A DNA stretch of 37,411 bases from NCBI GenBank assembly GCA_051010975.1, contig JBPCUV010000357.1, forward strand, positions 1 to 37,411, in the 5' to 3' direction. Of the stretch, positions 1 through 37,411 are shown piece by piece. Source of the stretch: Desulfocapsaceae bacterium. GTDB lineage: Bacteria > Desulfobacterota > Desulfobulbia > Desulfobulbales > Desulfocapsaceae. Each line of letters starts with the position of its first letter. Positions within the stretch are counted from its first letter, which is position 1. Below the pieces are notes generated by a model. That model was not told the origin of the DNA. It saw only the letters and a list, made by a program, of their open reading frames with translations, and did no database searches. The translations under genes were made by a program, and so were the position numbers.

Positions 1-489
1 GTTAAAATCATAATAGGCATTAAGAAACAGGCCAGTGGAGCTGATGTCTCCTTTTCCGTCAGCAACAACCTGACCCACAGTTGCACCCAGTTGCTCAGAT
101 GATCCTGTTAAAACCGCTGCATCCACCCCGTCTATGACAGTACCCGCCACATTTACGTTTTTATGAGTGTCGACATCGGCATCGGAGAATGCCAATTCCA
201 GAGCAGCACGAAAACCGCTGTCATGCATATATCCACCTTCGCCCGACAGGGCCCAGCCACTACTGAAATCAGTATCCCAGCCGTAAGGAGTGCCGGAGGA
301 AATTGAAGTTCCATTAGGCACAGCCGGAGAACCGTTGCCGGTGGTAAAATCTCCTGTCGTACCACTATTGCTGCTATCAGACTGATTGAGATAGCTCAAA
401 GAGCCTCCAACGTACCACTGATTAGCGGCAAGAACAGGTGAAGACATAGCAAACATTAGAATAGTTCCTGAGATTAATAATGTTTTCAT
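1..489 (-). CDS. Outer-membrane beta-barrel protein (OmpA-like/OMP_b-brl type), 5' part only; the gene runs off the left edge of the window
   Basis: Not in the ORF track because it is open-ended. I checked by hand that the minus-strand frame from ATG 489-487 is open to position 1 (163 codons). It reads MKTLLISGTILMFAMSSPVLA/ANQWYVGGSLSYLNQSD...GLFLNAYYDFN. It has a signal peptide, the WYVGG start typical of small OM barrels and alternating aromatic strands. SD GAGGAG lies 7 nt upstream. Confidence 0.75.
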   Translation of the reverse strand, partial: MKTLLISGTILMFAMSSPVLAANQWYVGGSLSYLNQSDSSNSGTTGDFTTGNGSPAVPNGTSISSGTPYGWDTDFSSGWALSGEGGYMHDSGFRAALELAFSDADVDTHKNVNVAGTVIDGVDAAVLTGSSEQLGATVGQVVADGKGDISSTGLFLNAYYDFN

Positions 490-510
490 TTCGATTACTC
501 CTCGGTGAGT

Positions 511-675
511 TTACCAACGCTCGGTCCCGACAATCTGATTTACATCGGTGCACAATGCTCGTTCATCTTCATTGAGATCTTCAAACGATTGATTTTCTGT
601 TTTTTCGATCGAACAAACGTATTCTTTTCCTTGTTTATCGTTAATCCATACGAGGGATTCATATCCGCTTTTCAT
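511..675 (-). CDS. Small hypothetical protein, 54 aa (below the ORF-track length cut-off)
   Basis: ATG at 675-673, stop TAA (tta on the + strand) at 513-511. Product is MKSGYESLVWINDKQGKEYVCSIEKTENQSFEDLNEDERALCTDVNQIVGTERW. SD-like AGAGGT lies about 7 nt upstream. It ends 21 nt before the OMP start on the same strand. No family recognised. Confidence 0.5.
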   Translation of the reverse strand: MKSGYESLVWINDKQGKEYVCSIEKTENQSFEDLNEDERALCTDVNQIVGTERW

Positions 676-939
676 TTTCTTACCTCTTTTATCTATGGTT
701 CAGTTGTTTGATGGTGAATGCCATCTCCATGCGTCACAAATTAGGCATGTGAATTTCGAGAGCAATGGGTAACAAAAAGTAGAATAACAATAGTAGATGC
801 TATCGTTATTAGGGCTTAGAACAATACAAATGAAATCAGTGATTAGTAGACAACCTTCTTCCTTACATGAATCTTGCGTCCCGGGTAGGGTGCTCTTATG
901 GTTAATCAAGACCTTAATTATACTGATAAAGGACAACAC

Positions 940-1752
940 ATGACTTTCATTCAATCCTCACTGGAGGAACACCTCATTACCGAACAACCCTTTTATTTGC
1001 CGGTCGGTGATGAAATAGACATAGCAATTGCAAGCTACGAACGAAAACTTCCATTGCTTTTGAAGGGTCCAACCGGTTGCGGCAAGACTCGTTTCATGCA
1101 ATTCCTGGCCTGGAAGTTGAGTCGTCCGCTGATCAATGTCTCCTGTCATGATGATCTATCAACCTCTGATCTGGTCGGCAGATATTTGGTCAAAGGGGAT
1201 GAGACGATCTGGGTTGACGGTCCTCTGACCCGTGCGGTACGAACCGGAGGGATATGTTATCTTGATGAGATCGTAGAGGCCAGGAAAGATACCACCGTGG
1301 TGATACATCCACTTGCAGATGATCGCCGGGAATTGCCCATCGACAAGCTGGGTCAGTTGCTCGTTGCCCCTGAACAGTTTATGCTCGGAGTCTCTTATAA
1401 TCCAGGCTATCAATCCGTTCTTAAGGATCTAAAAACATCAACCCGCCAGCGCTTTGTATCGCTTTCTTTTGTCTACCCCGAGGAAGATCTGGAAACCAGG
1501 ATCGTGGCAGAAGAAGCGGGGATCGATATGGACCTGGCCAGACGACTCGTTCGGTTGGGCACCATGAGCAGAGGGTTGAGGGAATCAGGTTTGCCTGAGG
1601 GCGCTTCAACACGACTGCTGATAAATGCAGGCTTGCTGATATCTTCGGGTATTGGTGCTCGTATTGCCTGTATGGTCGGGGTGGTCGAGAGTTTGACCGA
1701 TGATCCCGATCTACTCGGATCACTGGTTGAAATGGTTGATGCGGTGTTCTAG
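940..1752 (+). CDS. CbbQ/NorQ/NirQ-type MoxR-class AAA+ ATPase
   Basis: Walker A LLLKGPTGCGKTRF and Walker B ICYLDEIVEA. Length of about 270 aa and the N-terminal FYLPVGDEIDIAIASYE resemble CbbQ/NorQ. I prefer ATG 940 (AAAGGA about 7 nt upstream) to the track start at 898. Confidence 0.9.
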   Translation: MTFIQSSLEEHLITEQPFYLPVGDEIDIAIASYERKLPLLLKGPTGCGKTRFMQFLAWKLSRPLINVSCHDDLSTSDLVGRYLVKGDETIWVDGPLTRAVRTGGICYLDEIVEARKDTTVVIHPLADDRRELPIDKLGQLLVAPEQFMLGVSYNPGYQSVLKDLKTSTRQRFVSLSFVYPEEDLETRIVAEEAGIDMDLARRLVRLGTMSRGLRESGLPEGASTRLLINAGLLISSGIGARIACMVGVVESLTDDPDLLGSLVEMVDAVF

Positions 1753-1815
1753 TCCGCCCGTAGGTTTCCCTGAACTAGATTATCGAACAAATTTAGATAA
1801 ATATAGATTTCGGCG

Positions 1816-4092
1816 ATGGACAAAGAGGCACTAAAATCTAAATTCTATGAGCTTGTTTCTCCTTCTCATCCTAACGAGTGGGAAGTTGATGGTATCGTCG
1901 AAAAAATTGCTGAATTGCCCGCCTCCGCAAGAGAGTTGCTCTTCTCGCAGATACCCGTGATCTGGCCGGTAAGCAACAGCCTTTGTCTATCATTTCTCGA
2001 AGATGGCAGCCAGGTAATCGAAACTATTCCGAGCGATCTCATTCCCAAATGGGTGCGGGCCATACTCCGCCGCTACGAGCAGAAGGGACTGTCCAGCGCC
2101 AGAGGAGTAATCGTAGATGCCGGTCAACTATTTCTCACTCCACTGAGAAAAAGAAATTTGGTCCGTTTCGAGGATGTGCGAAAACGAATGCTTTTCTACC
2201 TGAGGGGAGTCTCCGGAGAAGACTTGGAGATCAGCCTGGATGCGTCTCCGCACACAAATACCTCAACTTTTTTTGTACCACCATCGATTTCTCTGTTGGA
2301 CAGCTACCAGAAAAACCAATTGCTCTATAAATTCCTGTTGACCTTGCACTGGGGGTTTTATCTGCTCGGTACTTTCAAAATCCGTCTCGAAACAGAGTCA
2401 AGTGAGAATCAGGCAACAGATCTTGGAAGTGAAGTTTCGATTCCACCGAGCTCGATAGCTGATTTCCTGTCCGGGTTCTACCATTCTGAATTGGCCGCTG
2501 ATATCTTTTTTCTGCTCGAGACGGGCAGGGTGATGCGCTGGTTGAGAGCTGATCTGCCAGGGTTGGCGAATGAATTCATCAAACTGAAGGTTGACCTGGA
2601 AGGAGCTCTTCACCGACCGGTCCATGACCTCACGGGTTCGAAACTTACCGAACTGGGAAACAGCATCCTCTTTGACCAGGAATTTCCACCCTGGATTACT
2701 CAGCAACTCGATTTACCAGATCTTTTGTCCACTTCGACCAGGGGTTTGGTTGAAATACTAAAGGAGCTTTATGGGCTCCTCGCAGGTACTGAAGAATCGT
2801 ATCAGCGGCCGCCGCTTCTTGAACTGCTCGGCAGACATGATTTTACCAAGGCGTCTGTTGAAATAGAAAGTAAACGCCTGGAAATGAAGAAGACATTTAT
2901 CCTGCACCTCCAGGCGCTTAGAGATAAGAACTTAGCTTCACTTCCTCAGCCAACCTCCCCAGGGGCGGATAATGACGCAGATCAGACAGTTGCCGTGATT
3001 ACTGAGACCAAGGCTGACTCATCGCCGTCACAATTACAGCAGATTTTGGACAACCCAGAAGTCGACGTACCGGAGGAACTGGTGAACATAATCAACCTGA
3101 TCAAGGAGGATCAGGGTCATATCCCGCCCAGCTATTTTTCTGCTGCGTCGGGAGTTTCTGGGGCTGGGTTCAGCCGACAGGAATCATCTGCAGATGTCAA
3201 GGGAGAGGGACTTGGGGGGCAGGAAGGTATTCTTCTGGATGAATGGGATTACCGGCGAAACGGCTATCGGAAGAATTGGTGCCAGATCCAGGAGAGAGAA
3301 ATGTCGCTTCTGCACTCCACGTTTGTTGACACGGCCCTTGATAAACATAGAGGGCTTTTGCTCAAGTTACGACGCCAGTTTGAGTTCATGAAGACCAACG
3401 AACATTTTGTAAGAAGGCAGCGAGAAGGAGACGATATCGACCTCGATGCCATTGTCGAAGCCAGAGGAGACCAGCGGGCAGGTATTAGTCCATCGAGCAA
3501 ACTGTTTGTAAGGCTGCAGAGAAACGAACGGGATATAGCTACCATCTTCCTTGTAGATATGTCAAATTCCACCGAGGGATGGGTGGGGACAGTGATAAAA
3601 GAGGCTCTGGTGCTGCTCTGTGAGGTCATGGATGTGGCCGGTGACCCATACGGTATTCTCGGGTTTTCAGGCATGCGCAGGTCCCGCTGTGATATCTACA
3701 GGATCAAAGATATTGAAGAGCCTTACAACAGGGAAATCCATCAGCGCATAAACTCGATTATGCCGCGCGAATACACCAGGATGGGACCGGCTCTGCGTTA
3801 CGCCTCAGATAAACTCAAGCATTACGAAGCCCGCACCAGGCTGCTGGTGACCATCACCGACGGCAAACCCGAAGATTACGACGATTACAAGGGCGATTAC
3901 GCCATCGAAGATACCAGAAAAGCCCTGATGGAAGCCCGGGGTATTGGTATCCACACATTCTGTATCACCGTTGACCGTGAAGCTCACGATTATCTGCCGC
4001 AGATGTTCGGCCGGGGCAACTATATTTTCATAGATGAAATTGATAAATTGCCAATGAGGATGATAGACATGTATCGACAGCTCACCAGTTGA
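1816..4092 (+). CDS. CbbO/NorD-like adaptor with a C-terminal von Willebrand factor A domain
   Basis: 758 aa, immediately downstream of the CbbQ-like ATPase. The C-terminal VWA domain has the MIDAS motif FLVDMSNSTEGW and ...LLVTITDGKPEDYDDY.... The size matches CbbO-type (about 750-770 aa) better than short NorD. Confidence 0.85.
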   Translation: MDKEALKSKFYELVSPSHPNEWEVDGIVEKIAELPASARELLFSQIPVIWPVSNSLCLSFLEDGSQVIETIPSDLIPKWVRAILRRYEQKGLSSARGVIVDAGQLFLTPLRKRNLVRFEDVRKRMLFYLRGVSGEDLEISLDASPHTNTSTFFVPPSISLLDSYQKNQLLYKFLLTLHWGFYLLGTFKIRLETESSENQATDLGSEVSIPPSSIADFLSGFYHSELAADIFFLLETGRVMRWLRADLPGLANEFIKLKVDLEGALHRPVHDLTGSKLTELGNSILFDQEFPPWITQQLDLPDLLSTSTRGLVEILKELYGLLAGTEESYQRPPLLELLGRHDFTKASVEIESKRLEMKKTFILHLQALRDKNLASLPQPTSPGADNDADQTVAVITETKADSSPSQLQQILDNPEVDVPEELVNIINLIKEDQGHIPPSYFSAASGVSGAGFSRQESSADVKGEGLGGQEGILLDEWDYRRNGYRKNWCQIQEREMSLLHSTFVDTALDKHRGLLLKLRRQFEFMKTNEHFVRRQREGDDIDLDAIVEARGDQRAGISPSSKLFVRLQRNERDIATIFLVDMSNSTEGWVGTVIKEALVLLCEVMDVAGDPYGILGFSGMRRSRCDIYRIKDIEEPYNREIHQRINSIMPREYTRMGPALRYASDKLKHYEARTRLLVTITDGKPEDYDDYKGDYAIEDTRKALMEARGIGIHTFCITVDREAHDYLPQMFGRGNYIFIDEIDKLPMRMIDMYRQLTS

Positions 4093-4285
4093 CAGACTGA
4101 TCTATCTCACACTCAGCGAGACGAAATCATGTCATCAGAGAGGTGTCCTGAATCGTGGTTTAATTGCCACTTTTTCCTTTAGATCACAGGATATTATGGT
4201 ATGCTTAGTAAGTGAGATGCATCGGTCTGTTAGTTGAGAAAATGAATTCATTCATATTATCATAAACAAGCCTAGGAGAAACGAG

Positions 4286-4750
4286 ATGAAAACAATCGTC
4301 TGTGTTGTTGGTACGTTGCTGCTGCTGATCATGTTCTGTCCTCTGACCATGGCTAAAAAAACTGTACTTACCGCCGAGGAGGCCAGTACCTTTTTTGCAG
4401 ATCGCACCATGACCATCAAAGAAGAGATGATGGATCCTAAATCCAGCGCACCTGCCGAGTTCAAAGCCTTCTTCTCCAAATTAGGAGGAGTGCGGGCACT
4501 TGGTGTTGATGGATCAGCCGAGACCTATAACTGGCAGGTCGACAAACACGGGGCTTTCTGCGCCAGAAACAGCACTCGATGGCGAGAAGCAATTTGTGGA
4601 TTCGTCGTTCAGGAAAATGATACATATGGGCTCTACGTCAATAAACGCGGCAACCAGAAGGCTAAGACCGTAGACGGTAGAGCGGTGTTCGATAATCGCT
4701 GGAAACTTTTTTTAACGTTCTCAGATTCCCAGCCAGGTGATCAGCTGTAA
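4286..4750 (+). CDS. Exported hypothetical protein (154 aa)
   Basis: SD AGGAGA about 7 nt upstream. Signal peptide MKTIVCVVGTLLLLIMFCPLTMA/KK. Small soluble domain with two Cys. No confident family. Confidence 0.7.
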   Translation: MKTIVCVVGTLLLLIMFCPLTMAKKTVLTAEEASTFFADRTMTIKEEMMDPKSSAPAEFKAFFSKLGGVRALGVDGSAETYNWQVDKHGAFCARNSTRWREAICGFVVQENDTYGLYVNKRGNQKAKTVDGRAVFDNRWKLFLTFSDSQPGDQL

Positions 4751-4783
4751 CATTTTATTATTTCTGCAAAAATAATCTCTGGA

Positions 4784-4813
4784 TCACCGATCAGTCTGTT
4801 GGGTGATCGGTGA
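4784..4813. terminator. Perfect 10-bp inverted repeat between convergent genes (likely a bidirectional terminator hairpin)
   Basis: TCACCGATCA (4784-4793), 10-nt loop, TGATCGGTGA (4804-4813). It lies between the stop of 4286..4750 (+) and the stop of 4879..5514 (-). The T-tract is weak (ATTATTTT, read on the minus strand). Confidence 0.5.
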
Positions 4814-4878
4814 GTACTTCAATCCCCTCGGTGGTGAGGTGGCAGCAAGTATCACAGGGGAGGCCGGGGCAAGGATAT

Positions 4879-5514
4879 TCAGAGAATTCTCTCCAGCCCG
4901 CTATAAAAAAAATAGCCTGAGAAGACAAAGAGAAAAGATGCGCAGGCACCAATCAGTCTGCGGTAGAATGTATCCGTAAAAAAGTTCCGGCCTTTGGCGA
5001 CACCGAAGGAGATGAGGCTGTACCAGGCCAGATCGGCCAGGATGTGGCCGGTGAAAAAGGCGATGATTCCCGGGATGCCGAATTTGACCGAATACATGAT
5101 GTAGCCAATGCCGATGGTCGCCCACCAGATAAGCCAATAAGGATTGGCAAGGCTGAGCAGTATTCCGGAGAGCACCAGGCTCCGAGGTTTCTGATCATCA
5201 TGATCAAATTTCAGTTTTAATCCTGGGAGTTCCTTGAACATCATACAGGCCATCCACAGTAGTATTGCCCCTCCCACCAAAGAGACGACTATGAACACCT
5301 CGTTTGTAGAAAAGAATGGAGCCAGTCCCCCCAGTAGTGCGAGTACCAGTGCCAGCTCAAGTAAGCCGTGTCCGAAGATCATCAACGGTCCGGCCTTCGC
5401 GCCCCTGCGAACGCTTTCGCTGACCGTCACCGTAAGCACCGGACCGGGCATCAGGGCGCCAGACAAGGCGATGACGAAGGATGAACCGAAAATGGTAATC
5501 AGGGCAAGAGACAT
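4879..5514 (-). CDS. LysE/RhtB-family amino-acid exporter
   Basis: 211 aa, about 6 TM. The N-terminal ...ALSGALMPGPVLTVTVSESVRRGAKAG... is typical of the LysE/RhtB translocator family. Confidence 0.85.
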   Translation of the reverse strand: MSLALITIFGSSFVIALSGALMPGPVLTVTVSESVRRGAKAGPLMIFGHGLLELALVLALLGGLAPFFSTNEVFIVVSLVGGAILLWMACMMFKELPGLKLKFDHDDQKPRSLVLSGILLSLANPYWLIWWATIGIGYIMYSVKFGIPGIIAFFTGHILADLAWYSLISFGVAKGRNFFTDTFYRRLIGACASFLFVFSGYFFYSGLERIL

Positions 5515-5772
5515 GTCTATGTTTTAATGCAGTTGTTAAAGGCCCATAAAAAAAATAACTACAGATTATACCCCTATCCCAATTGTTCTGTTGGTCAGTT
5601 CCAATTTGGAAAATATTATCTTTCAGCAAGTACGGAAAAATTGAAATATAATAGGATGCTGTTGCATTCCAACAGGTTCAGCACTATATCTAACTTTACT
5701 TCGAGTACGAAAACACAACCTATCCCAATCATATAGATGTTGCAATACATTCACGCTAAGGAGGTTCAAGCC

Positions 5773-6444
5773 ATGATAAGGTTACCTGAGTCTATTATTT
5801 TTTTCCTTGTATCTCTGCTGGTGTCAGGGATGCTCACTGTTTCGGTCCAATCGGCTGACACCGAGGAGTTCAACTCAGAGAAAATAATCTCGGAACTGGA
5901 AAAGCAGATGGATCTGTCCCGAGAAAAGTGGGAGCAGTTAAAGCCGGTGATCGAGGAGAAGAGCAAAGAGATGTCGGAAGGACTCAAAGAGTCTGTTGAT
6001 AAGGGCTATGCCGAGTTGGACAAGATGACCAAGAAATTTGATTCGATGTCCAAAGATGCCGAGCAGAAGGTAAAAGACATTCTCTCCAGCGAGGAAGCAA
6101 TGAGGCTCAGGGAACAGCTGGCCAAGGTCGACAAGGAGGCTATTGACAATGCCAAAAAGAAAATGATCGACGACCTCAACGAGCTGCTTGCCCTTACAGA
6201 GGAGCAGGCGCAGAAGCTTCAGCCGGTACTTGAAGACAGCTTCAATCAGCTTTCCGACAAGATTCAGGAAATAGCCAAAGAGGGATCAAAAGACTGGACC
6301 GAATTCAAACAGGATTTCGAGAAGATGACCAGGGATCTCTACGATAAAGTTCAGGAGACGCTTGATGACGAGCAGCTTGAGAAACTCGAGAAATATAACG
6401 AAGACCAGAAAGAAGATATAAAAAAGGCTTTGTTCACCGTTTGA
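5773..6444 (+). CDS. Periplasmic K/E-rich coiled-coil protein with four LTXXQ-like motifs (Spy/CpxP-like?)
   Basis: ATG 5773 is preceded by AAGGAGG. Signal peptide MIRLPESIIFFLVSLLVSGMLTVSVQS/AD. Motifs are LSREKWEQL, LSSEEAMRL, LTEEQAQKL and LDDEQLEKL. The track start at 5737 lacks an SD. Confidence 0.7.
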   Translation: MIRLPESIIFFLVSLLVSGMLTVSVQSADTEEFNSEKIISELEKQMDLSREKWEQLKPVIEEKSKEMSEGLKESVDKGYAELDKMTKKFDSMSKDAEQKVKDILSSEEAMRLREQLAKVDKEAIDNAKKKMIDDLNELLALTEEQAQKLQPVLEDSFNQLSDKIQEIAKEGSKDWTEFKQDFEKMTRDLYDKVQETLDDEQLEKLEKYNEDQKEDIKKALFTV

Positions 6445-6473
6445 TAGTGGATAGATCAACTCCATAGGATGCC

Positions 6474-8372
6474 ATGGCTGAGTATGTCGACTCTTCGCTG
6501 TTTGTCTATACAGAAGCGGGCGGGATATATCTGGACGACATATTAGCCAATGCTCATGGCAGCTCTATTTCACCTGTTTCAATCGCTGAGCTGCGTGACA
6601 ACAGTGCCGCCCTGCTCAAAGATATCAGCCATGTCGTTGTCTCAGCAGAACTCAGTATCGTCAAGGAAATTCTGCAGTTTGCTATCGATTACGGGTTCAG
6701 TGTAGGTATCCTGCCACTCGATTCTCAAAAGGCTCTCAAACGCTGCTATTCCATACCCAACGACAGGGCTGAAATGATTTCTCTTGCTTTGAGTGGCCAG
6801 CCCTCAGAGCTCGATATCGTCTATTGCAACGATCAGATTCTGCTCTTTAAAGGGGTCGTCGGCTGGGTGCCCTTGATTGACAGCCAGAAAACCACCGGTA
6901 AAATCAAAATTCTGGTGGATGCCCTCAGAAAGATGAGCTCGCTTCATTTGCTGCCGTTCGACATTTCCACCCTCGGAAAAAACCAGAACAAAACCTCCAC
7001 TGCCGCCTGCGGCTGCGTCATTTTGGAGACTCCTGAACTGAGTTATGCCTCCAGTATGATCGGTGATGACTGTTCTTCTGAGGATTCGATGGTGTCTACG
7101 GTGGTGATTGCTCCCTTTTCAATCGTCGACTATATAAAGCTCCTCTGGCTGCGGATTTTTTCTGATCCGGATTCAAAAAAGCTGCCTTCCTCGGTCGGCT
7201 ATATCAAGTCGACTGAGATGATAATCGAGCCATCTCCGCAGCTTGATGTGGTGATTGACGGTGAGCGGGCGACCTCGACCCCGGCCCATATCATGGTCCT
7301 TCCTGATGCGGTAAAGATGAATCGCGGGGCTGCGGATCAGGGGTCGAAGTCAAAAAAGGTGTCGGGCAAAGAAAAATTTGCCGTCGGCTCCCTGCCCGCC
7401 GGGAAGGAGCTCATAAAAGCCCGGCATAAGCGGGTACCGTTTTTCACTTACGCCTCGGAAGAGCGATTCAAAGAACTATTCATCGCCCTGCGCGACGATG
7501 CCAAGCTTGATTCAATTTACATCGTCCTCATGGTGCTCAGCACCATGCTGGCCACGGTCGGCCTTTATCTGGACAGTGCTTCGGTGATAATCGGGGCCAT
7601 GCTGCTGGCTCCCTTGATGGCGCCGATCATCTCATTGTCTATGAGCATGCTGCGTTATGACCAGCGTTTGCTCAAGCAGTCCCTGAAAAAGGTTGTTGCC
7701 GGCATACTGGTAGCTCTCGGGGTCGCTTTCTCACTTGCCGTGATATCGCCGTACCAGCCCCTTACTGGTGAGATGCAGGGCAGACTCAGCCCCTCGATTC
7801 TCGATCTTGTTGTCGCCATAGTGGCAGGTATCGCCGGCGCCTATACCAAATCTTTCAAAGAAATCCTTCAGAGTCTGGCTGGTGTGGCGATTGCGGTTGC
7901 GCTGGTTCCACCACTCGCGGTTGCCGGCATTGGCCTGGGAAGATTCGACCTTGTATTTTTCTTAAACGCTTTTTTATTATTTGCGACCAATCTTGTTGGC
8001 ATCGTGCTGGCGGCGATAATCACCTTCAGGGTGCTCGGTTATTCGCCGGCGGTCCGAGATAAACGTTCGCTTTCAATTGTTCTGGGTTCACTGTTACTCA
8101 TCTGTATCCCTCTGAGCCTCTCATTCAGAGGAATCACTGATCAGTCAAATTTCGAGAACAGCTGGAAACAAGAACGCTTTCTGGTTAACAACAAATACCT
8201 TATCGTCAATGACGCAGAAATGATCACCTACCAGGGTCGAAAGGTTCTCATGGTCGATCTTTATGCAAGGGAACCACTTGACCGTGATGATTTGAATGAA
8301 TTCAAAAAGAAAGTCCAACATAATTTTTCGGAAGATTTATTGATCAGAGTCGGGATCACCTATATACCTTGA
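6474..8372 (+). CDS. Fusion protein: degenerate diacylglycerol/lipid-kinase-like N-terminal domain plus C-terminal DUF389 (TIGR00341-type) polytopic membrane domain
   Basis: The N-terminal ~300 aa end in ...QLDVVIDGERATSTPAHIMVLPDAVKM, which resembles the YegS/DAGK accessory domain. I found no GGDGT motif. The C-terminal half has LMVLSTMLATVGLYLDSASVIIGAMLLAPLMAPIISLS..., the hallmark DUF389 motif, followed by several TM helices. Confidence 0.75.
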   Translation: MAEYVDSSLFVYTEAGGIYLDDILANAHGSSISPVSIAELRDNSAALLKDISHVVVSAELSIVKEILQFAIDYGFSVGILPLDSQKALKRCYSIPNDRAEMISLALSGQPSELDIVYCNDQILLFKGVVGWVPLIDSQKTTGKIKILVDALRKMSSLHLLPFDISTLGKNQNKTSTAACGCVILETPELSYASSMIGDDCSSEDSMVSTVVIAPFSIVDYIKLLWLRIFSDPDSKKLPSSVGYIKSTEMIIEPSPQLDVVIDGERATSTPAHIMVLPDAVKMNRGAADQGSKSKKVSGKEKFAVGSLPAGKELIKARHKRVPFFTYASEERFKELFIALRDDAKLDSIYIVLMVLSTMLATVGLYLDSASVIIGAMLLAPLMAPIISLSMSMLRYDQRLLKQSLKKVVAGILVALGVAFSLAVISPYQPLTGEMQGRLSPSILDLVVAIVAGIAGAYTKSFKEILQSLAGVAIAVALVPPLAVAGIGLGRFDLVFFLNAFLLFATNLVGIVLAAIITFRVLGYSPAVRDKRSLSIVLGSLLLICIPLSLSFRGITDQSNFENSWKQERFLVNNKYLIVNDAEMITYQGRKVLMVDLYAREPLDRDDLNEFKKKVQHNFSEDLLIRVGITYIP

Positions 8373-8374
8373 AA

Positions 8375-9520
8375 ATGAGTCGGCTATATACCCAGTTCAT
8401 CATCTGCGTCATTTGTGTTTTTCTGCTATCCAGTTGCGAAACTGGGATTGAACCGAAGTCGACACCTATTTCCGTCAAACTAGGAGTTGTCGGGCCATTT
8501 AGTGGTACTAATAAAAGATGGGGAGAGAGTGGGTTTCAGGGTGTGCAAACCGCAGTTGAATATCATAAGGTGCGTAACCGTGGGCTGCAGGTAGAAATAA
8601 TCAAGGAGGACGATCAGAGTGATCCCGCCAAAGCAGACCTCGCCTTTGCCAAACTGGCAATCCAAGATCAGGTCGATGCAGTTATAGTTCTTTCAGGTAG
8701 TAGAACAACGCTGGGGATCGCGAAATCAGCAGATCGCTATAAGATTCCGATTATCTCAACTTTGTCCTCGCTCCCTGAGGTGACCAAAAACGATTGGGTA
8801 AGTCAGATAATTTTTGACGACAGGGCCCAGGGCACAGTGGCTGCCCTGTTCGTGATGGATGAGTTGTTGATCGAGCGCGCCTCTGTCATCTGGGATGGGG
8901 ATGATCCGCACTCAAAAGTATTGGCAGAAAATTTCAAACGCACTTACCAGGAAGCTGGAGGCAGCATTGTTTCCATCGATATTTCAGCCAGACAAGATGA
9001 TTATCTCAAGATTCTGGATCAGCTGCAGAAAAACAATGTCGAGTTTGTCTATCTACCGATGGAAGGGCGTCATGTGGCCAATTTTGAACAGAGTGTCAGA
9101 GAAATGCGCTTTAATCCCCAATCCATGGTAAGCGATGGCGTGCTTTCCCAACTGATGCTCGAGTATGCAGATAACCCAAACCTGTTAGAGGGTATGTTGG
9201 CCACCGACATCTACGCAAATGAAGTACCAGTGTCGGATTTTGGTAAAGCGGTTTCACTAAAATTCAAAAAACTTTTTAATACACCGGCCACCACCATTAC
9301 CGCTCTGGGCTGTGAAGGGACCCATGTCGCTTTGACCGCCATAGAAAAATGCGGCAAGAATCCTCAGAACGAGTGTATCAACAGAATGATACGGAGCGGC
9401 AATGAGTTTGAAGGGATTCTGGATCCCTTTTTTATCGGCCTGGACGGCAACGCGCAACGCCCTGTCTATATCAATAAAATCAGAAATAAGCGGCTTCGTT
9501 TCTTACTCAAGGTTAACTGA
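8375..9520 (+). CDS. Solute-binding lipoprotein of the LivJ/branched-chain amino-acid (Peripla_BP_6) type; no ABC partner genes nearby
   Basis: Lipobox LLSSC. KLGVVGPFSGTNKRWGESGFQGVQTAVEY...IIKEDDQSDPAKA is typical of type-I SBPs. The first ATG is at 8375. The TTG at 8369 overlaps the upstream stop codon (8370-8372). Confidence 0.85.
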   Translation: MSRLYTQFIICVICVFLLSSCETGIEPKSTPISVKLGVVGPFSGTNKRWGESGFQGVQTAVEYHKVRNRGLQVEIIKEDDQSDPAKADLAFAKLAIQDQVDAVIVLSGSRTTLGIAKSADRYKIPIISTLSSLPEVTKNDWVSQIIFDDRAQGTVAALFVMDELLIERASVIWDGDDPHSKVLAENFKRTYQEAGGSIVSIDISARQDDYLKILDQLQKNNVEFVYLPMEGRHVANFEQSVREMRFNPQSMVSDGVLSQLMLEYADNPNLLEGMLATDIYANEVPVSDFGKAVSLKFKKLFNTPATTITALGCEGTHVALTAIEKCGKNPQNECINRMIRSGNEFEGILDPFFIGLDGNAQRPVYINKIRNKRLRFLLKVN

Positions 9521-9811
9521 TTATATCCCCATAACTCCTCCCAAATAAGCTGGAGCAGCTGGATTCGACGACACATTCTGTGCTAAAATAAGACAGGATA
9601 CCTAGTTGTTCATTTTCCCTATGATTCGCCTGCAGCCGCAGGCAGGGAGGGCCCGTTGAGTTCTATTGCTACCATCGTCAGAGCCGACCCTGCCAAAGGT
9701 CAATTACGCTCGACTCTCCATCACCTAAACATTATCCAGGCCTCAGATAGCCAAGCGGGATGAAAAAACCGTCCCGATCAACATATCGAACATTAACCTG
9801 AGGAGGCAATC

Positions 9812-10102
9812 ATGGCGGTTAAGATTTTCATCAAAAGAAAAATTAACAAGGATGCGCTAAAAGATGCACCGGCCATGCTCATCCAGGCGCGTAAAAATGC
9901 AATGTCAAACAAAGGCTATATTTCTACTGAAACATTAGTTAACTGTGACGACCCAAGTGATATCGTCGTAGTCTCTATGTGGCAGAAAAGAGAGGACTGG
10001 GACGCCTACGCCTCCAGCTCCGAAAGGCAGGCCAACGAACAGAATTTTTCAGCCCTGTTAGCCGACGATACTACTTATGAGATCTACAATATGGGTATGT
10101 AG
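9812..10102 (+). CDS. Antibiotic-biosynthesis-monooxygenase (ABM, ferredoxin-like fold) domain protein
   Basis: 96 aa. SD GAGGAGG lies 6 nt upstream. ...GYISTETLVNCDDPSDIVVVSMWQKREDWDAY... matches the ABM pattern. Confidence 0.8.
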   Translation: MAVKIFIKRKINKDALKDAPAMLIQARKNAMSNKGYISTETLVNCDDPSDIVVVSMWQKREDWDAYASSSERQANEQNFSALLADDTTYEIYNMGM

Positions 10103-10535
10103 GTGTAACTACCCTGGGTTCAGTATAAGGGTAAGGGTACACGGGGTTAAATCATTCTGTGCCATCTGTCAGCGCAGAGGGGTCAGTAGAGGCAGAGGGA
10201 TCTGACAAGCGCTCGGTACGTGGCTGATTAGATGGTTCTTTAAAATAAGTGTATTCGAATGCTTGTGGTTCGCTAAGTGCGCACCACTCGGTCACCTGCC
10301 GGATATCATTTCTGCCTGTTAGTTTTTTAACAGGTGGAAAAGCACCGTGGGGTCAATAAACTAATCAGTTTATATGCTTCTGCGTTCCTGACTCCTTACT
10401 CTGTCTCAGCCCTCCTGGTTCCGACCACAAGTTGGCTTTTTTCTTTTTGTCTCACCGCAGGTTATAGTAAAGTAAATTTTATTCGTCCTACTATAATTCC
10501 AGCAGTTTTACAGGTAATTACTGAGGTAAGCCATA

Positions 10536-11627
10536 ATGAAAGGTGAGAAAGCCACCTACGGGCTCATGGCGATATTGCTGTTGAGTGCATTCACGATCCT
10601 TGCCCCACTGTCTGAGGCAGCAGAAAAGCCTAAAGGAAGAGTGGGAGTGTACGAATGTCCTCCTTTTGTGATAGACAACGGTGATGGCACCTTTTCGGGA
10701 TTAAGCATGGTGCTCTGGCAGCATATAGCCAAGGAGCTCCAGGTTGACTATGAAATATCTGCTCACAGTCTCGATGGGATACTTCAAGGAGTGGTGGACG
10801 GTACCATCGACGTCGGAGTGTCGTGCGTATCCATTACTCCTGCCAGGGAAACTGTCGTTGATTTTTCCCATTCATTCTATGAAACTCATCTGGCGGTTGC
10901 GGTCAAACAGCAGGGCCCCCTGACTTACATAAAAAATCTGCTGACTGACATGGATATCTTCAGATACTTTCTGATATTCATCGGTGCGGCATTCATCATC
11001 GGTCTGATTTTCTTTTTGCTTGAACGCAAGGATAACGAAAAATTCTACATTACAAGATCAAAGGCAGGAAATGTCCTGGAGATCCTGATGATGGGGGTTG
11101 TCTCGATCGTTAAGGGGCCTTTCAGCTATCATCTATTCAGCACCATGGCCGCCCGTGTACTCGCCGTAACGCTGGTCATCACTTCCACTTTTTTTGTCGC
11201 CGGTATTACCGCATTGCTAGCCAGTTCACTTACTCTCAAGTCTCTTGGGTCTGACATCCAGGGAGTGGAAGACCTGCGAACCAGGACAATTGGTGCCATT
11301 GAAGCATCTGTATCAGCGCAGCAACTAAAAGACTTCGGCATTTCCCATCTGACCTTCAGTGACGTGCATGAGTTGCTCGACGCTCTTGATAGGGGTAGAG
11401 TGGAAGCGGTCATCACCGATGACGCGGTACTAAGGTATCAATTAAAACAAGAACGGGAAAATGGACGTTATCAGGATCTTACCATTTTACCGTATCAGCT
11501 GGCCAAACAGAATTACGGCTTTGTACTGCCTGAAGATCATCCCAACGAGGAGCGTCTGAATCAAGCCCTTCTTAAGATCCGGAAAAGCCCGGAATGGAAA
11601 CAGGAGGTAAGCAAATTCCTCAAGTAA
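10536..11627 (+). CDS. Ionotropic-glutamate-receptor-like ligand-gated channel subunit (type-II solute-binding domain split by a pore module)
   Basis: Signal peptide, then SBP lobe 1 (VGVYECPPFVIDNGDGTFSGLSMVLW...DVGVSCVSITPARETVVDFSHSFYE). Next comes TM IFRYFLIFIGAAFIIGLIFFLL, then a short hydrophobic segment NVLEILMMGVVSIV. A second TM, ARVLAVTLVITSTFFVAGITALLASSLT, resembles the iGluR M3 SYTANLAAF region. SBP lobe 2 follows (RTIGAIEASVSAQQL...VITDDAVLRYQ...YGFVLPEDHP). There is no C-terminal TM. Confidence 0.8.
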   Translation: MKGEKATYGLMAILLLSAFTILAPLSEAAEKPKGRVGVYECPPFVIDNGDGTFSGLSMVLWQHIAKELQVDYEISAHSLDGILQGVVDGTIDVGVSCVSITPARETVVDFSHSFYETHLAVAVKQQGPLTYIKNLLTDMDIFRYFLIFIGAAFIIGLIFFLLERKDNEKFYITRSKAGNVLEILMMGVVSIVKGPFSYHLFSTMAARVLAVTLVITSTFFVAGITALLASSLTLKSLGSDIQGVEDLRTRTIGAIEASVSAQQLKDFGISHLTFSDVHELLDALDRGRVEAVITDDAVLRYQLKQERENGRYQDLTILPYQLAKQNYGFVLPEDHPNEERLNQALLKIRKSPEWKQEVSKFLK

Positions 11628-11646
11628 GTTTAAACCAGGCGGGATT

Positions 11647-12024
11647 ATGAAGTTAACACTCACCGTTCTTGAGGGGAGCTATGGTATTCATCGATTTGCT
11701 CCCGACGCCGTCGTTCCCGATACCATCCAGGAGAGCCTGTTTTACTCTGTGACCAGAACCGATGAAGAGCTTTCCATTGTTTGCGATGCGACAATCGATC
11801 TGCATGCAATTCAGAGTGAAACTGACTGGCGGGTTATCAAAATAGTCGGCCCCTTGAATTTTTCTCTTACAGGAATTCTGGCAGCTATTGCCGAGGTGCT
11901 GGCCGGCGTGAAGATTTCAATTTTTACACTATCGACCTTCGATACCGATTATATACTTGTCAGAAACGATAATCTGAAAAAGGCTAGAAAGGTCCTTTTA
12001 GAGGCGGGCAATCAATTTCTCTAG
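11647..12024 (+). CDS. ACT-domain protein (ACT_7/CASTOR-like small-ligand-binding fold)
   Basis: 125 aa. LEGSYGIHRF...FYSVTRTDEELSIVC...WRVIKIVGPLNFSLTGILAAIAEVLAGVKISIFTLSTFDTDYILV is the typical stand-alone ACT pattern. It starts 19 nt after the channel gene. Confidence 0.8.
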   Translation: MKLTLTVLEGSYGIHRFAPDAVVPDTIQESLFYSVTRTDEELSIVCDATIDLHAIQSETDWRVIKIVGPLNFSLTGILAAIAEVLAGVKISIFTLSTFDTDYILVRNDNLKKARKVLLEAGNQFL

Positions 12025-12048
12025 ATGGATACTGATCGGTTTCTTCAG

Positions 12049-13917
12049 CTAAAAACATTTCCCCACATTATCCCAGGATCCGTCTTTAACCCAGTCGTGC
12101 TTCTGAGCAAAAAGCCTGTCACTATCGTAAAGCTTTTTGGCTTTTTGGCGTTTCAGAAATTTATCGTATTGAGTCGGGCCACCGTTATACATTGCATAGA
12201 CTACCTGGGCAAGGGTATCGGTTTTGGAGAGGATTTCAGGGCCGTATTTGCGAAGAGCGTACTTTTGAAGGTAGAGGTCAACGATCTCACAACCGGCACT
12301 GGCGTTGTAATGAATATCCCACCTAAGCCGCTGGGTATCGTATATCCCCCTCCAGACCCGCTCATTAACCTGCATGATACCAACTGAACTGTTGTTGTAG
12401 GACAACAGGTAGGTCAGTTTTTCATCCTTAACCACAAATTGTTTGAAACAACTCTCCTGCCAGGCAATAGCTGGTATCATCGTACGATAAATTTCATTGA
12501 GATAGTCGGGAAGCTCCCGGCGTATGATAAGGCTGGTGAAAGCGAATTCGAGAAGGTCTCGAATTCGCTTTAGATATTCGCCGGGATTGTTTTTTGGGGC
12601 TTGCCAACGTTGGATATCTTTGAATGACGGCATTTTTTGAGCGTGGGCTGACGGGATAAACAGTGATTCAAGAAACTGCAGCATCTGGTGCGCCGAGGTA
12701 TCTGAATTTGTCTCCGGAGTCTGTTCGTTATCAGGAGTATTCTTTTCCTCGTCTGGATGGACCTGGAACAGCTGCTGCAGGGCTTTGTTGATATCGGGGG
12801 AGTAGTGCAGTTCAATAGTCTCCCCTCCGAGAATTTTGGCCAGACGGACAAGACCATTGCGGCTGATTTCGATTCCGAATGACGGGCCTAACTCATCGAG
12901 AACCATCAATGCATCAACGGCAGTGATAAAACTGATATAGCCGAGCCCGTTCTCTGGCGGGTTGCGTAGCATCTGATTTCTGAAAATACCGGAGAGGAGT
13001 TCCCAGCCATCGAGGAACTGATCACGAACAAAATCCTTTTGAACAGAAGGGTCATTGATCTGGGTGACGAACTCGTAACGGGTTTCAAGAAGTAGATCGA
13101 CAAGCTGCTGTTGTTCGGTGGGACTCAGTGCTTGTTCCGAGAGCATCGTTATAATATAGACCAGCAGAGAGTCCCAGGTTTCCCAGAGATCGAGAAACCC
13201 TGTCATTTCTTCTTCAGATAGTGTTTCGACTTCCTCAAGAACCTCGCTACCAGCCACCTCAATTGCATCGGCGTAAACGTTGACCACAAGTGTCTTCTCA
13301 CTGGCAGTAATGGCACCTGGTCTGATGCTGTCGAGCAGCTGTTCTGCTTCTTTACGGGCCTCAGGGGTGAACATCGGTAAGATAAAGGCTCGCAGGTCTT
13401 CAACAGGAGAATCGAGTTTAATGGCAAACTCATGCATGTGTTCGTTTATCAGCGGCAGCAAACGGTCGAACACCATATCGAAACTTTCAATTTGTTTTCC
13501 TGCGGCTGAAAAGATTTTCGTATCCACCGTCTGGAAGGTGAGATCCCAGGTGTTGCTGTCAAGCTGAGGAACTTGAGAAATCTCGATTGAGCCGTTCCAT
13601 TCGTAAGGCATAAGACAATTTCCACCCAGAGGCGTACCCAGGTGAATGAAAATCTTCGAGGCAAGATTGACAACGTTTGCTCCTCCTGAGAACTGAGGTT
13701 CGGACAACCTCAGCTCAAGACAACCGTCTGCCTCGTTGAGCAATAGGGCGGTTTGCCCTGGATCGGTATATAAGGATTGGATAAGCAGAGCGTCCAGCAA
13801 TTCATATTCAAGAGTTATCGGGATGGTTATCTCTTTTGCCATGCTTTCAAAAGCAAACAGAAGAGAAGAAACGGCGACTATAAAGATAGACAGGATTTTA
13901 TACATGATAGTGGGCAA
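12049..13917 (-). CDS. Exported protein with a C-terminal SLT (lytic transglycosylase) domain and a ~430-aa N-terminal region of unknown function
   Basis: Signal peptide MPTIMYKILSIFIVAVSSLLFAFESMA. The C-terminus has AIAWQESCFKQF (catalytic Glu context), ...SVGIMQVNERVW..., YNASAGCEIVDLYL and AMYNGGP, which are classic SLT family-1 motifs. Confidence 0.8.
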   Translation of the reverse strand: MPTIMYKILSIFIVAVSSLLFAFESMAKEITIPITLEYELLDALLIQSLYTDPGQTALLLNEADGCLELRLSEPQFSGGANVVNLASKIFIHLGTPLGGNCLMPYEWNGSIEISQVPQLDSNTWDLTFQTVDTKIFSAAGKQIESFDMVFDRLLPLINEHMHEFAIKLDSPVEDLRAFILPMFTPEARKEAEQLLDSIRPGAITASEKTLVVNVYADAIEVAGSEVLEEVETLSEEEMTGFLDLWETWDSLLVYIITMLSEQALSPTEQQQLVDLLLETRYEFVTQINDPSVQKDFVRDQFLDGWELLSGIFRNQMLRNPPENGLGYISFITAVDALMVLDELGPSFGIEISRNGLVRLAKILGGETIELHYSPDINKALQQLFQVHPDEEKNTPDNEQTPETNSDTSAHQMLQFLESLFIPSAHAQKMPSFKDIQRWQAPKNNPGEYLKRIRDLLEFAFTSLIIRRELPDYLNEIYRTMIPAIAWQESCFKQFVVKDEKLTYLLSYNNSSVGIMQVNERVWRGIYDTQRLRWDIHYNASAGCEIVDLYLQKYALRKYGPEILSKTDTLAQVVYAMYNGGPTQYDKFLKRQKAKKLYDSDRLFAQKHDWVKDGSWDNVGKCF

Positions 13918-14027
13918 GGTATTTTGAGGTGGTCAGAGGTCTTAATATAACAGCTGAATAATAGATTTCCTATATCTAAGACCCATGGAAATCTTAACTG
14001 AATCAGGTTCCATTGCCTTACAGAAAA

Positions 14028-14043
14028 TTAAACAGACGTTTAA
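14028..14043. promoter_or_regulatory. 16-bp palindrome TTAAAC-AGAC-GTTTAA, candidate TetR operator (site 1)
   Basis: Perfect 6-bp arms. It lies in the divergent intergenic region between the SLT gene and the TetR gene. It has the same half-sites as 14083..14098. Confidence 0.5.
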
Positions 14044-14082
14044 AATATTCTTGTGGAGCAATCTTTTTTATGATAGTTGGTG

Positions 14083-14098
14083 TTAAACGAACGTTTAA
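14083..14098. promoter_or_regulatory. 16-bp palindrome TTAAACG-AA-CGTTTAA, candidate TetR operator (site 2)
   Basis: Perfect 7-bp arms, 55 bp from site 1 and 24 nt upstream of the TetR ATG at 14122. Confidence 0.5.
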
Positions 14099-14121
14099 AT
14101 TCCTACCGGTACAATTCATAC

Positions 14122-14751
14122 ATGATTGCTTCGAAACAAAGGATTTTAAAAGCCGGGGTTACCATGTTCGCTCGTAAAGGATATGGGAATACCGGGTTAC
14201 GTGAACTGGCTGAACAGGCTGGAGTCAATCTGGCAATGGTTAATTATTTTTTTGGCAGCAAAAAGGGGCTGCTGAAGGTAATTCTTGATACTTTCCTGTC
14301 CGCATACCATGAAATTGCTCAGCAGGAATTATCCTCGGACGGAGATATCGACGAAAAAGTACGACGCTTCATGAATAGAATCATCCCCTTTATCAGAGAG
14401 AATAAGGAATATTTTATCGTCGTCCTGACCGAACTTCCCCATGACGATCCCGACATTATTGAACATAAGGCGTCCTGGATCCGAAAAATAGTCGATCTGG
14501 TTCAAGATGAAATTTGTACGCCACTGTCGGCAGATACTGAACAGAAGATAACCCCTTATCTCATAGGGCCGGTAATGATAGGCATGATTGCCATGCGATT
14601 TCTCGTAGAACCTGTTTTTGAAAGGGTGAAGCCGGCGGATTTAGAGCTTGATTCCCATACCGGTTATCCCGATTTGATCGCAGAAATATTTCTCAACGGA
14701 ATCCATGGATTGCAAAGAAAGGCAGGGGAGGTTGTCAATGAAAAGTTTTAG
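14122..14751 (+). CDS. TetR/AcrR-family transcriptional regulator
   Basis: The N-terminal HTH region is ILKAGVTMFARKGYGNTGLRELAEQAGVNLAMVNYFFGSKKGLL. I prefer ATG 14122 to the TTG at 14077, because the palindromic operator lies inside the TTG extension. Confidence 0.9.
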   Translation: MIASKQRILKAGVTMFARKGYGNTGLRELAEQAGVNLAMVNYFFGSKKGLLKVILDTFLSAYHEIAQQELSSDGDIDEKVRRFMNRIIPFIRENKEYFIVVLTELPHDDPDIIEHKASWIRKIVDLVQDEICTPLSADTEQKITPYLIGPVMIGMIAMRFLVEPVFERVKPADLELDSHTGYPDLIAEIFLNGIHGLQRKAGEVVNEKF

Positions 14752-17212
14752 AGAAAAGGCAGAAACCTTCTTTGATTATGGCGCAGCTCTGGTTATCAGG
14801 TTTCGTTTTCTGGTGCTGCTCTTCTCAATCCTTTGTACCGCATTGCTGGCTTCGAATATCAAAGATCTCCAATTCGATACTTCCAATGAAGGATTCCTGC
14901 GCCAGGATGACCCCATTCTTGCTACCTATAACAGTTTTAGAGAGCAATTCGGAAGAGACGACATGCTTCTTCTGGCTATTCATTCCGACAAAATCTTTTC
15001 TCTGGAGTTTCTTGGTAGACTGAAAAATCTGCATGACAGCATCGAGAGCGAAATAGATAATATCAATGATATGAATTCGATGGTAAACGCTCGCTCAACA
15101 AGAGGTGAGGGCGATGTACTGCTGGTCGATGATCTGTTGACTGATTTCCCGGAAACTGAAGAACAGCTGGAGAAGCTCAGGTCCCAGGTGATGAGCAACC
15201 CGCTCTATATTAATCAGCTCATTTCTGGAAATGGCTTATATACGACAATAGTTATCGAAAGCGATGTTTACACCAGTTCTGAAGAAGAAGATTTGTTTGC
15301 CGGTTTCGATGCGGTCGAAGGCAGCTCCGGTGATGAGGCCGACAACCTTTCTTCCGGAAAATTCATAAGCGATCAAGAAAATAGTGAATTCGTGGAAGCT
15401 GTCTACGAGATAGTGAAGCAACACCGCAGTGATGAATTTAAGGTGTACATTGCCGGTTCGCCGGCAGTAATGCATTCCATCAAACTGTTCATGCAGAGTG
15501 ATGTGAAAAAATTCATGCGAATCGCAATTATCGTCATCGGGATCTGTCTTTTCATCATGTTCAGGAGGGTGTCCGGGGTTGTGCTTCCTCTGGTTATCGT
15601 CGCATTTTCACTGGTTTCAACCATCAGCCTTATGGCTTTTCTAGGCGTGTCGTTTAAATTGCCCACCACGATTCTGCCGTCGTTTTTACTTGCTGTGGGT
15701 GTCGGTGCCAGTGTGCATATTCTTTCACTTACTTACCAGGGGTTGCGTAAAGGCAAGCAGAAAGAATTAGCGATACGAGATGCCTACTCTCACTCTGGTT
15801 TGGCCATAGCCATGACATCTTTGACCACGGCAGCCGGTCTCGCCTCATTTTCGCTGGCTGGAGTCGCACCAATTGCTGATCTTGGGATCTTTTCATCTAT
15901 AGGTGTAATGATTTCGCTATGGTTCACGCTTACCTTGCTGCCCGCCTTATTGGCGATTATGCCGTTGAGGATAAAAAAACCGCAAAAGGGCGTTCAAAAG
16001 AACCGGGTGGACAGACTGCTCGAATTTCTTGCTGACTTTTCCATCGATCATCACCGCAGTGTGCTGGTCGTCTGCGCGGTAATTATTGTAATTGCCGTCT
16101 ATGGGGCGTTGCAGGTGAGATTTTCTCACCAGGTGCTGAACTGGCTTCCAGAGGATTTAGACGTCAGGATTTCGACCGAGGTTATCGACCGCGAACTAAA
16201 AGGCAGCGTGGTACTGGAGGTCCTGCTGGACACCGGGAAAGAGAACGGGCTCTATGATCGCGATACATTGTTGGCGATTGACAGGTTGACCGACGAGATG
16301 GAGAAAGATTTTCAGGATCAGGAGGTCTTTGTCGGGAAGTCAATTGCGGTGACCACGATCCTCAAGGAAATTCACCAGGCCTTGCACGCCAACGATCCAG
16401 ATTTCTACAAGGTTCCTGACAATCAGCGCCTCATTCCTCAGGAATTTCTCCTTTTTGAAAACTCAGGTTCCGACGATTTGCAGGATGTTGTTGATTCGAG
16501 GTTTCAGGTTGCCAGGATAACGCTGAAGGTTCCATGGCAGGATGCGATTCTCTACCGATCCTTCATCAACGAAGTAGAGCAGCGTTTTGAGGATGAGCTG
16601 GCTGGCAAAACCCTGGACGACGGGCAGCCTATGCAGATAACCGTTACCGGCATCATGTCGATATTCGGACGTATCATCAGTGCGGCTATCTTTTCTACCG
16701 CGCAAAGCTATATCATTGCTCTGGCGATCATCACCTTGCTTATGGTGACTCTGATCGGCAACCTCAAACTCGGATTTATCAGCATGATCCCGAATCTTAC
16801 CCCGATCCTCTGCATCATTGGCTTCATGGGTATTGCATCGATTCAATTCGACATGTTCACCATGCTAATCGCTCCAATAGCCATAGGGCTGGCGGTCGAT
16901 GACACCATCCATTTCATGTACAATTTCAAAAAATATTTTGAAAAGACCGGTGATGTGCGAGAGGCGGTACATCACACTCTTCAGACCGCCGGCAGGGCAA
17001 TGCTGACAACCTCGGTGGTTTTGTCTATCGGCTTTTTCATATTTACCCAGGCTTCAATGAACAACCTTTTCAATTTCGGGCTTCTCACCGGCATAGCAAT
17101 ATTGCTTGCACTTGCTGCCGATCTCATTTTGGCGCCTGCCCTGATGGCTCTGGTTATCGGAACAACGGAGCGGACCTCTGATCTCAACAACCTACCCAGT
17201 GAAGGAGGGTGA
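14738..17212 (+). CDS. MMPL/RND-superfamily transporter (HpnN-like lipid/hydrophobe exporter type)
   Basis: About 824 aa with two repeated 6-TM MMPL modules separated by large periplasmic loops (...IAIIVIGICLFIMFRRVSGVVLPLVIV... and ...IIALAIITLLMVTLIGNLKLGFISMIPNL...AIGLAVDDTIHFM). ATG 14738 is preceded by GGGGAGG and overlaps the TetR stop. Confidence 0.9.
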   Translation: MKSFREKAETFFDYGAALVIRFRFLVLLFSILCTALLASNIKDLQFDTSNEGFLRQDDPILATYNSFREQFGRDDMLLLAIHSDKIFSLEFLGRLKNLHDSIESEIDNINDMNSMVNARSTRGEGDVLLVDDLLTDFPETEEQLEKLRSQVMSNPLYINQLISGNGLYTTIVIESDVYTSSEEEDLFAGFDAVEGSSGDEADNLSSGKFISDQENSEFVEAVYEIVKQHRSDEFKVYIAGSPAVMHSIKLFMQSDVKKFMRIAIIVIGICLFIMFRRVSGVVLPLVIVAFSLVSTISLMAFLGVSFKLPTTILPSFLLAVGVGASVHILSLTYQGLRKGKQKELAIRDAYSHSGLAIAMTSLTTAAGLASFSLAGVAPIADLGIFSSIGVMISLWFTLTLLPALLAIMPLRIKKPQKGVQKNRVDRLLEFLADFSIDHHRSVLVVCAVIIVIAVYGALQVRFSHQVLNWLPEDLDVRISTEVIDRELKGSVVLEVLLDTGKENGLYDRDTLLAIDRLTDEMEKDFQDQEVFVGKSIAVTTILKEIHQALHANDPDFYKVPDNQRLIPQEFLLFENSGSDDLQDVVDSRFQVARITLKVPWQDAILYRSFINEVEQRFEDELAGKTLDDGQPMQITVTGIMSIFGRIISAAIFSTAQSYIIALAIITLLMVTLIGNLKLGFISMIPNLTPILCIIGFMGIASIQFDMFTMLIAPIAIGLAVDDTIHFMYNFKKYFEKTGDVREAVHHTLQTAGRAMLTTSVVLSIGFFIFTQASMNNLFNFGLLTGIAILLALAADLILAPALMALVIGTTERTSDLNNLPSEGG

Positions 17213-17213
17213 A

Positions 17214-18017
17214 ATGAAGTTATTTTCATATTTTCTGAGCTTTCTTATCTGTCTGGCTTTTTGGGGACTGTCATCGGCACAATCCACGGAAGATGCCAGG
17301 ACTATAATGGAACAGGTCGACGCTCGGGATGACGGTGACAATCAGACAGCCGATCTGCAGATGACATTAATCGATCAAAACGGCAACGAGCGTAAACGGA
17401 CAATTAAGCTTTTTTCCAAAGACAAGGACAGAGATACCTGGAGAATGCAGTTTTTCCTTACCCCTGCAGACGTCAAGGACACGGGTTTTCTCACCTACGA
17501 CAATTACGGCGGCGAAAAAGACGACGATCAGTGGCTCTACCTGCCTGATCTGCGAAAGACCAAGCGTATTGCCTCCTCTGACAAGTCCTCGTCGTTTATG
17601 GGTTCCGATTTTTCCTATGCCGATATGACCAGACGGGTGCTCGATGAATGGAGTTACAAGCTGCTCAAGGAAGATCTGGTAGATGGCCAGAAGGTCTGGC
17701 TGATTGAAAATCTGCCGGTTTCAAAGGCGGTCGAGGATCGCTACGGCTACAAGAAATCCATTGTTTATGTCAGGCAGGATAATTTTATGATTATCCGGGC
17801 AATCCATGTGTTGAAATCTGGCAACAAGGTTAAATACATGGAGGTGAAGGAGATCGATCAAATCGACGGAATCTGGGTGGCGGTTGAAACATGGATGAAA
17901 ACCACCAGAAATAAAAGGACATTACATAGAACCATCCTGACCATGGACAATATTAAATATAATCAGGGACTCGATGAGTCTATTTTCTCTGTCAGGCAAC
18001 TGGAAAAAGGGTTGTAA
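17214..18017 (+). CDS. Outer-membrane lipoprotein-sorting (LolA-like) protein
   Basis: Signal peptide MKLFSYFLSFLICLAFWGLSSA. TEDARTIMEQVDARDDGDNQTADLQMTLIDQNGNERKRTIKLFSK...FLTPADVKDTGFLTY is typical of the LolA-like proteins that accompany MMPL transporters. The start lies 1 nt after the MMPL stop, with SD GGAGGG. Confidence 0.85.
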   Translation: MKLFSYFLSFLICLAFWGLSSAQSTEDARTIMEQVDARDDGDNQTADLQMTLIDQNGNERKRTIKLFSKDKDRDTWRMQFFLTPADVKDTGFLTYDNYGGEKDDDQWLYLPDLRKTKRIASSDKSSSFMGSDFSYADMTRRVLDEWSYKLLKEDLVDGQKVWLIENLPVSKAVEDRYGYKKSIVYVRQDNFMIIRAIHVLKSGNKVKYMEVKEIDQIDGIWVAVETWMKTTRNKRTLHRTILTMDNIKYNQGLDESIFSVRQLEKGL

Positions 18018-18030
18018 AACTTTTTTTGGT

Positions 18031-19461
18031 ATGAAGAAGATTGTCGTTCTTTCGACGATTATCATCGTCTTGATTGCAGTCACGACAATCTCCTGGGCCG
18101 ACGAACTGGACAATCTTCTGTCCGGCTTCGAAGAGGGGGGGGAACCTGCCACTGAAAAAGATGGCGCCGGGGATATTGATGAGTTGTTAGGTGGCTTTGA
18201 GCAAGAGAACCAATCTCTGCCCCGGTCAGACGATTCGGTCGACCCTGTTTTTCCGGATTGGCTGCAACTGAGTGGCAGCCTCGCTCTTTCTTCCACAGTC
18301 AATTTTTCGCAGCAAGCGCCGCTTACTGATCAACCCGACTATCGCGGATTATCGATGTTTCGGGGAGTGGCCGAACTGCTTAGCGATGTACATCAAGACA
18401 ATTGGAAGGCACGGGTCGGCATCGCCATGTTTTACGACGCCGCCTATCACCTGAATGGGCAGCGACAGTTCTATACAGATGAGTTTCTCGACCAGTACGA
18501 GAGTGAAATAAGACTGAATGAAGCCTACCTCCAGGCAGACCTCACTGCCAAGCTGGATTTGAAAATCGGTAGGCAGATCGTAGTTTGGGGAAAATCAGAC
18601 AACATTAGAGTCACCGATATTCTCAATCCTCTGGATCTCAGATGGCCGGGCCTGGTTGATATCAGATTTCTCCGATTACCAGTTACGATGACCAAACTCG
18701 ATTATTACCAGGGTAACTGGAATCTTGGAGGAATGGTAATTCACGAGCCAAGATTTAATAAATTTCCCGTATACAATAGCGAATTCTATCCATTCAGCAG
18801 AGCCATTCCAGATCCTGAAGAACCTGGGGTGAGTTGGTCGAATCAGCAGGCAGCACTGAGTCTCAACGGAATTTTCAGTGGTTGGGATGTTGCTTTTTAC
18901 GCGGCCTATGTATTCGACAAAACCCCCTATTTTGCCGATTCCGTATCGGGCCAGCGGCAATATGATAGCGTTTTTTTTGCGGGGGGCGCCGTAAATTTTG
19001 CAGTCGGCAACTGGCTGCTGAAGGGGGAAGCTGCTATCTGGGACGGATTACAATTTTCAACCATCGATGAAGATAAACAGCGCGTCGACATGCTGATCGG
19101 CGTGGATTATTCAGGATTTACCGAAACCACTATCACCCTGGAATTCGCCAACCGACATCTCGTCGATTTTGATGACCGGCTCAGCCAACCGCCTGACGGT
19201 CAGAAAGAAGACTGGCGCCAGTTTGCCTTCAGGCTTACCAGGGACTTTCTCAACGATACACTGCATTTGACTCTGCTCTTTTCATCCTATGGGATCTTTG
19301 CCGGTGAAGGAGGATTCGAACGATTTCAACTGGAATATGATCTGAGTGACAGTCTCAAATTGACCGGTGGAGTAGTGCTTTACCAGTCGGGAGATTACCC
19401 GTCTTTCCAGGATATGGCTGACAACGACCGACTTCTCTTTGAGGTTGAATACAGGTTCTAA
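18031..19461 (+). CDS. Putative outer-membrane beta-barrel protein (DUF1302-like)
   Basis: Signal peptide MKKIVVLSTIIIVLIAVTTISWA. It has the motif LKIGRQIVVWGKSDNIRVTDILNP and an alternating-strand C-terminus ending ...LLFEVEYRF, with the terminal Phe typical of OM barrels. Confidence 0.7.
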   Translation: MKKIVVLSTIIIVLIAVTTISWADELDNLLSGFEEGGEPATEKDGAGDIDELLGGFEQENQSLPRSDDSVDPVFPDWLQLSGSLALSSTVNFSQQAPLTDQPDYRGLSMFRGVAELLSDVHQDNWKARVGIAMFYDAAYHLNGQRQFYTDEFLDQYESEIRLNEAYLQADLTAKLDLKIGRQIVVWGKSDNIRVTDILNPLDLRWPGLVDIRFLRLPVTMTKLDYYQGNWNLGGMVIHEPRFNKFPVYNSEFYPFSRAIPDPEEPGVSWSNQQAALSLNGIFSGWDVAFYAAYVFDKTPYFADSVSGQRQYDSVFFAGGAVNFAVGNWLLKGEAAIWDGLQFSTIDEDKQRVDMLIGVDYSGFTETTITLEFANRHLVDFDDRLSQPPDGQKEDWRQFAFRLTRDFLNDTLHLTLLFSSYGIFAGEGGFERFQLEYDLSDSLKLTGGVVLYQSGDYPSFQDMADNDRLLFEVEYRF

Positions 19462-19467
19462 CAAAAA

Positions 19468-19511
19468 CACCTGTATTCCGTTTGAGGGGTTGGATATCCG
19501 GAATACAGGTG
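19468..19511. terminator. Perfect 13-bp stem hairpin between convergent genes
   Basis: CACCTGTATTCCG (19468-19480), 18-nt loop, CGGAATACAGGTG (19499-19511). Read on the minus strand it is followed by TTTTTGT, so it fits an intrinsic terminator for panB. It may also stop the + strand operon, which ends 7 nt upstream. Confidence 0.6.
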
Positions 19512-19514
19512 CGA

Positions 19515-19555
19515 GCTATCCATCTGCAGATCAATACTCCCTTAGGATGGATAGC
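19515..19555. terminator. Second hairpin with a 10-bp perfect stem, just downstream of the panB stop
   Basis: GCTATCCATC (19515-19524), 21-nt loop, GATGGATAGC (19546-19555). No clear U-tract and a large loop. Confidence 0.35.
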
Positions 19556-19577
19556 GAGGAGGAGTATCAGATTAATA

Positions 19578-20423
19578 TCAGGCGGCGCCGAACTCCTTCT
19601 GGATGGCTTCCAGTACCTCGTCAGACATCTTATAACTGTGTTCTTCACCAGGAAACTTACCGGTAAGAACCTCTTCCTTGTATTGCTTGAAGGTGTCGAT
19701 CATCACCTCACCAAATTTTTGATACTGCTTGGCAAATGATGGGGTGAAATTGTCATACATGCCGAGTACGTCGGGGGTTACCAGCAGTTGGCCGGAACAT
19801 TTGGGGCCGCCGCCGATGCTGATGGTCGGGACATCCAGCTTTTTGGTTACATAATCGGAAAGTTTGGCCGGAACCGCTTCGAATATGATGGAGAAGGCTC
19901 CTGCTTCCTGCAGGGCCAGCGCCTCAGACACGACTTTGCGGGCAGAATCCATATCTTTTCCCTGTACCTTCAGGCCGCCAAGGGCTCCGACCGCCTGGGG
20001 GTGCAGCCCGACATGACCGACTACCGGAATACCCATCTGGACGATTGCTTTGGTCTTTTCGATGTGGTGCGGGGTAGCCTCGAACTTCACACCGTCAACC
20101 TTTGCTTCGGTAATAAAGCGAGCTGCGTTTTTCATCGTATCCTCTATCGAATACTGAAAGGATCCAAAAGGCATATCGGCGATCACCATAGTCCTGTCAC
20201 AGGCTCTGGCCACTGCAGCACAATGCAGCACCATCATATCCATGGTAGCGGTTAATGTGGTGGGATGGCCGTGAACGACCATGGCGCAGCTGTCGCCCAC
20301 CAGAATCATATCAATGCCTGCGTCGTTGACTTTTTTTGCTGTCGGATAATCATAAGCCGTCAGCATGGTGATGGTTTCCTTGTTGTCCCGCATGGCCTGA
20401 ATTGTTTTTACCGTATGTTTCAT
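19578..20423 (-). CDS. panB: 3-methyl-2-oxobutanoate hydroxymethyltransferase (ketopantoate hydroxymethyltransferase)
   Basis: Collinear with E. coli PanB as I recall it: ...ITMLTAYDYPTAKKVNDAGIDMILVGDSCAMVVHGH..., ADMPFGSFQ, GHVGLHPQ, GGLKVQGK, ...GKFPGEEHSY. Confidence 0.9.
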   Translation of the reverse strand: MKHTVKTIQAMRDNKETITMLTAYDYPTAKKVNDAGIDMILVGDSCAMVVHGHPTTLTATMDMMVLHCAAVARACDRTMVIADMPFGSFQYSIEDTMKNAARFITEAKVDGVKFEATPHHIEKTKAIVQMGIPVVGHVGLHPQAVGALGGLKVQGKDMDSARKVVSEALALQEAGAFSIIFEAVPAKLSDYVTKKLDVPTISIGGGPKCSGQLLVTPDVLGMYDNFTPSFAKQYQKFGEVMIDTFKQYKEEVLTGKFPGEEHSYKMSDEVLEAIQKEFGAA

Positions 20424-20474
20424 CTGGGTTACTCCTTATTATGAGTTTTGGGTTTAATTGAATTTGTCTTGATA

Positions 20475-21884
20475 TCAGTCTATTTTTTTTACAATCTGAG
20501 CAAGCGCGTCATCTTCTCCGACATTTCCGGGGAATACGATATAGGTCATACCTGGATAACGGGTTTCTTTACCGCACCGCCAGGCCGGAACACCCGGCAG
20601 AGCTTGACCGATTACCATTGCCCTCTTGATGCCTAGCGCCTTGGTGGCGATATCACTTGAAGTAATACCTCCCTTGGCAACCAGATAGCGCGGTTGACTT
20701 GTTATGTTGCTGACGATTTCCACCAGACTTTCAGAAACGATCCGACCGATTTCCAGGCTGGAGGCAGCATCACTGCCGGTAACGAGCGATCTGCTGGTAT
20801 ATATTGCCGCGTCTGCACCCGAACCAAGTGTCTGATTGGTAAGTGAGATGACTCGATCAATCTCAGACCTTCTATTGTCTTCATCGAGAAGTTCATCTAC
20901 CTGTACTTCGATGGCTTCAATTTCGGTGAGATCAAAGAGTGCACTGACTTGTGATGTAGTTTTCGGCACATAGGAACCAATAACGAACAGTCCTCCGTGG
21001 GCGCTGGGAGTCACCAGTTTTTCGCCGGACAACAGACCGTCTCCCGCATCTAAGCCGATTCGAGATCTGACGAAGGAGGCGGCAGTCCGATACAAGAATT
21101 CATAGCCTTCATTCTCAACCTTTATCAGGGCTGCGACCACCACTTCCATATCCCTGTAGCTGGCAGCGTTGATAAAGCAGGCGGCCCCTCTGGGAACAGA
21201 TCTGAAGATGTCGGCAACCTTGTCAGGCCCACCCACTCTGATGTCCTGCAGGCTTACTGCTATAACTTCTTCGGCTTTAATTTTTCCGCCGGTCTTTTCT
21301 TCGATATAGTTCTTCAGATTTGAATTAATAAAACCAAAGGCAGCATCTTTGGCGAACGGTGTCAGGGCTGCAGGAACCAGTGAGTCCCTCTCTTTGACAT
21401 AATGGATATCGTTAAGCGTATAGCGCCCGCCTTCAAGGAAGAACGGAACGATAAGATAGGGAAGTTGGTCTTTTTTAAGAGCTCGAGCAGAAACATCTAC
21501 CTCTGAGGGAAAATGGCCTCGCAGCGTAGAGTCGCTTCGGCTTATCACTACCACACGAACTCCTGAATTTTCTGAAGCCTGATAGAGATTTTCTCCTATT
21601 TCACGGGCCAGCTCACAGGCTGCATCCTCGGGCAGACTTCTGCTGTTTGTCAGAATGAAGAAGGCCGGGAAATCGCCTGATAATTCTGCTTCAAGGGCAG
21701 CCACCGACCAGGTCGTCAATACGGGAATGTCCCGCACCGTCTGTGTACCTGTAGGGTCATCGTCGAGCACGACAACTTTATAGGTCGATTGACCAAGCTC
21801 TTGCTGAATTCTGGGTAGCAGGTCCGTCTGCCACTCGGGCGGCAGGGTGTCAAGATAGCTTATATCAATGGTTGGTTCGCTCAT
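20475..21884 (-). CDS. Four-carbon acid-sugar kinase family protein (DUF1537; OtnK/DtnK family)
   Basis: N-terminal VVVLDDDPTGTQTV motif, and C-terminal LVAKGGITSSDIA...GVPAW...IVFPGNVGEDDAL. The length of 469 aa is typical. Confidence 0.9.
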   Translation of the reverse strand: MSEPTIDISYLDTLPPEWQTDLLPRIQQELGQSTYKVVVLDDDPTGTQTVRDIPVLTTWSVAALEAELSGDFPAFFILTNSRSLPEDAACELAREIGENLYQASENSGVRVVVISRSDSTLRGHFPSEVDVSARALKKDQLPYLIVPFFLEGGRYTLNDIHYVKERDSLVPAALTPFAKDAAFGFINSNLKNYIEEKTGGKIKAEEVIAVSLQDIRVGGPDKVADIFRSVPRGAACFINAASYRDMEVVVAALIKVENEGYEFLYRTAASFVRSRIGLDAGDGLLSGEKLVTPSAHGGLFVIGSYVPKTTSQVSALFDLTEIEAIEVQVDELLDEDNRRSEIDRVISLTNQTLGSGADAAIYTSRSLVTGSDAASSLEIGRIVSESLVEIVSNITSQPRYLVAKGGITSSDIATKALGIKRAMVIGQALPGVPAWRCGKETRYPGMTYIVFPGNVGEDDALAQIVKKID

Positions 21885-21893
21885 GTGTTTGAT

Positions 21894-22859
21894 TTATTTG
21901 AGTGAGAAAATGTTTTGTTCGATGAACTTCCAGGTTTCGATATAATCACCTTTGGCCATCAATAATTCCAGTTCGGCTACCTCGATTTGGTCAAACAGCT
22001 GCCAGATCTTTGTCGTAAGTCTGCTGTTTGCCTCGAAGGTTCCTCTGATATCCCACCTTGTCGGAGAGGTATCGGAAGTGAAATAGTCATTGTAGTTGTA
22101 CTTCTTCAGGTAATAGAGGAATTCAACGTAATCGAGGAAGTGCTTGGTGCCGCAGAAATAGTCCCAATCCCACTTGCCGTCATTATCGTTGATGTGGATG
22201 TAGTATTTATAGGGACTGGCCTCAAGCAGGGAGACTGCCTCGGCCGGGTTTTCGCTGCCGTACATGGAGTGTCCAAAATCAAGGGTCACGCCCATGTCGT
22301 CGATCTTGATATCATTGAGCAGACAAAGCGCCTTGGCGGCGGTATCGACAAAGCACCTGCCCCTTGTCTCGCTGGGCTTGTATTCAACGTATAGAGGTAT
22401 TTCCCTGCGGTAGTCTCCCGCTTCCGAGAAGGTCTCGATCAAGTGTTTCCAGGCCAGCGCGTAGTCGTTCTGGAAGGCAAATTCGTAACCGTCGCCCAGT
22501 GGACAGCAGGTAACCTTGTCGGCTCCAATATCCGCGGCAAAGTCTTTTGCATTTTTAATGAACTGGACAGCTTTTTCCCTGACCACCTTCTCGAGTGAGG
22601 TTACACCGCCGTTGCGAAATTCCGGTTCGGCCTTGACATTGACATTTACGGCAGCCACATCGAGATTGTATTTTTCAAGCGCCGATCTGGTCTCCTGGAC
22701 GTCGTTCACTTCATACGGATAAACAACTTCTACTCCGCTGTATCCTTCGATATTAGATAAAAGGGAGAACTTTTCATCAAGGGTAAGCGGCTTATTATAC
22801 TCGTGAAAACGATCTTTTGTTTGTGATAGAAAGCTCGTGATAATTGCCAGTTTCAGCAT
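21894..22859 (-). CDS. Xylose-isomerase-like TIM-barrel sugar isomerase/epimerase
   Basis: VEYKPSETRGRCF (compare the XylA EPKP.EP motif), DFGHSMYGSENPAE and IHINDNDG are metal-site motifs of the AP_endonuc_2/xylose-isomerase-like fold. Confidence 0.85.
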   Translation of the reverse strand: MLKLAIITSFLSQTKDRFHEYNKPLTLDEKFSLLSNIEGYSGVEVVYPYEVNDVQETRSALEKYNLDVAAVNVNVKAEPEFRNGGVTSLEKVVREKAVQFIKNAKDFAADIGADKVTCCPLGDGYEFAFQNDYALAWKHLIETFSEAGDYRREIPLYVEYKPSETRGRCFVDTAAKALCLLNDIKIDDMGVTLDFGHSMYGSENPAEAVSLLEASPYKYYIHINDNDGKWDWDYFCGTKHFLDYVEFLYYLKKYNYNDYFTSDTSPTRWDIRGTFEANSRLTTKIWQLFDQIEVAELELLMAKGDYIETWKFIEQNIFSLK

Positions 22860-22885
22860 GGTTGATCTCCTAATTGTTTCTCGGC

Positions 22886-24418
22886 TTAACTTACGGTTAA
22901 ATTTTTAAATATTTTCGCCTTGAACTTGGCGATCAGTCGTTTGTACCATCCGAACTGACTCAGGACGGTAAGGACGATAATGATGAAAAGAATCAATGAG
23001 ACGGGTCTGGTGATTACCGGCATAAAACTGCCCTGGGAGACCATCAGTGCCCGGCGCAGATTCTCATCGGCCATGGGTCCCAGGATTACGCCGATTACCA
23101 GCGGGGCGATCGGGTAGCCCATATTGGTGAGGAAATAGCAAATAATGCCTACCGGCAGCATCAGGTAAAGATTGAAAATATTCAAACCTAGTGAGTATGA
23201 GCCGATGATGCAAAGCACTCCAATGATTGGCATAAAGAGCGGGGTAGGTATATTCAATACCTTAACCACCTGCTTGGCCAGAATCATACCGGTGATCCAC
23301 ATGGCCATTGAGGCAAGCAGTAGAATTGCAGCTACCTCAAGAATGAAAGTTGGATGCTCAAAACTCATCATTGGGCCCGGCGTAACTCCATGAAGCATCA
23401 GCGCCCCCAGCAGCATTGCTGCAGGAGGACTGCCTGGAATACCCAAGTTCAGAAGCGGAATCATGGCCCCGCCGACACAGGCGTTATTGGCGGTCTCACT
23501 GGCAATAACGCCTTTAAGTTCGCCGGTACCGAAGGTTTCGGGATGTTTGGACGTGTTTTTGGCAGTGCCGTAGGAGACCCAGCCGGCAATATCTTCACCG
23601 ATACCGGGGACGGCGCCGATACCCACACCGATTAGAGCGGAGCGGATGATGGCCGGAATGTTTTTTAAAACAGTGCCTATCTCGGGGATGATGCGCTGTA
23701 ACTTCTTCGCTTTCGGCATAGTGGTCCTAGATCTGAGCACATCGATGATCTGAGGTATACCGAACGCACCAATCAGCACGGGTACCACCTCGATACCACT
23801 CTCAAGTTGGCTGATTCCGAAGGTGAACCGAGGGAAGAACTGAAGTTGATCTCGACCGATGCAGGCCAGAAAGAGTCCGAGAAACCCAGCAATCCAGCCC
23901 TTTATTACCAGATCCGGTGCGGTCAGGGTTCCGCTGATAAGAATACCGAAAAATGCCAGCAGGAAAAACTCAAAGGAGGTAAATTCCAGGGCGAAATTCG
24001 AAATCAACGGTGAGATGCTGACAACGAACAGCATACTGACCATCGTGCCAATGGCGGAGGCGGTAGTGGTCAAGCCGATTGCCCGGCCTCCTTCTCCTTT
24101 TACTGCCAGAGGGTAGCCGTCCATCGCTGTTGCCGCTGCGGCGGCGGTACCGGGAATGTTGATCAGGATAGACGCATAGGAGCCACCGTAAGTTCCACCG
24201 ACGTATATGGCAAGCAGACAGATCATCGCCATCGGTGTATCCATCGAGTAAGTAAGAGCAGTTAGAAGGGCGACACCGAGAGTCGACGTAAGGCCGGGCA
24301 TGGCCCCGAAAAGAATACCCAGCAGTACCGAGCCGAATAAAACAGCAAGGGAAACAGGATCGGTCACCATGCCGCCGGCGATTTCGAAAAATGTTTGGAT
24401 TCTCTCTATAAAGACCAT
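22886..24418 (-). CDS. tctA: Tripartite tricarboxylate transporter (TTT) large permease
   Basis: 510 aa and polytopic. GAMPGLTSTLGVALL...GGTYGGSYASILINIPGTAAAAAT...LNLGIPGSPPAAMLLGALMLHGVTPGP are typical TctA motifs. Confidence 0.9.
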   Translation of the reverse strand: MVFIERIQTFFEIAGGMVTDPVSLAVLFGSVLLGILFGAMPGLTSTLGVALLTALTYSMDTPMAMICLLAIYVGGTYGGSYASILINIPGTAAAAATAMDGYPLAVKGEGGRAIGLTTTASAIGTMVSMLFVVSISPLISNFALEFTSFEFFLLAFFGILISGTLTAPDLVIKGWIAGFLGLFLACIGRDQLQFFPRFTFGISQLESGIEVVPVLIGAFGIPQIIDVLRSRTTMPKAKKLQRIIPEIGTVLKNIPAIIRSALIGVGIGAVPGIGEDIAGWVSYGTAKNTSKHPETFGTGELKGVIASETANNACVGGAMIPLLNLGIPGSPPAAMLLGALMLHGVTPGPMMSFEHPTFILEVAAILLLASMAMWITGMILAKQVVKVLNIPTPLFMPIIGVLCIIGSYSLGLNIFNLYLMLPVGIICYFLTNMGYPIAPLVIGVILGPMADENLRRALMVSQGSFMPVITRPVSLILFIIIVLTVLSQFGWYKRLIAKFKAKIFKNLTVS

Positions 24419-24433
24419 TGTCTAAGCCTCCTT

Positions 24434-25201
24434 TTACGACCAGATTTCAGCATACCAGATCGCATCAAGCAGGCTGACTACGAGGCCCTCATGCGGCATC
24501 GGGACCAGCAGGAAGTATTTAAAAGTGACGCCGATGGTAAAAGGAGCGATGAATCCAATCAACAGGCTAAGTTTATATTTAGGCATCAACTCGGCATCTT
24601 TAGCTATTTTGTAATAGTGAAAAATCAACCAGACGGTGAAGACAATCACTAGAATATCTGAGGAAAAGAAAGCGAAGGTGTCAATTTTATCTGCCAGTCC
24701 GGTAGTAATAAACACAGTGAGAATGACAGCACCGATAATGATCTGATAAATCAATGCGACTATTCCCTCATCACCACCGCAATAAAACATGAAGAAAAAC
24801 ACAAGAAGAAAGATTGTCGCCGCCAGAAAAAAATCGATCTGCGGGATGAGAATGAAAACGAAGACGAAAAGATTCAGAACGATACCATAAAACCTTATGG
24901 TGACCGGCTGCTTAAGAAAATCTGCAAAGTCTGAACTGCCAAGATATTTTAATACTGATTTTACCCCAACCACACCTACTTCTCTTAAAGCCGTGCGAAT
25001 AAGCAAGAGGCCAAGAAGAGCAAGAATACTACCTATTAGTAGAGGAAACAGTGCGGGAGATACGTACCAGACGTTCTGGACACCCGCGTAGCTGTCTTTC
25101 ATGGGCATCTGAAAGGCCTCATAGACAGAATAGATGCCCAGGCAAAGAATTGCCGTGCCCGAGAAAATATCGGCTTTTCTCAGTTTTTCAATTTCAATCA
25201 T
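24434..25201 (-). CDS. tctB: TTT small membrane subunit, TctB-like but unusually long (about 255 aa)
   Basis: It lies between tctC and tctA. Its N-terminus, KADIFSGTAILCLGIYSVYEAFQMP, resembles TctB, and extra TM helices follow. The start is uncertain: ATG 25201 is preferred, ATG 25258 is possible. Confidence 0.65.
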   Translation of the reverse strand: MIEIEKLRKADIFSGTAILCLGIYSVYEAFQMPMKDSYAGVQNVWYVSPALFPLLIGSILALLGLLLIRTALREVGVVGVKSVLKYLGSSDFADFLKQPVTIRFYGIVLNLFVFVFILIPQIDFFLAATIFLLVFFFMFYCGGDEGIVALIYQIIIGAVILTVFITTGLADKIDTFAFFSSDILVIVFTVWLIFHYYKIAKDAELMPKYKLSLLIGFIAPFTIGVTFKYFLLVPMPHEGLVVSLLDAIWYAEIWS

Positions 25202-25316
25202 GACGAATTGGTTCGAATAGTAAATAAGGCCGGGCATGTACCCATTGCTGATTGGCAATGCCCGGCCTAAGAGTCGATATCTTTAGATATCTAGGCTGTA
25301 AAATTGATACGCCGGA

Positions 25317-26321
25317 CTACGGTTTGGGAATTCCAAGTGTATCCGGGCTGACTTTAGCTGCACCAAGCTCATGCAGGGTCCAGGCGAAATTGGACTGCAG
25401 GGCTGCGAAGATCTTGCGAGATTCTTCGCCGGTTGCACCAGACAGCAGGTAGTAGTTCTCTTTAGCCCAGGTCTTAACCTTATCGGTTGCGATAGCCTTG
25501 TTGAAGGCATCGATGAGTACATCTTTTGCTTCTTGAGGTACGTCATTCGGTACCGCAAAACCGATGGCCTGCGAAATCGGCAGGTACTCCGAGAGGCCCG
25601 GGTAGGCATCGAAACCTGACGGAATCGAACCGAGACCCTCTACTTCGAAGGCATCCGGAATCAGCATCGCCAGAGGCGTAAGCTTGCCACCGCGAAGAAG
25701 CTGTTGTTGCTCGGCAAGAGAAGTTACCACTACGGTGACTTCACCGGCCATTGCTGCATTCTGGCTCGGTGCTGAACCTTTGTAGGGGATGAAATTGAAC
25801 TTAGCACCGGAACCTTTTTCCAGGGCAAGCAGATTCAGATGATGGATCGAACCAGCGCCACTCGCTGCCGCCTTGATGGAGCCCGGATCTTTTTTGGCTG
25901 CTTCCACGAGATCCTTGAGGGTCTTGTAAGGAGCATTTGCGGTGACCGAAATAAGATCAGGGGAACCGCCAACGATGAAGGGGTCCCAGACGTCGAAGTT
26001 TTTGTCCCAGCCGCCCTGCACACCAGCGGTGACATTTGACTCGGACAAACCGGTAAGTGTGTATCCGTCGTGGTCTTGGCTGAATCCATGGGTCATGCCG
26101 ACAGAACCGGCAACGCCACCGGTCTTGTTGATAACGTTGACGTTCACACCAAGAAACGGGGCCATTTCTGCAGAAATGATGCGATTACAGGTATCGGTAC
26201 CCCCGCCTGCGCCCCAGACAACTACGTTGGTTATATTTCTGCTGGGAAATTTCTTTGCTGCATAGGCACTGCAGGACAGTGTCAGAAAAACTGCCATGGC
26301 GATAAGTAAAATTCTTCTCAT
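25317..26321 (-). CDS. tctC: TTT periplasmic substrate-binding protein (Bug/TctC family)
   Basis: Signal peptide, then FPSRNITNVVVWGAGGGTDTCNRIISAEMAPFLGVNVNVINKTGGVAGSVG, the canonical Bug-family N-terminal motif. SD GGGAGG. Confidence 0.9.
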   Translation of the reverse strand: MRRILLIAMAVFLTLSCSAYAAKKFPSRNITNVVVWGAGGGTDTCNRIISAEMAPFLGVNVNVINKTGGVAGSVGMTHGFSQDHDGYTLTGLSESNVTAGVQGGWDKNFDVWDPFIVGGSPDLISVTANAPYKTLKDLVEAAKKDPGSIKAAASGAGSIHHLNLLALEKGSGAKFNFIPYKGSAPSQNAAMAGEVTVVVTSLAEQQQLLRGGKLTPLAMLIPDAFEVEGLGSIPSGFDAYPGLSEYLPISQAIGFAVPNDVPQEAKDVLIDAFNKAIATDKVKTWAKENYYLLSGATGEESRKIFAALQSNFAWTLHELGAAKVSPDTLGIPKP

Positions 26322-26410
26322 TACAACCTCCCATTGTAGTAGTTAATGGTACGTGAATTGATTATTTGTTCTTTTAGATTCGAGAACCTCGCAACAGCTT
26401 TACTTCCGTT

Positions 26411-27103
26411 TTACCGGTTGTTCACCTCCTTCCGCAAAGATTTGTCTGATTGTATCTCTTCGATGAGTGTTGCAGCGGTTGTTTGCAAATGAAATCGCAT
26501 TGCCTCCTCAGCTGCTATAGGATCGTGACTGCATATCGCCTCGATGATGTCGATATGCTCCTGGATTGTCTCGTTCGGGGTACGTATCAAACCCTCTCTG
26601 GTGGGATAGAGGTAGGCCAGCGAGACAATATTATAGGTTTGTAGAATTGAACTCAGAAATTCGCGCGAGCTTATTTCAGCGAGCAAATTGTGAAATTTTC
26701 TGTCAGCTACAGAGTAGGCTTGGTAATCGGTAATGTTGCTGACTTTGGCAAAGGGAGCGAAAATATTTCTGAGTTGCGTACACTGTGCAGCGGTTATGGA
26801 GTGGGCCGCTCTTCGAGCTGACAAACCCTCGAGAACTTCGCGGATCTCAAAAATCGAGACAAGTTCCTCCAATGAAAAAAGCCTGACAAAAAATCCCCGA
26901 CGCGGCTTAGTCTCAATAAGTTTTTCCTGCTCCAGAAATTTTAAGGCACTGATTAAAGGGGTTCGGCTTATGCCTAGATCTGCAGCGAGTTTTTCCTGTG
27001 GAATTTTCTCACCTGGTTTAAGCTCACGATTCTCAATCATATCCTTTATGATCTGATAGGCTTTTTGATCGAGATTAGTGGATGTGATCAGTGGTTTTTT
27101 CAT
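26411..27103 (-). CDS. GntR-family transcriptional regulator (FadR/FCD subfamily)
   Basis: The winged HTH is KAYQIIKDMIENRELKPGEKIPQEKLAADLGISRTPLISALKFLEQEKLIETKPRRGFFV, followed by an all-helical FCD-type C-terminus. I prefer ATG 27103 (MKKPLITS...) to 27151. Confidence 0.9.
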   Translation of the reverse strand: MKKPLITSTNLDQKAYQIIKDMIENRELKPGEKIPQEKLAADLGISRTPLISALKFLEQEKLIETKPRRGFFVRLFSLEELVSIFEIREVLEGLSARRAAHSITAAQCTQLRNIFAPFAKVSNITDYQAYSVADRKFHNLLAEISSREFLSSILQTYNIVSLAYLYPTREGLIRTPNETIQEHIDIIEAICSHDPIAAEEAMRFHLQTTAATLIEEIQSDKSLRKEVNNR

Positions 27104-27134
27104 GGTGAGATCCAGGCCGAAGAGCCATTGAATA

Positions 27135-27144
27135 TTGTATACAA
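27135..27144. promoter_or_regulatory. Perfect palindrome TTGTATACAA, candidate GntR-family operator
   Basis: It matches the GT-N-AC palindromic core used by FadR-subfamily GntR regulators. It sits about 30-40 nt upstream of the GntR ATG (27103) in the divergent promoter region and is flanked by AATATT on both sides. Confidence 0.4.
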
Positions 27145-27325
27145 AAAGCAATATTAGAATTTCTGGTAAATGTCAATTCTTTTTTATATGTTTGCTTTAA
27201 AATAGATTGTCTGGACTTTTGATATTTTAAAATAATGTTTAATTACAGTAATTTAAATATTTAATTAAACAGCATCGCCTCGGTTCACAGCAGTCACTAA
27301 TACGGTGACAGGTTCAAGTCAAAGG

Positions 27326-27355
27326 CAGGAGTCGTGAGCAGTCAGCTCCTGTTTT
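27326..27355 (+). terminator. Terminator-like hairpin in the 5' leader of the lyxose-isomerase-type gene (possible attenuator)
   Basis: CAGGAG (27326-27331), 14-nt loop, CTCCTG (27346-27351), then TTTT (27352-27355). It ends 33 nt upstream of ATG 27388. The stem is short and the loop large. Confidence 0.3.
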
Positions 27356-27387
27356 AGATCATTAGTTAGGCAAAGGGATTACAAATT

Positions 27388-27933
27388 ATGATTTCAATAT
27401 CAGAACAGAAGGCAGCTCAGATACGGGCTGCTCTGATGATGAGAGAAGCAGGAATTCAGATAAATGATTCGGAGATAGAAAAGATCGAAGTCGTCGATTT
27501 TGGTTTGAGCCGGCTGGGTATTGAAGGAGTTCAGGTGTTTACCATGGTCAATACCGATCGGCTGGCAGCCAAGGTGCTGGTGCTTTTCCCTGATCAGACC
27601 GAACCTGAGCATTGGCATCCGCAGAGGGAAGATGATCCTGGTAAACAGGAGACAATCCGTCATGTCTGGGGAGATCTGCGATTTTATGTGGAAGGACCCG
27701 ATACACTAAAGGAAGGGTTTATCGTTGCGGGCAAAGAAGAAGTCTATACCCTGCGGCATGAAATAGTCCTGGAACCGGGGGATCAGCTCACTTTTGAACC
27801 TTACGAGAAACACTGGTTTCAGGGCGGCACCAGAGGGGCTGTACTCTACAGTTTTTCAACCACGGTGCGAGACGGACTAGATGGTTTCAGCGATCCCGAA
27901 ATCCAGCGGTCGACAGTTGTTGACAAGAGGTGA
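27388..27933 (+). CDS. D-lyxose/D-mannose ketol-isomerase family cupin (YdaE-like)
   Basis: IEKIEVVDFGLSRLGIEGVQVFTMVNTDRLAAKVLVLFPDQTEPEHWHP...PGKQETIRHVWGDLRFYVEG resembles B. subtilis YdaE-type D-lyxose isomerases as I recall them, including the His-containing cupin metal motif. Confidence 0.8.
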   Translation: MISISEQKAAQIRAALMMREAGIQINDSEIEKIEVVDFGLSRLGIEGVQVFTMVNTDRLAAKVLVLFPDQTEPEHWHPQREDDPGKQETIRHVWGDLRFYVEGPDTLKEGFIVAGKEEVYTLRHEIVLEPGDQLTFEPYEKHWFQGGTRGAVLYSFSTTVRDGLDGFSDPEIQRSTVVDKR

Positions 27934-27953
27934 GACAGCGCCTGAGGCTCCAC

Positions 27954-28763
27954 TTATTTCCAAAAATTATGGAAGTGATGGACCGGACCGTGGCCACTAC
28001 CAAGACGGTATTCCGCACCTGCATCAATGGCCGTGGCGACATAGCTGATTGCTTTTTCAACGGCCTCGGCTACTGAAAATCCTCTGGCCAGAAAGGAAGC
28101 AAGCGCTGAAGAGAGCGTGCACCCAGTGCCGTGAGTGTTGCTGGTCGCCACTTTTGTATTGGTAAAAGAGAGACGTTGGGACGATTCATAGTCGTAGAGA
28201 ATATCCTCCAGATTTTCGTTGTCGAGGTGGCCGCCTTTAGCCAGCACAGAGAGGTGGAACTTGTGAGCCAGTTGCTCTGCGGTCTCCCTGAGAAAATCCT
28301 TGTCTGAAATTGTTCGCCCAGTGATTATTTCAGCTTCCGGGATATTTGGGGTGATCAACCTGACAATTGGGAAAAGCGTTTCCTGCAATGCCGCAATAGC
28401 CTCATCCTGAATCAGCTTGTCCCCGCTGGTGGCAACCATTACGGGGTCAAGTACGATATTATCGATTTGGTATTCCTGGAGTAAAAGGGCAATGCATTCA
28501 ATTACCTCGACCGAGTGCAGCATGCCCAGTTTTACCGCATCGGTACCGATATCATCCAAAACAGCCCTGATCTGCGACTCAAGCACAGCCACCGGTACCG
28601 GATGAATGTCAGTCACCCCAAGGGTGTTTTGGGCGGTAATTGCTGTAATTGCGCTGGTTCCGAAACAGCAACAGGCCGAGATGGTTTTGAGATCGGCCTG
28701 GATGCCGGCCCCGCCTCCTGAGTCAGACCCGGCTATGGTCAATACGCGGTGATATAGTTTCAT
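27954..28763 (-). CDS. thiD: Hydroxymethylpyrimidine/phosphomethylpyrimidine kinase (ThiD/PdxK family)
   Basis: [21 protein letters not shown]..., [29 protein letters not shown] and [12 protein letters not shown] are canonical ThiD motifs. Confidence 0.9.
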
Positions 28764-28850
28764 GAAATTAATGGTTCCGGTGAGGACCTGAGATTCTTTT
28801 TTTGGATCTGGGATGTCATTGGGTTTTCGACATAAAACTAAAAATTATTG

Positions 28851-29963
28851 TTAATGTTCAAGTTTCTTGAAACGGTGCATAAACCTTCTATCGATATAAT
28901 CTTTGATCATGAAAGCCAGGCGACCGGTAAATCTGATCGATCCTTTGAGAAAAATGCCATGCGCGTCTCCGGTATTGTAGATGAGAAGATATTTTTTCCC
29001 AGGCTCAAAACCCTGCAGTTTCTCTCCGCGAAGACTTGCTCTAATGTTGTGGAGCAGTACCGGGTTTTGCCTGACCGCATAAACCCCAACTTTGTCCAGC
29101 GGTTGCTCAGAAAAGTGTATGCAGTCACCACCTCCAAAAATTTCCGGGTGTTTGGTCGACTGCAGGTAACGATTTACCTCTAAACCAATTCCGTTTCCAA
29201 CACTAAGGCCGGAGTTGGCGAACAGGGGCGAAGGTTCAACTCCAAGGGCTGCAAAGATAAGGTTGAACGTATAATTATTTCCGTTGACAAGGCTCACTGT
29301 ACCATCCTGCACGGATGATACATAGGACCCCTCGGAAAGCTCAATTCGGCGACTGAAGAGAATTTGCTGCGCATTCTTCTGCAGCCATGGCGTGGAGTCG
29401 GCTAATAATCTTCGGCCGCTGAAGAGTATGATTTTCAGTTCATACCCTTTAATACGATCACCAAGTTGTCTGAGGTTTCCCGCTATCTCCAGGGCCGAGG
29501 GACCACCACCGATAACGGCTATTGATAGATTCGAAGATTTCAGCCGAGTTGAAATAATTTTCCGGGCCCGCGCCAATCCCTCAATTGGCTTGACCGGTAT
29601 GACGCTATCAATGTTTTCTGAGATAGTCCTGACGGGTACCGAGGATCCGGTGTTGCAACTGAGAAGATCGTAGGGCAGGGTGACACCGCTGAAGAGTCTC
29701 ACGGTTCGGTTCTGAGCATCGATGCTCACGGCTCGGTCTTTAACAAAAATTCCGCCCTGCCTCTCTACAATCCTGAGGGTATTAAATCTCACCTGGTCAG
29801 GCTCATAAGTCCCTCCAAGCATTCCAGGACCCATACCTGAATAATAATGATGATCGGCAGGCTGGACGACCGTGACCTCATGCCCCTCTTCAGCAAACTG
29901 CCGCAGGTTGGCTAGAATCGTCAAGTGGGCGTGGCCGCCCCCCAGTAAGACCAGCTTTGACAA
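28851..29963 (-). CDS. FAD-dependent pyridine-nucleotide-disulfide oxidoreductase family protein (NDH-2/SQR-like)
   Basis: The N-terminal dinucleotide fold is KLVLLGGGHAHLTIL. A second fold is LSIAVIGGGPSALEIAGNL. It also has ...IFGGGDCIHF. It starts 17 nt after the PNPOx-like gene ends. Confidence 0.8.
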   Translation of the reverse strand: MSKLVLLGGGHAHLTILANLRQFAEEGHEVTVVQPADHHYYSGMGPGMLGGTYEPDQVRFNTLRIVERQGGIFVKDRAVSIDAQNRTVRLFSGVTLPYDLLSCNTGSSVPVRTISENIDSVIPVKPIEGLARARKIISTRLKSSNLSIAVIGGGPSALEIAGNLRQLGDRIKGYELKIILFSGRRLLADSTPWLQKNAQQILFSRRIELSEGSYVSSVQDGTVSLVNGNNYTFNLIFAALGVEPSPLFANSGLSVGNGIGLEVNRYLQSTKHPEIFGGGDCIHFSEQPLDKVGVYAVRQNPVLLHNIRASLRGEKLQGFEPGKKYLLIYNTGDAHGIFLKGSIRFTGRLAFMIKDYIDRRFMHRFKKLEH

Positions 29964-29980
29964 GACCGTCGGAGGCTACC

Positions 29981-30403
29981 TTACTTAACCCACACTTCGG
30001 GTTCAAAAGATCCCGGTGTGATATATTCAATCCTGTATGGCTGAACCAGGACGATGCAGTAGTTGGGATCGTCGGGACCTTTGAATATAGGGGCCAGCAG
30101 GTCATTCCAGAAATTATGCCGCTCATCGTGGTCGGTGGTTATTTCCGCTTGCCCCTGGACCTGAATATAGGGGTGCATGTCCATAAAATTGTTGACACCA
30201 AGGGTAATATGGACATTGGGGTTGTGTTGCATCTGAGCCACTTTGCGTGAATGAGCAAAAGTTGCACAGCGCATGTTGAAATCGCCGTCACCGACAGTCA
30301 CCACATAACGAACCCAGGGGTTATTCTGTTCTGTAACAGTAGCCAGTGCAGCAAGCTGAGGTTTATGTATGACATCAAGAATTCTTTGTTTCAAATCTTC
30401 CAT
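29981..30403 (-). CDS. Pyridoxamine-5'-phosphate-oxidase-family (split-barrel, FMN/F420-binding-like) protein
   Basis: MEDLKQRILDVIHKPQLAALATVTEQNNPWVRYV... is a general-stress-protein-26-like pattern. ATG 30403 is preceded by GGAG. The track start at 30415 is a TTG. Confidence 0.8.
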   Translation of the reverse strand: MEDLKQRILDVIHKPQLAALATVTEQNNPWVRYVVTVGDGDFNMRCATFAHSRKVAQMQHNPNVHITLGVNNFMDMHPYIQVQGQAEITTDHDERHNFWNDLLAPIFKGPDDPNYCIVLVQPYRIEYITPGSFEPEVWVK

Positions 30404-30652
30404 GGGCCACTCCAACTACGTTGTTTTTTTGACGCGATCTCGTCAGAATTTCAGATTTGCTTCTACAATTCATAACAGGTTAATCATTGTCTCCTGAAGG
30501 TGTAGAAAAAATAATCGGTCGAGCAATAAACTCAAACAAACTCTTTCTTCACTTCAATTTACAGCTTTTGCGCAGATGATTACTTTGAAGCAAGATGCTG
30601 CGATGCAGGCTGGCGACTAACGCTGTCCTAAAACTTAATCGGGAGGTAAACG

Positions 30653-30976
30653 ATGTCATCGGTTGCACTTATTGAAGCACATGATGCCTTTGAGCATGTC
30701 AAGAATAATGGTGCTCTTTTAATCTGCGCTTATGAAAGTGATGAGAAATTCCACAAGCTCCACCTCGATGGTGCGATTCCCCTGAGTGAATTCCAGTCCC
30801 TGTCAGATACCATGACTAAAGACAAAGAGCTGATTTTCTACTGAGCATGACCTGGAGGAGGTTCCGCTGCCGGTCGGGCAGAACATTATAGAACCGAAGG
30901 ATTCATCAATGCCAAAGCACTCAGGGATGGGTTCAAGGGCTGGCAGAAAGCAGGCCTGCCGATAACCGTTGAGTGA
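30653..30976 (+). CDS. Single-domain rhodanese-like sulfurtransferase with two in-frame UGA codons (30842-30844 and 30848-30850), a candidate selenoprotein (…LIFY-U-A-U-PGGGSAAGRA…)
   Basis: SD GGGAGG (30641-30646). The track ORF stops at TGA 30842. The same frame then reads GCA, TGA and 41 sense codons: PGGGSAAGRAEHYRTEGFINAKALRDGFKGWQKAGLPITVE, then a stop at 30974-30976. N- and C-terminal parts together make one complete ~107-aa rhodanese fold (…HLDGAIPL…, …GF.NAKAL.DGFKGWQKAGLP). The UGAs sit at the C-x-C-P active-site positions. Confidence 0.7.
30860..30895 (+). other. SECIS-like stem-loop downstream of the two UGA codons
   Basis: The upper stem is CTGCC (30867-30871) / GGCAG (30877-30881) with apical loop GGTCG. 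The lower pairing is GGTTC (30860-30864) / GAACC (30891-30895), with an asymmetric internal loop. The apical loop starts 27 and 21 nt after the two UGAs and begins with GG, as in bacterial SECIS elements. The stem is short and I did not compute folding energy. Confidence 0.45.
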
Positions 30977-31013
30977 TCAGCGAGAGAGCTGAGAGCGCAT
31001 TATGGTCAAGATT

Positions 31014-32222
31014 TCAGAGATTAAATTTTTCTGCAGCCTTGTCACATAGGTAGGCACCAATGGGAAGTGCCGAGGTAGCCGCAGGCGACGGTGCATTGCA
31101 GACGTGCAGTGAGCGTGCTGTTTCAGAGAACAGGAAATCATGGACGAGCTCACCGTCAGACATGACCGCCTGAGCCCTTATACCAGCTGGATACGGGGTA
31201 AGGTCCGGCAACCTGAGTTGTGGGCAATACTTTTGAACTCGTTTGAGGTAGCCCGGTTTGTACAAAGAATCAAAAAATTCATTGAATCCCGTTCCGAGAT
31301 TTTTCTTGAGCACTCTCCAGAAGCCGGGGAAAGTGCACATCTCTGCCACATCCCTGGTACTGAAATTGAGAGAACCGTAGCCTTCCCGTTTCCAGCCAAG
31401 CACGGCATTGGGGCCGACAGTTACCGTCCCGTCAACCATCAGGGTGAGGTGCACACCGAGAAATGGTAGCTCAGGGTCGGGAATAGGGTAGATAAGATGA
31501 CTGACGATATTATTGAATTGGGAGGAAAGCTGATAGTATTCGCCCCTGAACGGGATGATCTGAAAATCGAGATCGATTTCCATCATCCGGGCCAACCTGT
31601 CGGCCATTAAACCACCGCATACTATCAGTGAAGATGACTCTACGATCGAATTACCTGCAAAAATTCGAACGCTGTCCGGTTCCTCTTCGATACGGATAAC
31701 TTCAGAACCCAAAAGGGTTTTACCATTGTGCTGATGAAATGTTTCAAGCAAGATCTGGGTGATGGCAATAAAATCGGTGATCGCAGTGCGGGGTACCAGC
31801 AGTGCGCCCACTCCGGCGATGTGTGGCTCTCTTTTGTTTAATTCGGCTTCGTTCAGACGCTGAACTTCTATCTGGTTTTCTCCGCATCTTCGCTCCAGAT
31901 CGAGCATTCGTCCGTATTCTGTATCATTTGTTGCCACCAGCAGCTTACCACACTGATGATAGGGCAGCTTATGTTCCTGACATAGCTCCCTGGTAAGATC
32001 TGCACCTCGTTTACAAAACTCAGCTTTGAGGCTGCCGGGTTTGTAATACACACCGGCATGAACGACTCCTGAATTGTGGCCGGTCTGGTGACGGGCTGGG
32101 GAGGACTCCTTGTCAATCAAGGTGATTGTCAGCCGAGGAAATCTCTGCTTGAGTTGCAGGGCTGTTGCGACGCCGACTATACCGGCACCGATAACAGTCA
32201 GATCGCTGTTGAATCGTGTCAT
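31014..32222 (-). CDS. lhgO: L-2-hydroxyglutarate oxidase/dehydrogenase (FAD-dependent)
   Basis: DLTVIGAGIVGVATALQL...LIDKESSPARHQTGHNSGVVHAGVYYKPGSLKAEFCKRG closely parallels E. coli LhgO (YgaF) as I recall it. 402 aa. Confidence 0.9.
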   Translation of the reverse strand: MTRFNSDLTVIGAGIVGVATALQLKQRFPRLTITLIDKESSPARHQTGHNSGVVHAGVYYKPGSLKAEFCKRGADLTRELCQEHKLPYHQCGKLLVATNDTEYGRMLDLERRCGENQIEVQRLNEAELNKREPHIAGVGALLVPRTAITDFIAITQILLETFHQHNGKTLLGSEVIRIEEEPDSVRIFAGNSIVESSSLIVCGGLMADRLARMMEIDLDFQIIPFRGEYYQLSSQFNNIVSHLIYPIPDPELPFLGVHLTLMVDGTVTVGPNAVLGWKREGYGSLNFSTRDVAEMCTFPGFWRVLKKNLGTGFNEFFDSLYKPGYLKRVQKYCPQLRLPDLTPYPAGIRAQAVMSDGELVHDFLFSETARSLHVCNAPSPAATSALPIGAYLCDKAAEKFNL

Positions 32223-32473
32223 TCTAGTTCATCTGATTTTCGATCCAGGAGATAGTAGAGATTCCTGAATTGCGTTTTATAAAATGGTTGCTGAACTTGG
32301 ATTAACTTCTGTCTGACGATCAGTTTCTGATATCATATTGGTCCTTGCATGAAAATCAAGTGGGGATAAGTTGCTTAATGATCTAACGAGAAGGAGCGTT
32401 CTTACAGATGTTTCAAGCTCTCGCAGATGAAGAGAATCAGGATCTTGAAATAAAGCGATAACTACTGGTCAGT

Positions 32474-35400
32474 TCAATGCAGCATCCTGCTGTGATCTTG
32501 AGCTTTAGCGGAATGGATAAAGAAATCCAACCGGTTTTGAAGGTTGACATCACTATTGCCTGCATCCATGTCGAGGTTAAGGAAATTGAGATCCGGAAAC
32601 AACCGGGAGAGTTTAGAACCGATGCCTTTTGAGACGACGTGATTGGCAATACAGCCGAATGGCTGAAGACTAATAATGTTGCGAATGCCTGATTCTGCCA
32701 TGGAGATAACTTCTCCCGGTAGCAGCCACCCCTCACCGGCCTGATTGACAAGGCTGACTACTCTACTCGCCTGGTTACCCAGTGCATCGGGGACACTGAT
32801 GGGGTCGAGCGAGTGCCTGAATTGTGACATCAAGCCGTTTACCTCTCTGACTCTGCTGATCACTATTCGGTGCAGTAAATTCTGGGTTTTTCTTTCGACA
32901 TATTTGGATTTTTCAATATTGTTGCTGTGGTTGAAGGAAATGTTGACGAAAGTCTGCGTAAAAAAGGTGAGCAGCGGGGGCACTACCACTTCGATACCCC
33001 TCCGCATTAGTCTTTCGACAATATTGCTGTTACTGAAAGGATTATATTTTACATATATCTCACCGACCAGTCCGGCTCTTGGATAGTCGTGGACGTAAGT
33101 GGCTATCGAGTTAAATTCTTCGATGGCATCCCCGAGCAGTTTCTGGCGCTGTCGTAAGGTCCAACTGCCAACATTCTGTCGAGCAATGTCAATATGTCTC
33201 TTCAAAACGGCCAGTGCTTCTCCGCTTTTTCGCTCTCTCACAGCAGTTGCATGGTACATGCGTACCAATTGATCTGCCACCAACAGTGAGGAGAGGACCA
33301 GAGAGATAAGCTGTAATCTGTTGACCCGAAATCCCGGTTGATCGTTGGAACGAAATTTTTTAAAGGAGGCGGTAATTACAGGGATATCGCCAAATCCTGC
33401 ATTGATTAACCCTTTTTTTATCAGACTATGGTAGTTGGTAGCACGGCATTGTCCTCCGGTTTCGGTGAAGGAGGCTGCAACTTTGTCCCTGTCATAGAGG
33501 CCAGATTTCATAGCTTTTATGATGTCGCCGACGGTGATAATCGCAGGGTAGCAAATGTCGTTGTTGGTGTATTTTAGGCCAAACCTGATCGATTCCTTAT
33601 CAGGAGGAGGGAGTATCTCCACCTGATAACCCAGTGGGACGAGAGATGACTGGGCAAAAAGAGAATAGACAGGTGAAAAATCAGGAAAGAGTATCGTGCG
33701 GTTACGGTCTTCGTCTTTATACAACGGAAGCACTTTCCGGACAGTCTTTTTGGTTTCAGTAGCTGGGGCAGTTTTGGATTCAACCAGTGACCTTACCCGA
33801 AGCCTTGCCGAACCGATACTTGTTATCTCATCGATCTTGAGGACGACCGGAGTCTTGGAATAGGTACTCAGAATAGCCTTGATTTCGTCGATGATTACCG
33901 CATCCGGGCCGCAGCCGAATGAATTGAGCTGGATGAATTCAGCCAGCGGTTCGACTCCGGTCCACTGGGCTGCCCGGTATAAACGATTGGAATATTCCCA
34001 TTGATCAACGACCTGTAGATTTTCAGAGGTTTGAATGGTGTCAAGAGGCAGTGAGTCTTCGGTCAGAACATGAAGCCCCATGGCGGCAATCATTTCAGCA
34101 ATGTTGTGGTTGATCATCGGATCAACATGGTAGGGTCGGCCGCCGAGGACGATCAGCTGCTGGCCAGCGGCCCTCGCAGAAGCAATTACTTCCTCACCTT
34201 TATCCCTGATCGTTTTTCTGAAGTCCTGCTGCACTTCAAGGGCCTGACCAAAAGCCAGATCGAAAATTGACTTTTCAATACCAAACGAACGCAGATAGTC
34301 GATACACCCTTTACGCAGTTGTCCGACTTCTAAAAAGTTTATCAATGGACTGTCCATCTGTACGCCCTGTCCTGATGGATCGATTGCACAATCTATGACA
34401 TCAGGGTAGCCGGTAACTATCGGACAATTGTATTGATTGGCAGAATCTGCAAATTGCGACTGTTCGTAGGTGACCCGCGGATAGAATATGCGGTCTACAC
34501 CACGCTTGATAAGGTCAAAAATATGGGCATGGGCAAGTTTTGCCGGATAACAGATATTGTCCGACATCACGGTGAAAGCGCTCTCTTTCAAAATTTTCGA
34601 TTCAGAAACGCGTGAACGGATAAGCCGAAAACCTACTCCGCTGAACAAAGTTGCCCAGAACGGATAGTTTTCCCAATTGTTGAGAACCATAGGCAGGCCA
34701 ATACTCAGAATCGGTTCTGCAGATTCACTATCAGGGAAACTTTCAAGCAGAGAAAGCTTTTCTGCGACCAGGTTACGGCCGGGATGGCTGGATCGGTTTC
34801 TATTGCTGAAAATCCGTTCGCAGCGATTGCCAGTATGGAATTTCCTGGCATTGGAAAAATGAACGCTTTGAATCAGACAGTGATTGGTACATCCCTGGCA
34901 TTTCGTTTGGGTTGTCTTATTTGAAATACATTTTGAAAGAAGTTCGGAAGGTACGGCTTCCATGCTTGTTGAGCTTAGTTTTCTTCTTTCTCTGGCAATC
35001 AGTGCTGCGCCATAGGCACCCATGTACTCGGCGATGTCCGGGCGAATGACTTCTATGCCAAGCAGTTTTTCGAAAGCCCGAAGTACCGCGGGGTTTTTAA
35101 ACGTACCTCCCTGAACGACCACTTTGGGTCCAAGAGCAGAAACGTCGGAGATGCGGAGTACTTTGTTCAAACAGTTTTGAATGACCGAATACGACAATCC
35201 CGCTGCCACATCAGAAACATCATTGCCTTGACGCAGCGCCTGTTTCACGCAGGAGTTCATAAAGACGGTGCACCTGCTGCCCAGGTCCACAGGGTGCTTG
35301 GCAAAACAGGCGAGCTCACCAAACTCTTCAGGGGAATGCCCCAGTGCGTCACCAAAGGTTTCGATAAAAGAACCGCACCCCGAAGAGCAGGACTCGTTCA

Positions 35401-36817
35401 CTTCAATATCCTCTACCTTGTCATTGGCTACGAAGACTGCTTTCATGTCCTGGCCGCCAATGTCGAGAATGAACGAAACATCAGGTTCAAATTCTCTTGC
35501 AGCACGATAGTGAGCAAGTGTTTCTACGATCCCGACATCGAATGCGAATGCAGACTTTACCAGATCTTCGCCATAGCCGGTAACTGCCGCTCCGTTTATG
35601 GTAAACTTCTGAGCCATAGGCTGAAACGCTTCTTCCAGTTTCTGCAGCCCGATGCGGACCTTGGCCAGGGGATCTCCGCGATTGCCTGAGTAATATTTAA
35701 ACACTATTTGACCCTGCCCATCGATGGCCACCAATTTGGTAGTAGTGGAGCCGGCATCTATGCCGAGATAGACACTGCTGGTTGCCGCTTGGGAGAGTGG
35801 AACTGATGCTACCTTTGATGATGACTTGTGGTCAAACCATGACAGAAACTCGGTGCGATTCGAGAAAAGTGGCGGATGGTATTCGGATCTGTGAGACTTG
35901 CCAATCTTATTATTTAGATTATCAATGAGTTCTTCTAGGGTGAAGCTATCATCTGTTTGATGATCAATGCTCAGCGCCGCTCCGTAGGCAGCATAAAGTA
36001 ACGACTCGGAAGGAATGACAACGGCTTCTTCAGTGAGATTCAAAACATCGAGAAGGGCATCACGCAGAGTTTCGAAAAAGTAGAGTGGTCCGCCGGTAAA
36101 CATAACCGGTCCTTCTATTCTTCGGCCTCTGGCCAAAGAGGTAACCACCTGGCAGGCCACCGCCTTGAATACAGATCTTGCGATATCGCTCTTTTCGGCT
36201 CCGGTATTGATCAAATTCTGGACATCGGTTTTGGCGAAAACGCCGCATCTGGAGGCAATGACGTGCTCATATTTACTTTTGTGGGCTGTTTCGTCCAGCA
36301 TGTCCAAGGGAACATCGAGCAATGACGACATCTGATCGATAAATGCACCGGTTCCGCCGGCGCAATTGCCATTCATCCTCATGTCCGGCCTTAAACAATG
36401 GTCGAAGAAAATCATTTTACAGTCTTCACCGCCGATATCGATCAGCATCCGACAATCCGGTCGACACTTCCGGACGGCTTCTGACTGGGCTACGACTTCC
36501 TGGATGAATCCAATTCCCGTTTGTTCAGCCAGCCCCATTCCGGCCGAACCGGTGAATATCGGATATAGTTCAATAATTCCGGCTGCCTTTTGAAGATCAA
36601 CAAGCATGGAGAGCAGGGTGGTGAGTACTTCTGCCTGATGTCGAAGATAGCGCTGAAAAATGATGGTGCCCGAGGGGTCGATCAGCACCAGTTTGGCCGT
36701 AGTAGACCCTAGGTCCATGCCGAGATGACAACCATGGAGGGGGCGGGAGGACAGATCTGTGGTGTGGTCTTGCAGATACATGATTGATCCAGAGTCCTTG
36801 ACAGTTTTGGTGTCCAC
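32474..36817 (-). CDS. Giant fusion protein: two tandem HgdC/BcrAD-BadFG-type ATPase (activase) domains plus two C-terminal DUF2229-like 2-hydroxyacyl-CoA-dehydratase-related domains
   Basis: Domain 1 has GMDLGSTTAKLVLID, DIGGEDCK, NGNCAGGTGAFID and ASRCGVFAKTDV. Domain 2 has LGIDAGSTTTKLVAID, DIGGQDMK, NESCSSGCGSFIE and GSRCTVFMNSCV. A Cys-rich linker CQGCTNHC...NRCE follows, then about 800 aa of dehydratase-related sequence. The start is uncertain: GTG 36817 or ATG 36781. Confidence 0.85.
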   Translation of the reverse strand: MDTKTVKDSGSIMYLQDHTTDLSSRPLHGCHLGMDLGSTTAKLVLIDPSGTIIFQRYLRHQAEVLTTLLSMLVDLQKAAGIIELYPIFTGSAGMGLAEQTGIGFIQEVVAQSEAVRKCRPDCRMLIDIGGEDCKMIFFDHCLRPDMRMNGNCAGGTGAFIDQMSSLLDVPLDMLDETAHKSKYEHVIASRCGVFAKTDVQNLINTGAEKSDIARSVFKAVACQVVTSLARGRRIEGPVMFTGGPLYFFETLRDALLDVLNLTEEAVVIPSESLLYAAYGAALSIDHQTDDSFTLEELIDNLNNKIGKSHRSEYHPPLFSNRTEFLSWFDHKSSSKVASVPLSQAATSSVYLGIDAGSTTTKLVAIDGQGQIVFKYYSGNRGDPLAKVRIGLQKLEEAFQPMAQKFTINGAAVTGYGEDLVKSAFAFDVGIVETLAHYRAAREFEPDVSFILDIGGQDMKAVFVANDKVEDIEVNESCSSGCGSFIETFGDALGHSPEEFGELACFAKHPVDLGSRCTVFMNSCVKQALRQGNDVSDVAAGLSYSVIQNCLNKVLRISDVSALGPKVVVQGGTFKNPAVLRAFEKLLGIEVIRPDIAEYMGAYGAALIARERRKLSSTSMEAVPSELLSKCISNKTTQTKCQGCTNHCLIQSVHFSNARKFHTGNRCERIFSNRNRSSHPGRNLVAEKLSLLESFPDSESAEPILSIGLPMVLNNWENYPFWATLFSGVGFRLIRSRVSESKILKESAFTVMSDNICYPAKLAHAHIFDLIKRGVDRIFYPRVTYEQSQFADSANQYNCPIVTGYPDVIDCAIDPSGQGVQMDSPLINFLEVGQLRKGCIDYLRSFGIEKSIFDLAFGQALEVQQDFRKTIRDKGEEVIASARAAGQQLIVLGGRPYHVDPMINHNIAEMIAAMGLHVLTEDSLPLDTIQTSENLQVVDQWEYSNRLYRAAQWTGVEPLAEFIQLNSFGCGPDAVIIDEIKAILSTYSKTPVVLKIDEITSIGSARLRVRSLVESKTAPATETKKTVRKVLPLYKDEDRNRTILFPDFSPVYSLFAQSSLVPLGYQVEILPPPDKESIRFGLKYTNNDICYPAIITVGDIIKAMKSGLYDRDKVAASFTETGGQCRATNYHSLIKKGLINAGFGDIPVITASFKKFRSNDQPGFRVNRLQLISLVLSSLLVADQLVRMYHATAVRERKSGEALAVLKRHIDIARQNVGSWTLRQRQKLLGDAIEEFNSIATYVHDYPRAGLVGEIYVKYNPFSNSNIVERLMRRGIEVVVPPLLTFFTQTFVNISFNHSNNIEKSKYVERKTQNLLHRIVISRVREVNGLMSQFRHSLDPISVPDALGNQASRVVSLVNQAGEGWLLPGEVISMAESGIRNIISLQPFGCIANHVVSKGIGSKLSRLFPDLNFLNLDMDAGNSDVNLQNRLDFFIHSAKAQDHSRMLH

Positions 36818-37066
36818 CTTTCAACTAAAGATGGGTCCAGCAAGCAACCAGGTATCCTTTATCGATTATACCAAAAAAATTTACTTAATTTATGATAAAA
36901 AGCAACCCGCTTTGGAAGGTCACAAAAAACATTAAAGGCTAAAATACAAATAGTTGTATAAGCGTAGATTATGGGAGATATTGAAAATGGTTGCCAAACA
37001 AACAGTATCAGTATCGTTTCTGGGTGTCTACAACTCTTAGGATTCTTAATAATTTTGGCGAATTAG

Positions 37067-37097
37067 CTGCATTGTACAGAATTATCTGCATTGTACA
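37067..37097 (+). repeat. Two direct copies of CTGCATTGTACA, 19 bp apart start to start, in the intergenic region upstream of thyA
   Basis: Exact 12-mers at 37067-37078 and 37086-37097. Each contains the palindrome TGTACA. The first copy overlaps a sigma-54-like TGGCGA-N5-CTGCA element (37056-37071). A TTGACA hexamer lies at 37107-37112. Confidence 0.6.
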
Positions 37098-37269
37098 TAA
37101 TGGTGCTTGACATTCTTTGAGCTGACATAAATTTGTCTAAGACAACTCTATGGTGAAGATTCATTTATCTCCCAGTACTTTTTAGTCCAAGAATTGGCGG
37201 CTAAATTTGAACGGCCGGCAAGTCTGCAGCCGCGTTAACAATAAGGTCATTGATTGAGTAGAGGATGCT

Positions 37270-37411
37270 ATGAAACAATATTTGGAATTATGCAGAAGGG
37301 TAATTGAAGACGGTGTCTGGGTTGAGAATGATCGAACTGGAAAACGTTGCCTCACTGTTATTAACGCAGAACTCGAATATGATGTCAGCGATCGAACCCT
37401 GCCGGTACTGA
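37270..37411 (+). CDS. thyA: Thymidylate synthase, N-terminal 47 codons only; the gene runs off the right edge
   Basis: [47 protein letters not shown] matches the ThyA N-terminus (MKQYL...DRTG...). SD-like AGAGGA lies upstream. It is not in the ORF track because it is open-ended. Confidence 0.85.

Follow-up and report, generated by a model that had tools for sequence, protein, structure and literature searches.

A predicted Sec-Ala-Sec rhodanese selenoprotein gene with two in-frame UGA codons in a Desulfocapsaceae bacterium

Introduction

Rhodanese-related sulfurtransferases that carry selenocysteine (Sec, U) have been described in several forms. The U-x-U form was found by comparative genomics in delta-proteobacterial symbionts of Olavius algarvensis and presented as a single new form (Zhang and Gladyshev 2007; PMC1976440), and this was the sole paper our literature search found tying U-x-U to a rhodanese selenoprotein. 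The C-x-U form stands in current catalogues as 'COG0607 form 2' (PMC9312934) and, with one Sec, as 'form 3, NF041203' (PMC13188914). Other bacterial proteins with two Sec residues are catalogued as well. Among them TsoB (NF045694, UxxxxU) also has a rhodanese domain, but it is a rhodanese/DsbD fusion-like protein (the NF045694 profile has 572 positions) with a different spacing between the Sec residues. The E. coli rhodaneses GlpE, PspE and YgaP resemble the protein considered here in fold, in size and in their strand-loop-helix active site, but each has a single catalytic Cys and lacks both Sec and a second chalcogen at a distance of two residues.

Insertion of Sec at a UGA codon in bacteria is associated with a small in-frame hairpin 3' of the codon, as in the E. 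coli fdhF-type SECIS with its GGUC apical loop. The published consensus for bacterial SECIS elements (bSECIS) has a loop of 3-9 nt with a G in its first two positions, a stem of 4-16 bp, a distance of 16-37 nt from the UGA and an energy of <= -7.5 kcal/mol (PMC13188914).

Here we analyse a gene in a window of 37,411 nucleotides, by which we mean the whole stretch of DNA examined, from a Desulfocapsaceae bacterium. The first-pass annotation of this window proposed a rhodanese with two Sec residues and knew of no tandem U-x-U active site; on this last point it was mistaken, in view of the form published in 2007 (PMC1976440). With U-x-U known since then and C-x-U in the catalogues, the locus opens no new category. 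What we add is modest: U-x-U is common in the sampled family, appears to have arisen repeatedly, and shares a covarying candidate SECIS with C-x-U.

Results and discussion

The candidate gene lies on the plus strand at 30653-30976 and is preceded by a strong Shine-Dalgarno sequence (GGGAGG, 30641-30646), 6 nt 5' of the ATG. From the ATG at 30653 the frame runs through 63 codons (MSSVALIEAHDAFEHVKNNGALLICAYESDEKFHKLHLDGAIPLSEFQSLSDTMTKDKELIFY) to a TGA (30842-30844), followed by GCA and a second TGA (30848-30850). The 41 sense codons 3' of the second UGA (PGGGSAAGRAEHYRTEGFINAKALRDGFKGWQKAGLPITVE) are closed by a third TGA (30974-30976), which translation marks as the true terminator and whose counterparts in the family are a mixture of TGA, TAA and TAG. 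The junction reads ...KELIFY-TGA-GCA-TGA-PGGGSAAGRA...ITVE-TGA, and a mechanical list of open reading frames stops the peptide at 63 aa. In a Pfam search with Cys substituted for U, the joined product matched Rhodanese (PF00581) at 31 bits, above the cut-off (22.2), and neither half alone gave a match. The coordinates that the first-pass annotation gave for the frame were exactly right; it had also noted the ribosome-binding site, and had proposed that the halves are not domains by themselves but form one rhodanese of about 107 aa when joined, as the Pfam search now confirms. With Sec at residues 64 and 66, translation, Pfam and 160 homologous loci predict a single-domain protein of 107 residues carrying U64-A65-U66. 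TGA is also the stop codon of 11 of the 26 Pfam-supported ORFs in the window, as well as of the rhodanese gene itself, which argues that UGA has not been reassigned in this organism.

A search at the protein level yielded some 40 homologues, extending to 44% identity, nearly all of which are exactly 63 residues (ending ...LIFY) or 65 residues (ending ...IFYCA) long. One of them, P0012, is a full-length Cys form (IIFYCACPHDESS), and a second search seeded with it brought in dozens of full-length forms with the consensus FYCACPHDE, in which the first Cys is nearly invariant. Most full-length Cys forms read FYCACP, so that both UGA columns are Cys in these homologues, the question on which the first-pass annotation had wished the alignment to be judged. 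Public entries for the family are 63- or 65-residue proteins named 'hypothetical protein' or 'ArsR family transcriptional regulator'. A few other database entries are full-length 'CAW' forms, where the actual codon is TGA and the gene caller rendered it as Trp; proteins P0152, P0154 and P0161 and loci L164 and L165 are examples of such truncated or 'CAW' annotations.

We confirmed at least 652 relatives in two collections (308 genome contigs and at least 344 metagenome contigs), and recognising the family would restore a widespread small selenoprotein to annotation. For a survey of the two codons we drew 160 loci from this set, half of them (80) from GTDB genomes and half (80) from metagenomes. 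Position 2, the signature Sec position of the family, was TGA in 159 of 160 loci and TGC in the remaining one (L131). Position 1 had a Cys codon (TGC or TGT) in 135 loci and TGA in the other 25, giving a U-x-U frequency of 16%. Neither TAA nor TAG occurred at either position in any of the 160 loci, and the Sec-x-Cys combination was not found among them. When whole genes were reconstructed (n = 159; 158 related loci and the window), every internal in-frame stop was TGA (184/184), and the terminal stops of the same genes were divided among TGA (64), TAA (53) and TAG (42). A decaying pseudogene had been expected to show other stops at other positions; this pattern, with no frameshift, speaks against decay.

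Within the group of U-x-U genes to which the window belongs (nine members; 58-83% identity), 39 codons downstream of the UGAs are open in all members. For L001, for example, we counted 7 synonymous and 4 non-synonymous codon differences over these 39 codons, against 19 and 11 in the 5' part. Within the group, the mix 3' of the UGAs resembles that of the 5' part, as would be seen in one intact coding sequence.

To place the two positions in a structure we used the Cys homologue P0012, which is 46% identical to the window protein. In its AlphaFold2 model (pLDDT 77) strands and helices alternate as in rhodaneses, and the C67-A-C69-P-H-D loop lies between a strand (63-66) and a helix (73-85). Foldseek comparison of this model with the PDB returned only rhodanese domains as top matches (TM 0.6-0.7), among them 3tp9, the rhodanese domains of the CoA-disulfide reductase 3icr and of the persulfide reductase 3nt6, 6mxv and YgaP. 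Since the Cys pair of the model sits in the strand-to-helix loop, both Sec positions of the window protein would lie at the entrance of the active-site loop, consistent with the earlier proposal that the UGAs fall in the catalytic loop.

The alignments conflict over which position is equivalent to the canonical catalytic Cys. A phmmer alignment to 6mxv sets position 2 on the Cys of CGSGFRS, and the residues past position 2 in the Cys form (CPHDESS) match GlpE CYHGNSS without a gap. Conversely, in the alignments by hhalign to GlpE and by phmmer to YgaP it is position 1 that falls on the catalytic Cys, and a two-residue gap has to be introduced. On these alignments the equivalent could be either position 1 or position 2. 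A third Cys, C25 (30725-30727), belongs to the motif LL[IV]CAY (LLICAY in the window, residues 22-27) and is invariant across the Sec and Cys forms; the usual D-V-R strand motif of rhodaneses is replaced in this family by the invariant C-A-Y. Cys25 may lie near both Sec positions and be a third participant in the chemistry.

The window protein has both features by which the literature delimits the CxU/UxU rhodanese class, a COG0607/PF00581 domain and a CxU or UxU motif. Its best NCBIfam match was NF041203 (rhodanese_LYCAU, rhodanese-related (seleno)protein), with which it shares the Sec position, a single rhodanese domain and the likeness to a Y-C-A-U motif; the family consensus is FYCAU and the window reads FYUAU, with Sec for Cys at the first position. 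Membership of NF041203 was nevertheless ruled out, as the scores, 50.4 bits for the window protein and 41-71 bits for ten members of the family, fall short of the curated cut-off (115). We therefore regard the FYCAU/FYUAU family of about 105 residues as a sister group of NF041203. The TsoB profile NF045694 matched the family weakly over its active-site half (14-23 bits; cut-off 805).

Downstream of the two UGAs, the sequence CUGCC-GGUCG-GGCAG (30867-30881) forms a predicted bacterial SECIS core hairpin, which lies in frame and codes for A-A-G-R-A. Its loop starts 21 nt past the second UGA and 27 nt past the first, at exactly the position that the first-pass annotation had given. With a 5-nt GGUCG loop, a 5-bp stem, these two distances and an energy of -8.9 kcal/mol, the hairpin agrees with the bSECIS consensus throughout. 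The SECIS-like spacing and GG-initiated loop proposed earlier therefore hold against the published description, and we found the register to be conserved and the stem to covary, as set out below.

The energy calculations were divided. The 19-nt hairpin folded alone gave the -8.9 kcal/mol (z = -2.2), whereas single-sequence folding of 59-75 nt around the UGAs was no better than shuffled sequences (z = 0.05 to 0.55); the RNA-folding check suggested for 30842-30900 thus favours the hairpin taken by itself and fails for the wider region. A de novo RNAalifold run on the family alignment produced a weak four-pair structure in which the hairpin was not recovered, and we therefore tested the hairpin as a named structure. 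Rfam searched over the window at gathering thresholds gave no match. As the folding energy of the wide region was not significant, the support for the hairpin is comparative and not thermodynamic.

In 150 sequences, the 66 nt surrounding the motif gave an ungapped alignment (A2). At least five contiguous pairs enclosing a 5-nt loop were present in the same register as in the window in 140 of 152 distinct sequences; the loop was GGUCA, GGUCG or GGUCU in 121 of these, and 21 stem combinations occurred. Paired cells made up 86% in the named structure as opposed to 26-48% when the 3' arm was slid by 1-3 columns, and each of the inner five pairs was formed in at least 96%. The covariation score was 0.327 compared with 0.157 for shuffled alignments, and none of 500 shuffles reached 0.327. 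At A2 columns 33/45 we counted UA 95, CG 35 and GC 6 and, at columns 36/42, CG 128, UA 9 and AU 8. These compensatory changes sit at the third codon positions of both Ala codons, which are synonymous sites, so that constraint on the protein does not explain them.

The hairpin also follows the presence of an in-frame UGA. U-x-U and C-x-U genes do not differ in the hairpin or in its placement, with a mean of ~5.8-5.9 pairs each. In three distinct Cys-form genes (L131, L161, L162/L163) it was absent from this register, with 0-2 pairs and other loops, and the Cys-form proteins lack (S/T)AAG(R/Q)A, the peptide that the hairpin encodes. We considered an alternative helix between C-UGA-CC (30846-30852), which contains the second UGA, and GGUCAGG (30872-30878), the hairpin loop extended by two bases; these are A2 columns 11-17 and 37-43. 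We rejected it as an effect of composition because its pairing over the 150 sequences (84%) equalled that of the shuffled control and so gave no covariation; the complementarity probably follows from the presence of Sec-Pro and of the GGUC loop.

A single SECIS could plausibly act on both UGAs, at 21 and 27 nt, and this is the economical reading. The window element is like the fdhF-type SECIS and the bSECIS model in being a small in-frame hairpin with a GGUC apical loop 3' of a UGA, and the loop presumably resembles that of the E. coli fdhF SECIS itself. It differs in that one hairpin must here serve two UGAs 6 nt apart, and a conserved lower stem or bulged U was not found in this family. The gene is a convenient small system for asking whether a single bacterial SECIS can act on two UGAs so close together.

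We then asked how U-x-U is distributed over the family. A neighbour-joining tree was built from 154 conceptual proteins; by Fitch parsimony, position 1 changed between Cys and Sec about 10 times on it, and the root state was Cys. To check this without recourse to the tree, we grouped the U-x-U sequences at 60% identity and obtained nine groups, each of which is closer to some C-x-U sequence than to any other U-x-U group. The identity to the nearest C-x-U versus the nearest other U-x-U sequence was 0.80 versus 0.58 for L101, 0.69 versus 0.48 for L067, and 0.79 versus 0.58 for a nine-member group from soil. The U-x-U relatives of the window (L001-L006, L081, L082) are metagenome-assembled genomes labelled Desulfofustis, Desulfobulbaceae or delta proteobacterium, and one further U-x-U group carries a taxonomic label, Nitrospira (L074). 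These comparisons suggest about nine separate origins of U-x-U from C-x-U, a figure that is an estimate because a tree from ~105 residues is poorly resolved. The order of forms was likely CxC, then CxU, then UxU, a natural series in which the contribution of a second selenium could be studied.

The U-x-U form of 2007 is deltaproteobacterial, as is the Desulfofustis-like group of the window, and the two are compared here by description (PMC1976440). Whereas that paper describes a single new form, U-x-U is found here in 25 of 160 loci and about nine groups.

Taken together, the codon survey, the hairpin, the coding pattern and the genetic-code test support the view already taken in the first-pass annotation, of a Sec-Ala-Sec rhodanese cut short by ORF callers. 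We put a probability of roughly 0.85 on 30653-30976 being a single unbroken gene whose product, a rhodanese of one domain and 107 residues, has Sec64-Ala65-Sec66 where its active-site loop begins, a judgement reached from sequence comparison.

One competing explanation accepts Sec at the second position but has the first UGA read through without SelB, by a near-cognate tRNA for Cys or Trp, giving C/W-A-U as the product. The additional 6 nt between the hairpin and the first UGA, compared with the second and family-wide position, would suit such a reading, as would the results of our searches for Sec machinery: selA, selB, selD and tRNA-Sec were absent from the 37-kb window and from the flanks of 60 loci (L001-L060), Pfam annotation of 28 ORFs in the window showed no Sec machinery or other selenoprotein genes, and ARAGORN detected no tRNA in the window and no tRNA-Sec on the 60 related loci. 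We infer the Sec trait of the organism. A crude scan for a UGA followed by a hairpin gave three matches only, which we judged from their coordinates to be due to chance. Against near-cognate decoding, TGY is one base away and would encode Cys efficiently, yet TGA has been fixed at position 1 repeatedly, in about nine groups, which argues that TGA codes for something other than Cys. The spacing of the first UGA is also inside the published bSECIS range (PMC13188914), and the published precedent reads position 1 as a second Sec (PMC1976440). We consider this explanation very improbable.

Alternatively, only the second UGA might encode Sec, the first acting as a terminator, so that the U-x-U genes would be inactivated and decaying. 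The hairpin is indeed placed as in the C-x-U forms, that is, for the second UGA, and gene callers do stop the protein at 63 aa. But TGA at position 1 recurs in 25 loci and nine groups, each nearest to a C-x-U form, TAA and TAG never occur there, and no frameshift or further stop follows 3'. Moreover, the 39 downstream codons remain open throughout the window's nine-member group with synonymous and non-synonymous changes in proportions like those upstream, and a spacing of 27 nt falls within the 16-37 nt of bSECIS elements (PMC13188914). We regard inactivation as very improbable. A sequencing or assembly artefact, or reassignment of UGA to a standard amino acid, would account for the bare presence of in-frame stops and nothing further, and is effectively refuted by the recurrence of TGA-GCN-TGA in 25 independent assemblies and by the ordinary role of TGA as a terminator, both in 11 of the 26 ORFs with Pfam support in the window and in the rhodanese gene.

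If both UGAs do encode Sec, a mechanism can be sketched. SelB with Sec-tRNA(Sec) would bind the single hairpin at 30867-30881 and recode the first UGA, 27 nt 5' of the loop, and then, two codons on, the second, at 21 nt. The product would be a rhodanese of chalcogen transfer or redox function, in which the always-Sec residue at position 2 would carry or attack sulfane sulfur or selenium and form a covalent S/Se adduct. This adduct would be resolved by the Cys or Sec two residues away, with formation of an intramolecular Se-S bond, or of an Se-Se bond for the window gene, and Cys25 of LLICAY may take part as a third residue. The first-pass annotation had suggested a selenenyl-selenide or perselenide relay. 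The Sec-x-Sec centre could then run a cycle by way of an intramolecular diselenide or act as a perselenide carrier, and the rise of U-x-U from Cys-x-Sec in about nine groups would mean that it confers a specific advantage. The combination of two SelB-dependent insertions from one hairpin with such a centre and such an advantage is a tentative proposal drawn from sequence, and in its entirety we think it rather unlikely. Were it true, U-x-U could mark, for example, a selenium-trafficking rhodanese or a persulfide-reducing one of very low potential.

The gene stands alone on the plus strand, and the flanking genes are all on the minus strand. Upstream lie a PNPOx-like gene, divergent from the rhodanese gene (29981-30415), and an oxidoreductase of the Pyr_redox_2 (pyridine nucleotide-disulfide oxidoreductase) family of 370 residues (28851-29963), and downstream lies a DAO-family FAD oxidoreductase. 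Clustering of the ORFs within 5 kb of all loci revealed no partner conserved beyond the Desulfofustis-like group; PNPOx-like and ThiD homologues occurred near the gene only in these relatives, and a conserved Pyr_redox_2 cluster was not recovered among the loci clustered. A functional tie of the Pyr_redox_2 or PNPOx-like gene to the rhodanese is possible but unsupported.

Other parts of the window hold genes of separate interest. At 32474-36817 (minus strand), a single ORF of 1447 residues contains two BadF/BadG/BcrA/BcrD-type ATPase domains and a DUF2229 'CoA enzyme activase' domain. The region 20475-27151 (minus strand) encodes a GntR/FCD regulator followed by a TctCBA tripartite tricarboxylate transporter and a xylose-isomerase-like TIM-barrel protein, together with a four-carbon acid sugar kinase-like protein (SBD_N/NBD_C); these genes look like one acid-sugar catabolic operon. 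Lastly, a MoxR/CbbQ-VWA pair occupies 898-4092 on the plus strand: an AAA+ ATPase of the CbbQ/NirQ/NorQ type and, after it, a von Willebrand factor A protein of 758 residues.
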